NCBI GenBank assembly: GCA_040878085.1
Contig: JBBDMU010000028.1
Location: 22,681-86,680, forward strand
Length of the DNA: 64,000 nt
Direction: 5' to 3'
From: Balneolales bacterium
Lineage (GTDB): Bacteria > Bacteroidota > Rhodothermia > Balneolales > Natronogracilivirgulaceae
The notes beneath the pieces were generated by a model. That model worked only from the letters and a program-made list of their open reading frames with translations. It did no database searches and was not told where the DNA came from. The position numbers and the translations under genes were made by a program. Numbering within the stretch: position 1 is the stretch's first letter; every line of letters begins with the position of its first letter. Below, in pieces: positions 1-64,000 of the stretch.

Positions 1-2
1 GG

Positions 3-122
3 GATATCATGCTCAAGGGAAGCGGTCTGGCTTTTCTCTGGGAAGAAACACTCATCCTGATGGGCATCACTTTGTTCTTTATCGGCTTGAGCCTGAAGAA
101 ATTTAACGTGAGGCTGCAATGA
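3..122 (+). CDS. ABC-2 family transporter permease, C-terminal end (gene begins left of window)
   Basis: Open frame from the window edge reads DIMLKGSGLAFLWEETLILMGITLFFIGLSLKKFNVRLQ*. It has a hydrophobic terminal helix. Its TGA overlaps the next ATG (ATGA at 119-122), a typical tandem-permease layout. Confidence 0.45.
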   Translation, partial: DIMLKGSGLAFLWEETLILMGITLFFIGLSLKKFNVRLQ

Positions 123-1249
123 GAACCATTCGCTTTTTATTGCAAAAAGAATTCCTTCAAATCTTCCGCAACAAAGCCATGCTGCCTATTCTGTTTGTGA
201 TGCCGGTGGTTCAGCTGCTCGTACTTTCCTTCGCGGCCACCTACCAACTTAAAGAAGTGGATTTCGCCCTGATAGATATGGACCAATCCACCTATTCAAG
301 GCAATTGATTGCAAAGTTTCAGGCTTCAGGATATTTCATTGCAGGATACGAAACTTTCAGCAAAGAGCAGGCTCTTGAGGAACTTGATAAAGGAAATGTG
401 AAGATGGTTTTGCATATCCCAGCTGATTTACAGCGGGATATGATAGCGGGCAGGCCCGCCGAAGTTCAGCTCAGCATCGATGCTGTGGATGGCAGCACAG
501 CCGGGCTGATACAGTCGTACAGTACCTCTATTATCCGCGATTTCGACCGGGAAAAGTCCGGCGAACTCCAATGGGTATCGGGTAGCCGCGAGGCTGAGCA
601 GGCGAAGGTTATCAATATTATTCCGGTGAACTGGTATAATCCTGACCTTGATTATATTACGTATATGGTACCTGGGATTCTGGTTGTGCTGGTTTCGATG
701 ATCGGGCTGTTTTTGTCGGGTATGAATATAGTAAGGGAGCAGGAAATCGGCACCATTGAGCAGCTGAATGTTACGCCCATCAAAAAACACCAGTTAATTA
801 TCGGGAAACTGATACCCTTTTGGGTTATCGGTATGGTGGACCTGGTCATCGGACTCGCCCTTGCACGATACGGGTTCCACATTCCGTTTCTGGGAAGCCT
901 GGTTACTATTCTTATCGTCGCAGGTATTTATCTTATCGTTGTGCAGGCGATTGGCCTGTTCATTTCTACCGTCACCCACACCCAGCAACAGGCCATGTTT
1001 ATCGCCTGGTTCATCATGGTGGTGTTTATCCTGATGGGCGGTCTGTTTACTCCAGTAGAGAGCATGCCGGTCTGGGCCCAGAACCTTACCGCAGCTAACC
1101 CCGTCGCTTATTTTATCAGCATCATGCGCATGGTCCTGTTAAAAGGGGCGGGGTGGCCGGAGATTCAAACCATGGTCGCTGTTCTTACGGGCATGGGTAT
1201 TATATTCCTGATAGTATCGATAAACCGCTACAGCAAAACCTCGGCGTGA
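119..1249 (+). CDS. ABC-2 family transporter permease
   Basis: 376-aa ORF. It has an N-terminal TM helix (MLPILFVMPVVQLLVLSF), a long loop, then about five C-terminal TM helices. This is ABC-2/YhhJ-like permease architecture. No ATPase gene is in the window. Confidence 0.85.
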   Translation: MRTIRFLLQKEFLQIFRNKAMLPILFVMPVVQLLVLSFAATYQLKEVDFALIDMDQSTYSRQLIAKFQASGYFIAGYETFSKEQALEELDKGNVKMVLHIPADLQRDMIAGRPAEVQLSIDAVDGSTAGLIQSYSTSIIRDFDREKSGELQWVSGSREAEQAKVINIIPVNWYNPDLDYITYMVPGILVVLVSMIGLFLSGMNIVREQEIGTIEQLNVTPIKKHQLIIGKLIPFWVIGMVDLVIGLALARYGFHIPFLGSLVTILIVAGIYLIVVQAIGLFISTVTHTQQQAMFIAWFIMVVFILMGGLFTPVESMPVWAQNLTAANPVAYFISIMRMVLLKGAGWPEIQTMVAVLTGMGIIFLIVSINRYSKTSA

Positions 1250-1257
1250 TGTAAGGA

Positions 1258-1662
1258 CTATTGTTGTTCGGTGATTTCGGAGGTGTTGACCACTGCATTT
1301 GCCAGCCCTTCGCTCAGGTATTGAATCATCAGGGTGTTCAGTGAAACGCCTTCCTCCTGAGCTCGGGAGGATAATCGGGCATGCAGGGATTTGGGTAACC
1401 GTGCACGTATCTGGCCGCTGTAATCCTTAAGGGTTATGGGTTCGGGTAAGGTTTTGTTTTCCTGATGGTAGGTCTCTATGAACAACTCCAGGGCAACTCT
1501 TGCTTCCTGCACCGCCTCTTCAGGGGTGTCTCCAAAGGCAGATAAATTTGGAAACTCGGGACATTGGGCGAGGTAGCCCTCATCTTCGCGGCTGTACTTT
1601 AGGGTGAAGCTGTATTTTGATTCGAATTTCATGTCCGGATGGTTAAAGGTTAAAATCTTCAA
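1258..1662 (-). CDS. hicB: HicB-family antitoxin with C-terminal ribbon-helix-helix segment
   Basis: 134 aa. The HicB/UPF0150-type N-domain reads FTLKYSREDEGYLAQCPEFPNLSAFGDTPEEAVQEARVALELFIE. An RHH-like tail reads RARLPKSLHARLSSRAQEEGVSLNTLMIQYLSEGL. It overlaps the hicA stop by 20 nt. Confidence 0.8.
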   Translation of the reverse strand: MKILTFNHPDMKFESKYSFTLKYSREDEGYLAQCPEFPNLSAFGDTPEEAVQEARVALELFIETYHQENKTLPEPITLKDYSGQIRARLPKSLHARLSSRAQEEGVSLNTLMIQYLSEGLANAVVNTSEITEQQ

Positions 1663-1882
1663 TAGTTTTCAGCAGTTGTTTTACCTGATAGGGCTTGGCC
1701 TGGCCTTTCCGGTCCTGAAAGTTCATGAGCACATCGTGTACGTCATGTTTCATCATTATATGCGACCCCCTCCGGCGAACTTCTACAAAACCATGGTGTT
1801 CTGCCAATTTTACCAGTTCCTTGAACATAAAGTTAGTGGCAGAACTATTTGCTTTCTCCAGTAATTTCTCTTTTTTACCCAT
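1643..1882 (-). CDS. hicA: HicA-family toxin (mRNA interferase)
   Basis: 79 aa with HicA hallmarks (FKELVKLAEHHGFVEVRRRGSHIMMKH, conserved G-S-H). It lies directly upstream of hicB and overlaps it. Confidence 0.8.
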   Translation of the reverse strand: MGKKEKLLEKANSSATNFMFKELVKLAEHHGFVEVRRRGSHIMMKHDVHDVLMNFQDRKGQAKPYQVKQLLKTIEDFNL

Positions 1883-2131
1883 ATAACGGCTCTGGTAGGT
1901 ACCATATTTGGAACCAATATATCAAAAAATGTTTAGGATTCTAGTGTCGCTTCACCTATAAAAGATATTTCCTTATATTGATACTATAGGGGCAACTTCC
2001 AAATCAAATAAAATCAAATGGCTGCAAATGCCATTCAACTTCTTTCCCATTTGTCTAATTTTGGCAAAAGACTTGATAACCGGGAAGAAAAGTTTTCGTG
2101 GGCTTGTTTAGTAAATTAACTAACGAAACTT

Positions 2132-2353
2132 ATGTACTAAAAATGTATACGCCTGGGAGAGTCCATTGAAAAACGTCTGGATGAGCTGGCTAAGCTCACT
2201 AATCGTACAAAAACTTTTTATATTCGTCAGGCCCTGGAAGAAAAGCTTGATGAAGTGGAGGATCTATATGTCGCTGAGCAACGTCTAGAGAAACCCGAGG
2301 GAGTTCGCTGGAGTCTGGAACAGTTAGAAAAGGGCGATGACCTGGAAGATTGA
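2132..2353 (+). pseudogene. RelB/ParD/CopG-type RHH antitoxin with disrupted N-terminus
   Basis: The in-frame read is KCIRLGESIEKRLDELAKLTNRTKTFYIRQALEEKLDEVEDLYVAEQRLEKPEGVRWSLEQLEKGDDLED*. ATG2132-TAC-TAA stops at codon 3. ATG2143 is one nt out of frame (extra T at 2146); without that T it would read MIRLGESIEKRL. The stop overlaps the toxin ATG. Confidence 0.5.
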
Positions 2354-2610
2354 GTTTGACGAACGAGCCCGCAAGGAACTACGGAAATTAGATCAGCAAT
2401 CCCAGGATCGAATTCTTAAATGGATCAGAAATAACCTTGCCACCAATGAAGATCCACGGGAGAATCGGCCTTTCATTAAAAGGGCGATTGAAAGGGTTAT
2501 GGCGCTATCGGATAGGAAATTATAGAATTATTGGTCAGATTCGGGATAACAATATGATCATCCTGATCATTAAAATTGGACATCGTAGAGATGTTTATGG
2601 AGATCAATGA
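2337..2610 (+). pseudogene. RelE/ParE-family toxin, frameshifted
   Basis: The first frame reads MTWKIEFDERARKELRKLDQQSQDRILKWIRNNLATNEDPR and then becomes nonsense. The +1 frame continues RIGLSLKGRLKGLWRYRIGNYRIIGQIRDNNMIILIIKIGHRRDVYGDQ* (stop 2608-2610), which is the canonical RelE/ParE C-terminus. One extra G in the GGG run 2458-2460 separates the two halves. Confidence 0.7.
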
Positions 2611-2740
2611 CTCCTAGCCTGCCCAAATGAATAAGAAGCCTTGGATTCAAACAGTGAAATCGAGAAAAATGCCTGGGTAGGAAGTTATTAGGAAATTGTT
2701 ATATTGTTTAAATTACTTAAAATATATTATTTATAACAAT

Positions 2741-4699
2741 ATGTGCTTTCAGCCGCAAGATATAAGAATTTTCCTCACTATTTCATTAATCGCAATACTG
2801 GCACAAGTAACGCCCGCGCAGGCTATCCAGGACGGGACGCTGATGGGGATCGAAGTCGCCCCGCGTTCCTTTTTTGATGCCACTCCTACCGACTTTCACG
2901 ATTTGAACGGGAAAGCCATTTTCACGGCCTCAAGTCAGGTAATTTGGGTAAGCGACGGCCACGAAGAGAATACCATAAAGATTGAATTCGAAGGATGGGA
3001 TGAAGTAGACCTTTATGCTGACCGTGTGGCTGCTTTAGACAGCCTGTTTTATTTTCCGGTTCAGGATGCGGAGGGTAACTGGAATATTTGGGCAACCAAT
3101 GGCACCCACGAAGGAACGCGGGAAATTGCAAACGGTGCCCAGGCTGGTTTTTTCAATATCAGATCCATGACCACCTATGGCAGGCGCGTAGCATTTATTT
3201 CCTATGTAGCCGAACAGCAAAAAGACCGCCTGTTTCTGATCAACGAAGATGGCAGTGGAGCAACCATGGTCGACGGGGTGAGCAGAGTCTATAACGGAGG
3301 CACACCCCCTCGTATGGTTGACCTAAACAACACCTTATACATCACCGAATCAGACGGGCAGGAACGGATCTTAAAACGCGTTAGCGAAGAGGGTACCGTA
3401 AGCGAAGCCTGGCGGATGCCCGATGCAAAAGGTACTCAAAACAAAAGCATTCATGGCCTGGCTGTTGCAGGAAGCAGGATCTTTTTTACAGGAAATGACG
3501 GAGATGGTCTTGCGCTTTGGGCTTATCATGACGGGTCGGGCTCCAGGATGTTTAGCCCTGACCCGGATGATGAAGAAAATTTCCGGGTGGCTAATTTAAC
3601 TGCGGTGGGTGAGCTGGCTTATTTCTTTTCCCGGCCCTGGAACGAGGACGTCAATGACTTTTCCAACAATTATCAACTTTATGTGACAGACGGCACGCCC
3701 GGCGGCACCCACCGCATCTGGAAAGAAGAACTTGGAGACGGCCCCGATGCCCATAACGCCCTGAACACGCCCACCGTCGTGGCCGGAGACCGTTTCCTCT
3801 TTGTAGTAGACTACTCGTGGTATAGCGCCCAGGGGAATTCCGCCAGTATCCAGCCGGTTGAGGCAGGAGGCAAAGCCTTCGGCCATGCCAGCAGCTTAAG
3901 CGATCCGGTGAACGTTAAGAACGGGGTGTGGCTGGCTACTAATTCCGACCTGGCATTTATAGGCGCCACAAGCGAAGAGTCTTTTATCGTAGGCCCGGAA
4001 GACATGGTGTATATGAGGAGTCTCGGGGCTGTGGATGATATGCCCTGGTTTGCAGCCCGAATCAGTGGTCGTCTAAATAGCACGGTTTGGCGGGTGGGCA
4101 TTGAAGCTGCAGCAGCTCCTGTTAAGGTAGCCTCCACCTCACCCGAGGCCGGGCAAACAGACGTGGACCTCCTGCCTGATTTTGCATGGACGGAAACGGA
4201 CCCTGCCGACTTCTATCACCTGCAGGTGTCCACTGGGGATTCATTCTCCGAGCTGATCGTCGACACCGCCTCCATCGCCGGAACGACATTTACCCTTGAG
4301 GAGCCCCTGGAAGAAAACACCAAATACTGGTATAGGGTTCGTGCGGAAAACGAAACAGCATCCGGGGAGTGGAGTGATGCCCTAAGTTTCACCACCAAAA
4401 CGCTGACCGGGCTGAACACCGATGATGCCCTGCCTGTGCGGGTCGCTCTGGATCAGAACTATCCCAATCCGTTTAACCCCGCCACGGTGATAGGCTATCA
4501 ACTGCCCGAGCAAAGCCAGGTGCACCTGGCCGTCTACGACCTGCTGGGCCGCCGCGTGGCCGTGCTGGTGGCGGGTGAGGTTGCAGCGGGAAGGCATCAG
4601 GTGCGCTTTGAGGCCGGGGAGCTGGCTTCGGGTATTTATGTATACCGGCTGAGGGCGGGGGAGAAGGTCATTAACAGGAAGCTGATGTTTGTCAGGTGA
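2741..4699 (+). CDS. secreted ELWxxDGT-repeat protein with FN3-like domain and T9SS C-terminal sorting domain
   Basis: Start moved to ATG2741, giving the signal peptide MCFQPQDIRIFLTISLIAILAQVTPAQA. Repeated W-x-(S/T)-(D/N)-G-T motifs are present (VIWVSDGHEENT, NIWATNGTHEGT, QLYVTDGTPGGT). The FN3-like segment reads YHLQVSTGDSF...YWYRVRAENETASGEWS. The C-terminus NYPNPFNPATVIGYQL...GIYVYRL is a T9SS CTD signature. Confidence 0.8.
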   Translation: MCFQPQDIRIFLTISLIAILAQVTPAQAIQDGTLMGIEVAPRSFFDATPTDFHDLNGKAIFTASSQVIWVSDGHEENTIKIEFEGWDEVDLYADRVAALDSLFYFPVQDAEGNWNIWATNGTHEGTREIANGAQAGFFNIRSMTTYGRRVAFISYVAEQQKDRLFLINEDGSGATMVDGVSRVYNGGTPPRMVDLNNTLYITESDGQERILKRVSEEGTVSEAWRMPDAKGTQNKSIHGLAVAGSRIFFTGNDGDGLALWAYHDGSGSRMFSPDPDDEENFRVANLTAVGELAYFFSRPWNEDVNDFSNNYQLYVTDGTPGGTHRIWKEELGDGPDAHNALNTPTVVAGDRFLFVVDYSWYSAQGNSASIQPVEAGGKAFGHASSLSDPVNVKNGVWLATNSDLAFIGATSEESFIVGPEDMVYMRSLGAVDDMPWFAARISGRLNSTVWRVGIEAAAAPVKVASTSPEAGQTDVDLLPDFAWTETDPADFYHLQVSTGDSFSELIVDTASIAGTTFTLEEPLEENTKYWYRVRAENETASGEWSDALSFTTKTLTGLNTDDALPVRVALDQNYPNPFNPATVIGYQLPEQSQVHLAVYDLLGRRVAVLVAGEVAAGRHQVRFEAGELASGIYVYRLRAGEKVINRKLMFVR

Positions 4700-4872
4700 G
4701 ATGGGGAGTGGTTAAGTGAGCAGCATAAAGCGCAAAATGAATTCTGGCCTCATCACGGAAGTTTGTAAAAAAGGTGACAAATAACACTCAAAACGGGTTA
4801 CGTGATGCAGTTTCGGGTTGCGGGTTTTGGTGCTTTTGGACCGTTAAGTTCCCAAAATAGCCGTTATTCTTC

Positions 4873-4986
4873 CTACTTTTGTGATTTGGCAAATTTTACG
4901 TGGCTTCCTTTCTGGCTGACCTCTTGAAATCCAGCTTTTCTTAATTTTCGGGCGACTTCCCGATAGGGTAATCCTTTAGGAGGCAT
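4873..4986 (-). pseudogene. hicA: HicA-family toxin, C-terminally truncated (37 aa)
   Basis: From the internal ATG4986 it reads MPPKGLPYREVARKLRKAGFQEVSQKGSHVKFAKSQK*. The N-terminal HicA half, including G-S-H, is present. The usual 25-35 C-terminal residues are missing. The ATG lies inside the 3' end of hicB (11-nt overlap). Confidence 0.5.
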
Positions 4987-5182
4987 TATGATCAATATCC
5001 AATTGACGGATCTCTGGGATGACGGTAGCATGTGGATCTTCGAAATGAAGCTCCAGTGCCTCACGCAGATTCTCCAATGCTTTTCCTTTGGTCCTTGCCT
5101 GACTGGCTACATCAACTTCTATACACCGTGCGACATACAGGTTGCCTTCTTTCGTTATACTTGCGCTAAAAGTTTTTTTCAT
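4976..5182 (-). CDS. hicB: HicB-like antitoxin (single UPF0150-type domain)
   Basis: 68 aa reading MKKTFSASITKEGNLYVARCIEVDVASQARTKGKALENLREALELHFED, the HicB N-domain pattern. It is directly coupled to the truncated hicA. Confidence 0.7.
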   Translation of the reverse strand: MKKTFSASITKEGNLYVARCIEVDVASQARTKGKALENLREALELHFEDPHATVIPEIRQLDIDHNAS

Positions 5183-5820
5183 AGTTGGTTATTTTAATAC
5201 AGAAAATATCAGCGTAAAATCCTCAAGATGCAAGCTATGCCGTCTACCTGGAAGAAATTTATAAATCGGAAACGCTTATTTATCCCTGATAGTTCTCAAA
5301 ATCTACTTTTGTGGCTTATGATGCATTATGCCAGGCCGGCTGCAGGAAACGAAGCCGAAATGTTCTTAAAACGCAGAGTTCAAATTACACACTCTTATGA
5401 TTTCCGCGATGATTCCTCTGTAAGGGATATCATTCGATTAATAAACTCTCCTTCGGCTGTATGAAACCGTTTCATTTTTTCTTCTTTATTCAGATCCTCT
5501 GCATTGCAAAAAGAGAGGTCCACACCATCTATAGCAAATGACGTATGATTTATCCCCATACCAAATAAAGAGGCGCTTTTTGATTTCTCATATATTTTTG
5601 GAGAGGCATTTAAAGGATATAATAGCCCCCCACAAGTTACTTTGCCCTTCTGAAGGTAATAGGAGTGACTTTAGGTACAGCTCCCATATCTCGGCCATAT
5701 CTATGAAAAAGGAATAGCCTTGATTCGCGGTATCTTTTTTTTCCCGGAACGGACGGCTCTTTATGATATCCCAGGAGAAGTCAATAATTGTTTTCCAATT
5801 CCGATAAATGGCCTTTAGCT

Positions 5821-6009
5821 TTATCGCCTTGTAATCGTGCCTTCATCGTCATAAACAAACGTTTCCGATCCGGGGATATACACATCTCTCATGTCATCCA
5901 ACTTCGACTCCCAAAAATATCTGTCGACGAAGTCATGTGCCTGTACTGACGCATCAAGCCAGATGCTTAATACCTGATCCATATCAGTACTGGTAAATTC
6001 ACGTATCAT
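5821..6009 (-). pseudogene. GNAT-family N-acetyltransferase, N-terminal fragment only
   Basis: From ATG6009 it reads MIREFTSTDMDQVLSIWLDASVQAHDFVDRYFWESKLDDMRDVYIPGSETFVYDDEGTITRR*. This matches only the first ~60 aa of small GNAT enzymes. The acetyl-CoA-binding half is absent and no frame continues it. Confidence 0.5.
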
Positions 6010-6399
6010 TTGATTCAGTCCGGTTTCAAGAGATATTTTGATCCTGGCATTCAGCTTTGTAAATATGTAACCCTGGTATTCCAATCCCAAATGAGTGTAT
6101 AACATATGTTATGTCGGCACTGTTGAAATTACGGCTATAAAATATATTTTATTTTCAATACATAAAATAAAATGGAGAATGATTATGCAATTAGGAGCCC
6201 GATAAATTACCAGTATTATCTGGTAAAAAACTGTTTGGTAAACATTCCCAGTGCTAAGGACTCAAATTATTAGGTTAAGTTTAATCTAAATCCCCGGCAT
6301 CAAGTCCAACATGCCATTAGAGTTTGCATGCCATTTTAAAAAGCAGTATTTAGGTATTACTATTAAACCCTGAATAATCACCCTATTTGCCATCGACCC

Positions 6400-7302
6400 A
6401 TGAGCCAACAGCAAGTGGAGGAAATCCTACACGATAAATACCTGCCCTTCACGGAGGGGGAGCTCAAGGAGCATTTCGTCGAAAAGATGCAGGGCGATAC
6501 ATCCAACCTGAGCCGGCATACCGATTACTTCAAGAACAGCATCGGGCGGTACCGACAATTTGACGGCGTCAACGCACTAGCAACCGGGGATGTGAAGACG
6601 GTGCGGCAGATTGAGAAGGATGAGCGGTTCTGGACGGTGGCGGCTTTGATGACGATGTATCATAGCCACAGCGATATACGGGACACCGGTTTCATCCAGA
6701 TGCTCGCCGGGGCCTTTGGCCCGACTCCTCCGCTGGCCAGCTTCAGCAGCTGGGAGGAGTGCCTGGCCGGGGATGTGCAGCTGTATTTCGAGCCCAACCT
6801 GCCCTCACCGCCTTGTTACCGGGAATGGCTGCAACAGAACCTGGACCATCCGATTCCCTACGTCAGGGAAGGCGCTCAAAACAAAAAGGGTGAGAACCGG
6901 GCCAACCTGGAAGGGGCCACCAACGTGGACGCCCTGCTGATCAACGCATCCAACGGTTTTGCCGTGCTGATCGAGGCCAAGGTGCTCTCGGACATCTCCT
7001 GCCAGGTATCCTACGATATCAAACGAAACCAGATCGCCCGCAACCTGGATGTGATGCTCCATAGCGATGATACGATGACGTCTCCGCTAAATAAGAGAAG
7101 TCCCGGGAACTCCCTGTTTATGCTGCTTACTCCGCAGACATTCAAAGACAACCCGCATGCGCGGTTTTACGGGTATAAGTTCCGGGAATATGCGACGGAC
7201 CCGCGTGCTTTGGCCAATGATTTGCCTCATCGCGGGATAGAAGAGTTGGAAGGCCTGGGCAGGCGGATGGTGGGCGAGCTGGGAGGGCTTGAAAGGGATT
7301 AA
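6400..7302 (+). CDS. uncharacterised protein with PD-(D/E)xK nuclease-like motif
   Basis: 300-aa GC-rich ORF. Residues 177-194 read D-ALLINASNGFAVLI-E-A-K (nt 6928-6981), preceded by the acidic helix KDERFWTVAAL. I cannot name a family. It is co-oriented with gajA and lies 94 nt upstream of it. Confidence 0.5.
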   Translation: MSQQQVEEILHDKYLPFTEGELKEHFVEKMQGDTSNLSRHTDYFKNSIGRYRQFDGVNALATGDVKTVRQIEKDERFWTVAALMTMYHSHSDIRDTGFIQMLAGAFGPTPPLASFSSWEECLAGDVQLYFEPNLPSPPCYREWLQQNLDHPIPYVREGAQNKKGENRANLEGATNVDALLINASNGFAVLIEAKVLSDISCQVSYDIKRNQIARNLDVMLHSDDTMTSPLNKRSPGNSLFMLLTPQTFKDNPHARFYGYKFREYATDPRALANDLPHRGIEELEGLGRRMVGELGGLERD

Positions 7303-7396
7303 TGGGGATTGTTGTGGGTGGTTGGGAAAGGAAAATAGCAGATCATGATTGATGGTATCTGTTGATGCTAATTTTACATATTAAGGTTTATAACAA

Positions 7397-9025
7397 TTGA
7401 GAATTAACAAGATATACATTGAAAATTATAAAAGGTATAAAGGTAAGTTTGAGCTTACATTAAACCCCGAAATCAATATTCTTGTTGGGAATAATGAAGC
7501 AGGGAAATCAACAATCCTAGAAGCTATACATCTTGTATTAACAGGATTATTAAATGGCAGATATCTTAGGACTGAGCTTACACAATACTTGTTTAATAAT
7601 GAAATTGAAGCGGAATACATTAACAGCCTAAATGATCCTAACATTAGTACACTTCCGCCGCCACATATATTAATCGAGGCTTATTTCGAAACAGAACAAT
7701 ACCCATTACTAGAAGGAAATGGAAATAGTGATAGGAGAAAAGCATGTGGTGTATTGCTTAAGATCGAGTTTGACGACGAGTACCAAGCGGAATACGATGA
7801 GTTGATTCAGCAAAGTGTTCGATCCATTCCTATTGAATATTACAAAGTAACCTGGAAATCATTTGCCAGAGATAGTGTTACTGGGCGAAGTATACCTATG
7901 AAGTCTGTCATAATTGACTCTTCTGGAAACAAATATACTAATGGCTCAGATATATACATTTCCAGAATAATTCGGGGTGAGCTAGAAGATACAGATAAGG
8001 TTGCTGTTTCACAGGCTTATAGGAAAATGAAAGAGAGTTTTGCCGAAGATCAATCAATCATAACAGTTAATTCTAAAATTAATGATGTCATTACTCTTTC
8101 AGATAGTAAAACTGTCTCAGTTTCTGTTGACCTAGCTACAAAAGATGCTTGGGAAGCTGGATTGACAACCTACCTTGATAATGTTCCTTTTCAACATATT
8201 GGTAGAGGAGAACAATCTATCATAAAGACTAAACTCGCTCTGGGTAGTACTTCATCTATAAAGGCCGGAGCTATCTTGATAGAAGAACCTGAAAATCATC
8301 TTGGCCACAGCAAACTAAATGAGTTTATTAAAAGTATCCGTGATAATTGTGATGGGAAGCAGATAATAATTTCGACTCATAGTAGCTTCGTTGCTAATAA
8401 GTTGGGACTTAAATATTTGCTTTTACTTGATAATCAAAAAATCGCACGATTTAATGAACTTTCCCAAGAGACACAAGATTTTTTTGATAAGCTACCTGGC
8501 TATCAAACATTAAGACTTCTTCTTTGTCATAAGGCAATCTTAGTAGAGGGCGATTCTGATGAGTTAATCTTTCAAAAGGCATTTATGGATACCCATAATG
8601 ATGTATTGCCGATTGAAAAATTAATTGATGTAATCTCTGTGAAGTTAACCTTTAAAAGATTTCTGCAAATTGCTAAACTAATAGAAAAACCAGTTGCTGT
8701 TGTTACAGATAACGATGGCAATTATGCTCAAACAATAGAAAAGAAGTATGAGGAATTTGATGGCATTGGCAAAATCAGAGTGTTCGCAGATGATAATAAT
8801 GAACTAAATACATTAGAGCCACAATTTGTAGATGCTAACTCTGAACAGTTAGAGAAATTATGTGAAGTTATTGATATTAGTTATTCGGCATATAATACGA
8901 AAGAAAAGATAATTGAATATATGGAGAGTAATAAAACCAAGTGGGCTTTGGCTGTGTTTAAATCAATTGAAAAACTTAACTACCCAAGCTACATAAATAA
9001 TGCAGTAAAATGGTGTGATGAATAA
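7397..9025 (+). CDS. gajA: OLD-family ATPase/Toprim endonuclease, GajA-like (Gabija)
   Basis: 542 aa with a TTG start. It has Walker A GNNEAGKST, Walker B-like ILIEEPENHL and an H-loop IISTHSS. The C-terminal Toprim has AILVEGDSDELIF and AVVTDNDGN. A UvrD-like helicase gene follows directly. Confidence 0.8.
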   Translation: MRINKIYIENYKRYKGKFELTLNPEINILVGNNEAGKSTILEAIHLVLTGLLNGRYLRTELTQYLFNNEIEAEYINSLNDPNISTLPPPHILIEAYFETEQYPLLEGNGNSDRRKACGVLLKIEFDDEYQAEYDELIQQSVRSIPIEYYKVTWKSFARDSVTGRSIPMKSVIIDSSGNKYTNGSDIYISRIIRGELEDTDKVAVSQAYRKMKESFAEDQSIITVNSKINDVITLSDSKTVSVSVDLATKDAWEAGLTTYLDNVPFQHIGRGEQSIIKTKLALGSTSSIKAGAILIEEPENHLGHSKLNEFIKSIRDNCDGKQIIISTHSSFVANKLGLKYLLLLDNQKIARFNELSQETQDFFDKLPGYQTLRLLLCHKAILVEGDSDELIFQKAFMDTHNDVLPIEKLIDVISVKLTFKRFLQIAKLIEKPVAVVTDNDGNYAQTIEKKYEEFDGIGKIRVFADDNNELNTLEPQFVDANSEQLEKLCEVIDISYSAYNTKEKIIEYMESNKTKWALAVFKSIEKLNYPSYINNAVKWCDE

Positions 9026-10175
9026 AAATAGACTCATTATAGCATCAGCTGGTTCTGGTAAGACTACAAAAATTGTCAACGAGGCATTAAGTCTTTTAGG
9101 AGAAAATGTGTTAATTACCACTTACACGGAGGCTAATGCAGCTGAGATTAGGCGCAAATTTATTGAAAAACGAAAAGCACTACCATCAAATATTACCATA
9201 CAAACCTGGTTTTCGTTCTTAATTCAGCATGGCGTGAAACCTTACCAGGGAGCATTAAATGAAATGCTATATCAGTACAATATTAGAGGGTTGTCGCTAA
9301 GTGATGGAGAATCAGGTATAAAATATACTAGACGAATTAATGATAGAACAGTCAATGTAACATTCAAGGAAGATGGTGAGTTTATACAGCATTACTTCAC
9401 AAATAGTCAAAGAATATATTCAGACAAGTTATCCAAGTTCGTTTTTAAAGCTAATTTAAAAACAGCAAATGAAGTGATTGAACGTATTAGTAGGATATAC
9501 TCAAACGTCTTTATTGATGAAGTGCAAGATTTGGCTGGTTATGATCTTGAATTTATCAAACTATTATTTGAAAGTCAGTCACAAGTTCTGTTGGTTGGAG
9601 ATCCGAGGCAAGTAACTTATGTAACTCATCATGCAAGGAAGAATGCAAAATATCGGGATGGAAATATTAAAGGATATTTACTTGAGAAGTGCCATTCATT
9701 AATTAAGGATGGAATTGATGAGGTATCATTAATTAAATCACACAGGAACAATCGTTCTATTTGCGAGTTTTCCTCAAAACTTTATCCTAACTATCCTTCT
9801 TCTGTGCCATGTTCATGCTGTGAAAATGCTGCTAAAGATGGGTTTAGCGGCGTTTACTTGGTAAAATCTGAAGATGTGAATTCATATTTAGCTTCTTTTA
9901 ACCCTATGCAATTACGATGGAATCTATCCGTGCTAGTTAATCACAACCATAAAGTTCTAAACTATGGTGAATCAAAGGGTATGACGTTTGACAGAGTGCT
10001 CATATATCCAACTTTACCGATGCGAAACTGGATAATGAATAATGAATATAATCTAAAAAATGAAGCAAGAGCTAAATTTTATGTAGGGTTGACAAGGGCA
10101 AGATATAGCTCAGCTATTGTTTTTGATTATTGTGATCAAACTGAATATGATGGTATGATTAAATATCATGCTTAG
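9018..10175 (+). CDS. gajB: UvrD/Rep-like SF1 helicase, compact GajB-like (Gabija)
   Basis: About 385 aa from ATG9018, overlapping the gajA stop by 8 nt. SF1 motifs seen: ASAGSGKTT (I), FIDEVQDL (II), LVGDPRQ (III), ESKGMTFDRVLIY (V) and YVGLTRAR (VI). Confidence 0.75.
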   Translation: MNKNRLIIASAGSGKTTKIVNEALSLLGENVLITTYTEANAAEIRRKFIEKRKALPSNITIQTWFSFLIQHGVKPYQGALNEMLYQYNIRGLSLSDGESGIKYTRRINDRTVNVTFKEDGEFIQHYFTNSQRIYSDKLSKFVFKANLKTANEVIERISRIYSNVFIDEVQDLAGYDLEFIKLLFESQSQVLLVGDPRQVTYVTHHARKNAKYRDGNIKGYLLEKCHSLIKDGIDEVSLIKSHRNNRSICEFSSKLYPNYPSSVPCSCCENAAKDGFSGVYLVKSEDVNSYLASFNPMQLRWNLSVLVNHNHKVLNYGESKGMTFDRVLIYPTLPMRNWIMNNEYNLKNEARAKFYVGLTRARYSSAIVFDYCDQTEYDGMIKYHA

Positions 10176-10256
10176 TTTGCTAATAGCTATTAACACCTTA
10201 AATTACCCCTGCTCCACCTAACCCGCTAACACCCATTACAACCCGTACCACCCCAT

Positions 10257-11825
10257 ATGTCCGAAGAAGAAAAGAAACGCCTTGAGACCCAGCTGTGGGG
10301 CATTGCCAACCTGCTCCGGGGCAAGATCAGCGCCGATGATTACCGCGACTACATCCTCGGGTTCATTTTCTACAAGTACCTGTCGGAAAAGCAGTACCTG
10401 TACGCCAACGAGCTGCTGAAGGGGGAGAAGGTGACCGATTTCAAGAACGTTACGGACACCGAAACCCTGGACGCCATCAAGGAAGAATCTTTGCTCACCC
10501 TGGGGTATTATTTGGAGCCTTCCCAGCTGTTCTCGGTGCTGGCCGCCAAGGGCAATGCTGATACGGAAAGCGAGAGCAACTACATTCTGGAAGATTTGAA
10601 GGCGGTGCTGAACCACATCGAGCAAAGCACCATGGGCACGGAATCCGAAGAGGATTTTAACGCCCTGTTTGAGGACCTGGACCTGAACTCCACCAAGATT
10701 GGCCGGACGGTGGGGGCCCGCAACGAGATCATCGTAAAAATCCTGATCCACCTGGATCAGATCGACTTCAAGCTGAAGGAAATCGATTCGGATGTGCTGG
10801 GCGATGCCTATGAGTACCTGATTGCCAAGTTCGCGGCCGGGGCGGGTAAGTCAGCCGGGGAGTTCTACACCCCTCAGCAGGTGTCGAAGATCCTGGCGAA
10901 GATTGTGACGACGGGCAAGACCAAGATTCGCTCGGCGTACGATCCTACCTGCGGGTCCGGGTCGCTGCTGCTGCGCGTGGCCAAAGAGGCCGCCGTGAGC
11001 GAGTTCTACGGACAGGAGCAGAACCGAACCACGTATAACCTGGCCCGGATGAACATGATCCTGCACGATGTGCATTTCCGGAAGTTTCATATTGAGCAGG
11101 ATGATACCCTGGAACAGCCGCGGCATCTGGAGAAGCGTTTTGAGGCGGTGGTGGCCAACCCGCCGTTCTCCGCCCACTGGAAAAGTGATGCCAACCCCCT
11201 GAACAGCGGGGATGAGCGGTTCAGCCAGTACGGCCGCCTGGCCCCGAAGACCAAGGCGGATTACGCCTTCCTGCAGCACATGCTCTACCAGCTGGCCGAT
11301 AACGGCATCATGTCCAGTGTGTTCCCCCACGGGGTGCTGTTCCGGGGAGCCGCCGAAGGCATCATCCGGGAGTACCTGATCAAGGAAAAGAATGTGGTGG
11401 ACGCGGTGATCGGATTGCCGGCCAATATCTTTTACGGCACCTCCATCCCTACCTGTATCCTGGTGCTTAAAAAGTGCCGTGAGGTGGATGATAATATCGT
11501 ATTCATCGATGCCAGCGGGGAGGACCATTATATCAAAAGCGGCAATCAAAACGCCCTGCGCGATGAGGATGTTGAGCGCATCATCAGCGCCTACCGCAAC
11601 CGCGAGACGATAGACAAGTACAGCTATGCAGCTCCATTGGAGGAAATATTGGAGAATGATTACAACCTGAATATCCCCCGCTATGTGGATACCTTTGAAG
11701 AGGAAGAGCCGGTTGATCTGGATGACGTGGTTGCGGAGCTAAAGGGGTTGGAAGCTGAATTGGATTCGACCAATGATGAGATAGTGGCTTTTTGCCGTGA
11801 ACTGAATATTTCAACTCCGTTTTAA
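10257..11825 (+). CDS. hsdM: type I restriction-modification system, DNA methyltransferase subunit
   Basis: 522 aa. The N-terminus LWGIANLLRG is the HsdM N-domain. AdoMet motif I is YDPTCGSGSLLL. The catalytic motif IV VVANPPF indicates an N6-adenine MTase. Confidence 0.95.
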   Translation: MSEEEKKRLETQLWGIANLLRGKISADDYRDYILGFIFYKYLSEKQYLYANELLKGEKVTDFKNVTDTETLDAIKEESLLTLGYYLEPSQLFSVLAAKGNADTESESNYILEDLKAVLNHIEQSTMGTESEEDFNALFEDLDLNSTKIGRTVGARNEIIVKILIHLDQIDFKLKEIDSDVLGDAYEYLIAKFAAGAGKSAGEFYTPQQVSKILAKIVTTGKTKIRSAYDPTCGSGSLLLRVAKEAAVSEFYGQEQNRTTYNLARMNMILHDVHFRKFHIEQDDTLEQPRHLEKRFEAVVANPPFSAHWKSDANPLNSGDERFSQYGRLAPKTKADYAFLQHMLYQLADNGIMSSVFPHGVLFRGAAEGIIREYLIKEKNVVDAVIGLPANIFYGTSIPTCILVLKKCREVDDNIVFIDASGEDHYIKSGNQNALRDEDVERIISAYRNRETIDKYSYAAPLEEILENDYNLNIPRYVDTFEEEEPVDLDDVVAELKGLEAELDSTNDEIVAFCRELNISTPF

Positions 11826-11828
11826 GCT

Positions 11829-13064
11829 ATGATAGAAGTCAAAGAAGCAGTAATACCGGAGTTGAGGTTTCCTGAGTTTGAGGATGAATGGATTAAGAAA
11901 AAACTAGGAAAATTAGGTGACTTTTGTGGTGGTGGAACACCTAGTAGCTTAATAGATGAGTATTGGATTGGACCCATCCCTTGGATATCTAGTTCTGACA
12001 TTAAGGAAGATACAGTTCAAGAGGTTGAAATATCACGTTTCATTTCGGCGAAAGCCATCAAAAACTCTGCCACTAAATTAATCCCAAAAAATAGTATTCT
12101 AATTGTGTCAAGAGTAGGAATTGGGAAATTTGCCGTTGCAAAACAAGACCTTTGCACGAGCCAAGATTTTACCAATTTGATACCTTATAAAGATAATTCA
12201 TTATTTCTAGCTTACTATTTCAAAGCAAAATCGAATCGCTTCAAAAGTTTAAGTCAAGGAACATCAATCAAAGGTTTTACAGGTCGGGATATACGTGGTT
12301 TGAAATTTATTATTCCTCTTAATAATACCGAACAGCAAAAAATCGCCACCTTCCTCACCGCTGTAGACAAACGCATCCAACTGCTGCAACAAAAGAAAGA
12401 AAAGCTGGAGCGATACAAAAAAGGAATGATGCAGAAGCTGTTCAGTCAGGAAATACGGTTTAAGGATGAGAATGGTGGGGATAATCGGGATTGGGAGGAG
12501 AAGAAGTTGGGGGAAGTCTTATTTGAGCATAAAGAGAGGAATTCCACTAATATTGTGACAGAGGTATTTTCTGTTTCTAAAGGAAAGGGAGTTGTTAATC
12601 AAATTGAACATTTGGGGAGATCTTATGCCGCTGAGTCTATTAAACACTATAAGGTTGCAAACCCAGGTGATATCATTTATACAAAAAGCCCAACAAGTGA
12701 CTTCCCATTTGGCATAATAAAGCAAAATTTAACTGAGAGGATAGGTGTCACTTCACCCCTTTATGGGGTATTTAGTCCTCGTAATTCTGCTTTAGGTTAT
12801 ATTATTCATAGTTATTTTTTGTCTTGGGTTAATACGTATAACTATTTAATACCTCTAGTGCATAGAGGTGCAAAAAACACCATGAACATTAATAATTATG
12901 AGTTTTTGAATGGTGCAAAGATACTGTTACCCAAATCAGAACAAGAACAACAAAAAATAGCTGCCTTCCTTTCATCCCTCGATAAAAAAATAAATCAGGT
13001 ATCCCAACAAATCCAGCACACCCAAACCTGGAAAAAAGGCTTACTCCAAAAGATGTTCGTATAA
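11829..13064 (+). CDS. hsdS: type I restriction-modification system, specificity subunit
   Basis: 411 aa. Two variable AT-rich target-recognition regions are separated by duplicated conserved helices: EQQKIATFLTAVDKRIQLLQQKKEKLERYKKGMMQKLF and EQQKIAAFLSSLDKKINQVSQQIQHTQTWKKGLLQKMF. It starts 3 nt after the hsdM stop. Confidence 0.9.
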   Translation: MIEVKEAVIPELRFPEFEDEWIKKKLGKLGDFCGGGTPSSLIDEYWIGPIPWISSSDIKEDTVQEVEISRFISAKAIKNSATKLIPKNSILIVSRVGIGKFAVAKQDLCTSQDFTNLIPYKDNSLFLAYYFKAKSNRFKSLSQGTSIKGFTGRDIRGLKFIIPLNNTEQQKIATFLTAVDKRIQLLQQKKEKLERYKKGMMQKLFSQEIRFKDENGGDNRDWEEKKLGEVLFEHKERNSTNIVTEVFSVSKGKGVVNQIEHLGRSYAAESIKHYKVANPGDIIYTKSPTSDFPFGIIKQNLTERIGVTSPLYGVFSPRNSALGYIIHSYFLSWVNTYNYLIPLVHRGAKNTMNINNYEFLNGAKILLPKSEQEQQKIAAFLSSLDKKINQVSQQIQHTQTWKKGLLQKMFV

Positions 13065-13065
13065 T

Positions 13066-15927
13066 ATGACCTCCCAACCCGAAGCCATACTGGAAAGCAA
13101 CCTCATCGCCCAGCTGGAGAAGCTGGGGTATGGGCGTGTGGTCATCCGGGATGAGAAAGATTTGCTGGCCAACCTGAAAGGGCAGCTCGAAAAGCATAAT
13201 AAGATCAGCCTAAGCGATAACGACTTCAGGCAGATCCTCAATTACATCAACAAGGGGAATATTTTTCAGAAGGCCCGGATCCTGCGCGACCGGGTACCGT
13301 ATGTAGACGGTCAGGGCGAGACCCGCACCGTACAGCTGATCAACCAGATCCACTGGTGCCAAAACGAGTTTCAGGTCACCAGTCAGGTCACCATGGAAGG
13401 CAGCTATAAGAACCGCTATGACGTGACCATACTGATCAACGGGCTGCCCCTGGTGCAGATCGAGCTCAAGCGGCGCGGGCTGGAGCTGAAGGAGGCGTTT
13501 AACCAGACCAACCGATACGAGCGCCATTCGTTCGGGGCCGGCCAGGGGCTGTTCCAGTTCATCCAGGTGTTTGTGATCAGCAACGGGGTCAATACCAAGT
13601 ATTATGCCAACAACTCCGTCAAAGGGCGCACCTTTAAACAGACCTTCTATTGGGCGGGCGAGGATAACAAGATTATCACCCAGCTTTCCAAATTCACCGA
13701 TATCTTCCTGGAGCCCTGCCATATTTCCAAGATGATTACCAAATACGTGGTGATCAACGAATCGGAGAAGATGCTGATGGTGCTCAGGCCGTACCAGTTC
13801 TACGCCACCGAGGCCATCATCGAAAGGGTGAGGACGCAGAAGGCGGCTACCGAACCCAAGTACGGCTATATCTGGCACACAACGGGTTCAGGCAAGACCC
13901 TGACCTCCTTCAAGACCGCGCAGATCCTTACCAACCTGCCTGAGGTCCATAAGGTGGTGTTTGTGGTAGACCGCAGGGATCTGGACAACCAGACCACCAA
14001 AGAGTTCAACAGCTTCAGCAAAGGCAGCATCGATGGCACCAATAACACCAGGGCTCTGGTGGATCAGTTGTCCGGAGACAACAAGATCATCGTCACCACC
14101 ATACAGAAGCTCAATACGGCCGTCAGCAAGAAACGGTACCTGGGCAAGCTGGAAGGGCTTAAAGACAAGCGCATTGTGTTCATCTTCGATGAGTGCCACC
14201 GCAGCCAGTTTGGCAAGACCCACAAGGCGATTAAGGACTTCTTCGGGAACTGTCAGATGTTCGGCTTTACCGGCACCCCTATTTTTAAGAAGAACGCCGG
14301 GGGCAATGAGTTCGGCAAGCGCACCACGGGCATGCTCTTCGGCGACTGCCTGCACAAGTATGTGATCACCGACGCCATCCGCGACGAGAATGTGCTGAAA
14401 TTCTCCATCGAATACATCAGCACCTTCCGCAAGAAGGAGGAAATTCAGGATATTGAGGTGGAGGCCATTGATGAGGCCGAGGTGATGAACGCTCCACAGC
14501 GCCTGAACCGCATCGCCGATTATATAATCTCTCACCACGACCGCAAGACCCACAACCGCAAGTTTACGTCTATTTTTTGTGTGTCCAGCATCCCCGCGCT
14601 GATTGAATACTACGACCTTTTCCTGAAGAAAAAGCAGGAGGGCCTGCACAATTTGAAGGTGGCCACCATCTTTTCCTATCAGGCCAATGAGGATGACAAG
14701 GACGCGGTGGGTTTCATCGAGGATGAGGAGTTTCTGACGGCCGCCGAGCCGCAGACCAGTTACGACACCCAGCATTCGCGGGATCATCTGGAGCGGTTTA
14801 TCGGTCTGTATAACCAGCAGTACGGAACCAATTTCTCGACCCGGGACAGCGAGTCGTTTTACAACTACTACAAAGACATCGCCAAGCGGGTGAAGGCCCG
14901 GCAGATTGATGTGCTGCTGGTGGTGAACATGTTCCTCACCGGCTTCGACAGCAAGCCCCTGAACACCCTGTACGTAGACAAGAACCTGAAGTACCACGGC
15001 CTTCTTCAGGCCTACTCGCGCACCAACCGGGTTCTGGATGAGCTGAAGAGCCAGGGGCAGATTGTGAGTTTCCGGAATTTAAAGTCCGCCACTGACGAGG
15101 CTATCACCCTGTTCTCTACCCTGGATGCTAAAGATGAGATCATTCTAAAGCCCTACGCGGAATACGTGGTCCAGTTCAACCAGGCCTACATCGCCCTGCT
15201 TCAGATCGCCCCCACCGTGGACAGCGTGAACCTGCTGAAGAGCGAAGATGACGAGCTGGCCTTCATCAAAGCCTTCCGCGAGCTGATGCGCCTGAAGAAT
15301 GTGCTGAGCACCTTCACCGATTTCACCTTCGATGACTTGTCGATGGATGAGCAGCGGTTTGAGGATTATAAGAGCAAGTATCTGGACCTGTACGACAAGA
15401 CCAAAAAGGAAACGGCGAAGCAGAAGGTTTCTATCCTTCAGGATGTGGATTTTGAGCTGGAGCTGATTCACCGGGATGAGATCAATGTTAAGTATATCAT
15501 GAATCTTCTGGAGGCCCTCAAGGATGCCGCCCCGGAGGACCAGGCCCGGCAGCGCAAGGCGATTGTGGAGCTTATGGCGGGGGATGCGGAGCTTCGCAGC
15601 AAGCGGGAGCTGATCGAGAAGTTTATCGCCGAGAATCTGCCGGCAATTGCCGACTCGGCTGATGTGGCCGATGAGTTTGACTCGTTCTGGAGCGAGCAGC
15701 GGAAGCTGGCCTTCGACGCGTTGAGCGCCGAGGAGGGGCTGGATGCGGCCCGCCTGGAGGAGGTGATCGGCGAGTATTTGTTTACCGAGAAGCCCCCATT
15801 GCGCGATGATGTGATCGGGATGATGAATGAGCGCCCCGCCCTGAAGCAGCGTGCACGGGCGGCCGAGCGGATAACAAGAAGGATGCGGGGATTTGTGGAG
15901 ACGTTTGTGAGCGGGGTGGCGGGGTAA
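13066..15927 (+). CDS. hsdR: type I restriction enzyme, R (endonuclease/translocase) subunit
   Basis: 953 aa. The N-terminal nuclease motif is RYDVTILINGLPLVQIELKR (D...ExK). SF2 motor motifs are HTTGSGKTLT (I) and FIFDECHRSQ (II). It starts 1 nt after the hsdS stop. Confidence 0.95.
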   Translation: MTSQPEAILESNLIAQLEKLGYGRVVIRDEKDLLANLKGQLEKHNKISLSDNDFRQILNYINKGNIFQKARILRDRVPYVDGQGETRTVQLINQIHWCQNEFQVTSQVTMEGSYKNRYDVTILINGLPLVQIELKRRGLELKEAFNQTNRYERHSFGAGQGLFQFIQVFVISNGVNTKYYANNSVKGRTFKQTFYWAGEDNKIITQLSKFTDIFLEPCHISKMITKYVVINESEKMLMVLRPYQFYATEAIIERVRTQKAATEPKYGYIWHTTGSGKTLTSFKTAQILTNLPEVHKVVFVVDRRDLDNQTTKEFNSFSKGSIDGTNNTRALVDQLSGDNKIIVTTIQKLNTAVSKKRYLGKLEGLKDKRIVFIFDECHRSQFGKTHKAIKDFFGNCQMFGFTGTPIFKKNAGGNEFGKRTTGMLFGDCLHKYVITDAIRDENVLKFSIEYISTFRKKEEIQDIEVEAIDEAEVMNAPQRLNRIADYIISHHDRKTHNRKFTSIFCVSSIPALIEYYDLFLKKKQEGLHNLKVATIFSYQANEDDKDAVGFIEDEEFLTAAEPQTSYDTQHSRDHLERFIGLYNQQYGTNFSTRDSESFYNYYKDIAKRVKARQIDVLLVVNMFLTGFDSKPLNTLYVDKNLKYHGLLQAYSRTNRVLDELKSQGQIVSFRNLKSATDEAITLFSTLDAKDEIILKPYAEYVVQFNQAYIALLQIAPTVDSVNLLKSEDDELAFIKAFRELMRLKNVLSTFTDFTFDDLSMDEQRFEDYKSKYLDLYDKTKKETAKQKVSILQDVDFELELIHRDEINVKYIMNLLEALKDAAPEDQARQRKAIVELMAGDAELRSKRELIEKFIAENLPAIADSADVADEFDSFWSEQRKLAFDALSAEEGLDAARLEEVIGEYLFTEKPPLRDDVIGMMNERPALKQRARAAERITRRMRGFVETFVSGVAG

Positions 15928-16063
15928 TACAGAAAGCGGTTATAGCCCTTCTTTATACATATTTAGTAGACCTTCAGTTAAAGATGTGTTACATGTGCAA
16001 TACAATAATTGAAACATTTGCTATGGATTCAACACTGACAATTCGAATTGACAAAGACCCATA

Positions 16064-16151
16064 AACTCCTGACCAAATCCTGAACAAGTCCGTACCAACT
16101 CCAACTAAAGCCCGGCTGGTAGTAGGAGTTGGTTAAGAGTTGGTTGGGGGG
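16064..16151. repeat. dispersed imperfect-palindromic repeat, copy A
   Basis: Positions 16064-16128 match 48443-48507 at 60/65 positions. The 5' arm is built from 11-nt units (CCTGACCAAAT/CCTGAACAAGT/CCGTACCAACT/CCAACTAAAG). The 3' arm GGAGTTGGTTAAGAGTTGGTTGGGGGG is partly complementary to it (CCAACTCC:GGAGTTGG). Confidence 0.85.
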
Positions 16152-16379
16152 AGGCCAATATGGACCCATCAATGTCCTGAAATAGACAATGAAATACAGG
16201 CGTTATTTTATGAAAGCAATTTGGAATATTCAAGCTGGTCGCATAAAGGGAAGCAGGTTGGCTCATATTTGTCTTATAAAAATTATCAGCATAGGCAGGG
16301 GGGCGGCTGCGTTGTTATAAATCAGAGGCCCCCGAAGAAGTCTCTGGGGTAAAGGAAGGCTGTACCGGCTACTTATAGA

Positions 16380-18875
16380 ATGATGAATATGAAGAATTAT
16401 AACAGCCGGTTGATAGAGCGTGAAAACACGCTACCTGACAATACAGCTTATCAAACCATGCTTGACTGGTTCAGTAGTCGTGGCTGGAAACCATTCTCCT
16501 ACCAGGAGCAAATGTGGCAGGCTTATCTCGATGGTTTTAGCGGTATCCTTAATGCCCCAACGGGCACAGGAAAAACACTTGCCGTAGTCATACCACCCCT
16601 CATGAAATGGATGCATGATCATGCGGATTACCGTAAGCGAAAACCAAACGGCCTGAAAATACTTTGGATCACCCCGTTGCGCGCACTTGCAAGAGATACT
16701 GAAAAAGTTATTTCTACCTTGTTAGATGAACTGGGAATACCCTGGGAAGTGCTGCGTCGTACCGGAGACGCGTCAGCCTCAGTGAAACAGAGAATCGGTA
16801 AGCGACCTCCTGAAGTTTTGATCACCACACCGGAAAGCCTGCATCTTATGCTGGCCCGCAAAGGGCACGAGATGACTTTTAATACATTAAAGGCAGTAAT
16901 CGTTGATGAATGGCATGAACTATTGGGTAGTAAACGCGGCGTTCAGGTAGAGCTCGCGCTATCGCGTATCAGACAGATAAGAAGTGATTTGAAAACGTGG
17001 GGGCTGTCGGCCACAATTGGCAATTTTGAAACAGCTCTGGAGGTACTCGTGGGTTCAGCGGAAAAACAGATGATCATTCCGTCCGGTATGGAAAAAAAAA
17101 TTGAAGTTAACTCAGTTATTCCTGATGAGATAGAAAAATTCCCCTGGGCGGGACATCTTGGAATACATTTGCTGGAAAAAGTTTATCCTGTAATAAAAAA
17201 GAGCGGGACAACTTTACTTTTTACCAATACCAGATCGCAGACTGAGATCTGGTATAACCGGATACTGGAAACCTATCCTGAATTAGCCGGCAGAATGGCT
17301 ATTCACCATGGCTCTATAAGTTCTGATATCCGGGGCTGGGTTGAAGATGCTTTGCACGCGGGTAGCTTACAGCTTGTGATCTGCACATCCAGTCTTGATC
17401 TGGGTGTGGATTTTAGCCCCGTAGATACGGTGATACAGGTAGGAAGTCCCAAAGGGGTTGACCGTTTCCTTCAGCGGGCGGGACGCAGCGGCCATCAGCC
17501 CGGGGCGGTTAGTAGAATTTGGTTTGTACCCACACATGCTCTCGAACTATTGGAAGCGGCCGCTTTAAAAACCGCCATGGCTGAGGGTTTCATAGAAAGC
17601 CGCGAACCAGTTATCAACCCTCTGGATGTACTCGTTCAATATTTGCTTACACTGGCAACCGGCGATGGATTTGATCAAAAACGGATATATCATGAAATCC
17701 GCAGCACTTATGCCTTCAAGGGCTTAACAGAAGGTGAATGGGAATGGGTGCTTAAGTTTTTATTAACTGGAGGTAATGCTCTGAAGCGGTATGAGGATTA
17801 TTCACGTGTATATGAAGAAAATGGGCTATACCAGATATCCGGGAGACGCATAGCAAAGCGTCATCGGATGTCTATTGGCACCATTGTTGGCGATCCCAGT
17901 TTGCAAGTGAAATATATAACGGGAGGGTATTTGGGCTCAATTGAGGAATCCTTTATTTCAAAAATGCGAAAGGGTGATGTTTTTCTTTTCGCCGGCAGAT
18001 ACCTGGAGTTTATCAGAATCAAGGATCTCACGGTTTATGTCCGCAAAACAAAAAAGAAGAAAGGAGCAACAAGCCGGTGGATGGGAGGGAGGATGGCCCT
18101 CAGCAGCCGTTTATCCGAAATGATAAGAACCACTATACGCAAAGCAAAAGATGGGATTGAGGATTCAATAGAAGTTAAAACAATACAGCCGATCCTGGAT
18201 TTACAGGAAAAGCTCTCAGCTTTGCCTCGTGAGAATGAACTTTTGATTGAAAAAATACAATCTAAAGAAGGCTTTCATCTATTCTTTTATCCTTTTGAAG
18301 GTAGGCTGGTTCACGAAGGGTTGGCATCACTATTTGCCTGGAGAATATCACGAATTCAACCTATATCCTTCTCCCTGGCCATGAACGATTATGGTTTCGA
18401 ACTGCTTTCCGACCGTGAAGCTCCCCTTGAAGAAGCCATCTGCAACCGGCTGTTTTCTGCAGATCAATTATCCGGAGATATACATTCCAGCATTAATTCA
18501 ACTGAAATGGCCAGGAGACACTTCCGTGAAATAGCACGGATTTCAGGACTCGTTTTTCAGGGTTATCCTGGAAATAGTGTTTCGGGAAAGCATTTACAGG
18601 CTTCATCTCAAATGATTTTTGAGGTTTTCCAAAAGCATGACCCCGGCAACTTATTGGTGAAGCAAACATTTCGTGAAATAATGAACTTTCAGCTAAAAGA
18701 AACTCATCTGCGGCGTGCGCTAGAGCGTATTAATCATGGTAAACTCCTCGTTAAAGAGCCCGGTAAAGCAACCCCTTTTGCATTTCCGATTATGGTTGAC
18801 AGACTGAGAGATGAATTAACTTCAGAAAAACTCTATGACCGGATTAGACGCATGCAACGTCAATTGCAGAAGTAA
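16380..18875 (+). CDS. Lhr-like 'ligase-associated DNA damage response' DExH-box helicase
   Basis: 831 aa. Motif I is NAPTGTGKT and motif II is VIVDEWHELL (DExH). It has a long C-terminal extension typical of the Lhr-core/DEAD-H-associated domain. pdeM follows. Confidence 0.85.
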   Translation: MMNMKNYNSRLIERENTLPDNTAYQTMLDWFSSRGWKPFSYQEQMWQAYLDGFSGILNAPTGTGKTLAVVIPPLMKWMHDHADYRKRKPNGLKILWITPLRALARDTEKVISTLLDELGIPWEVLRRTGDASASVKQRIGKRPPEVLITTPESLHLMLARKGHEMTFNTLKAVIVDEWHELLGSKRGVQVELALSRIRQIRSDLKTWGLSATIGNFETALEVLVGSAEKQMIIPSGMEKKIEVNSVIPDEIEKFPWAGHLGIHLLEKVYPVIKKSGTTLLFTNTRSQTEIWYNRILETYPELAGRMAIHHGSISSDIRGWVEDALHAGSLQLVICTSSLDLGVDFSPVDTVIQVGSPKGVDRFLQRAGRSGHQPGAVSRIWFVPTHALELLEAAALKTAMAEGFIESREPVINPLDVLVQYLLTLATGDGFDQKRIYHEIRSTYAFKGLTEGEWEWVLKFLLTGGNALKRYEDYSRVYEENGLYQISGRRIAKRHRMSIGTIVGDPSLQVKYITGGYLGSIEESFISKMRKGDVFLFAGRYLEFIRIKDLTVYVRKTKKKKGATSRWMGGRMALSSRLSEMIRTTIRKAKDGIEDSIEVKTIQPILDLQEKLSALPRENELLIEKIQSKEGFHLFFYPFEGRLVHEGLASLFAWRISRIQPISFSLAMNDYGFELLSDREAPLEEAICNRLFSADQLSGDIHSSINSTEMARRHFREIARISGLVFQGYPGNSVSGKHLQASSQMIFEVFQKHDPGNLLVKQTFREIMNFQLKETHLRRALERINHGKLLVKEPGKATPFAFPIMVDRLRDELTSEKLYDRIRRMQRQLQK

Positions 18876-18955
18876 ACGTTACCCCATTTGGTAAAACTTT
18901 CAGGCTGCGTGTATTAAACCTAAAAAACAATACGGATAAATTACCTTATTTGATT

Positions 18956-19609
18956 ATGCCGAACAGTAAATATTTATATATAGCTGGAGAATGGCTTGAA
19001 CTTCTTCCAGAGAAGGCTATCTATTGGTCAGATAAAAAGATTCTCATTATCGCGGATACACATTTCGGTAAAGTCGGTACATTTCGTCAGGCGGGGATAC
19101 CCATACCCCATAAATTAGCCTGTTCAAATTTTGACAAACTGAATCATTTGCTCAATCAGAAGCTGGTTGAACGATGTATTGTGCTGGGCGATCTTTTCCA
19201 CAGCAAGATGAATGGACAGTGGAACATTCTAAATGACTGGCTAAAGCAGTATCCTGATATCTCTTTTGAGCTTGTAATGGGAAATCATGACATCCTTGAA
19301 GTAAACTGGTATGAAGAAACAGGAATTCTTGTTCACAAAAAGTTCCTGATTGAACCACCTTTTTACCTGGTTCATGATCCAGAACATTATACCAATAGCC
19401 ATGGATATTACGGTTTATGCGGCCACGTTCACCCCGGCGTAAAGCTTACAGGAAAAGCTCAGCGTAGCGTGAGGCTTCCCTGCTTCTATTTTGGATCGAA
19501 ATATTCAATACTGCCGGCATTTGGTGCTTTTACCGGTTTTGTTAACATGCTAACCAAAAAAGATGACCGGGTATTTGTTATAGCCGAAAATCAGATTATA
19601 AAAGTGTAG
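18956..19609 (+). CDS. pdeM: ligase-associated DNA damage response metallophosphoesterase PdeM
   Basis: About 217 aa. Calcineurin-like phosphoesterase motifs are IIADTHFGK, LGDLFH, MGNHD and CGHVHP. It is positioned immediately after the Lhr-like helicase. Confidence 0.8.
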   Translation: MPNSKYLYIAGEWLELLPEKAIYWSDKKILIIADTHFGKVGTFRQAGIPIPHKLACSNFDKLNHLLNQKLVERCIVLGDLFHSKMNGQWNILNDWLKQYPDISFELVMGNHDILEVNWYEETGILVHKKFLIEPPFYLVHDPEHYTNSHGYYGLCGHVHPGVKLTGKAQRSVRLPCFYFGSKYSILPAFGAFTGFVNMLTKKDDRVFVIAENQIIKV

Positions 19610-19657
19610 CAAACCGTATATTGAACCTTATTTTAAGCCTGCCAAAAAGTTTCCCAC

Positions 19658-22027
19658 ATGAAGTCATCGTTAATATCCACGTTTTTTTTAATTATCAACA
19701 TTGTCTTTTTTTCGGTTACAGTGGGCGAACTGTTTGCCCAATCAACCGGAACGCTATCGGGCTATGCTACCGATTCCCGAACGGGAGAGCCCCTGTCTGG
19801 CGCCAATGTGGGTATTGCGGGTACTACTCGCGGAGCCAGCACTGATTCTGACGGATTTTACGAAATTACAAATATTGAGCCTGGCAACTATAATATAAGC
19901 GCTACATTCATTGGCTATGAGCCCCAGCAACGGTCAAATATCAACCTTCGAAGTGCAGGCAACCGAAACATTAATTTTGAGCTTTCACCCGCTGCCGAAC
20001 AGCTTGATGAAGTCACTGTAACCTTTAGCGAGCCGTTTATTGCGCCACCCGAAAACCCGGTGAGTTACAGGCGGCTTTCTCCCGAAGAGATTTCCACATA
20101 TCCGGCAGGCAACAGCGATATTGCAAAAGTCGTGCAATCGCTGCCTGGTGTTTCAGGATCCGTAACCGGTTTCCGGAACGATGTGATCATACGCGGCGGT
20201 GCCCCTAACGAGAATGTCTACTACCTTGATGGAATTGAAATCCCCACGATCAATCACTTTTCTACACAGGGTAGTGCCGGCGGGCCCGTGGGTCTTTTGA
20301 ATGTTGCTTTCTTTGATGGGGTAGAGCTTAGTACAAGTGCCTTTAACGCTTCGGCAGGAAATGCTCTTTCGGGGGTGTTGCAATTTAATCAGCGCACCGG
20401 AAACGATCGTGAATTCCGCACAAACTTCCGCTTGGGAGCCAGTGAAGCAGCTTTTACCACCGAAGGACCGTTGTTTAAGGGAGACGACACTTTCTCAAAT
20501 ACTACCTTCATTGCATCCGTCCGCCGTTCATACCTGCAGTTACTTTTTCAATTGATAGACCTCCCTTTTTTGCCCGATTACTGGGATTATCAATACAAGG
20601 TAAATCATGATTTTAACTCAAGAAACAGCGTATCGTTTACCGGTGTCGGGTCTGTCGACGATTTCCGGATCAACGTTCCGGAGGATATCGCACCCGATCA
20701 ACAGGCCATTCTGGATCAGGTGCCGGTTATTCGTCAGCGTTCCAATACCACGGGTATCACATGGCAGCGCAGGATGAGCGGCGGAGCTGGAGTAGCTCGC
20801 ACATCTCTAAGCCGAAGTTGGTTCTACAACGATTTTTTGAGATATCGGGATAACGAAAACCAGGATGGCCTTTTTTCGCGCAATCGTGCAAGAGAATGGA
20901 GAAAAACCCTACGTAGTGAATTAACTTTTTTCCGCGATCGCTCTACCATTACTACCGGTGCATTAGCAAGGATAAATACTTTCAGAAACGATTATTTTGA
21001 TGATAATACTGACGTTACTTTTGATTCTGACCTCACCTTTTTGAGTTATGGTGGATTTGTTCAGTGGTCGTCTGAAGGGCTTTCCGACAGGCTTGATTTA
21101 ACAGCAGGACTCCGTTTTGATGGAAACAGTTTCACAGAAACCGGCAATCAGATTTACCGAACCCTCTCGCCCAGGGCTGCCTTATCCTTCAAACTTGACG
21201 AAGCGGGACGCTGGAAAACAGTGGTATCCGCCGGGCGTTACTTTAAAAAACCACCTCTCAACCTTCTTGGATACCGGGAGAACAATGAGTTTGTAAACCG
21301 CAATACACGCTATATTCGGTCTGATCATATCACCGGTGGTATAAATTTTTTCCCCCGTCCCAGTACCAAGATGTCGGTTGAGGGGTTTCTGAAACTCTAT
21401 GATCATTACCCTGTCTCCAACAGAGAGGAAGTTAGCCTTGCAAACCTGGGAGGCGGTTTTGAAGTGCTTGGAAACGCTGATGTTGAATCAGCAGGCAAAG
21501 GGCGAACCTATGGACTTGAATTTTTAACCCAGCAGACCTTCGAAACCAGTTATTACGCAATTCTGACGTATACTCTTTTTTGGAGCGAATTCACCGGTTT
21601 TGACAGGGACCTCTACCTGCCATCGGCGTGGGACAGCCGGCACCTTCTGACCTTTACTGGCGGGTACCGTATTGGAAACAGCTGGGAGTTCAGTCTCAGA
21701 ACACGTTTAATTGGCAAGACCCCGTTTGCCCCCATCAACGAAGAGCGAAGTATCGAAACGTATCCTGCTTTTGTGTTCAATTACAACCGGTTGGGTGAGG
21801 AACGTTTGAGGCCGTTCAATGCAACCGATATACGAATCGACCGGAAATGGAATTTTTCTAATTTTTCTCTCGATATTTACTTTGAGGTTCAAAATCTGTT
21901 TGCCCAAAATACTCCTTCAGAGCCAAGTTATCTTCTCCAGGGCGAGGAGGATCCAGAGCTCATCAGAGTAGATCAGCTTAGCGAATCTTCTATACTCCCA
22001 ACTATTGGGATAATCCTTGATTTATAG
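19658..22027 (+). CDS. TonB-dependent receptor-like outer-membrane protein with carboxypeptidase-regulatory-like N-domain
   Basis: 789 aa with a signal peptide. The CarboxypepD_reg-like segment reads GTLSGYATDSRTGEPLSGANVGIAGTTRGASTDSDGFYEI. A plug-like region (VIIRGGAPNENVYYLDGIEI) and a long beta-barrel follow. Confidence 0.75.
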   Translation: MKSSLISTFFLIINIVFFSVTVGELFAQSTGTLSGYATDSRTGEPLSGANVGIAGTTRGASTDSDGFYEITNIEPGNYNISATFIGYEPQQRSNINLRSAGNRNINFELSPAAEQLDEVTVTFSEPFIAPPENPVSYRRLSPEEISTYPAGNSDIAKVVQSLPGVSGSVTGFRNDVIIRGGAPNENVYYLDGIEIPTINHFSTQGSAGGPVGLLNVAFFDGVELSTSAFNASAGNALSGVLQFNQRTGNDREFRTNFRLGASEAAFTTEGPLFKGDDTFSNTTFIASVRRSYLQLLFQLIDLPFLPDYWDYQYKVNHDFNSRNSVSFTGVGSVDDFRINVPEDIAPDQQAILDQVPVIRQRSNTTGITWQRRMSGGAGVARTSLSRSWFYNDFLRYRDNENQDGLFSRNRAREWRKTLRSELTFFRDRSTITTGALARINTFRNDYFDDNTDVTFDSDLTFLSYGGFVQWSSEGLSDRLDLTAGLRFDGNSFTETGNQIYRTLSPRAALSFKLDEAGRWKTVVSAGRYFKKPPLNLLGYRENNEFVNRNTRYIRSDHITGGINFFPRPSTKMSVEGFLKLYDHYPVSNREEVSLANLGGGFEVLGNADVESAGKGRTYGLEFLTQQTFETSYYAILTYTLFWSEFTGFDRDLYLPSAWDSRHLLTFTGGYRIGNSWEFSLRTRLIGKTPFAPINEERSIETYPAFVFNYNRLGEERLRPFNATDIRIDRKWNFSNFSLDIYFEVQNLFAQNTPSEPSYLLQGEEDPELIRVDQLSESSILPTIGIILDL

Positions 22028-22122
22028 CCTGTTTTGTCCTTTATATTTTTAATGATGAAATCAACAATATAATCCGCCCATTTAGCTCTCATTCATTTTA
22101 TCAGTATTTATTGCGGGCTTTT

Positions 22123-23583
22123 TTACCCGGGTATTACGGCATTGTGAAATCGAATCATATTCTCAGCCATACCGTTGAACACAAAATGGTGAAATGGCAT
22201 CACCGAGTACCAATACAACCTGCCCAGCAATCCTTTAGGGCGAAATGTCGCGGTTTGCCGCAGCCAGGGCTTGCCGTTCTTATTAATGATTTTGAATTCC
22301 AGCCAGGCTTCTCCGGGCAATCTCATTTCTGCATAGAGCAGTAAGCGGCCATTCTTTTTATCCGCAACCAAAACACGCCAGAAATCCAGGGTGTCACCGG
22401 TATTAATGGTATGGGCATTGGTTCTGCCGCGACGTAAGCCTACGCCGCCAAATATCTTGTCTAAGAATCCACGTATACCCCAAAGCCGGTCGCCGTAGTA
22501 CCATCCTCTATCACCACCAATGGCCCATATATTCTTTTGAACCTGTTCTTTATCAGTGGTAATGGATTTCTCCCTTTTGTCAATAAAGCATCCATCAACA
22601 GGCACATTGATATTTTCCAGCAGATCGCTTTCCGCATAACTTGAAATAAGTGAATCTTTCCAACTGGACACGACATTATTTTGATCAATCTTCTGAAAAG
22701 CAAGTCTCACTGCTTCCTGATAGGTAATCGGCTTAATTCCAAGTAGCTTTTCTAGCCTATTATCTTTTACCACCACTTCCACTTTCATGCTGTCTACAAG
22801 ATGAACAGCAAGCGCATACGATGTGGATGTTACAAAGTACAGCCAGTAAGACGACAGCCTGGGAGTCATGACCGGTACCGTGAAGATGAATCTTTTCAGC
22901 CCCCTCACTTCAGCAAACTGAAGAAGCATTTCTTTATAAGTCAAAATCTCTGGTCCGCCCACATCATAAGATTGGTTAAACGTTTCCCGGGTAAGCAAGA
23001 CCCCGGAGAGGAGTTCCAGAACATCCCGGATGGCAATAGGCTGATTCCTGGTGTTCACCCATTTCGGAGTAATCATTACGGGTAGTTTTTCAACCAGGTC
23101 GCGCATGATCTCGAAAGAGGCGCTGCCGGACCCGACGATAATGCCTGCTTTAATGGCTGTAAGAGGGATTTCGCTTTTGCCCAGGATTTCCTCCACTTTC
23201 TTTCGGGATGCCAGATGGCGGGAAAGCTGTTCTACATTCGTAATGCCACTGAGATAAATAATTTGCTGAACGGCCGTAGGTTTAACCAGGCTAACAAAGT
23301 TAGTTGCAGAAATCTTTTCCAGTCTTTCAAAATCTTTCACCTTCGAACTCATTGAGTGGATAAGATAATAGGCGGCGTCAATGTCTTTGATTTCATCCGA
23401 AGCAGGGGCCCCTTTAAGGAAATCAACCTCAAATAAAGAGATATTGGGGTGTTTGTAGATCCCTTCATTCGGAAACCGTTTTATATCCCTTACACAACAA
23501 ACCACATTATGTCCTTTTTCAAGCAATACCGGAAGGAGTCTCTTACCAATATATCCGGTTGCGCCGGTTAATAGAATTCTCAT
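22123..23583 (-). CDS. NAD(P)-binding SDR-family protein fused to a DUF2867-like C-terminal domain
   Basis: 486 aa. The N-terminal Rossmann motif is MRILLTGATGYIGKRL. The C-terminal half resembles DUF2867 fusions, judged from memory and unverified. Confidence 0.65.
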   Translation of the reverse strand: MRILLTGATGYIGKRLLPVLLEKGHNVVCCVRDIKRFPNEGIYKHPNISLFEVDFLKGAPASDEIKDIDAAYYLIHSMSSKVKDFERLEKISATNFVSLVKPTAVQQIIYLSGITNVEQLSRHLASRKKVEEILGKSEIPLTAIKAGIIVGSGSASFEIMRDLVEKLPVMITPKWVNTRNQPIAIRDVLELLSGVLLTRETFNQSYDVGGPEILTYKEMLLQFAEVRGLKRFIFTVPVMTPRLSSYWLYFVTSTSYALAVHLVDSMKVEVVVKDNRLEKLLGIKPITYQEAVRLAFQKIDQNNVVSSWKDSLISSYAESDLLENINVPVDGCFIDKREKSITTDKEQVQKNIWAIGGDRGWYYGDRLWGIRGFLDKIFGGVGLRRGRTNAHTINTGDTLDFWRVLVADKKNGRLLLYAEMRLPGEAWLEFKIINKNGKPWLRQTATFRPKGLLGRLYWYSVMPFHHFVFNGMAENMIRFHNAVIPG

Positions 23584-23653
23584 AAGAAAGGCAATGTGAC
23601 CATAAGCTATTTTTAGCTTTTGTTTCCATTAATATGCCTCACTTTCTTCATGA

Positions 23654-25783
23654 TCATTCTATAGTTTCATGAATAATCTCTTCCAAAAGCAGATCATCCC
23701 AATCATCTAATGACTTTCGGGGAGTAATGATCAACTGGCCGTTGGCACCTTGTTCTTCATAAGACGCTTTGACCACTGAGAAGGTTTCGCTGGTGGTTTC
23801 CTGATTCAGGGCTTTGCCGCCGCCATCGGTAACTCCGGTCATCATCAGCCTCCTCGGCGCCAGACTGGCGGCGAGATCGGGCAAGTCATAAACCCCAACA
23901 GATCCGGCTACTGTACTGAGATGAAAGCCGGGATTGTAGTATTGATTTGACACAATAGAAAGGTAGGATGAATAAGGTTCCAAAAGGGCGATACGGGATA
24001 TGGATGGATCAAATGCCGCCGCGTGTAATAAAGCAGGGGCCATGCTTCCCCGGGCTACCCCATAAACTTCATCCGCATGCTGTCTTTTCAATAATTGATT
24101 AAGTCTGACAATGTCACCGGCATGTATCCCTGCTATACTTCTGCCAATCAGTACAGATGCAGTCCATACATCAAAAGATGCCGCATCAAAGTCTTTAACA
24201 TGTATCGGGTAGTTTTCGACATCGCCATCTCCGGTTTCACCCGTGCCAATCATATCCGGGGCCAATACCGTCATTCCTTCTTTGACCAGCGATTGTATTT
24301 CACCATCATCCGAAGCTTCGGCAGCCTTGCCTGAAGGATTTAAGTAGATCAACGCTTTGTCATTCGCTTCATCCGGTATCATTAACAGAAAAGGAATAAC
24401 ATAATCACCCTCTCCTTTAATAAAATATTTCTCGATCACGTAACCTTCTTTTGGGATGCGTCCGGTGAAAATGGGCTGATCTTCCTCAGCCGGTTCCCGG
24501 TATCCGGAAAGTTCTTTAGCCGCTCTTTTAACTTTGGGGATGTGGCTGTTTATATCGTCCCGTGAAGACAACAGTCCGGTAATTTGCTCTTCAGCCTCTG
24601 ATCGATTCAACTCGAATATGGTTTTTCCTCTCAGCGAAGTTGAAACCTGGCCAGTACGGGTTACTTGGATCTCTTCATCACTTAAAGTGGCGACCTCTTC
24701 ATCTTCAGCGATACCCGGGTTATCCAGATGTTTCTGAAAGAAAGCGTACATAGCCTCTCTATTCTTCTTCGTTGATCCATGGCCTCCGCCATCCTCAACC
24801 ATATCAAAATTCTGGAATTTATCATACGCTATGTACACTGACATCACTTCATCCGCGGTCTCTCTGCCACCCTGTATGCTAAAGAAATCTTCCGTCGTAT
24901 TGATCATCAATGCCGGTTTTGGGGCGCGTACGGTCAAAAAATCAGCATGATCAATTCCTTGCAGAATTCCGTGATATAAGTTCTGCTCGAGGTCCTGCGG
25001 ACCAATAGACTTTAGCAGGTAATTAAAACTGGTAATGTAAGCTTCTGGGGCCGCGGCATGTATGCGCTCGTCCATAGCCGCGATATAGGCGGTTTGTGTG
25101 CCGCCTCCTGAGCGCCCTGTTATCCCCAGCCTGGCGTGATCCACTTCATCTCTGGTAAGAAGGTAATCGACGGCTCTGATGCCGTCCCAAATCATATAAT
25201 TTGCCTGGGAACTGCCTGTAATAAATGTCTGGACCCCTGTATAAGAATGCTCCCTGGTTGAACTGCCTACCACCGATCCGCCAGTTTCTGCGTCATAATA
25301 TTCCAGCCTCTCGCCTTGCCCTACCGGGTCAATGGCAAACACGATAAAGCCTTTTTTCACCAGATTCAATATCTTGTGCTGATACGTCTCCGATCGGTAT
25401 CCGTTAGCAGTATGGCCGCTCAAATAAAGGATAGCAGGGGCCTGATCCTCCAATTCATTTGGAATAAACAGAGAGCTTGTGACATAAAACTCCGGCCGGG
25501 ACTCATACACAATATGTTCTACGCTATAATAGTCTTTTTGAATCGTTCTTAAGATTTGAGCGTTCAAAGCATTTTTTTTCGGAAAGGGGCCAATGATATC
25601 CATCAACTTCCCCTTTATTTCATCCTGCTTATTCTTCCAATCAGAAAGTGTATTTATGCTGTTAATACTTTCGGTTCGATTATCAAGAAGATTATATGCT
25701 TGTCCGGCAAGGTGGTGATATAAAGAATTAGAGGCATCGCTAAAATGAAGCCAATTATTATTTGAGGATCCACCACGAATCAC
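23654..25783 (-). CDS. alpha/beta hydrolase (acetyl-xylan-esterase/dienelactone-hydrolase-like), two-lobed
   Basis: 709 aa from GTG. The nucleophile elbow is ITGRSGGG (G-x-S-x-G). A signal-peptide-like sequence is encoded in frame upstream of the GTG but has no start codon (see findings). Confidence 0.7.
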   Translation of the reverse strand: MIRGGSSNNNWLHFSDASNSLYHHLAGQAYNLLDNRTESINSINTLSDWKNKQDEIKGKLMDIIGPFPKKNALNAQILRTIQKDYYSVEHIVYESRPEFYVTSSLFIPNELEDQAPAILYLSGHTANGYRSETYQHKILNLVKKGFIVFAIDPVGQGERLEYYDAETGGSVVGSSTREHSYTGVQTFITGSSQANYMIWDGIRAVDYLLTRDEVDHARLGITGRSGGGTQTAYIAAMDERIHAAAPEAYITSFNYLLKSIGPQDLEQNLYHGILQGIDHADFLTVRAPKPALMINTTEDFFSIQGGRETADEVMSVYIAYDKFQNFDMVEDGGGHGSTKKNREAMYAFFQKHLDNPGIAEDEEVATLSDEEIQVTRTGQVSTSLRGKTIFELNRSEAEEQITGLLSSRDDINSHIPKVKRAAKELSGYREPAEEDQPIFTGRIPKEGYVIEKYFIKGEGDYVIPFLLMIPDEANDKALIYLNPSGKAAEASDDGEIQSLVKEGMTVLAPDMIGTGETGDGDVENYPIHVKDFDAASFDVWTASVLIGRSIAGIHAGDIVRLNQLLKRQHADEVYGVARGSMAPALLHAAAFDPSISRIALLEPYSSYLSIVSNQYYNPGFHLSTVAGSVGVYDLPDLAASLAPRRLMMTGVTDGGGKALNQETTSETFSVVKASYEEQGANGQLIITPRKSLDDWDDLLLEEIIHETIE

Positions 25784-26392
25784 ATTAAGATCATCTTGCG
25801 CATATAGAGGGCTAATTATCAGGAATTGAATTAGAACAAGCTTAGTGCCGTTTTGAGCATAGCAGAGTATTTTAACGGATGAAGTTGCTGCTTTTTATAG
25901 TGCATGAATTTTATTATTGATACCACTTAGTAGGTATAAAGAGACGCCATACCGGCGGGTTGTGAATTTATCAAATAACATCTAACCCAATCCCCAACAT
26001 TTGGGAGGGGACAGGGGTTGTTTTGATTACTCACTCAAATGTACAAATATGAAATTATCCATGCAGTGAATTTCTTCACTTAATATCCAGTTGGCGGAAA
26101 ATATCAGTACAGTTCTTAAAATTCAAGTATGCCTAATTGATCAACCTTTTTTAATCTCCGGTTAAAGGTGGTGGTACATCCGGCTGCTCAGGGAGGCGGT
26201 GGACCGGTGAGAAATCGGTTATCTGATTAATCCTTGAATAAAGGGTTTAATTCTGACAGTACTCAGTCAATCTTCTGGAACTTTCTGCGGTTTACGGTCT
26301 TTTCCTTAGTGATGTGCCTTGGCTTTAGAAAATGTTTTCGCAGAACTTTATAGGTACAGAAACCTAATTTTAATCCATCATTTCACAGATTA

Positions 26393-27388
26393 ATGAAAGT
26401 AACCGTCTTCTCTACGCACAGTTTTGATAAAGAATATTTGATAGCCGCCAATAAGGATCGACACGAACTGAACTTCCTGGATGTCAGTCTCAACGAAAAA
26501 ACGGCGGGGCTGGCCCAGGATTCTAATGCGGTGTCTTTGTTTGCCAATGATGAGGCTTCTGCAGGTGCTCTGGATATACTGGCTGAATTGAATGTAAAGT
26601 ATATTGCCATGCGTACAGCCGGTTATAATAATATTGATCTGAAAAGGGCACAGGAGCTTAATTTAAAAGTGGCTAATGTGCCCGCATATTCCCCTTATGC
26701 TGTAGCTGAGCATGCTATAGCCTTAATGCTGGCTTTAAACCGTAAAATTACGCGTGCCCATAACCGGGTCCAGGATCTTAATTTTTCTCTGGAAGGACTC
26801 GTGGGATTTGACATGAATGGGAAAACTGCCGGTATTCTTGGTACAGGAAAAATTGGATCCGTTGTGGCGAGAATTCTGAATGGTTTCGGGTGTCGGATTC
26901 TGGCTTACGATATTCAGGAAAACAAGGAGCTAATTTCTGAATTTGGTGTAGAGTATACTGATCTTGATACGCTTTGCGGCCAATCTGATATTATTACTTT
27001 GCATGCTCCATTAAACAGTCAAACAAAGTATATCATTGACAAAGATCGTATAAAATCTATGAAAGAAGGAGTAATGCTGATCAATACCAGCCACGGGGGG
27101 CTGGTCAATACCCGCTCGGTGATTGACGGCTTGAAGAGCAGGCAGATCGGCTATCTGGGCCTGGATGTTTACGAAGAAGAACGGGGGCTGTTTTTTCACG
27201 ATTACTCGGATGTCATTCTTGAGGATGATGTTATCGCACGGCTACTGACTTTCCCCAATGTTTTGATCACCAGTCATCAGGCCTTTCTAACCAAAACAGC
27301 TCTAGCCAACATTGCAGAAACTACCTTCTATAATATCAACTGCTGGGATGAGGGGGAGAAACCCGAAACCGAAATAATCAATTCATAA
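26393..27388 (+). CDS. ldhA: D-isomer-specific 2-hydroxyacid dehydrogenase (D-lactate dehydrogenase-like)
   Basis: 331 aa. The NAD-binding motif is [13 protein letters not shown]. The overall sequence is LdhA-like ([27 protein letters not shown]). Confidence 0.8.
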
Positions 27389-27392
27389 TCGA

Positions 27393-28877
27393 TTATGGCA
27401 ACTCAGTATCACCCATAAGCCAGCGGTCACATTCGCGTGCTGCACCGCGGCCTTCATTGATCGCCCATACGATGAGGCTTTGTCCCCGGCGCATATCGCC
27501 GGATGCAAAAACTCCCTCCACATTGGTAAGATACTTGTCAAACTCGGCCCGGGCATTGCTCCGCTCATCACGCTCAACTTGAAGTTGTTCCAGCACTGGA
27601 TTTTCAGGGCCGGTAAAGCCCATCGCCAGCAGTACCAAATCGGTTTCCCACACCTTTTCAGTACCCTCAATTTCCCTGGGGGCAAACTTGCCGTTACTGT
27701 CGGCTTCCCATTCAATCTGTACAGTATGCAGTGCTTTAACCTCTCCGTTGCCGTCACTGGAAATCTTTTTGGTCATCACCTGATAATGCCGCGGATCATC
27801 GCCAAATAATGTTTGTGCTTCTTCCTGGCCATAATCAACCATATAAACAATGGGCCACTGGGGCCAGGGGTTGCCTTCCGAGCGGTGCTCAGGCGGCTGT
27901 GGCATAATTTCAAATTGGGTCAGGCTTTTACATTTATGGCGTAAAGCTGTTCCTACACAATCTGTACCGGTGTCGCCACCTCCGATCACAATCACATTTT
28001 TACCCTCGGCAGAAATATAACGACCATCTTGATGGTCGGAATCAAGCATGCTTTTGGTATCGGCATGTAAATACTCCATGGCAAAATAAACACCTTTGAG
28101 CTCCCGCCCCTCGATGGGCAGGTCGCGCGGTTTTGTCGCACCGCCTGCCAGAATAAGGGCATCGTGCTTTTGTTTGAGCTCAGTTGCAGAAATATCAACT
28201 CCAATATTGGCATTGGTAACAAAATCTACCCCCTCGGCTGTTAACAAATCAACCCTTCGTTGCACAACAGACTTTTCAAGTTTCATATTGGGAATGCCAT
28301 AGGTTAATAATCCTCCTATCCGGTCGGCACGTTCGTAGACGGTCACTTTATGACCGGCCTGGTTCAGTTGTGCCGCCGCCGCCAACCCGGCCGGACCCGA
28401 TCCAATTACGCCCACAGTCTTACCCGTGCGTGTATCCGGGGGTGAGGGCTGCACCCAACCTTCTTCAAATCCCCTGTCAATGATAGCCTTCTCAATATTT
28501 TTAATCGTTACCGGATCATCAATAATGCCCAAAACACATGACCCTTCACATGGGGCCGGGCAAACACGGCCTGTAAATTCAGGAAAATTATTGGTCTTAT
28601 GCAGGCGGTGGAGAGCCTCTTTCCATTTGCCACGGTAAACCAGGTCATTCCACTCGGGAATCAGATTGTAAACAGGGCACCCTAGCGCCTTGCCATTATA
28701 GACGGAGCCGGTTTGGCAAAAGGGGATACCGCAGTCCATACACCGGGCGCCCTGTTGCCTCAGATCCTTTTCGGGGAGCTGCTCATACATCTCTTGCCAA
28801 TCTTTGGCCCTTTCTTCAGGTTTACGATATGGAGTCGATTTTCGGTCATACTCCATGAATCCGGTTATTTTACCCAT
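27393..28877 (-). CDS. gltD: glutamate synthase (NADPH) small subunit
   Basis: 494 aa. It has N-terminal Cys clusters (CMDCGIPFC) and a dinucleotide motif [13 protein letters not shown]. It lies directly downstream of gltB. Confidence 0.95.
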
Positions 28878-28898
28878 AATTTTCTATATCATTTATGA

Positions 28899-31800
28899 TC
28901 AAATCCCTTCCACGCGCGATTTGTCTTCTTTGTTTTTTATAAAAGCTTCCATTTCGGCATTCTTCCCATTCACCCCGCGTTCGTTTGCCATCTTGATCGA
29001 CTCCAGCATGCGATGGAAATCCTTAGGCAATACTTTTACAAATTTGGGAACCATCTCTTCCCATTTCGCTAAAGTTTTCCAGGCAAGAGTGCTGTCTGTG
29101 TATTCTCCGTGTAGGCGAATCATTTTCTTAACTTCATTAATCTCATGTTCATCCTCCAGGCGATTCAGGTATACCATAGCCTGATTACAATGAGGTTCAA
29201 ACGTTTGATCCTCATCCAGCACATAGGCAATCCCCCCGGACATCCCCGCTGCAAAATTGCGTCCGGTTGACCCGAGAACAACTACGCGGCCGCCGGTCAT
29301 ATATTCACAGCCATGATCACCCACAGCTTCCACTACGGCTTTCACCCCACTGTTTCTAACACAAAACCTTTCTCCGGCCATACCACGTATATAAACTTGC
29401 CCTCTGGTGGCGCCGTAAAGCGATACGTTGCCAAGAACGATATTCTTTTCCGGTTTAAACAAGGATCCTTTATTGGGATACAGAATCAGCTTTCCTCCGG
29501 AAAGACCTTTGCCAAAATAATCGTTAGCATCACCTTCCAGTTCCAGGGTCATGCCTCCGGGTAGGAATGCTCCGAAACTTTGACCCGCCGAACCATTGAA
29601 TTTTAGATGGATAGTATCTTCAGGAAGCCCGTTCCTGCCGTATTTCCGAGTTACCTCGCTTCCGACAATGGTGCCGGTAACACGGTTGATATTCCTAATG
29701 GGCAGTACTGCTTTGACCGGCTCTCCCTTCTCAAAAGCTGGCTCACAAATATCAAGGAGCGACTGGATATCAAGTGAATTTTCCAATCCATGGTCCTGAT
29801 CCCGTAAATTACGAACCCCAACATTGTCGATTGGTTCCGCACGATAAAGCACCGGGGAAAGATCAAGGTATCTGGCTTTCCAATGATCGGTCTTACGCTG
29901 CTTTAACTTGTCTGACCGGCCAATCATCTCATCAATACTACGGAATCCAAGGCGTGCCATGTGTTCACGCACATCCTGAGCCACGGCTTTCATATAATTT
30001 ACAACATAACTGGGGTCACCATTATATTTATGGCGCAATTCCGGATTCTGTGTAGCAATACCCACCGGACAAGTATCCAGGTGGCAGACACGCATCATAA
30101 TACAGCCCAAAGTGATAAGTGAACTTGTTCCAAAACCGTATTCCTCGGCCCCCAGCAGGGCAGCAATGACAATATCACGGCCTGTTTTAATTTGGCCGTC
30201 AGTTTCCAGAATGACACGGCTACGCAAGTCATTTAGCACCAAGGTCTGTTGTGTTTCCGCAAGACCAAGTTCCCATGGCAAGCCTGCATGTTTGATGCTG
30301 GTCTGTGGAGAGGCACCCGTTCCGCCGTCATGCCCGCTGATCAATATCCCATCGGCATATCCTTTCGCCACCCCGGCAGCGATCGTTCCCACGCCCGCTT
30401 CCGATACCAGTTTCACATTAATACGGGCTCTTCTATTGGCATTTTTTAAATCATGGATAAGCTGGGCCAAATCTTCAATAGAATAAATATCGTGATGCGG
30501 TGGCGGGGAAATTAATCCTACCCCCGGAGTGGACAAGCGCACATCGGCTATCCAGGGATAAACCTTGATCCCCGATAGCTCACCGCCTTCCCCGGGCTTG
30601 GCCCCCTGTGCCATTTTGATCTGAATTTCATCACCCTTATTGAGATATTCACTGGTCACGCCAAACCGGCCTGAAGCCACCTGCTTAATGGCACTGTTCC
30701 TGGAATCTCCGTTGGGATCAAACTTGTAACGTTTATGATGCTCGCCACCTTCGCCGGTATTGCTTTTCCCGCCAAGACGATTCATGGCGATGGCTAGTGC
30801 CTCGTGCGTTTCCTCGCTTATAGAACCATAAGACATAGCCCCGGTCTTAAAGCGGCGGCATATCGACTCCACGGGCTCAACTTCTTCCAGAGGAACCGAC
30901 TGATCATTATCTTTAAACTCAATCAGATGCCTGATGGTCGGGGGCGGATCAAACTGATCATCCACAAGACTGGCAAATTCTTTATACAGCCCATAATCGC
31001 CGGTCCTGGCCGCGAGCTGCAAAGTATGCACAGTAGTGGGATTGTACATATGATACTCGCTGTTTTTGCGCCATTGGTACTGGCCGCCTTCCTCCAGCAC
31101 CTGCTCGTTTACCCGCACTTTAGGATAAGCCCGCTTATGCCGCATCCGGGCCTCTTGAGCGATGATATCCAACCCGATTCCGCCAAGACGTGAGTTCGTC
31201 CAGGTAAAATGTTTATCGATCACATCCTTGCTGATGCCGACCGCTTCAAAAATCTGGGCGCCCCGGTACGATTTAATGGTTGATATACCCATTTTAGACA
31301 TCACCTTAACAATACCCTTCACTACGGCCTTATTATATCCTTTGACGGCCTGTTCATAGGTCTGAATACCGAGCATGTCTTCCCTGATCAGGTCGTAAAG
31401 GCTTTCATAGGCCATATAAGGATTGACAGCATCCACTCCGTAACCGAGCAGGGTACAGAAGTGATGGGTTTCCCGCGGCTCGCCCGATTCAAGAACAATG
31501 CCAACTTCGGTACGTTTGCCCGTGCGGATCAAATGGTGATGCAAGCCCGCAACGGCCAGCAGGGCAGGTATAGGTGCAAATTCGTGATCAAAATCCCGGT
31601 CCGTGAGGATAAGAATATTGCTGCCTTGTTTTATAGCCGCATCGGCAGAGGCGAATAACTTATCAAGAGCTTTTTCCAGGCCATCACCTCCGCTTCGTAC
31701 TTGAAACAGTATAGGCAGCGTTGAAAATGAAAACCCTGAAGGCTCAAAATCCTTCAACTGAGCCATTTCTTCATTATTCAGTATCGGGTTTTTTAATTCA

Positions 31801-33521
31801 ATAAGGTGACAGCTCTCCGGCCCGGGATTGAGTATATTTCCCTGCGAGCCCAGCACCGTTTCCGTTGAGGTGATCAGCTCCTCGCGTATGGGATCGAGGG
31901 GAGGATTGGTTACCTGGGCAAACATTTGCTTGAAATAATTATACAGCAATTGCGGCTGGTTAGACAGAACGGCAATGGGGGCATCGTTACCCATAGCCCC
32001 AACCGGCTGTAGCATATTCTCAGCCATTGGCTTTAAGTTGAGGCGAAGATCTTCATAGGTGTACCCGAAGACTTTCTGGCGACGTACAATTGCCAGATGC
32101 CCGGCTTCAGGTGGAGGATATTCAAGCTTTTCCGTGGCCTTATGGAAATCTACAAGATTATCATCAAGCCATTGCCGGTAAGGATGTTCATTGGCTATCT
32201 GTTTCTTAATTTCGTCATCGCTGATGATGCGGCCCTCTTCAGTATCGATCAGCAGCATTCGGCCCGGTTGCAGGCGTTCTTTCTGAACTATTTCTTCCGG
32301 CGGGAAATCTAAAACCCCCACTTCTGATGCCAAAACAACAGTATCGTCACGCGTGACATAATACCTTGACGGACGCAATCCATTACGGTCAAGGGTAGCG
32401 CCTACTGTCTTGCCATCTGTAAAAGCAATGGAAGCCGGGCCATCCCAGGGTTCCATAAAACAGCTGTGATATTCGTAGAAAGCGCGTTTGTCTTCTTCCA
32501 TGAATTCATGTTTTTCCCAGGGTTCGGGGATCATCATCATCATAACATGGGGGAGCGATCGTCCACTTAAATATAAAAATTCCAAGCTGTTATCAAATTT
32601 GGAAGAGTCGCTCCCTTCCTCTTGAATGATGGGGAAAACTTTATTCAAATCTTCTCCAAACAAATTTGATGAAAACTGGGCCTGGCGGGCATGCATCCAA
32701 TTTTGATTGCCCTGCATGGTATTAATTTCCCCGTTATGGATCATATAACGGTAGGGGTGGGCCAGTCTCCAACTTGGAAAAGTATTCGTGCTGAAACGCG
32801 CGTGAACCAGAGCCAGTGACGATTCCATATCCGGTTCGTTTAAGTCCGGGTAAAAAGCTTTTAGCTGCTTATTGGTAAGCATGCCCTTATAGATCATGGT
32901 CCGGCTGGAGAGGCTGCAAATATAAAATAGCTCCTGTGCTTTACTGCCAAGATCCGAATCTTGTACAGCCCGTGTGGCCAGGCGGCGGATAACAAAAAGC
33001 TTTCGCTCAAAGTCCATTTCTGAGAGCAATTCTTTGCTGCGCTTAATAATAACCTGACGAATAACAGGTTCGGTAGCTTTGGCCGACTTACCAAGCTGAA
33101 AATTATCGGTAGGAACTTTCCTCCAGCCTATTACCTCCAGGCCTTCCTTCTTAGCAATCCTTTCGATAGCCTTCTCGCAAAACCTCCGTTCTTTCTTATC
33201 GTCAGGAAGAAAAATCATACCGACCCCATACCAGCCCGGCTCTGGCAACTCAATGCTGAGGCCCTGGCAGGAACGTTTGAGGAATTTATGCGGCGTCTGG
33301 ATCAGGATACCCGCACCATCACCGGTATTCGGATCACTACCAGTTGCTCCCCGATGCTCAAGATTCTCCAAAACTGTCAATGCCTGCGTGACAATTTTAC
33401 TGGACTGCCGGCCCTTTATATTAACAACAAACCCGATACCACAAGCATCATGCTCATACTTAGGGTCATACAACCCCTGCTTGCAAGGCGCATTCTTCTC
33501 CACCATGTGTAAATATTTCAA
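28899..33521 (-). CDS. gltB: glutamate synthase large subunit
   Basis: 1540 aa. The Ntn amidotransferase start is [13 protein letters not shown]/Fe-S central domains and the GXGXG C-terminal domain are present. The start could instead be the MVEKN methionine 15 nt downstream. Confidence 0.97.
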
Positions 33522-33693
33522 CCGTTAAACTCTGTTGATACTAACCAAAACAATAAATAACGAATAAAATAATCTAGCGCAATTTAATAGGAAAATTTAA
33601 CGGGGGGAATGCTTAGTGAAGAGAAATGAACCTTTATTCTCTACTATAAGCACACCCTATCACAAATTTATCATTTCACAAGCTATTATCCAC

Positions 33694-34389
33694 TCATAGC
33701 TCATAATTCATAACTCCATCCCGAACCACTTTCATCCAGGTTCGGGTTCTAACATTCCACGTTTTTGTAACTTTTGCGGGGGTTCCGACGGCAATCGACC
33801 GGGGAGGCACATTTTTTGTGACAACGCTATTGGCCCCAATGATCGAATTCTCCCCAATACTCACCCCCGGCATTATCACCGCATTTTGGCCAATCCAGCA
33901 TCCTTTTTGAATGTTAACCGGCTTGATGTTTCCAATTGGTTGATACCGATAGGGTTCATCGGCATTGGCGTAACCATGAGTCCCGTCACTGACAAAAACA
34001 TTAGCTGCAAAGATCACATCATCCCCTATGTCGATTCTCTTCATCGCCACAATTTGCAACCCCGAACGGGAACGGACCCTGTTGCCAATATACACAGCTG
34101 AATCAAAGATTTGTGTCCTTTCACGTTGATGCTCTTTGGGTGCATCCGGCTCATGAAAACCCTTACTGGCATATAAAAAACAATTGGGCCCTAAAGAGAC
34201 ATCATCCCCTAAGAAGATTCTCACGGAACCCTTGATTCGGTACGGGGTGTCGATCTTCAGCCCAACCTGATCATTTGCGAAATCTGGCAACAACATTGCA
34301 TCCACCTTGCGTGTATACCGCTTGGATATTCTGGAAAACTTTTTTATAACCTTTTTGAGTAGGTGCGGGTTTTTACGTTTTGCAGGCAT
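33694..34389 (-). CDS. hexapeptide-repeat (left-handed beta-helix) acyltransferase
   Basis: 231 aa. Repeated [LIV]-G-x4 hexapeptides are present (IGNRVRSRSGLQIV, IGDDVIFAANVFV, IGQNAVIMPGVSIGENSIIGANSVV). Confidence 0.7.
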   Translation of the reverse strand: MPAKRKNPHLLKKVIKKFSRISKRYTRKVDAMLLPDFANDQVGLKIDTPYRIKGSVRIFLGDDVSLGPNCFLYASKGFHEPDAPKEHQRERTQIFDSAVYIGNRVRSRSGLQIVAMKRIDIGDDVIFAANVFVSDGTHGYANADEPYRYQPIGNIKPVNIQKGCWIGQNAVIMPGVSIGENSIIGANSVVTKNVPPRSIAVGTPAKVTKTWNVRTRTWMKVVRDGVMNYEL

Positions 34390-34394
34390 GGGTG

Positions 34395-34466
34395 GTGGAT
34401 TTGTTGTCTGTGGTCTTTGGTTTGTGGTTTTTAGATTCTAGTTTGACGTTTCTTGTTTGTGGTTGT
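34395..34466. repeat. degenerate 7-nt-periodic array (TTTGTGG on + strand; CCACAAA on the sense strand of the acyltransferase)
   Basis: Reads TTTGTTG TCTGTGG TCTTTGG TTTGTGG TTTTTAG ATTCTAG TTTGACG TTTCTTG TTTGTGG. It starts 6 nt from the acyltransferase start codon. Confidence 0.75.
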
Positions 34467-34517
34467 GATTATAGACAATGTATATAATATAAAATATATA
34501 ATACATTGTCTATAATC
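34467..34517. repeat. 17-bp perfect inverted repeat with AT-only 17-nt spacer
   Basis: GATTATAGACAATGTAT (34467-34483) is the exact reverse complement of ATACATTGTCTATAATC (34501-34517). The spacer ATAATATAAAATATATA contains only A and T. Confidence 0.9.
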
Positions 34518-34636
34518 GTTATCACCCAACTCGAATATCTCAACGGTTGTCTGCCGCGGCCCTGTAGAGTAACATACCCACCCCTGTTCAACGCCACCAC
34601 AACGCCTACGGCCCGCAAGGGTTCAGTAAAACTTGT

Positions 34637-34666
34637 GTAGGAGTTGGTCAGGGGTTGGTCGGGGGG
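34637..34666. repeat. partial copy C of the dispersed repeat (3' GT-rich arm only)
   Basis: GTAGGAGTTGGTCAGGGGTTGGTCGGGGGG matches 16122-16151 at 26/30 positions. It is also the near-complement of the CCTGACCAA units of copies A and B. Confidence 0.7.
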
Positions 34667-34808
34667 CTTATACTGAAATAGGCAGGTTTAACCACGACGT
34701 ATACAAGGGCGCAAAGGGAAACGGTTGAATAAAGCGGGCACAAGATTACAAAGGGAAAAAGAAATGCCAAGGGGGCAGGTTTTGCTTTTGTTGTTGGTGC
34801 CTGTGCGG

Positions 34809-36638
34809 TTAGTTTGCGAACGTTAGGCTGAATGTGGTGCCATTTTGGGTTTGTGAGGATAAGGTGCCTCCAATTTGGCGGGTAAGGCCGTGGGTGAGCA
34901 TGAGTCCCATGGTGGAGCTCTTCTTTTTTTGGGGCAGGCCGATGCCGTTGTCGCTAATGATAAGTGTGGCGGTGCCGTTGGAATGATGCAGGGTTATTGA
35001 AATCCTGCCGCTATTGCGACCTTTGAAGGCGTGTTTATAGGCATTGGTAATCAGTTCATAAGCAATAAGCGCGCAAGGCACGGCCTTGTTGATCTCGAGG
35101 TTTACCGGATCGGCTTTTACCTGGACCTGTATAGTTTTATCCGGGGAGGCGTGATTGATTTTTATTTGCTGCATCAGCTTTTTTAGATAGATACCGAAAT
35201 CGATACTGGAAAAATCCTCATGATGATACAACAACTCATGGATCATGGCCATAGCCTGAATCCTTCCTTCACTTTCTTTTAAAATGCCTTTGAAGTTTTC
35301 ATCGCCGACCGAGCTCGCTTGTAGCCTGAGCAAGCTGGATATTATGGCAAGGTTGTTTTTAACCCGGTGATGGATTTCATTCAGCAGAACTTCTTTCTCC
35401 TGCAAAGATGCTTTGATCTGAGCCTCGGCTTTTAAACGTTCGGTGATGTCTAGTATGATGGCCACGAAAAGCTTATAATCGCCCTGCTCAATTCGCTGGA
35501 GGTAGACTTCTACATCATACAGGCTCCCGTCGGCCCGGCGATGTACGGTATTAAACACGGTCCTGTCCGTTACCCCGTCGATCAGTGGTTTGACGAACTG
35601 TTCAGCTAACATCTGCGAATTTTCTGCAATTACATCCAACGGTGACATTTCCTGAAGGTCCTCAAAGGAATAGCCCAGGTTTTCCCGGGCGCCTTCGTTG
35701 ACATAAATAAAACGCATCGTATTTTCATCGGTAATATAGATCTCGTTTCTGGATTTTTCCAGCACCTGAGATAAGTACATCCTCTCGGTACGCTCCTTAA
35801 CCAGTTCAGATATATCAGAACCCGTGCCTAAAATATAATCTTTGCCATCCAATTCTATCGCTATGCCCTCAAAAAAGAATGGTATTATTTTGCCGTCTTT
35901 TACAAGAAGGGCAGCCTCAACTTCGGCTTTGCCTCTGGCAAATGCTTTATCAATAGTTTTCTTAAAGGTCTCCAGGTATTCGTCGGGAATAAACTTCAGA
36001 GGGTGCATCTTTTCTACTTCATCGGCTGTATAGCCTGTCAACTCTTCCAAATTATTATTCCATCGGTAGAATTTGCCTTGTCTATCAAATAGAAAAAACA
36101 TGCCCGGATGGTTGTTTATCAGAGACTCTGCAACTTCTTTCTCCTTTAAAAGCTGCCGCTCAGCACGTTCCCTGTTTAAAGTTTCATTTCGAAGCTCCTC
36201 GCGCGCCTTTTTTTTCTTCTGCTCTACCAGTACCTTTTCGGTCACATCAACCGGGGCGTGAATAATATATAGGATGTTGCCATCTTCATCCAACACGGGA
36301 TAATTTTTTGGTGCCCAGTATCTTTGAGCCACTTTACGAGTGCCCCACACGGGAATGTTGTATTTCTGCACATCCAGTATTTGAGCTTTTTTCTGGGTTA
36401 CCACACGTTTTAAGGCGGCCCTCATTACTTTTTCACCAGCCACATCACTGGGCTCGCCATCCGTGGTAAACGCCTCAAAAAACGGTTTGTCGATAAAATG
36501 ACTTTCTACTGCCCCGGTAATCTGTAAATATGCTTCATTAACATCTACAACCGTAAAAAGGGGAGGGTCAGCCCCCAAAATTATCTGCGGATGGGGCGAT
36601 GCTTTGAAAACAGACCGGGCGTTTTTTGCGTTTAACAT
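34809..36638 (-). CDS. multi-PAS sensor histidine kinase (HisKA_2/HWE-type)
   Basis: 609 aa with about three PAS-like modules. The H-box is EIHHRVKNNLAIISSLLRLQ. The ATPase domain contains LIISDNGIGLP...GLMLTHGLTRQIGGTL. No cognate response regulator is adjacent. Confidence 0.85.
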   Translation of the reverse strand: MLNAKNARSVFKASPHPQIILGADPPLFTVVDVNEAYLQITGAVESHFIDKPFFEAFTTDGEPSDVAGEKVMRAALKRVVTQKKAQILDVQKYNIPVWGTRKVAQRYWAPKNYPVLDEDGNILYIIHAPVDVTEKVLVEQKKKKAREELRNETLNRERAERQLLKEKEVAESLINNHPGMFFLFDRQGKFYRWNNNLEELTGYTADEVEKMHPLKFIPDEYLETFKKTIDKAFARGKAEVEAALLVKDGKIIPFFFEGIAIELDGKDYILGTGSDISELVKERTERMYLSQVLEKSRNEIYITDENTMRFIYVNEGARENLGYSFEDLQEMSPLDVIAENSQMLAEQFVKPLIDGVTDRTVFNTVHRRADGSLYDVEVYLQRIEQGDYKLFVAIILDITERLKAEAQIKASLQEKEVLLNEIHHRVKNNLAIISSLLRLQASSVGDENFKGILKESEGRIQAMAMIHELLYHHEDFSSIDFGIYLKKLMQQIKINHASPDKTIQVQVKADPVNLEINKAVPCALIAYELITNAYKHAFKGRNSGRISITLHHSNGTATLIISDNGIGLPQKKKSSTMGLMLTHGLTRQIGGTLSSQTQNGTTFSLTFAN

Positions 36639-36644
36639 GGTATG

Positions 36645-36800
36645 CTTTGCTGATGGTGATTGGTGGATTTGTGAATTTGTGAATTTGTGATTGGTGAATT
36701 TGTGATTGGTGATTGGTGATTGGTGAATTGGTGATTGGTGATTGGTGATTAATGAATTGTAAATTGGTACACTTTGCTGGTGGTGATTGGTAAATTGAGA
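36645..36800. repeat. degenerate 7-8-nt tandem array (TTGGTGA/TTTGTGA; TCACCAA on the kinase sense strand)
   Basis: About 16 units run from 36651 to 36769. The array is bounded by the near-identical GCTTTGCTGATGGTGATTGG (36646) and ACTTTGCTGGTGGTGATTGG (36772). It begins 12 nt from the kinase ATG. Confidence 0.9.
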
Positions 36801-36926
36801 TTTGTTGTCTTCACAGTTTGGAGCTGGTGCCTGGAAAAGAAGCGGGAACTATAGATAGTATAGCGGATAGTAGATTATTTTAGTACTAAAAATCCAACCC
36901 CGGAGTTAAAACTATAGGTGAATCTA

Positions 36927-36946
36927 TACGCTGGCGTTTTTGTTGG
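36927..36946. repeat. short direct repeat R1, copy 1 (TACGCTGGCGTTTTTGTTGG)
   Basis: 18/20 identical to 37923-37942. The two copies bracket the methyltransferase gene. Confidence 0.75.
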
Positions 36947-36979
36947 CGACACTATTTGTTTGGTAAAAACGCTGGTGGG

Positions 36980-37074
36980 AAACCAGATACCAGAAACTAC
37001 AGACAGAAACCAGAAACTACAGACCAGAAACTACAGACCAGAAACTGCAGACTAGAAACCAGAAACCAGAAACT
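36980..37074. repeat. degenerate 7/14-nt tandem array (CCAGAAA / CTACAGA)
   Basis: Reads CCAGATA CCAGAAA CTACAGA CAGAAA CCAGAAA CTACAGA CCAGAAA CTACAGA CCAGAAA CTGCAGA CTAGAAA CCAGAAA CCAGAAA. It ends 6 nt before the methyltransferase ATG. Confidence 0.9.
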
Positions 37075-37080
37075 CATCCA

Positions 37081-37908
37081 ATGAAAACTCAAGAAGTAGA
37101 ACAAGCACGAGTCGCTTGGGATACCATAGCGACGGGTTTTGACAATTACGTAACTCCCTTTAGTATGGCTTGGGCTGAAAAAATTCTCCCTCGCGTCAAC
37201 CTTCAGCCCGGAATGCGCTTTTTGGATGTGGCCACCGGAAGCGGGGCGTTGAGTATTCCTGCTGCGCGCCTTGGTGCAAAGGTCATCTCAGTCGACATCT
37301 CTCCGGCGATGATCGAGCGGCTGAACGATCGTGCAAGTAAAGAGGGAATATCTAACATGGAGGGTTATGTCATGGATGGGCAGGCTCTCGAGCTCTCAGA
37401 CGATACTTTCGATATAGCCGCATCAATGAACGGCGTCTCTCTTTTTCCGGACCTGGAGCGGGGGCTGAGCGAGCTTGTTCGAGTTACCAAGCCTGAGGGG
37501 AAGGTTATAATCATTGCCTTTGGCCCGCCTCAGAATGCGGAATGGCTTGTACTTTTTATGGATGCCATGCAAGCTTCCGTGCCTGGCTTTATAAATCCTT
37601 TAGGGAGTGATCTCCCATTGCCATTCCAGGTTTCCGACCCCGACAAGCTCCGCACAAAAATGGAAGAGGCCGGACTGAAAGACATCCGCCTGGAAAATAA
37701 AACCTTCGGCATGGAGTGCCGGTCGGCTACCCAACTTTGGGATATAGTGACGAACAGCAACCCAATAGGCGCAAAACTAGTTGCCAATCTGGACCAGGAG
37801 CAGATAACTAAAGTCAAACAAGAACTCGAGAATACCCTCCACAAACATTCCGAGAGCCCCACTACTGTGTTGAAAACCGATATTAATATTGGTATTGGGA
37901 CTAAATGA
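37081..37908 (+). CDS. class I SAM-dependent methyltransferase
   Basis: 275 aa. Motif I is FLDVATGSGALS. It has the Methyltransf_11-like layout (FDIAASMNGVSLFPD). Confidence 0.85.
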   Translation: MKTQEVEQARVAWDTIATGFDNYVTPFSMAWAEKILPRVNLQPGMRFLDVATGSGALSIPAARLGAKVISVDISPAMIERLNDRASKEGISNMEGYVMDGQALELSDDTFDIAASMNGVSLFPDLERGLSELVRVTKPEGKVIIIAFGPPQNAEWLVLFMDAMQASVPGFINPLGSDLPLPFQVSDPDKLRTKMEEAGLKDIRLENKTFGMECRSATQLWDIVTNSNPIGAKLVANLDQEQITKVKQELENTLHKHSESPTTVLKTDINIGIGTK

Positions 37909-37922
37909 GTGGTTGGTATTTG

Positions 37923-37980
37923 TACGCTGGAGTTTTTGTAGGTTGTGGGTTGTACGCTAACGCTTTTGTAGGTGGTGGTA
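37923..37980. repeat. R1 copy 2 followed by R2 copy 1
   Basis: TACGCTGGAGTTTTTGTAGG (37923-37942) overlaps TTGTAGGTTGTGGGTTGTACGCT (37936-37958). The latter recurs exactly at 38526-38548. The next ~22 nt are 17/23 identical between the two copies. Confidence 0.85.
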
Positions 37981-38025
37981 ATTTCTCGCTGGTGCAGGAT
38001 TAGTAAATAGCTGTGGAACTTTTAT

Positions 38026-38080
38026 CCAGAAACGAGAAACCAGAAACCGGAGACCAGAGACCGGAAACCAGAGACCAGAA
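38026..38080. repeat. degenerate 7-nt tandem array (CCAGAAA/CCGGAGA/CCAGAGA)
   Basis: Eight heptads: CCAGAAA CGAGAAA CCAGAAA CCGGAGA CCAGAGA CCGGAAA CCAGAGA CCAGAA. The array ends 4 nt from the stop codon of the minus-strand gene 38085-38519. Confidence 0.85.
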
Positions 38081-38084
38081 TTGC

Positions 38085-38519
38085 TCACGGGAACAGCCCC
38101 GTGCCAACCTCTACCAATACCACAATAACCACTGCGTAAACTAGTATGCTGATAAACGCTCCCCACATGAATGTTTTTCTCGGCATATTCAGCATCTTTG
38201 CCATAGCGCCCATGGCCCAGACCCCGACCCAGGGGGTGATGACGAGCATGTACCACAGCCCGTATTTGTTGATGTTAGCTGCCGCCCGTTCAGAAGTATA
38301 TCTGTTCAGCCAAAGGCGGATTTTCTGGTAGCGCATCAGCAAGGTGTATCCATATTCGATGAGTAGGACGGGAGTGAAGTTGCCGGCTACCGAGAAGATG
38401 ATCACTGAGACCTGGTCCAGGCCCATGGCCAATCCGGCGGGCACGGCGATAATGATTTCTGCAAAGGGAACAAAGCCCAGGAACCAGAGTGAAAAGGCTT
38501 TAAGAAGGTAGTCGAGCAT
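38085..38519 (-). CDS. small membrane protein, 'small multidrug export'-like (Sm_multidrug_ex/COG2426-like)
   Basis: Start moved to ATG38519 (MLDYLLKAFSLWFLGFVPFAEIIIAVPAGLAMGLD). It has four predicted TM helices. The family call is from memory of PF06695-type sequences. Confidence 0.5.
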   Translation of the reverse strand: MLDYLLKAFSLWFLGFVPFAEIIIAVPAGLAMGLDQVSVIIFSVAGNFTPVLLIEYGYTLLMRYQKIRLWLNRYTSERAAANINKYGLWYMLVITPWVGVWAMGAMAKMLNMPRKTFMWGAFISILVYAVVIVVLVEVGTGLFP

Positions 38520-38525
38520 GACCTG

Positions 38526-38568
38526 TTGTAGGTTGTGGGTTGTACGCTTGCGCTGTTGTTGGTAGTGG
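38526..38568. repeat. R2 copy 2
   Basis: TTGTAGGTTGTGGGTTGTACGCT is identical (23/23) to 37936-37958. It lies 7 nt upstream of the start of the minus-strand gene. Confidence 0.85.
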
Positions 38569-38737
38569 CTGCAGCCAGGGGGGTAAACATACATTTTTTC
38601 CCGGACAGCTGGTACTATTACAATTACATCAAATCATCCCGAATGCTGTTCTTTTTGGAGGCTGTATCAAAAAAGTTTTAAAACTGCTCCGCGAGGCGTC
38701 CAAGCTTGCCTCAGCAGTCTTTTGAGACAGCCTCAAA

Positions 38738-38775
38738 ATAAAAAAAGGCCCGGGCTTTTGGGCCCGGACCTTTTT
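38738..38775. terminator. bidirectional intrinsic terminator
   Basis: An A-run precedes a GC stem (CCGGGC 38750-38755 pairs with GCCCGG 38762-38767, plus GG/CC outer pairs), followed by T5. On the minus strand the hairpin is followed by T7, 16 nt after the DUF4382 gene stop. Confidence 0.7.
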
Positions 38776-38790
38776 ACGGAGGAAAAATTA

Positions 38791-39612
38791 TTATTGGGAG
38801 GATACGGTCAATTCAATATCATTCAGTTCATTGGTTTCGCCAATGGTAACGGGTACATCCTCGATGGTTTCAGTTTCATAGCCATCTTCTCTGGCATTTA
38901 CTGACACGGTGTAGTTACCTTCTTCCAGGCTCACCAGGCGAAATTCACCGGTAAGAGTGTCTGCGTAAGTAGTTGACAGTGTGTCTTCACCACTGATTGC
39001 AAATACAGCAGGCCGTGCATCAACCGGAGAGATGGCACCTCCGATATTTCCCGTCACGGCTTCATTACTGGCCCGGATCACAGGTTTTAAGATATACCCT
39101 GGATCCGTTGGAGGGCCTGTTACAACAACCGAACGATCAGCATCAAAATCGAGAAGTAATACGTATTCCGTACCTTCATTAATTTCAGCATTGATATTAA
39201 GCTTGATTCCTGTCTGCGCGCCACTTGGGATGAACAAGTCTTTTTCTTCACCTGCAACTACTAAACTGTTTTGATCCTTGCTCAGGATCAAACGTATTTG
39301 AGGATAGGTTCCCGTTTCAAGTTCAGCATTACCCAGCACTTCATAGGCACCATTTGTCAATTCTAACAAATTATACTTCTGATTGGGCTCATTGATAACT
39401 TTCCAACCGCCCTCTTCATCGGCATTATTGATTTCCACTCGTTTCACAAATACATTTACCTCATCGTAATCCGCGGGGGCATCATGCAGCCGGATTTCCA
39501 TGGATCCCATGCCTGTATCAGAATTAGTAGAAATACCATCGCAACCTGTAATGAATAGCAGGGCAGCTGTGGAAATTGTATATATAGTTTTGGTAAGTTT
39601 TGATTGTATCAT
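38791..39612 (-). CDS. DUF4382-like lipoprotein with C-terminal carboxypeptidase-regulatory-like fold
   Basis: 273 aa. The lipobox is LLFITGCDG. The segment MEIRLHDAPADYDEVNVFVKRVEINN is typical of DUF4382. The C-terminus reads GEFRLVSLEEGNYTVSV. Confidence 0.65.
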   Translation of the reverse strand: MIQSKLTKTIYTISTAALLFITGCDGISTNSDTGMGSMEIRLHDAPADYDEVNVFVKRVEINNADEEGGWKVINEPNQKYNLLELTNGAYEVLGNAELETGTYPQIRLILSKDQNSLVVAGEEKDLFIPSGAQTGIKLNINAEINEGTEYVLLLDFDADRSVVVTGPPTDPGYILKPVIRASNEAVTGNIGGAISPVDARPAVFAISGEDTLSTTYADTLTGEFRLVSLEEGNYTVSVNAREDGYETETIEDVPVTIGETNELNDIELTVSSQ

Positions 39613-39710
39613 AGAATATTAATTTTGGGGTTAATTGAGTGCTTTAATTGCAATACCATTAAGAAAAGGGTATACCCCTAGTCGGACTTTAATGCTGGAA
39701 TGCAGGCTAG

Positions 39711-39905
39711 AGTACTATTCGGCATCTCGACTGTACTTACTATTCTTCTGCCTCCGATTGCGCGGTTTTTGATAATGAGAGAGAAACAATTAATATCCCA
39801 AAAAAAGAGCTCGGCATGACCTTAATACAAGGCCTGGCCAAACAGCCAAAGGGGGATCTAAATGTTCAAAAAGATGAAGGGACTTCGTTTATTGTTAAAT
39901 TTTAG
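39711..39905 (+). pseudogene. histidine-kinase HATPase_c C-terminal fragment
   Basis: Open frame without a start codon reads ...CAVFDNERETINIPKKELGMTLIQGLAKQPKGDLNVQKDEGTSFIVKF*. It is collinear with the C-terminus of the kinase at 34809 (LIISDNGIGLPQKKKSSTMGLMLTHGLTRQIGGTLSSQTQNGTTFSLTF). Confidence 0.6.
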
Positions 39906-39988
39906 AGCTGAAATTGGAACGTATTGGGTGTAATAGCTTTCTGTTACCTTTATTCCAGCCTTTATTTTGTCTACTCTAATATCTAGAC

Positions 39989-40025
39989 AAAAAAACCTGA
40001 CGTTCTATTTCGAACGCCAGGTTTT
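39989..40025 (-). terminator. intrinsic terminator of the 40066-41430 gene
   Basis: The stem AACCTGACGTTC / GAACGCCAGGTT has one A-C mismatch and a 6-nt loop. It is followed on the minus strand by a T7 run (A-run 39989-39995 on the plus strand). Confidence 0.75.
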
Positions 40026-40065
40026 ATTGTACAGTTGTAAGAAACTGTCGGATTACTTAAAAGCC

Positions 40066-41430
40066 TTATGCTACAATGGCACGTACCATAACAACAATAC
40101 TTGCAGCTGCACCGGCTTCCGCTTCAGCCATTCCTGATGCCTCAAAGGAAGTTTTGGCGTTTACTTGCGCATCGAGATAAAAGTCGGCGAATGCCTCTGC
40201 TGTAGCTTCCGCAACATTGTTGGTAAAGAGGGAGAGATTGATTAAGGCATTTTGAAGTGCATTTATTGATGAGTTGATCTCACCTTCCGCGGTAGTCCGC
40301 ATTTCGCTGCTGATATTAAAGTGGGATTCGGTTTCGGCATCCACTGAGGCTTTATATTCAGCCTTGGCGTCAACAATGGCCTTTGCAGAGGTTGCTTGTC
40401 TTATATCAGCCACAACCTCTGTTCTTGCTTCTGCAAGGGCGTCTAGTGTGACTTCGGAGGCGCCTTCCGCTTCAAACTTTTCCTCAATCGCGAGTGCCGA
40501 AGTTGTGGATAGGATCAGCTCCGCTTGTTTCCGGAGGTTTAATTCTGCATTTCCGTCGGCTTCGCCACTGGCCTCAATAAGTATGGAAGTAAAAGTTTGA
40601 TTGAATTGGGCCTGCGTTTCAAAATTAGCCCCGTTTTCTGAAAAGACATTGATATAAGACTCTTCAAGATTCGCATAGGCTTCGGTGCGGGCTTCAGCAT
40701 CCGTAGCGGCGGCAAGATCAGATTGAAAACGTGCATAGGCATCAGATCTGGCATCTGCTATGGCATTCATATCGATACCGGCTTCAGCTTTTGTATTGTA
40801 TTCAATCTGGGCATTTACAGCATTGGCAATGGCTATGCCCATATCTGCGGCACTTTCTGTGCGGGCATTAATATCAGCTGCCAAATCCGCATTGACAAAA
40901 ATGGATACATCTGCCGCCGTTACACCTTCATAGTGGCTATTCGAATTATCCTCTGATTTAGCTTCGAGATAGATATCGGCATGTGCATGGGATTCGGCTG
41001 TTAACGGACGTGAATTAACCGTTTCCCGGCCATCAACCTGTACAATGGTACTGGCTTCAAATTCTCCATCACCCTGTGCAAATACTCGTATATATTCGGC
41101 AGCTCCTTCTCCTTCCGCCATTAATGTAAATTCACCATTAGCATCGGTTGTGGTTTCGCCTTCCAGTGTTGAAACGGAACCGTCGGCATGAACTGCCACA
41201 GCGGTTACTACAGCACCTTCAACAGAGTTAAGAACTTCTGAAGACTCAGCTGTTTTACCGGCACGTTGATTATTTTGAGTACTTCCATTTTCAGTTGCCT
41301 GGCCGGACACGGTTACAGATTCAGTATCACCTACGGCATCAACGCCGGAATCACATCCGGTACTGAAGAAGACCAAAAAACCAAGAATGGCAGGTATGAA
41401 ATTATATCGTAATATTTTTGTTGTAATCAT
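40066..41430 (-). CDS. lipoprotein with carboxypeptidase-regulatory-like domain and long Ala/Glu-rich helical region
   Basis: Start moved to ATG41430 (MITTKILRYNFIPAILGFLVFFSTGCDSG, lipobox). The CarboxypepD_reg-like segment reads VEGAVVTAVAVHADGSVSTLEGETTTDANGEFTL. The remaining ~300 aa are low-complexity A/E/T-rich. Confidence 0.6.
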   Translation of the reverse strand: MITTKILRYNFIPAILGFLVFFSTGCDSGVDAVGDTESVTVSGQATENGSTQNNQRAGKTAESSEVLNSVEGAVVTAVAVHADGSVSTLEGETTTDANGEFTLMAEGEGAAEYIRVFAQGDGEFEASTIVQVDGRETVNSRPLTAESHAHADIYLEAKSEDNSNSHYEGVTAADVSIFVNADLAADINARTESAADMGIAIANAVNAQIEYNTKAEAGIDMNAIADARSDAYARFQSDLAAATDAEARTEAYANLEESYINVFSENGANFETQAQFNQTFTSILIEASGEADGNAELNLRKQAELILSTTSALAIEEKFEAEGASEVTLDALAEARTEVVADIRQATSAKAIVDAKAEYKASVDAETESHFNISSEMRTTAEGEINSSINALQNALINLSLFTNNVAEATAEAFADFYLDAQVNAKTSFEASGMAEAEAGAAASIVVMVRAIVA

Positions 41431-41846
41431 AATAATCGTATTGAAATTTATATTTACTGCTTCATCCGATGAAAATGTTATCGGATGAGTATTGTTTAGT
41501 GAATTAATAAAGCTCACTCTTAGTTGGTATACAAATGAGGAAGGTTCTACCACTAATCTTAATTATGATTTCTTAGAAATTTCTAGCCTTGTACTAAATA
41601 TCTTCAATTATTGACTCAGTATTGACTCTATAGCGACGCGTACAAACATTTAGCAAATGAGATCTGATCGCATCGTTTGATCATATAAATGGGTCGTTAT
41701 AGCAAAATGGCGTATGTAAAAACAAGCGAAATTAGATCTCAGCAGGAGAATTTGATCAAATCACTAATCAAAAGCTTGCCCGGTTTATGTGTATTGTGAT
41801 CAGAAAGGCCGCATTCATGAATGGAATTCCATACCTTATTTTATGT

Positions 41847-42932
41847 TTATCTTAGATAAGGCACAATATCGTTATCCAGTGTTCTCATAAGGCGTCTGCT
41901 ATAGTTTCGGGTAGCGCCGCTTTGATTGGCTGATGTAACGGCAATAACGGCATTGAGCTCTGGAAGTATTTGAATGAACTGTCCGCCATTGCCCCAGGCA
42001 TAGATTACATGATTATCGCCGGCCATGCGCCTGAACCATAAATAGCCATAATCATCAATGGGGCCACGACCGGTTAATGGTTGAATGGATTGAAGTATCC
42101 AATCGGGTGATACAATACGTTTGTCATTATATACGCCCATATCCATCATCATCTGGCCAATTTTGATCATATCAGAGGGAAGTAATGCCATATTATTACC
42201 TCCCATATAATTGCCTTGTGGGTCGCGGTCCCAGCCATGAACCTTGATATCTAAGGGGTTAAATAGATATTGGTTGGCAAAGGCAAGGGTGCTCATATTT
42301 GTTGCCCTGGCCAGTACGACAGCAAGCAAATGGGTGGTGCCGGTACTGTAAATTCTGTCATTACCGGGTTCTCCTACAAGTGGTCGATCCAGTGCATAGC
42401 GGATCCAGTCGCTGCTTGTTACCCACCGGCCGTATCGGCGGCCACTTGTTGATTGCAGGCCTGCCCTCATCGTCAGTAAATCACCAATGGTGATGAATGC
42501 TTTTCCAGAGTTTCGATTCTCAGAAAAATATTCCGGGAAGAATTCTTCTATTGTCTGATCTATACCGTCCAGATAACCTTGATCAATGGCAATGCCTGTA
42601 AGGATTGAAAGAATGCTTTTGGATGCTGATTTGATGTTGTTTGCCTGTCCGGAGTGCATGCCTCTAAAATATTCTTCGGCAATAAGTTCGCCATTTTTAC
42701 TTATTAAAATGCTATTTATGGGCCCCACAGTTTCTATCCGATGTAACACAGTATCAAGAGGAACTCTGGGAATATCAGGAGGACTAACTATTTCAGTCAA
42801 TTTCTCACTTATGTTATATGCTATTTCATTTTCTGATGTATAAGTGTCGGAAGTAGATATCATTATTACAACCAATACGAATAAGGAAATGATTACTAAA
42901 ACCGTTAACAAAGCTTTAGGAAGATGATTCAT
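41847..42932 (-). CDS. serine hydrolase (beta-lactamase/transpeptidase-like family)
   Basis: 361 aa with an N-terminal TM/signal helix. The S-x-x-K motif occurs in IKSASKSILSILTG. It resembles class-C-like beta-lactamase-related proteins. Confidence 0.8.
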   Translation of the reverse strand: MNHLPKALLTVLVIISLFVLVVIMISTSDTYTSENEIAYNISEKLTEIVSPPDIPRVPLDTVLHRIETVGPINSILISKNGELIAEEYFRGMHSGQANNIKSASKSILSILTGIAIDQGYLDGIDQTIEEFFPEYFSENRNSGKAFITIGDLLTMRAGLQSTSGRRYGRWVTSSDWIRYALDRPLVGEPGNDRIYSTGTTHLLAVVLARATNMSTLAFANQYLFNPLDIKVHGWDRDPQGNYMGGNNMALLPSDMIKIGQMMMDMGVYNDKRIVSPDWILQSIQPLTGRGPIDDYGYLWFRRMAGDNHVIYAWGNGGQFIQILPELNAVIAVTSANQSGATRNYSRRLMRTLDNDIVPYLR

Positions 42933-43016
42933 GTAATAAAAGGGTTGAGTTTTCTCCTGAATGAAAGGTTAGAATAGAAGTTAATGTGATAAGATGCTAA
43001 TAACTCAAAGATAAGT

Positions 43017-43051
43017 TTGACCCAATATACGCTAATTATCTATTGGGTCAA
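43017..43051. repeat. 11-bp perfect inverted repeat (TTGACCCAATA / TATTGGGTCAA), 13-nt loop
   Basis: Seen directly. It lies between the stop of 43104-43880 and the start of 41847-42932, both on the minus strand. No U-run follows. Confidence 0.8.
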
Positions 43052-43103
43052 TTTGGAAAAAAGCATAAGCAGGAATACCATAAACAATTAGAATTTCCTC
43101 TTT

Positions 43104-43880
43104 TTAATTTCTCCATGGATTTGCGCTGCGGTTTAGATAACCATGATATAGTATGGCTGCCAATAGAATTAATGCGCCTATACCGGCTGTAACAGTTATT
43201 TCCAAATTGGTGGATCCATGCCTGACGCCTATAGCCACGAAAGCCCAAATACCCACCAATGCAGATTCCCTTAAATTTCTTGTAAATATTAAAAGTAAAT
43301 AGATAGCTGTGGCTGCCAATATCAGTATAATAGTCCAGGTTTGAGGGGATAGGGGAGATCCATCCCAATTTAAGGTGGTAAGAAATGCCGCAATATTGGC
43401 TACTGTTGCAACAATTATCCATCCAAAATATATAGCAAAGGGCCACCAGACAAATATCAAAATGCGAACAGGGGCATCCCATATTTCCAACTTAAGCCTG
43501 GAAACTAATGCGATTAGCGAAAAAAGCAGGAAAAGTATGGCCAGTACGGATAATCCTATATATTCATTCAGCCATAAAAACAACCAACCGGCATTGGCAA
43601 GATTAGAAACGATAAAGATAGCGCCAGTTTGATTAATAATATCATGATCATCTTTTCTTGAAAGGGCGACCCATTGAAATATAACAAAGCCAGCTAACAA
43701 CAAATAAATAAATCCCCATATTGAAAATGCGTAGCCTGCCGGTGTAAACATGGTATCATATTTTTGGCTTACATCTCCTACACTATTATCACCAATTTCA
43801 CCGGTCCCGGCCAGGGCATTCAAAATAATAACAGCAGTTAATGTAAGGGTGTTTAGTAGCACCAAAGTTACCTTCGACAT
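43104..43880 (-). CDS. polytopic membrane protein, TspO/MBR-related (tryptophan-rich sensory protein-like)
   Basis: 258 aa with about 7 TM helices and many Trp residues. The segment FTPAGYAFSIWGFIYLLL resembles proteins annotated as tryptophan-rich sensory protein. This is from memory and unverified. Confidence 0.45.
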   Translation of the reverse strand: MSKVTLVLLNTLTLTAVIILNALAGTGEIGDNSVGDVSQKYDTMFTPAGYAFSIWGFIYLLLAGFVIFQWVALSRKDDHDIINQTGAIFIVSNLANAGWLFLWLNEYIGLSVLAILFLLFSLIALVSRLKLEIWDAPVRILIFVWWPFAIYFGWIIVATVANIAAFLTTLNWDGSPLSPQTWTIILILAATAIYLLLIFTRNLRESALVGIWAFVAIGVRHGSTNLEITVTAGIGALILLAAILYHGYLNRSANPWRN

Positions 43881-44081
43881 ATATATAAATCAGTTATGAA
43901 TAATAGAGATATTTCCCGTTAGATTAAGCACCTAAGAGCCATAAAAGAGAAACCTGTTGCGGTTTATATAAGTTCTTCACTATACTCTAATGGAATAAGA
44001 TAATATATATAATATCAAATTCATTACTGCAAATTTGTATTTACCATTTCCGATATAGCATAAATCCTAAATAAAGATAAA

Positions 44082-45410
44082 ATGGACATAAACCGCAGAC
44101 AATTTATAAAAAAGACCTCACTTTCAACTGCCGGGCTTGGCATGTTTACTATTTTGCCATCATCTGTATGGGGAGCAAAAGTGGCCCCCAGCGATCAGAT
44201 AAATGTAGCATTAATTGGATGCCGTGGCCATGGTTTCGGAATCCTGAAGCATCATCTCGACAATAATGATACAAATTGTGTTGCCTTATGCGATGTGGAT
44301 AATACAGTACTTACTGAACGAGCCAATGATGTAAAGGAGACCTACGGCCAAAGTCCCACACTTTACAAAGACTTCAGAAAGTTGCTCGAGCAAACGGATA
44401 TAGATGCCGTGATAATTGGTACTCCGGATCATTGGCATTGTCTTATGTTTGTTTATGCCAGTCAGGCGGGGAAGGATATTTATGTGGAAAAACCAATGGC
44501 CAACACCATTGGCGAATGTGATATCATGGTAAAAGCCGCTAATCGATACGGAAGGGTGGTGCAGGTTGGACAGCAACAACGAAGTAATATCGCATTTAAA
44601 GAGCCTATGGATATAATTAATGCGGGTGAAATCGGCAAGCTACGTCAGGTAAATATATGGGCTAATTTTAATTACGGATTGGGTACAGCACCTTCTGAAG
44701 ACACATCCGTTCCCGAGGGTGTAGATTATGATTTTTGGTTAGGGCCTGCTCCCGCGCGTCCATTTAACACAGCACGATTTCATGGGAGCTGGAGACACTA
44801 CTGGGACTATGGCGGTGGACTCTTCTCCGACTGGGGCGTACACCTATTAGATGTGGGATTATGGCCGGATAACATCCTTGAGGGCCCGAACAAAGTGATG
44901 ACTTTTGCAGGTAATACTTCAGGACAAGCCGGGATGCGGGAAACTTTCGATTCGATGAATGTTACTTATCCCAAAGAAAATTATGTTATCAATTTTAATA
45001 TGACAGCCGGGGTGCAGGAAGGCCCCTGGGGGAAATCATATGGATTATCCTATGTAGGCGACAAAGGAACCATTGTAGCAGATCGAAGTGGATACGATTT
45101 ATATCCCGAATGGGACGGTGATGTAGACGAATATAAAACTGAAGCCCGATCATTGACAGATAGTGGCAGTGCACATAACTTACACGTCAGGAATTTTCTG
45201 GATTGTATTAAAACAAGAGAATCTCCCATTTGCACTCCTGAAAAAGGCTACGCCGCTGCTGTTCACGCACATATACCGAATATAGCTGGGCGGATCGGCG
45301 AGAACCTGCTTGAATGGGATGATGAAAACCTCCGGTTCACCAACAGCGAAAAAGCAAACCAATATATTACGCCGGAATACAGGGCACCCTGGACGCTTCC
45401 TAAAATCTAA
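44082..45410 (+). CDS. Gfo/Idh/MocA-family oxidoreductase with Tat signal
   Basis: 442 aa. The twin-arginine signal is MDINRRQFIKKTSLSTAGLG. The Rossmann start is VALIGCRGHGF, and EKPMA is the family motif. Confidence 0.85.
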   Translation: MDINRRQFIKKTSLSTAGLGMFTILPSSVWGAKVAPSDQINVALIGCRGHGFGILKHHLDNNDTNCVALCDVDNTVLTERANDVKETYGQSPTLYKDFRKLLEQTDIDAVIIGTPDHWHCLMFVYASQAGKDIYVEKPMANTIGECDIMVKAANRYGRVVQVGQQQRSNIAFKEPMDIINAGEIGKLRQVNIWANFNYGLGTAPSEDTSVPEGVDYDFWLGPAPARPFNTARFHGSWRHYWDYGGGLFSDWGVHLLDVGLWPDNILEGPNKVMTFAGNTSGQAGMRETFDSMNVTYPKENYVINFNMTAGVQEGPWGKSYGLSYVGDKGTIVADRSGYDLYPEWDGDVDEYKTEARSLTDSGSAHNLHVRNFLDCIKTRESPICTPEKGYAAAVHAHIPNIAGRIGENLLEWDDENLRFTNSEKANQYITPEYRAPWTLPKI

Positions 45411-45428
45411 TCTTAAAAAGACGAAAAC

Positions 45429-46283
45429 ATGTTTACGCGAAGAAACTTTATAAAAACAGCAATGGCAAGTGGCGCAGGTTTAAATGCGGTAAGTCCAATA
45501 ATGGCATTTTTGTCTGAAAGGAAGCTCAATAACATAGGGTTTATTTCAGGCATATTGGGTTCTGATATAAGAGGTGATAACTGGCAATCTGTCCTCAAAC
45601 AGACGGTTGATTATGGTTATTCTGAAATAGAAATTGGCAGCCATTTAGGCGACTCAGCAAGTAGTTTTCTTGCTTATTGTAAAGACATTGGCCTGAAACC
45701 TGTTGCCGGAGGGTTAGGGAGCTTGACTGAGGATGTCGATACCATAAAGAAATCGCTGGATCGGCTTAACGCTTTAGAAAGTCAATACGCAGTAATTTAC
45801 TGGCCATATTTTGTTGGTGCACCATTCACGCCAGATGATTGCAAAAGAAGTGTGGAGGTTATGAACAAAACAGGTGAAATATGCAAAAGTCGTGGCATTA
45901 CCCTATGCTGGCACAATCATGCTGATGAGTTTGTTACCATGGATGATGGTAATCTTCCCTTTGACTACCTGATGGATAATACTGAGGAAGATCTTGTGCA
46001 ATGTGAGCTTGATATTTACTGGGTAACAAAAGGGGGCGCTGATCCCGTGGAGGTACTGAAGAAATACCCGGGAAGGTATAAAGTTCTTCACGTGAAGGAT
46101 ATGGCCCCCGGTACAGAGCAGGATTTCGCTTATCCCGGTGAGGGAATTATTGATTGGAAAGGTGTTTTTGCCGAATCCACGAACCAGGGGATACAACATT
46201 TTAATGTAGAAAAAGACAATGCTGAAAATGGTCTTGCAGGCTTGCGGTCATCAGCGCCTTTTTTGAAAGGATTGACATTTTAA
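45429..46283 (+). CDS. sugar phosphate isomerase/epimerase (xylose-isomerase-like TIM barrel) with Tat-like signal
   Basis: 284 aa. The N-terminus is MFTRRNFIKTAMASGAG. TIM-barrel family features (WHNHADEF, HVKD) are present. It starts 18 nt after the oxidoreductase, so the two are a likely operon. Confidence 0.75.
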   Translation: MFTRRNFIKTAMASGAGLNAVSPIMAFLSERKLNNIGFISGILGSDIRGDNWQSVLKQTVDYGYSEIEIGSHLGDSASSFLAYCKDIGLKPVAGGLGSLTEDVDTIKKSLDRLNALESQYAVIYWPYFVGAPFTPDDCKRSVEVMNKTGEICKSRGITLCWHNHADEFVTMDDGNLPFDYLMDNTEEDLVQCELDIYWVTKGGADPVEVLKKYPGRYKVLHVKDMAPGTEQDFAYPGEGIIDWKGVFAESTNQGIQHFNVEKDNAENGLAGLRSSAPFLKGLTF

Positions 46284-46539
46284 CAGTATAGCTACTAATG
46301 AGCTTGATTAAACATTTTTCAATGTTTACCCGAAATGGGTAATTCCAATTTCAGCATTAAAACTATTCCTAATTTTATAGTCGTTATATGAGCTTATCAT
46401 ACAAGTGTTTATGAATGCATATTATTTATTCAACTATTGCTACTCTACACTAAGCCAAAAAAGCAGGTACCTTCTCTCCGATGAATCGGAGGGATTGATA
46501 ATAAGCAAAAATGAGAAAGGTTAATCCAACCCTGAGTAC

Positions 46540-46773
46540 TTATATGCTATAATAATAATACCCCAGCAATAGGAGTGCAAAGATGAGCCCGAAGAAGAAT
46601 CCAATCATAATGCCTTTCCAGTGATTATCTACCTCGGGATTAGCCTTGGCTTCCTTCCTGCGCTCCGATACCCGGCGCAGAGTTTCTACTGCCCCGTCGA
46701 ACGTACCAATGCCCTCATCCACAAACTTGAACAATAGGTATATACCTACAATGACTAATATTGATGCAAACAC
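46540..46773 (-). CDS. small two-TM membrane protein, hypothetical
   Basis: 77-aa ORF. Two hydrophobic helices flank a charged loop (RRVSERRKEAKANPEVDNHWK). No family was recognised. Confidence 0.4.
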   Translation of the reverse strand: MFASILVIVGIYLLFKFVDEGIGTFDGAVETLRRVSERRKEAKANPEVDNHWKGIMIGFFFGLIFALLLLGYYYYSI

Positions 46774-47116
46774 AACTTAAAAATTTTATGGGCAGAATCA
46801 CCAATAAGATAAGATTCTCTGAATCATTATCTATCCGGTGTTTTCTTTTTTGTATTTATTTTAATACAAGTAGGGATAATACGAAAAATAACAACACTCA
46901 GTGTCCGCTTTAAGCAAAACAAGCAAAAAGTGGATCAACAAAGCAGGTAATACATAAGAAACCACTAACCCGGAAAAGGAGCCAAGCACGCCCGGGTCGT
47001 TTTTTATGACGATTCTGAAAATGTAAATTGAGACCAGAGAAATATTATTAATATTTTAGGTTGAATAAAAGCTTTCTGATTAATAATATAAAATATAGTA
47101 TTGGTGGCAAGTCTAA

Positions 47117-47632
47117 ATGTGGATACCTATGGTGAAAATGATCGGCAATACTTTTTTACTCATTCTGGAGTACTGCTTTAAATTATCCTCAGGTGTAGCG
47201 GGAGTGATCGTTCTTGGAACCACCGGTTCTTTTTATGATAAATTAAGTACCGGGTATCTGTCTTTGTTTCCGGTATTGGGCCAAATATCTGAATTCCCCA
47301 ATAAAATTATCAATTCCACTACGGTTATCAATGATTATAATACACTTACAGCGGCTGCATTCAACCAGCGTTATGGCGGCCAGGCGGTGAACCATGTGAT
47401 GGCATCAATGAATGAAGGGGTTGCTTACATTCAGGCCGTATATCAAAACCTTTCATTTCAGCCGGCGACAACGTTACTTGCGTTAACCCTTGCAGTATTA
47501 TCCCTGTATATTCTGGGGCGCGCAGTATGTTTTTTCCGTCAAAGGGGACAAGGGTCCTTTTTCACCCGGATGGAGCGGCACATGGGTAACCGTTTGTTTT
47601 ATGACAAACCGGCACCTCGCATTCAACCCTAA
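47117..47632 (+). CDS. hypothetical membrane protein
   Basis: 171-aa ORF with at least two hydrophobic segments. No family was recognised. Its stop overlaps the convergent gene by 4 nt. Confidence 0.35.
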   Translation: MWIPMVKMIGNTFLLILEYCFKLSSGVAGVIVLGTTGSFYDKLSTGYLSLFPVLGQISEFPNKIINSTTVINDYNTLTAAAFNQRYGGQAVNHVMASMNEGVAYIQAVYQNLSFQPATTLLALTLAVLSLYILGRAVCFFRQRGQGSFFTRMERHMGNRLFYDKPAPRIQP

Positions 47633-48252
47633 GGTTTCAACATTTGGTTTGCCAAATTGATGGTCTTTTTACTTGTGCCATGAAGGGCTTTAAAATGAGG
47701 CGCGGTAATATTGTGGTAGAGCAAGTAGTCTGTGGCTGCTTTGATAATTTGCTGTTTGGAGAAGTTATTTATTTTTTCTTTCTCAAAACTATAGGTTACC
47801 TGCGATAAATTATGATAACCATACCCACCAACACCCCAAACTTTATCCCAAACATTCATATGATTATGGCGGAAATGCGTGATCATATTGGCCAGCCACT
47901 TAGTTTTATTATGTTTAAAAGCTGTTGCCAGATATTCGGATTCCACATGGTGGGAATCACACAAGGGGCAGTAAAATTTATTTTGTGATGAAGTGGTTTT
48001 TTTAAAGATCTGCTGCATAACCACTTTATCTTTTGTTAATTCATCGTACCATACATACTGATCAATGTCGCAGTTATACCATGTGTCTTTGTCGATCCGG
48101 TATACTTCATGCTCATCCATGAATTTCCTGGACTTTACAAGAAATTCAGTAAATAAGTCTTCCATTTCTATAGCCTTTCTATCATTAGTGCCTGTGGTTC
48201 TCTCTATGAATTCGAATGGACCAAAAATACTGTTAGATTTGATTAACGTCAA
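47629..48252 (-). CDS. hypothetical Cys/His-motif protein
   Basis: 207-aa AT-rich ORF with a TTG start. It contains CPLCDSHH...HFRHNH, a possible metal-binding site. No family was recognised. Confidence 0.45.
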   Translation of the reverse strand: MTLIKSNSIFGPFEFIERTTGTNDRKAIEMEDLFTEFLVKSRKFMDEHEVYRIDKDTWYNCDIDQYVWYDELTKDKVVMQQIFKKTTSSQNKFYCPLCDSHHVESEYLATAFKHNKTKWLANMITHFRHNHMNVWDKVWGVGGYGYHNLSQVTYSFEKEKINNFSKQQIIKAATDYLLYHNITAPHFKALHGTSKKTINLANQMLKP

Positions 48253-48442
48253 TTTGACTTAGGTTTTATTTCAGGATTATAACGTGCTAATGTGCAGGAT
48301 AATGTTTTACGAAGGAAGAATCTTGTACAACAAGGGCTGACTATGAGAGGAGAGGGGCTTATATTTTTGCCATCACATGGTTTAATTTCCACCATATGCA
48401 CTCAGAATTTTTAGCGAGCTTTCTCCGTGTTTTACTCGCACG

Positions 48443-48507
48443 AACCCCTGACCAGGTCCTGACCAAGTCCGTACCAACTCCAACTAAAGCCCGCCTGGTA
48501 GTAGGAG
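48443..48507. repeat. dispersed repeat, copy B
   Basis: 60/65 identical to 16064-16128 in the same orientation. The sequence downstream diverges, but both copies end with TATGGACCC/TATAGACCC about 30-35 nt later. Confidence 0.85.
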
Positions 48508-49026
48508 ATGTATAGGAGTTGACGAGACGCAGTATAGACCCTTGCCGAATCCGGAGGAGCGGTAATGCAACGAATTTGCGTCCTTAAGGAACGCGTTTGA
48601 TTACTATCATTTTCTAAAGCTAGGATAACAATTATGATTTAGCGAACAAGTAACAGGCACGTGTCATTTATGATTGTAAAAGCAGTAGAAATTTAGAAGT
48701 ATACGTGTAAAAATGAATATGTTTTATTTTTGACATATCCATTGTAATTACTATTAACATTGGCCGAGTCAGATAAAATTACTATTCCGCAGTTACCGGT
48801 AAAAATATCTACTCACCGTTTAGATGAATATCAAAGAAAAACAGGCAACATCGCCAGCCGAACCTACTTCCAGAAACTGCCCCATACCAATGCCTTTTAC
48901 ATACGTACGGTGTTGTTAAATATCTAAGTAGCAGTTTATACTGAACAACGGGTTGGTTATAATCACGTTAAACATTACACAAGTATCAATACATTGATCG
49001 ATAGAACCAAATACATAAGGACTATA

Positions 49027-51411
49027 ATGAATATAGATGCCAATAAATTATTAACATGTATCACATTGGTATTTCTACCGCTGATGTTGGTTACCCAAAA
49101 AGGATATTCCCAATCCGATAGGTCTGGAGTTACCGGAATCATTTTAAATGAAGATGGAGAACCTGTGAATGGCGCATCCGTTGTTGTTTATGAAGACGAT
49201 TCGGAAACCGAAATGGTTACCGGGAGATCCAGTGATGCAAACGGGGAATTTGATATGGAGGTGGAGCCTGGCAGCTATTTTCTTAAAATTTCATTCGTCT
49301 CATTTGAACCTTATCAAGCAGCGCTGGATATTGCCTCGGGCGAGGTGACGGATTTAGGCGAAATAACCATTGCATTTTCTACCAGTCAATTAGAAGAAAT
49401 ATCGGTTGATGCTGAACGCTCCCGGATGGAAATGAACTTTGACAGCCGTGTCTTTCATGTGGAAGAGGATATCACGAGTATGGGCGGTTCCGCATTGGAT
49501 GTAATTGATAATGTTCCTTCATTATCTACTGATTTTGAGGGAAATATCAGCCTCCGTGGAAACCAGGGGGTTACGGTGTTGATCAATGGCCGGCCATCCA
49601 GCTTGGTTCGCAATGGTACCGATGCGCTGAGCAGCATCCCTGCAAATATGATTAAAGAAGTTGAGATTATCACCAATCCCTCTGCCCGCTATGCGGCGGA
49701 AGGTTCCGGAGGTATTATTAATATAGAATTGAGAGATGGAGCCACCCTGGGATTGAACGGAACGGTTTCCGCTAATACAGGATATCCGCATGATCACGAG
49801 ATTTCCGGTAATTTTAATTATAATGTCAATAATATAAACTGGTTTTTGAACGGTAATATGGAATATGATTCACAGCCCCGTTCTGGCCAAATATTTCAGC
49901 GTTCTGAATCTTCTAATCCTCCCATATATGAGCAATTCAGTAGTTCTGATGATTCTGAACTGGAAGGGAGACTTCGTTTTGGTGCCGATATTTTTTTACC
50001 CACTGACCAATTATTAACCGCAACCGCCCATCTGAATATTGAAGACGGTGAAGGCATATCAGATGTACAGTATATTGATTATACGATGGACCGTGATGTG
50101 ATTCGGGAAATCAACCGGGAAGATATTGAAGACCAGAGTGAAAATAATTATGATTTTCGTCTGGAGTATGAAAAAAGATTTGATGAGGAAGGAGATCATC
50201 GTTTAACCGCTGATGCTGATATTGAATTTGGCACGGAACACGAAAGTTCTTTTTTAAATCAAACACAGGAGCAGGGAGATGCGGTTTTGCCGAATCAGCG
50301 AACGGATAATAAAGAACGTTTTAATGATTATCGCCTTCAGGTAGATTATGAACGACCGGTATTGGATGGGGGGCGTTTTGAAGCGGGTTATCGTTCCACC
50401 ATTGATTTGTTCAGCAATGAGTTTACTGTTGAAGAACAGGAAGGGGAGACTTGGGAGACGCTACCTGCCTATAATGATAATTTCACATTCAATGAATCTA
50501 TTCACGCTGGTTACGCTATATTTTCGGGCCAGGCAGATCCTTTTACGTATCAGCTGGGATTGCGTCTGGAGCAAACAAACATTTACACCGAACTGGATTT
50601 ATCCGGTGAGACGAGCGATCAAACGTATTTAAATCTGTTCCCCAGTGTTTTCCTTACCTACCGGATTGGTGAAGGGAGCTCATTGCAAACGAGTTACAGC
50701 AGGCGCTTGTCCCGCCCCCGGCATTGGTGGTTGCTTCCGTTTTCTGGCTATTCAGACTCCCGTAACATATCCATAGGAAACCCTGCTCTTGAGCCTGAGT
50801 TTAGTAATTCATTTGAATCAGGTTACCTGCGCCATTGGGAATCAGGTTCTGTGCTTAGCAGCGCATATTACCGGCACCGTACAGGCGTAGTTGAACATAT
50901 TACTTCTCAGGATGAAAATGTTAATGGCGATCCAATTACCACCCGTTTCCCCATTAACCTTGCTACTGAAGAAGCCTGGGGGGTTGAATTTACGGCTGAT
51001 CAGGAGTTGTTTGAGAACCTCCAACTGTCGGGAAGCCTGAACCTTTATCAATCCAAATCGGAAGGCACCCATGAAGGGGAAGAATTATCGAGTGAGTCTG
51101 AATCTTTTCAATCAAGAATGCGAATCCGCTGGCGATTCTTAGAGAACTGGAACTTTCAGTCATCCTTGCGGTACAGAGGGCCAAGGTCAACCACTCAGGG
51201 CCGGAGATCCGCCAGTTCATACGTTAGTATGGGATTAGCAAAAGAAATGTTTGATGAGGCTGTGACGGTTTCGTTGAATGTGCGGGATTTATTTAATTCC
51301 AGGCAACGGGATATGATCATTGATGAGCCGGGTTTTTACTCTGAGAGGACATATTCCTGGTCATCCCGCTCGGTACGGCTGAATGTAAGATATCGGTTCA
51401 GCCGGAATTGA
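49027..51411 (+). CDS. TonB-dependent receptor / outer-membrane beta-barrel family protein with CarboxypepD_reg N-domain
   Basis: Start moved to ATG49027, which gives a signal peptide. The N-domain reads GVTGIILNEDGEPVNGASVVVYEDD...GEFDMEVEPGSYFLKISF. The plug is VLINGRPSS and a long barrel follows. Confidence 0.8.
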   Translation: MNIDANKLLTCITLVFLPLMLVTQKGYSQSDRSGVTGIILNEDGEPVNGASVVVYEDDSETEMVTGRSSDANGEFDMEVEPGSYFLKISFVSFEPYQAALDIASGEVTDLGEITIAFSTSQLEEISVDAERSRMEMNFDSRVFHVEEDITSMGGSALDVIDNVPSLSTDFEGNISLRGNQGVTVLINGRPSSLVRNGTDALSSIPANMIKEVEIITNPSARYAAEGSGGIINIELRDGATLGLNGTVSANTGYPHDHEISGNFNYNVNNINWFLNGNMEYDSQPRSGQIFQRSESSNPPIYEQFSSSDDSELEGRLRFGADIFLPTDQLLTATAHLNIEDGEGISDVQYIDYTMDRDVIREINREDIEDQSENNYDFRLEYEKRFDEEGDHRLTADADIEFGTEHESSFLNQTQEQGDAVLPNQRTDNKERFNDYRLQVDYERPVLDGGRFEAGYRSTIDLFSNEFTVEEQEGETWETLPAYNDNFTFNESIHAGYAIFSGQADPFTYQLGLRLEQTNIYTELDLSGETSDQTYLNLFPSVFLTYRIGEGSSLQTSYSRRLSRPRHWWLLPFSGYSDSRNISIGNPALEPEFSNSFESGYLRHWESGSVLSSAYYRHRTGVVEHITSQDENVNGDPITTRFPINLATEEAWGVEFTADQELFENLQLSGSLNLYQSKSEGTHEGEELSSESESFQSRMRIRWRFLENWNFQSSLRYRGPRSTTQGRRSASSYVSMGLAKEMFDEAVTVSLNVRDLFNSRQRDMIIDEPGFYSERTYSWSSRSVRLNVRYRFSRN

Positions 51412-51480
51412 AGCAAGATTTGAAGCACCGGATCCCTAGGATCGACCCGTTTGGTAGAAACCGCCATGCCAGATACCCGA

Positions 51481-52719
51481 TCATCCACGGGAAAACTTAT
51501 AGGTAAAGGAGATAAAGCTGCCTATGGAATATAGTTTAACATTGCCTCTGCCAACCTTCCTCAAAGGGGCTCTTATAAAAGGTTCGGCTCGAAGGCTCCA
51601 GTTTGGACGGATGTCGAGTTCGTATCCGATAGAAAGCCCTGTGTTACTCATCAAATGGCTGGTACCGGTATTGCCACTCCAGCTTTTTTCGTACTGGTTG
51701 CCATTATCTTTATATCTGAACCGGTAATCTTCATTGAGCATGATATAGGATGATAATCCGACAGTGGCAAATAATCTTGATCGGGAAAAATTCAGGAAAT
51801 TGTATTTCAGGTTAATCGGTATATCAAAGAGCAGGCATTCACCAATGGTTTCCTCTGGAGTACTGGCCCCATATCCTTGTACTGAAGGATGATATTCGCC
51901 TCCGGTTGCCAGATACCGAACTTTAGATTGCATGATCCCTGTTGTAATGAATAAATTTGAGCTTAAGTGATATTCAAAAGTGGCTCCTATTTTGTAACCG
52001 GGATTGTAAAAGTTTGACAGGGAGCCGACGGTACTCAGGTCCGGAGTCATTACAAATCCTGCCGCTATACGAGGATGCGTTTGCCTGGCAGCCATTTTGA
52101 GGTTTTCATCTGGACGATGAAGTCCACGAGTATCACCTATAGTGGAATATTCAGTTGTCTTGCCAGGCATAGTGAAACGTGAGGGGGGAGGTGGTTCTCT
52201 TTTTGCGATTAATCTTGTTTCTTCTCTCTTAGATACTTCACCGGAAGAATGATTTTCAGTTTTGGTAAATTCTCGTTGGTTATTTCGTTTGATGGGAATG
52301 GGATTTACCGGCTGATCGTCAGAAGCATAAGTCTGTGATTCAATATGATCTGAATCGGTGGAAAGATCAACATCCAGAGCTTCATTAGATAATTTTTCTT
52401 CCTCAGGTCGGTCATCAATGTTGAGGAGCTCTTCTGTGCCTCGTAAGCCATATGGGGAAATCTCATCATTGAGTTGCTGACCCATCTGGTTGATCCTGTT
52501 ATGGTTGTCAAAGGTATAATAGCCCAGAATGGAAAAGATCAGTATTGAGGCAGCGGCTATCCAGCGTACCCTGCTTCGGTAGGTTTTCTGCAAGTTCTGG
52601 TAATCCAGCTTGTTTTCCAGTTTTCTCCAATCGTCTTCTCTGAATTGAATATCATACTCCCCCGCTTTTTTTTGGAAAAACCTTTCAAGAGGGTCTTTTT
52701 TGTTATTTTTGTTAGCCAT
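51481..52719 (-). CDS. membrane-anchored protein downstream of ECF sigma (putative anti-sigma) with C-terminal beta-barrel-like domain
   Basis: 412 aa. It has a charged N-terminus, one TM helix (WIAAASILIFSILGYY), an acidic/Pro-rich linker, and a C-terminal ~190 aa with alternating beta-strand pattern ending FISFTYKFSRG. It starts 3 nt after the sigma stop. Confidence 0.45.
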   Translation of the reverse strand: MANKNNKKDPLERFFQKKAGEYDIQFREDDWRKLENKLDYQNLQKTYRSRVRWIAAASILIFSILGYYTFDNHNRINQMGQQLNDEISPYGLRGTEELLNIDDRPEEEKLSNEALDVDLSTDSDHIESQTYASDDQPVNPIPIKRNNQREFTKTENHSSGEVSKREETRLIAKREPPPPSRFTMPGKTTEYSTIGDTRGLHRPDENLKMAARQTHPRIAAGFVMTPDLSTVGSLSNFYNPGYKIGATFEYHLSSNLFITTGIMQSKVRYLATGGEYHPSVQGYGASTPEETIGECLLFDIPINLKYNFLNFSRSRLFATVGLSSYIMLNEDYRFRYKDNGNQYEKSWSGNTGTSHLMSNTGLSIGYELDIRPNWSLRAEPFIRAPLRKVGRGNVKLYSIGSFISFTYKFSRG

Positions 52720-52722
52720 ATT

Positions 52723-53253
52723 TTAGGTAGATAAATTTTTCTCTAACAAGGCGCGAAGATTTCTTTTAGCCTTGGCCAAATTTGATTTAGATGTGCCCAC
52801 TGCTATTTCAAGCATTTCCGCAATTTCTTCATGCTTATATCCTTCAATTACATACAGGTTAAAAACAGTTCTGTATCCCAGTGTCAATTGCTGCACCATC
52901 TCAATGATTTCCTGATAAGAGATCCCGCTTGTAGTAGTTTCCTCTTCACTGATTTCACTTCCATTTAAATTCAGCTCTTCCCATTCCGGATGTTTTTTAT
53001 TTTTATGATAATGATCGATGGCTGTATTGATGATAATCTTGCGTAGCCATGGTTTGAAAGGGCGTTGGGAGTCATATTTCCCGATATTATCAAATACTTT
53101 CAATAAAGCATCATTAAAAACCGCTGCCGCTTGTTCCCTGGAGTCGGCATAGCGAAGCGTAATGCTCATGCCATAGGCATAAAACAGTTCATAGAGTTCT
53201 TTCTGGCTTTTACGCTGGTGTTTCCTGCAACCTTTAATGATGTTTATAAGCAT
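52723..53253 (-). CDS. RNA polymerase ECF-type sigma-70 factor
   Basis: Start moved to ATG53253. Region 2 reads FKPWLRKIIINTAIDHYHK. Region 4 HTH reads EEIAEMLEIAVGTSKSNLAKAKRNLR. Confidence 0.9.
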   Translation of the reverse strand: MLINIIKGCRKHQRKSQKELYELFYAYGMSITLRYADSREQAAAVFNDALLKVFDNIGKYDSQRPFKPWLRKIIINTAIDHYHKNKKHPEWEELNLNGSEISEEETTTSGISYQEIIEMVQQLTLGYRTVFNLYVIEGYKHEEIAEMLEIAVGTSKSNLAKAKRNLRALLEKNLST

Positions 53254-53376
53254 ATATGTAACCACTAAGTCCACAAGAAAAACTAAGGGTTTATTTGAAT
53301 ATACCTGATATCAACAAAAAAGGTTGCCTTGGTTTTCTAGACTCTGGTTTCTAGTTATAGGATTTAGACCTAAAAT

Positions 53377-54222
53377 TTAGAAACCAAAGACTCTGTTTAT
53401 ATTAAACCCGAACCGGACTTCTCCCTCCCAGAACCGGTCATGGTTGTTGGCCATGATAAACTGCTCGTTGTGCCACTGAGAGCTGCTAAAAAAGATTTGG
53501 AATACATGACCTCCCGTATTAATATTAAGCGCAATAGCCATCTCATCGGAGGTTCCCTGGTTACGGTTGCCTATTATCGGCAGATATTCGGCACTTAAAG
53601 CAAGCCGGTCGGATATCTCATAATTCGTTAGAATACCCATCCCAATCAAGCGGTTCTGCTTACCTTCGGTGACAAAATTATAATAAGCCATCATCGGAGA
53701 AAGCTGCACACTTAATCGATCAAACTTCCGGGCTAACATTAACATTGTAAAATAACTCAGACGATCTGTGAGCTCCATACCAATACCTGAAAGTGTGCTG
53801 ATGCCTAAAGAACCTTTTACCCCCAATTCAATAGGTGTACTCCCGGTGGTTGTTTGACGCAGGATATTATATTTCCCGCGAATATCAACTACTTTATTGA
53901 AGGTCATGCGGCCGATTCCCATCGAAAACCTGTCGGTTAATCCGTAATCTAAACCGAGACGGGTATTTGCGCCATCATCCAAACCATAGAAGTGTTCAAT
54001 GCCACCATTAATTAAACCAAAGATATGCGCTACTGAAGTGTTTAGATTCCGTGGTGATATATTATAAACTGTGCTGATGCCAATATTGGTTGTCGTCCAG
54101 AAAATCTCATCAACCGGTGGGTTGGTTACCGCACGCTCCCTTGGTAATTGCGCATCTGCTAATTGAGGCAGAAGAGAGAGAAAGACGATAAATGCGGTAC
54201 TTAAAATTGATGATGTTTTCAT
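53377..54222 (-). CDS. outer-membrane beta-barrel protein (DUF5777-like)
   Basis: 281 aa. The signal peptide ends ADAQ. It has an alternating beta-strand pattern and a terminal F. The family name comes from remembered co-occurrence with YceI and cupredoxin genes and is unverified. Confidence 0.45.
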   Translation of the reverse strand: MKTSSILSTAFIVFLSLLPQLADAQLPRERAVTNPPVDEIFWTTTNIGISTVYNISPRNLNTSVAHIFGLINGGIEHFYGLDDGANTRLGLDYGLTDRFSMGIGRMTFNKVVDIRGKYNILRQTTTGSTPIELGVKGSLGISTLSGIGMELTDRLSYFTMLMLARKFDRLSVQLSPMMAYYNFVTEGKQNRLIGMGILTNYEISDRLALSAEYLPIIGNRNQGTSDEMAIALNINTGGHVFQIFFSSSQWHNEQFIMANNHDRFWEGEVRFGFNINRVFGF

Positions 54223-54283
54223 AAGTGACAGTAATAAAAAACCTTATGATAATTATGATGTGCTGTAACTTTATGTCATTAAT

Positions 54284-54859
54284 CTATCTTTCTGTTGGTT
54301 GAAGCATGGCTTCAATGATGACGTCCATTTCATCCCTGACGCGGTAAAAAAGGATACCGGGCGGTTCAATATTGTGATCAGTTATATCCTGAACCCATTC
54401 AGCCTCTAAACGAATACCATTCACATGTTTCTGCAGAGTCCCTTCCACTGTCTTATCACGGGTAATTCCATGAAGGGTAAATTCACCTTTTACCGTCACA
54501 TTCTGTATTTCTGAGGAATTTTCATCAAAAGGAGATGCTAGCTCACCGGTAAATTCGGCAAAGGGATGTTCATCTGTATGCAAAGTGCGGTACATGTCTC
54601 TATCCCGGCGCTCATTGCCGGTTTTGAGGGAGTTCAGGTCCAAATAAAAATCTATAATGTTTTCCTCGAAATTTATCATACCAGTAAGATGATCAGACTT
54701 CCCCGTAAATTCATGCAAAGGGACTGTAGATATGAACTCAACAGATCCGTTGTCCGTATAATAAATCACCTCACCGTGATTATCCTGCAGATGATTGGTA
54801 AAAACCAGGGATAGAGGAATAAGAATTGCTTTATTCAGGATGTTTAAAGAATAATGCAT
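54284..54859 (-). CDS. YceI-family periplasmic protein
   Basis: Start moved to ATG54859. YceI-like segments are VEFISTVPLHEFTGKSDHLTGMINF and VTVKGEFTLHGITRDKTVEGTL. Confidence 0.7.
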   Translation of the reverse strand: MHYSLNILNKAILIPLSLVFTNHLQDNHGEVIYYTDNGSVEFISTVPLHEFTGKSDHLTGMINFEENIIDFYLDLNSLKTGNERRDRDMYRTLHTDEHPFAEFTGELASPFDENSSEIQNVTVKGEFTLHGITRDKTVEGTLQKHVNGIRLEAEWVQDITDHNIEPPGILFYRVRDEMDVIIEAMLQPTER

Positions 54860-54927
54860 TTTTATTTCTTTTTGCTTTAGGTAATAAGAGGAAAAAAACA
54901 TCTGCCGCTGGAATTGCTATTGTTACA

Positions 54928-55359
54928 TTAATCATTACTTTCTTCTACAGTAATAGTTCCGCTCATTCCGACGTGTGGTCTACAGTAATAATCGTAAGTG
55001 CCGGTTTCTTCGAATGTATATTCATAAAATTCATCGGGTGCGATATTACCGCTGTCAAACTGTCCGTCATGTTCTCTGTTTGACCCGCTGGTTACCGTGT
55101 GTACCAGGTTTGACGTGTTTGTCCAGGTAACTGTTGTTCCCGGTTCAACAGTTAGATTGGATGGATTAAAACTTTGCCCCTGCATAAAAACTTCAGTGCC
55201 GGCGGGTTCATCATTTCCATTATCGCCATTATTATCATGATTACCACCGGGTCCGGTGGTAGTATCATCACAGCCGATCATTCCAACGGTCAGTATTAGA
55301 ACGAAAATGAAGGATGTGGAAAGTTTAAACGCTCGTGAATCCCTGGTTAAGATATTCAT
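54928..55359 (-). CDS. cupredoxin (plastocyanin/azurin-like blue copper) lipoprotein
   Basis: 143 aa with lipobox TVGMIGCDD. The type-1 copper ligands are in HTVTSG and YYCRPHVGMSG (His, Cys, His, Met). Confidence 0.8.
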   Translation of the reverse strand: MNILTRDSRAFKLSTSFIFVLILTVGMIGCDDTTTGPGGNHDNNGDNGNDEPAGTEVFMQGQSFNPSNLTVEPGTTVTWTNTSNLVHTVTSGSNREHDGQFDSGNIAPDEFYEYTFEETGTYDYYCRPHVGMSGTITVEESND

Positions 55360-55556
55360 TACAGTATTTTGTTATGATCTCATCAGCTTTATTAGCCCGT
55401 ACGGGGCATTCGGGACAATGGTTGCCCTGCTGATGTGATAACGAGTAATGGATAGGGGAGGTATGAGAATGATTACTAAATAAGGGCTGGAATAGCCTAC
55501 GTATACAGGGAGTAAAATTTCCCACCTGGTGTTGTAATCACTTCATTTAAGAAGCG

Positions 55557-56906
<1,350 letters not shown>

Positions 56907-57774
56907 TTAGACCAAGGAGTATTGTTATTTATTGAAGGTAATAATATACCAAAACATATGGAAGATTAAAGTATTCGCGACAATTATTTGTAAAAGGAAA
57001 AATGCCAAAAGCTCCTCAACCCCAACCAACAATGGAAATGAATCCTAATATTATGTGGTTAAAATAATTATGCGCGTGTTGCTTAGTGACTGCATCACTT
57101 GGTGATATTTCATCACAGAGGTATTTATACTTTCGAAGGCAGTTACTTCTAAATATGGTTGAACGTAAATCAATGATTGATAAAGAAGGAAAACCGGTTT
57201 TAATCGCCATGACATTTGTGAGTGTTACGGTTGGAGTTAGACTGTGGATTGTAGGGGGGCTCTTTAGGGTTTGAATACTAAGTCGTTTCCGCAGTAATTA
57301 AACATTCTAAATAAACTTGCCGATGTATATATTTAATATTATCATAATTTTAAGGCGTTGACTTTGGGATCCAAAAATCGGGGAAAGGTCAAAAATCCCG
57401 AGGTGTCAGGACCAGGTAGTAAAATACCTGAATCTTGTAATCAAGAGCACCAATACATACTGAAGCAACGCCTTATTTATTTATCCTCCCTGATTTATAT
57501 AAGTATAAAAAAAGATGACTGGGTAATGGGTAATGGGTATGAGCCTTAATTTCCGATGAGTATTTTTGTTATATCACCGTTTCATTTTCTGCTCTAATTG
57601 ATATCCGAAATGCTATTTCTCAGCTTTATCCTCACCATTCAGGTATTCTATAACTATTTGGATTAATACTTTAAAAGTATGATATCAATTCCGATATTAT
57701 ATATTAGCTGAATTAAAAACAAATGGTAATTGAACTATAAAATTACTGTCAACTGCTTAAAAGATATTAAATAT

Positions 57775-58314
57775 ATGAAAAAATACTTATTAACCTTAGT
57801 CGTTCCTATTATTATAATTTCATGCGCTCAGGAACCGCAAACAGATAACTCTGTTGAACATGATCAATTAGTTGCTGTCATAACCCCTACCGAGGGAAAT
57901 GATATTAGTGGCGAAGTCACTTTTACCCAGGAAAACAATGGCGTTAGTGTCAATGCAACCATATCAGGGCTAGATCCTGAAAGCAGACATGGATTTCATA
58001 TACATCAATATGGTGATTGCACAGCCGATGATGGAACATCTGCCGGTGGGCATTTCAATCCGCAAAATATGCGACATAGTGATCCAGATGATACGGAGCG
58101 TCATATGGGTGATCTTGGCAACCTGGACAGCGACCAGAATGGCATTGCCACGCTTAACTTTACAGATTCAGTTATCCAATTAACGGGCGAGTCGGGCATT
58201 CTTGGCCGTGGTGTTATTGTGCATGCTGGTGAAGATGATCTTGAGACCCAACCAACAGGTGATGCCGGACCTCGTTTGGGCTGTGGTGTAATCGGAGTTG
58301 CTCAAGAGTCTTAA
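57775..58314 (+). CDS. sodC: Cu,Zn superoxide dismutase (lipoprotein/periplasmic)
   Basis: Start moved to ATG57775 (MKKYLLTLVVPIIIISCAQ). Signatures present are HGFHIHQYGDC, GGHFNP, GDLGNL and GRGVIVHAGEDD. Confidence 0.95.
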   Translation: MKKYLLTLVVPIIIISCAQEPQTDNSVEHDQLVAVITPTEGNDISGEVTFTQENNGVSVNATISGLDPESRHGFHIHQYGDCTADDGTSAGGHFNPQNMRHSDPDDTERHMGDLGNLDSDQNGIATLNFTDSVIQLTGESGILGRGVIVHAGEDDLETQPTGDAGPRLGCGVIGVAQES

Positions 58315-58342
58315 TAATACGTACGTCACTAAGTTAGCTAAA

Positions 58343-58392
58343 AGGGGGGAAGTTGATGGATTCTATAAAATCTTTCAGTCTTCCCCTTTTTT
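58343..58392 (+). terminator. probable intrinsic terminator of sodC
   Basis: GGGGAAG (58345-58351) pairs with CTTCCCC (58379-58385). The long 27-nt loop contains a small inner stem. A T7 run follows. Confidence 0.5.
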
Positions 58393-58762
58393 TATTTCTA
58401 TATCATCAATAGATAAACAAATAAAATAACTTCTAAGGTTATTTAATTTGTCATAAAGATTTTTGTATAAAAAGCGCTTTTTTAATCATAAAACATATTG
58501 TGGTAGAATGTCTAAATATTAATTTTATTTTTGTCACAATATATACATTTTAAGTTCCTTAATAATCCTTATATTGTTTAACTGTTATCAATAAAGATTA
58601 AAATTAAAATCCCGCCTTCGCGCCTATTATATGGAGTTTAAAGCTTTATCCACTCCCTCTTGATTATTTTATAAAAACTGATCCACTTTTGTATTTCCTG
58701 ATATTCAGGAGCGGGGTTTACCTGTGCCCTCGAATCAAATTATCATTACATATAATTATTAA

Positions 58763-60304
58763 ATGTTATTTAAATACTTAGAAAAGAAACAATCGGATAT
58801 TAAAACAGAAGTATTATCTGGTCTTACAGTATCACTGGCATTAGTGCCGGAAGCGGTAGCTTTTTCATTGATTGCTGATGTAAGCCCCCTCGTGGGCCTG
58901 TATAGTGCCTTTATTGTCGGATTAATTACGGCCATCATGGGCGGAAGACCAGGCATGATATCCGGGGCAACCGGTGCTATTGCCGTTGTTATTGTAAGCC
59001 TGGTAGCCATGCACGGGGTGGAGTATCTGTTTGCCGCCGTAGTAGTGATGGGGCTGATTCAGCTAGCCATCGGTTTCCTTAAACTTGGAAAGCTGATCAG
59101 GCTGGTTCCACACCCGGTAGTGTTTGGATTTGTTAATGGTCTGGCTATTCTGATATTCCTATCCCAACTTAATGAATTTAAAACGTTTGATGCTTCCGGT
59201 GCAGGTAGCTGGATAACCGGTCCGACACTTTATTTAATGACCGCCCTTGTGGTTGCAACCATGGCCATTATATACTTTCTCCCAAAAATTACCAAGGCCA
59301 TCCCCCCATCCCTTGCCGCTATTGTGGCGGTCTCGGGAGTGGCTATCTTCTTCGGATTGCCGACAAAAACAGTAGGGGATATCGCCTCGATTTCGGGTGG
59401 ACTTCCTTCGTTCCATTTCCCAATGGTTCCGTTTACCTTAGAGACATTAATGATAGTATTTCCATATGCTTTTATAATGGCCATGATTGGATTGATAGAA
59501 AGCCTGCTTACCCTTACGGTAGTGGATGAAATGACCGAAACCCGCGGTAGCGGCAACAAAGAATGTGTGGCTCAGGGTACAGCCAACCTGGTAACGGGTT
59601 TCTTTGGCGGCATGGGCGGCTGCGCGATGATCGGGCAAAGCATCATCAATGTCAGTTCCGGTGGCAGAAGCAGGGTTTCTGGTGTTGTTGCGTCACTGGC
59701 CCTGATCACTTTCATTCTTTTTGGCGCCTCTCTTATAGAACAGGTTCCTATGGCGGCATTGGTTGGGCTTATGTTTATGGTGGCCATCGGTACTTTTGAG
59801 TGGGCAAGTCTAAAAATATTTCGTAAAGTACCACCCACTGATGTAGTAGTCATGTTAATGGTAATGGTTGTGACAGTGGTATTCCATAACCTAGCCGTGG
59901 CCGTATTAATTGGTGTAGTGATCTCGGCGCTTGCTTTTGCATGGGAAAACTCCAAAATGATTCGTGCCAGAAAACGAGTTGATGAGTTTGGTGACAAACA
60001 CTACGAAATCTATGGACCGCTGTTCTTTGGATCCGCAACAACTTTTCAGGAGAAGTTCGATGTAATGAACGACCCTGAGCGCGTGATCATTGATTTTGAA
60101 GAATCTAGAATTGTCGATCATTCCGGCTTGGAAGTATTAAACAAAATAACAGAACGCTATGCTAAGGTGGGCAAAAAAGTAAGTCTTATAAATCTGACCA
60201 GTGATAGCAAACGGCTGTTGAATAATGCAGATAATCTTGTCGTGCTAAATTATGACCGGGAAACTATAGATGTTGAAGAAGAAAAAGAGGCTGTATTAAG
60301 TTGA
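58763..60304 (+). CDS. SulP-family inorganic anion transporter with C-terminal STAS domain
   Basis: 513 aa. The polytopic core starts SGLTVSLALVPEAVAFSLIA. The STAS-like tail reads HYEIYGPLFFGSATTF...VIIDFEESRIVDHSGLEVL. Confidence 0.9.
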   Translation: MLFKYLEKKQSDIKTEVLSGLTVSLALVPEAVAFSLIADVSPLVGLYSAFIVGLITAIMGGRPGMISGATGAIAVVIVSLVAMHGVEYLFAAVVVMGLIQLAIGFLKLGKLIRLVPHPVVFGFVNGLAILIFLSQLNEFKTFDASGAGSWITGPTLYLMTALVVATMAIIYFLPKITKAIPPSLAAIVAVSGVAIFFGLPTKTVGDIASISGGLPSFHFPMVPFTLETLMIVFPYAFIMAMIGLIESLLTLTVVDEMTETRGSGNKECVAQGTANLVTGFFGGMGGCAMIGQSIINVSSGGRSRVSGVVASLALITFILFGASLIEQVPMAALVGLMFMVAIGTFEWASLKIFRKVPPTDVVVMLMVMVVTVVFHNLAVAVLIGVVISALAFAWENSKMIRARKRVDEFGDKHYEIYGPLFFGSATTFQEKFDVMNDPERVIIDFEESRIVDHSGLEVLNKITERYAKVGKKVSLINLTSDSKRLLNNADNLVVLNYDRETIDVEEEKEAVLS

Positions 60305-61231
60305 TCTCGTATATCTTTCAACAGTTTTTTTGATACCATCTGAATAAGGGATGGGTTTAAAATTGAAACGCTTCTCAAATTTACTGCTATCAAATACATA
60401 ATCCCTGTCGTATTGGTACATCATTTCTACCAGTTCTTTCATCAGGGGTGAAAACAGGCCCATTGTCCTGACCATAAACTTTGAAACTTCACGATACCTC
60501 GGCTTGGCGCCCAGCTCTCCGGCTAATTGTTCAACCCACTCTTTGCCGGTGGGCGGGTTTGCTGCGGTGGGAAGGTGCCAGACTTGGTTGTATGCGTCTG
60601 TCGTGTTTCCAAGCAAAGCGGTGGCTTTACCGGCGTCAGGAGTGAAAGTGTAGGAATGCTTACAATCGGCCGATCCCACCCAGTTGGCTTTCTTTTCTTG
60701 TGCCAGGGGATTAATAACCGTTTCTGTAAGCACGCTGGTTTTTTTAATATCCGGCCCGTAATAATCAGCCGAACGTGCGATCAATGCGGATAGCCTGCCA
60801 TTTCTTGATTCGCTCATAATCATATCGGCAATCTGTGCACGTACCTCACCTTTCTGGCTGGGCGGATTGACGGGGGTTGTTTCCGTCATGCCATTCAGGT
60901 GATCTTTATCATACATGTAAATATTGTCGAAGAATACCAACTTTGCATTATGCTCTTTACATGCGGCAATAACATGGGATATAATTTTAGGCCATTTGTC
61001 CTTCCATAGTTTGTGGTTGTATGGCAAACCCGCTGTCACGTATACTACGGAAGATCCCTCAACCGCTTTGCGCACTTCATCAGCATACAACAAATCGGCT
61101 GTCATAAGCTGATCGTTTGCATTAACCTTTCCGGGTGTACGGCTTACCAGCCTGATTTGATCAGTGTATTCAATAAGTGCCTTTGCAAGTTCCGTTCCAA
61201 TTGCCCCGCCTGATCCTAATATCGTCTGCAT
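60296..61231 (-). CDS. NAD-dependent epimerase/dehydratase-type SDR
   Basis: Start moved to ATG61231 (MQTILGSGGAIGTELAKAL, glycine-rich dinucleotide motif). It converges on the SulP gene with a 9-nt overlap. Confidence 0.7.
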   Translation of the reverse strand: MQTILGSGGAIGTELAKALIEYTDQIRLVSRTPGKVNANDQLMTADLLYADEVRKAVEGSSVVYVTAGLPYNHKLWKDKWPKIISHVIAACKEHNAKLVFFDNIYMYDKDHLNGMTETTPVNPPSQKGEVRAQIADMIMSESRNGRLSALIARSADYYGPDIKKTSVLTETVINPLAQEKKANWVGSADCKHSYTFTPDAGKATALLGNTTDAYNQVWHLPTAANPPTGKEWVEQLAGELGAKPRYREVSKFMVRTMGLFSPLMKELVEMMYQYDRDYVFDSSKFEKRFNFKPIPYSDGIKKTVERYTRST

Positions 61232-61455
61232 GATAAGCTTATGTATTATTTTAAATTTAGGTCCATAACGCACCATAGCATCAGAACCGCTATAATTATA
61301 TTTATAATGTTTATACAAGGGCCGTCCGGACCAGAGGCATAGACAAAAGACATCTGTTGCTCTTACGCTTTTACCAATAAAAGGATACAACAGTCATGCC
61401 TTTTTTCATAATAGTGGTCTGAATAGAATGCAATAGAACCATTTTAACTTCCCCT

Positions 61456-62796
61456 TCAGCGGTCAAAAAAGTGGGTTTTGCCTTCCACGGCATACATGCT
61501 TGAGGCCATCCTCACGCTTTCCAAACCGAAGCGATTGTTGATCATGTCGATGCCATGGTATAGTTTGCGGCCGTGTTCGTCTTCCTGAAAGAATAGCTCC
61601 TGCTGGAGGGCGTAACTCATCTTTACCGTATTCAGCCCTACGCCCCGAATGGCCATGCCTTCGCAGAGAAACTTGTTGACCAGGGGCATGGCCGCATCAT
61701 AGCAGCAGGGCAGGATGTAGCTGTCCAGGTTGGTAAAGCCCGGGGTGGTGAACAGCACGTTGACGCCCTTCCAGCCGGCATCCTGAAAACGGATGTACAT
61801 GCCGAAAGCATTAGCCCGGCAGCCGTATCCTCGCATCCGGTAGCACAACTGCCCGACCGCTTTGGAGATTTCACCCTTTACCCGCTGCGGATCTTTCGTC
61901 CAGTCGGAAAACGTGTGCATGTAGGTGATCTCGTCAGGCGTATGAACCGGCTCTATGACCTTCGCCTTGTCTTTGCCGGTGGCGGTCTCGAACAGCATCT
62001 TGCCGAAATAGGCACCGAAAAGTTTTTCGAAAGGAACAGGACCCCGTTTCATCGCATCCCGGATGGTTTTGATCCCGGCGTGCTGCAACTTGGCATACCT
62101 TCGGCTTCCTATTCCCCACACCTCGTCCAGGGGCAGGGGATGGATGATTTCTTCGGCTTGCTCTTCATTCATGACCAGTGTCAGCCCGTCGGGTTTTTGG
62201 ATGTCGGAGGCCAGCTTGGAATAGGTTTTGCTATAGGATACTCCTGTCGAACAGATTAAGCCGACTTTGTTATAGATTTCATTTTTAAGCCTGGTGCACA
62301 TTTTGATAATGTCCTGCTCGCTGCGGTTAAGCATGAAGGAAATATCCAAAAAGAACTCATCCATCGAGTAGCCTTCCACATCAGGAGAGTAGTTGTCTAA
62401 AATGGCCCTGATCTGGCGGCTGATGGCCTGGTATTTGGAATAATGGACCTGAAGGAATATGATATACGGGCATATATTCGCGGCCTCATAAGCGCTCATG
62501 GCCGTCTTGATGCCGAGCTTGCGGGCCTCATAGCTGGATGTGGCCACAATGCCGCGGGGGGTGCCGTTTTGCTTCCTCCATCCGCCCACGATCACCGGAA
62601 GGCCGTATAGCTTATAAGATACCTGCTCCACCTGGGCGTAGAAACAGTTCATGTCCAGGTGCAGGTACAGCCGCTTTTTCTTGCTGATGTGCTGCTGCTC
62701 GGCAGCCACCGTACTGTACAGGGTGATGCGGTGAACATTCCTGTCCACATCGTAGCTCCCCATATTATTTTTTTGAAAACTTCCATGCATTCTCAA
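61456..62796 (-). CDS. Y-family (DinB/UmuC-like) translesion DNA polymerase
   Basis: 446 aa. Catalytic motifs are LHLDMNCFYAQVEQ and YSMDEFFLDIS. The little-finger region lies C-terminally. The start may be the Met 33 nt downstream. The gene is GC-rich relative to its neighbours. Confidence 0.8.
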   Translation of the reverse strand: MRMHGSFQKNNMGSYDVDRNVHRITLYSTVAAEQQHISKKKRLYLHLDMNCFYAQVEQVSYKLYGLPVIVGGWRKQNGTPRGIVATSSYEARKLGIKTAMSAYEAANICPYIIFLQVHYSKYQAISRQIRAILDNYSPDVEGYSMDEFFLDISFMLNRSEQDIIKMCTRLKNEIYNKVGLICSTGVSYSKTYSKLASDIQKPDGLTLVMNEEQAEEIIHPLPLDEVWGIGSRRYAKLQHAGIKTIRDAMKRGPVPFEKLFGAYFGKMLFETATGKDKAKVIEPVHTPDEITYMHTFSDWTKDPQRVKGEISKAVGQLCYRMRGYGCRANAFGMYIRFQDAGWKGVNVLFTTPGFTNLDSYILPCCYDAAMPLVNKFLCEGMAIRGVGLNTVKMSYALQQELFFQEDEHGRKLYHGIDMINNRFGLESVRMASSMYAVEGKTHFFDR

Positions 62797-62824
62797 ATGT
62801 ATTACATATATTGCACATATTACA

Positions 62825-63133
62825 GTGGCTAAACCAAACTTTGTTATGCAACAGAATAAATTTCAAAAAATAAATGTTACCGCCTTGTTCTCAAGCTTTA
62901 AGATGCAAGGAGTTGCCCGGAGAATCACTCCCATCACCTTCCGGCTGAAATCCGGTGATGAGTTTGAGGTATCTGAGATCAGGCGCAGTTATGTGGAGCA
63001 CGTAGGCGACACCCAGCATGTGCATTTCGTGGTACACACGAAGCAAAATCGTTACTTCGATATTGTTTATGACAGCAAAAAGATGGGCTGGGCCCTGGTG
63101 CTGGAACTGGACGATGGGTTCATGGTGGAATAG
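62825..63133 (+). CDS. hypothetical small protein divergent from the Y-family polymerase
   Basis: 102-aa ORF (GTG start; ATG at 62846). It shares the polymerase gene's GC-rich composition. No family was recognised. Confidence 0.5.
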   Translation: MAKPNFVMQQNKFQKINVTALFSSFKMQGVARRITPITFRLKSGDEFEVSEIRRSYVEHVGDTQHVHFVVHTKQNRYFDIVYDSKKMGWALVLELDDGFMVE

Positions 63134-63143
63134 AGAGAGGTAA

Positions 63144-63288
63144 CCGCAAAGTACACAAAGAACGCAAAGTTGTTGGACTGATGATTTTCAGGTCGTCCAC
63201 TACAATAAACGTTTCCATCATTTCAACCAATAACATGCGAGTTACAGCAATGCAATACTAATCTTTGTGCCCGTTGTGTAATTTGTGG
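63144..63288. repeat. long-range imperfect inverted repeat (CGCAAAG.../...CTTTGTG arms)
   Basis: CCGCAAAGTACACAAAGAACGCAAAG (63144-63169) pairs with CTTTGTGCCCGTTGTGTAATTTGTGG (63263-63288). Of 26 positions, 19 pair as Watson-Crick and 2 as G-U. The intervening sequence is 93 nt. Confidence 0.7.
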
Positions 63289-63409
63289 TAAAAAAGTACC
63301 TAAAAAATTGGCAAATCAATGCCGGGTGGGCAAACATAAAAAAGAAAAATGAACAAGAGGATATTATTGCTTATTTTTATCATTTTAAATCCATAAACGA
63401 AAAAAGATT

Positions 63410-64000
63410 ATGCAACGCTGGAAAGGATTAGACATAGAAGCTGAAGGGGAAGGCATTTCAAAACCGTTAAGCAGAGAAGTAAATCTTCTTGGCACCTTGT
63501 TGGGCCATTCAATAAGGGCATTGGCAGGAGACAAACATTACGACTTGGTTGAATCCTTTCGATCACGTTGTAAACTGGCTTATGAGCCTGGCAAGGAGCA
63601 TTTGCGAAAAGAAGTTTCCAGTGAGGCAGAAACTTTAAACGAAAGTGAAATTGATTGGCTGCTTCGTTCTTTTACCTCATTCTTCCACTTGATCAATAAA
63701 GCCGAACAGGATGAGATCATCCGCATCAATCGGGATCGGGAAAAGATGGCCGATGATGATAACCCACGCGCCGAGTCTATTGCAGAGGCTGTTTATCAAT
63801 TAAAAAAGCAAGGATTCTCTCTGGATGAAGTGTTACATCTTATTGGTGAGTTGGATATTCAACCCACACTAACGGCCCATCCTACCGAAGCCCGCAGGCG
63901 CAGTATTCTTCATATTCAGGAATACATCTCCAAACTACTGGCTAAAGTCAATGCAACAGATCTTACCCCTTCTGAAAGTGAAGAGGTTATTTCTAAAATG
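63410..64000 (+). CDS. ppc: phosphoenolpyruvate carboxylase, N-terminal part (runs off window)
   Basis: Open from ATG63410 to the window end (197 codons). The N-terminus LSREVNLLGTLLG and the signature QPTLTAHPTEARRRS are present. Confidence 0.9.
   Translation, partial: MQRWKGLDIEAEGEGISKPLSREVNLLGTLLGHSIRALAGDKHYDLVESFRSRCKLAYEPGKEHLRKEVSSEAETLNESEIDWLLRSFTSFFHLINKAEQDEIIRINRDREKMADDDNPRAESIAEAVYQLKKQGFSLDEVLHLIGELDIQPTLTAHPTEARRRSILHIQEYISKLLAKVNATDLTPSESEEVISKM

Follow-up and report, generated by a model that had tools for sequence, protein, structure and literature searches.

The open reading frame (ORF) at 6400–7302 of the window (the whole stretch of DNA analysed, 64,000 nucleotides) is best explained as a copy of a solitary DNA nuclease of immune type whose family is undescribed, and this copy was probably inactivated by a 2-nt deletion. 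From sequence comparison and predicted structures, this explanation as a whole is given a probability of roughly 0.6. As parts of it, and at the same strength, the family fold would consist of a PD-(D/E)xK core to which helices at the N-terminus and a conserved, Trp/Cys-rich strand and helices at the C-terminus are added, and the ORF would be an independently acquired, GC-rich single-gene block that lies by chance beside a Gabija system and a type I restriction-modification (R-M) system in a defence island.

The features of the window to which the text refers are:

6400–7302, plus strand: frame-1 ORF of 300 aa with an ATG start, putative PD-(D/E)xK-type family member, its last 11 residues aberrant (VGELGGLERD...)
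6607–6624, plus strand: Q70-I-E72-K73-D74-E75, conserved acidic motif where the two core helices ahead of the sheet meet (alignments, model)
6928–6981, plus strand: D177...E192-A-K194, catalytic-type D-(x14)-E-x-K motif on a predicted beta2-beta3 hairpin (alignments, model)
7270, plus strand: frameshift site, CGG ATG G/TGG (break at the slash), with an inferred 2-nt loss from a Gly codon (family pattern, profile scores)
7271–7348, plus strand: out-of-frame remnant of the ancestral C-terminus, WASWEGLKGINGDCCGWLGKENSRS, with the stop TGA at 7346–7348 (+1 frame translation)
7397–10175, plus strand: gajA-gajB (Gabija) cassette, AT-rich, context only (PADLOC/Pfam; no functional link to the ORF)
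10257–15927, plus strand: type I R-M operon hsdM-hsdS-hsdR, context only (HsdM, HsdS and HsdR confirmed)

Other decayed genes are found near the ORF, including a truncated HicA.

Family, predicted fold and catalytic motif

The preliminary description of this DNA could not assign the ORF to any family, and the searches agree. The window ORF had no match in Pfam, PADLOC, NCBIfam or the PDB sequences (phmmer), and a search of PHROGs gave one non-significant match (E = 0.059). The large protein collection has 569 homologues, typically of 300–315 aa and 45–54% identical, and all of them are labelled 'hypothetical' and have no Pfam domains. An exhaustive profile search gave 864 family clusters (50% identity level, E ≤ 1e-3). 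When 114 members were scanned permissively against Pfam, no common family emerged – DUF6231 was the most frequent match (11 members, with E-values of at least 0.017), followed by REase-ARP (2 members) and NERD (1 member) – and a profile hmmsearch of the PDB with the family gave nothing usable. From these comparisons, the window ORF is a member of a real, widespread and unnamed family, apparently undescribed in the libraries searched.

Seventy family loci were found among 185,579 species genomes, in many bacterial and archaeal phyla: Bacteroidota, Desulfobacterota, Actinomycetota, Planctomycetota, Acidobacteriota, Thorarchaeota, Bathyarchaeia, Archaeoglobales and others. Members are 45–55% identical across both domains. 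No member was found in 50,697 phage genomes or in IMG/VR contigs, and a plasmid search gave a single, distant match. The distribution of a family this rare, patchy and well conserved points to horizontal spread, and 70 loci in 185,579 species genomes argue against a housekeeping role.

Confident AlphaFold2 models were obtained of the window ORF (pLDDT 83.5, pTM 0.85) and of P0019, an intact homologue (pLDDT 92.3, pTM 0.91). The predicted elements of the window ORF are, in order, H65–87, E126–130, E178–182, E187–193, H211–219 and E238–243, and the P0019 model (pLDDT 92) has the same order. In these predicted models the succession of helix, strand, strand (with the D), strand (with the ExK), helix and strand is the alpha-beta-beta-beta-alpha-beta order of the canonical restriction-endonuclease-like core.

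Foldseek found no match in the PDB at E ≤ 1e-3, and TM-scores were at most 0.28. The best match was LmuA (9nxx_D, E = 7e-3, probability 0.96, 163 aligned columns), and nearly all of the weak top matches are PD-(D/E)xK nucleases, mostly of defence systems – LmuA, SduA, Avs3, MunI, HamA, McrC, Can2, FokI, Cap4, HindIII and the RecB nuclease domain. A search of the viral structure library (BFVD) gave a like picture, with weak matches that include RecE, lambda-exonuclease-like and DUF2800 proteins. On the predicted models, the assignment of the family to the PD-(D/E)xK superfamily appears sound for the core, on which it rests; the non-core parts have no known structural relative in the Foldseek searches.

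The residues of the proposed active site are strongly conserved. D177, E192 and K194 are all invariant in an alignment of 40 sequences; in an alignment of 114 sequences this holds for E192 and K194, with D177 conserved to at least 90%. Q70, E171, S197, D198, S200, N210, Q211, R214 and D217 are also invariant among the 40 sequences, and the larger alignment agrees. D177 is encoded at nt 6928–6930 and K194 at nt 6979–6981, and the strands of this region in the window model are 178–182 and 187–193. The peptide quoted for the motif in the preliminary description, VDALLINASNGFAVLIEAK, begins at V176 (nt 6925), one residue before D177. That description had read D177...E192-A-K194 as a restriction-endonuclease-like motif, and had presented the ORF as an uncharacterised protein with a core of that type. 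Conservation of the motif beyond chance and its position on a predicted beta2-beta3 hairpin support the former claim; the conserved triad and the predicted core topology support the latter.

The acidic motif is of similar standing, with Q70 invariant and E72, K73, D74 and E75 each at least 90% conserved in the alignments of 40 and 114 sequences. Its helices in the window model are 65–72 and 75–87. The acidic helix KDERFWTVAAL, already pointed out upstream of the triad, is present at residues 73–83. The QIEKDE motif would probably supply a metal-ligand glutamate.

The C-terminus of the window copy

The window ORF matches the family profile with 375.6 bits, over profile positions 1–283 of 303. 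Missing from the frame-1 product is the tail pattern of the family, which in the alignments is R-[LIM]-G-W-x-[TS]-W-E-[DE]-...-N-x-x-C-x-W-L. The +1 frame at 7271–7348 keeps every conserved residue of this tail (GW..WE...C.WL). Across the stop of the ORF the shifted frame reads ...GGWWASWEGLKGINGDCCGWLGKENSRS and then a stop, exactly as had been given earlier, together with the suggestion that the C-terminus may be damaged; the profile score, which rises on repair, bears this suggestion out. A repaired product without the Gly scores 399.6 bits and one with the Gly restored after the Met scores 409.5 bits, both over profile positions 1–302 of 303. Given the family pattern and the scores (409.5 vs 399.6 vs 375.6 bits), the loss of 2 nt from a GGN codon at about nt 7270 is the best explanation. 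The assembled sequence at the site is ATGGTGG, and ATGGGNTGG at 7267–7273 would be the intact form. Programmed frameshifting was set aside on inspection, as CGG ATG GTG G has no slippery heptamer.

In P0019 the counterpart of the lost segment is a confidently predicted strand (282–286) and then two helices, so the loss is likely to be damaging. Because all of the conserved tail residues are kept in the shifted frame, the lesion would be recent. Most likely, to judge from the sequence, the window copy is inactive – a young pseudogene in which roughly the last 26 conserved residues have been replaced. The truncated protein might keep some activity.

A second assembly, the 4.3-kb contig L071 of a Balneolales MAG (GCA_040904125.1), has identical DNA at the frameshift site. 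That this contig and its protein (P0001) come from a separate relative with the frameshift by inheritance was considered, and was rejected on comparison of the DNA: L071 is 100% identical to the window over 4.1 kb (6916 to 11053), with differences at the contig ends only, and represents the same population assembled twice. A random assembly error is therefore unlikely, while a systematic sequencing error could be shared by both assemblies.

That the frameshift is a sequencing or assembly artefact, and that the gene is intact and functional in the organism, is an alternative to be weighed, and one that is unlikely. The +1 frame has all of the conserved C-terminal residues and shows no decay, the inferred lesion sits in a G-rich context (GGATGGTGGG), and the sole second observation is from the same population, all of which an artefact would fit. 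However, the site is identical in two separate assemblies (the 64-kb window and the 4.3-kb contig of GCA_040904125.1), sequencing or assembly errors rarely take the form of a 2-nt deletion away from a long homopolymer, and there are other decayed genes close by, such as the truncated HicA.

Gene neighbourhoods and readings of function

Genes were called crudely in all family loci, and the neighbours were clustered all-versus-all (about 65 loci). No neighbour family was common to more than 6 of the 65 loci in this clustering. Two Pfam censuses found 118 families among the 113 proteins directly next to the family gene and 128 among 147 at the second and third positions. The most recurrent neighbour families – PLDc_2, N6_Mtase/HsdM_N, ResIII, AAA_15/AAA_21, HNH and phage integrase – were each seen 2–3 times. 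These recurrent families are typical of defence or mobile DNA, and many housekeeping genes are also found among the neighbours. A close co-oriented ORF lies upstream of the family gene in 40 of 72 loci. The possibility of a hidden two-gene system or an antitoxin was rejected, with BLASTP (E < 0.01) and four rounds of jackhmmer joining upstream ORFs of near-identical lineages only.

Several individual loci are closely associated with known defence genes. Two complete type 1 BREX operons have the family gene between pglX and pglZ, and P0019 is from a BREX locus. At one locus the gene follows a HamA-HamB (Hachiman) pair, and at another it abuts an Mrr_cat gene. One island with the family gene has PLD, SNF2, AAA_15 and integrase genes; another has Cas1/2, HEPN-NTase, Fic, SLFN-like ATPase and MjaI genes; and another has WYL/WCX, PDDEXK_4 and PDDEXK_5 genes. 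The Flavobacteriales copies are instead flanked by housekeeping genes, in a short variable site with a polyprenyl synthase gene on one side and a gene for a TonB-dependent receptor on the other. No cognate methyltransferase is adjacent to the family gene, the sole methyltransferase among the 113 immediate neighbours being the PglX of BREX. The family travels as a single gene, often in defence islands. The preliminary description had proposed a census of homologue neighbourhoods for enrichment next to hsdM, OLD nucleases or defence islands; defence-island loci do recur (BREX, Hachiman, Mrr, Cas1/2-HEPN), but linkage to hsdM and to Gabija is not conserved.

Most members of the family are stand-alone proteins. 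In P0130, P0133 and a 2470-aa ORF of locus L038, sacsin/HATPase_c_3 (GHKL) ATPase domains are fused to a C-terminal family module, and the L038 fusion adjoins a DpdJ/MkoA-like helicase. The non-GHKL fusion partners (in P0125, P0184, P0202, P0204 and P0212) had no Pfam matches. Read from the protein sequences, the GHKL fusions are the behaviour expected of a nuclease effector domain.

A mechanism can be proposed from these results. The family protein would be a Mg2+-dependent DNA endonuclease that uses D177, E192 and K194 together with a glutamate of QIEKDE, and it would act alone as an innate-immunity nuclease, with no need of a cognate methyltransferase or an antitoxin. Since neither of these partners is conserved, discrimination of self from non-self would be built into the enzyme. 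It may be type IV-like, with recognition of the modification of foreign DNA, or Shedu-like, with the non-catalytic regions as sensors of DNA ends or structures. Where it is fused to sacsin/GHKL ATPases, as in some lineages, the module would serve as their nuclease effector, and inside the BREX operons of two lineages it would serve as an auxiliary nuclease. A bolder form of the proposal is possible, though held at somewhat less than even odds: that the family is an unrecognised single-gene anti-phage nuclease system of bacteria and archaea, neither partnered by a methyltransferase nor belonging to the DUF4263 Shedu family, in which discrimination is made by the N-terminal region, conserved and rich in His and Tyr, and by the Trp/Cys tail at the C-terminus, and whose module has also been recruited as the effector of sacsin/GHKL ATPases and as a back-up nuclease inside BREX.

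The position of the ORF in the window had suggested other functions. The genes that follow it encode GajA (PADLOC match 1e-207), GajB (PADLOC match 1.5e-131), HsdM, HsdS, HsdR and an Lhr-like helicase, in that order. The 300-aa ORF is co-oriented with gajA (start at 7397) and ends 94 nt upstream of it, exactly at the coordinates of the preliminary description; the gap is 48 nt when counted from the ancestral stop. No plus-strand terminator was detected, and a scan for sigma-70 promoters and terminators was uninformative. Pairs of an OLD-family ATPase and a PD-(D/E)xK nuclease are known from the literature, and L071 has the same gene order. These points would fit a variant of Gabija with the ORF product as its third component or accessory nuclease, co-transcribed with gajAB and working with the OLD-type ATPase GajA. 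The chance of this is nevertheless put very close to nil. L071 is the same population, and with GajA and GajB probes it was the only locus in which either gene was adjacent to the family gene, so that no independent homologue locus has gajA or gajB. The GajA of the window already carries a TOPRIM nuclease domain and its GajB partner is complete, and the ORF is frameshifted whereas gajAB is intact. The GC content at third codon positions (GC3) is 0.72 in the ORF vs 0.27 in gajA and gajB, which indicates separate origins.

Composition is also the sole support for a second suggestion, that the ORF is a former partner of hsdMSR (for example an extra restriction or anti-restriction subunit), split off when the Gabija cassette was inserted. 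The GC3 of the ORF is close to that of hsdM (0.75) and hsdR (0.78), as had been noticed earlier, and unlike that of gajAB or the genome average; hsdS has a GC3 of 0.34, and the mean GC of the window is 0.444. These values would fit joint transfer from a similar donor, with the AT-rich gajAB inserted later. Shared composition shows at most a shared ancestry of the DNA, however, and not a functional link. Only two other loci (L040 and L055) have HsdM/HsdR-like genes within 10 kb of the family gene, and those of L040 lie on the opposite strand; N6_Mtase or HsdM_N was found in 2–3 of 260 neighbours in the two Pfam censuses; and type I R-M needs no such protein to be complete. A former hsd partnership is therefore very improbable. 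The GC-rich segments could have come from a shared donor, and the AT-rich gajAB and hsdS segments by separate acquisition.

A broader alternative is that the family is not immune in function, but a nuclease of DNA repair or recombination, or a selfish (homing or toxin-like) nuclease, and that its defence neighbours are coincidental. Housekeeping neighbours at many loci, integrases and transposases among the neighbours, and the weak BFVD matches to RecE, lambda-exonuclease-like and DUF2800 proteins are in line with this. Yet the extreme patchiness of the family (70 loci in 185,579 species, both domains, 45–55% identity) is unlike that of a repair gene, no member was found in the 50,697 phage genomes or the IMG/VR contigs, no conserved antitoxin-like or immunity-like partner was found, and copies turn up repeatedly within BREX operons and next to Hachiman, Mrr and CRISPR genes. 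A non-immune function is considered unlikely, and a solitary immune nuclease is preferred.

Comparison with known systems

The general kind of protein is already known – solitary PD-(D/E)xK nucleases of defence islands – while the specific family appears undescribed. Shedu (SduA) resembles it in being a single gene with a PD-(D/E)xK core, non-catalytic N-terminal regions and no methyltransferase partner. Both have occasional fusions to GHKL ATPases (N-terminal GHKL-Shedu fusions were reported by Gu et al.), and both are found linked to BREX. The Shedu family was defined by PSI-BLAST with DUF4263 (Gu et al.), and there was no match to DUF4263 in the window ORF (Pfam and PADLOC SduA) or, at E ≤ 5, in any of 114 members. 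Foldseek does list SduA high among its weak matches, with a probability of only 0.35. The N-termini of Shedu proteins are hypervariable, whereas the N-terminal helical region and the GW..WE..C.WL tail of this family are conserved. A stand-alone nuclease that is Shedu-like or type IV-like, one of the readings offered in the preliminary description, is thus favoured as a mode of action, but not as membership of Shedu.

According to a recent comparative study (PMC12839542), the auxiliary nucleases found within BREX loci are most often stand-alone PD-(D/E)xK restriction endonucleases, and the family gene between pglX and pglZ matches the arrangement described there. This placement is found in 2 of about 70 family loci, and the window is not one of them. 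BrxU, a type IV enzyme embedded in BREX, is a GmrSD/HNH enzyme and not a PD-(D/E)xK one.

The type IV enzymes Mrr and McrC are also solitary genes with a restriction-endonuclease fold and no cognate methyltransferase, patchily distributed by horizontal transfer and found in defence islands, and McrC is among the weak Foldseek matches to the family. No match to the type IV families (Mrr_cat, McrB/McrC, GmrSD) was found in Pfam, NCBIfam or PADLOC, and no modified-base reader domain (SRA, EVE or winged helix) is recognisable in the family. Type II R-M systems differ in their cognate DNA methyltransferase, none of which is adjacent to the family gene.

The closest similarity of the core is to nucleases of the LmuA/Cap4 type (Lamassu, CBASS Cap4 and the Avs3 nuclease domain), Avs3 and Cap4 being listed among the matches along with LmuA, though at a TM-score of about 0.2 and 12–18% identity. 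These are effector nuclease modules on ATPases or sensors, as in the GHKL fusions of this family. The window ORF had no PADLOC match of the LmuA/Cap4 type, and no LmuB/SMC, SAVED or STAND partner is conserved. Prokaryotic MORC/GHKL ATPase-nuclease modules were reportedly described by Iyer, Abhiman and Aravind in 2008. The family resembles them in three members, in which its domain is C-terminal to sacsin/HATPase_c_3 ATPases, but fusions are a small minority of the family and the window protein has no ATPase.

For the window, these results mean that annotation should assign the gene to neither Gabija nor type I R-M and should flag it as frameshifted, and that the locus is not a new multi-component system. 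For the family, if intact members protect against phage, a compact single-gene immune nuclease of about 300 aa would join the catalogue of defence systems. With more than 800 sequence clusters in bacteria and archaea, it is a family that Pfam, NCBIfam, PADLOC and PHROGs do not contain. The auxiliary nucleases recently noted inside BREX operons would gain a concrete candidate, and GHKL/sacsin ATPases would gain a new effector module.

Base composition and allelic variation in the defence block

Third-position GC content across the defence block (6400–15927) is a mosaic: 0.72 in the ORF, 0.27 in gajA and gajB, 0.75 in hsdM, 0.34 in hsdS and 0.78 in hsdR, with a mean GC content of 0.444 for the whole window as the reference. 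The GC-rich stretch of the ORF ends near 7348, the ancestral stop codon, rather than at the frame-1 stop. The AT-rich hsdS is flanked by the GC-rich hsdM and hsdR, which suggests that hsdS is a swapped specificity subunit.

The ORF differs from its allele in L071, a separately assembled contig from the same population. Within 155 nt of the ORF (window 6761–6915 versus L071 1–170) there are 33 differences, including one in-frame 3-nt indel, while the 4.1 kb that follow are 100% identical. The divergent segment corresponds to residues ~121–172, a poorly conserved loop. Either the patch reflects strain-level recombination or micro-diversity within the gene, or the contig end is chimeric.

Genes adjoining the ORF and the hsd genes

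Three features of the window lie near the ORF and the hsd genes:

4873–5182, - strand: probable HicAB-like toxin-antitoxin remnants, with a partial HicA_toxin match and a DUF7387 ORF
9015–10175: GajB, short (386 aa), PADLOC model PDLC00148
16380–19609, directly downstream of hsdR: Lhr-like helicase (WH_Lhr, DEAD_assoc), followed by a possible Metallophos_2 gene

In the first of these, a 63-aa ORF covers only positions 1–29 of the 58-position HicA_toxin profile, and it is overlapped by a 68-aa DUF7387 ORF that was judged by eye to be HicB-like. These overlapping remnants suggest that the region upstream of the ORF is variable and in decay. GajB aligns end to end with the short PADLOC model (369 positions) and is therefore a compact GajB subtype; truncation of this gene was ruled out by the same match. 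The Lhr-like helicase also matches the BrxHI and SngC helicase models of PADLOC, and the gene after it has a weak Metallophos_2 match, under Pfam's cut-off. The two resemble the Lhr-MPE repair pair.

Contexts and conserved residues of the family

Homologues of the ORF include members embedded in BREX operons and a fusion:

L079, 10001–10933: family member between pglX and pglZ
L081, 10001–10948: family member between pglX and pglZ
L038 (Gemmataceae MAG), 3611–11023: ORF of 2470 aa that fuses GHKL domains to the family domain

Both BREX operons are complete and of type 1, in the order BrxA-BrxB-BrxC-PglX-[gene]-PglZ-BrxL; that of L081 has two further insertions, one gene being DUF2971 and the other weakly matching the RES domain. 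The fusion ORF, delimited by crude ORF calling in a genome of high GC content, encodes two sacsin/HATPase_c_3 GHKL domains with the family domain at the C-terminus, and is preceded by a DpdJ/MkoA-like helicase of 1168 aa. One Streptosporangiaceae MAG (JBEKJP01) has two family copies on separate contigs (L052 and L067), and the copy in L065 is broken into two ORFs; multi-copy genomes and other disrupted copies therefore exist.

Two cysteines are near-invariant in the family – C121 (window numbering, in SWxEC), which is invariant in the 40-sequence alignment, and a C-terminal cysteine (C-x-W-L) in family alignments A1 and A3, which the window ORF has lost through the frameshift. Several histidines (H11, H25, H40 and H277, window numbering) are also conserved in A1 and A3. 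Such conservation is a hint that a structural metal site, or a 'staple', may tie the C-terminus to the core.
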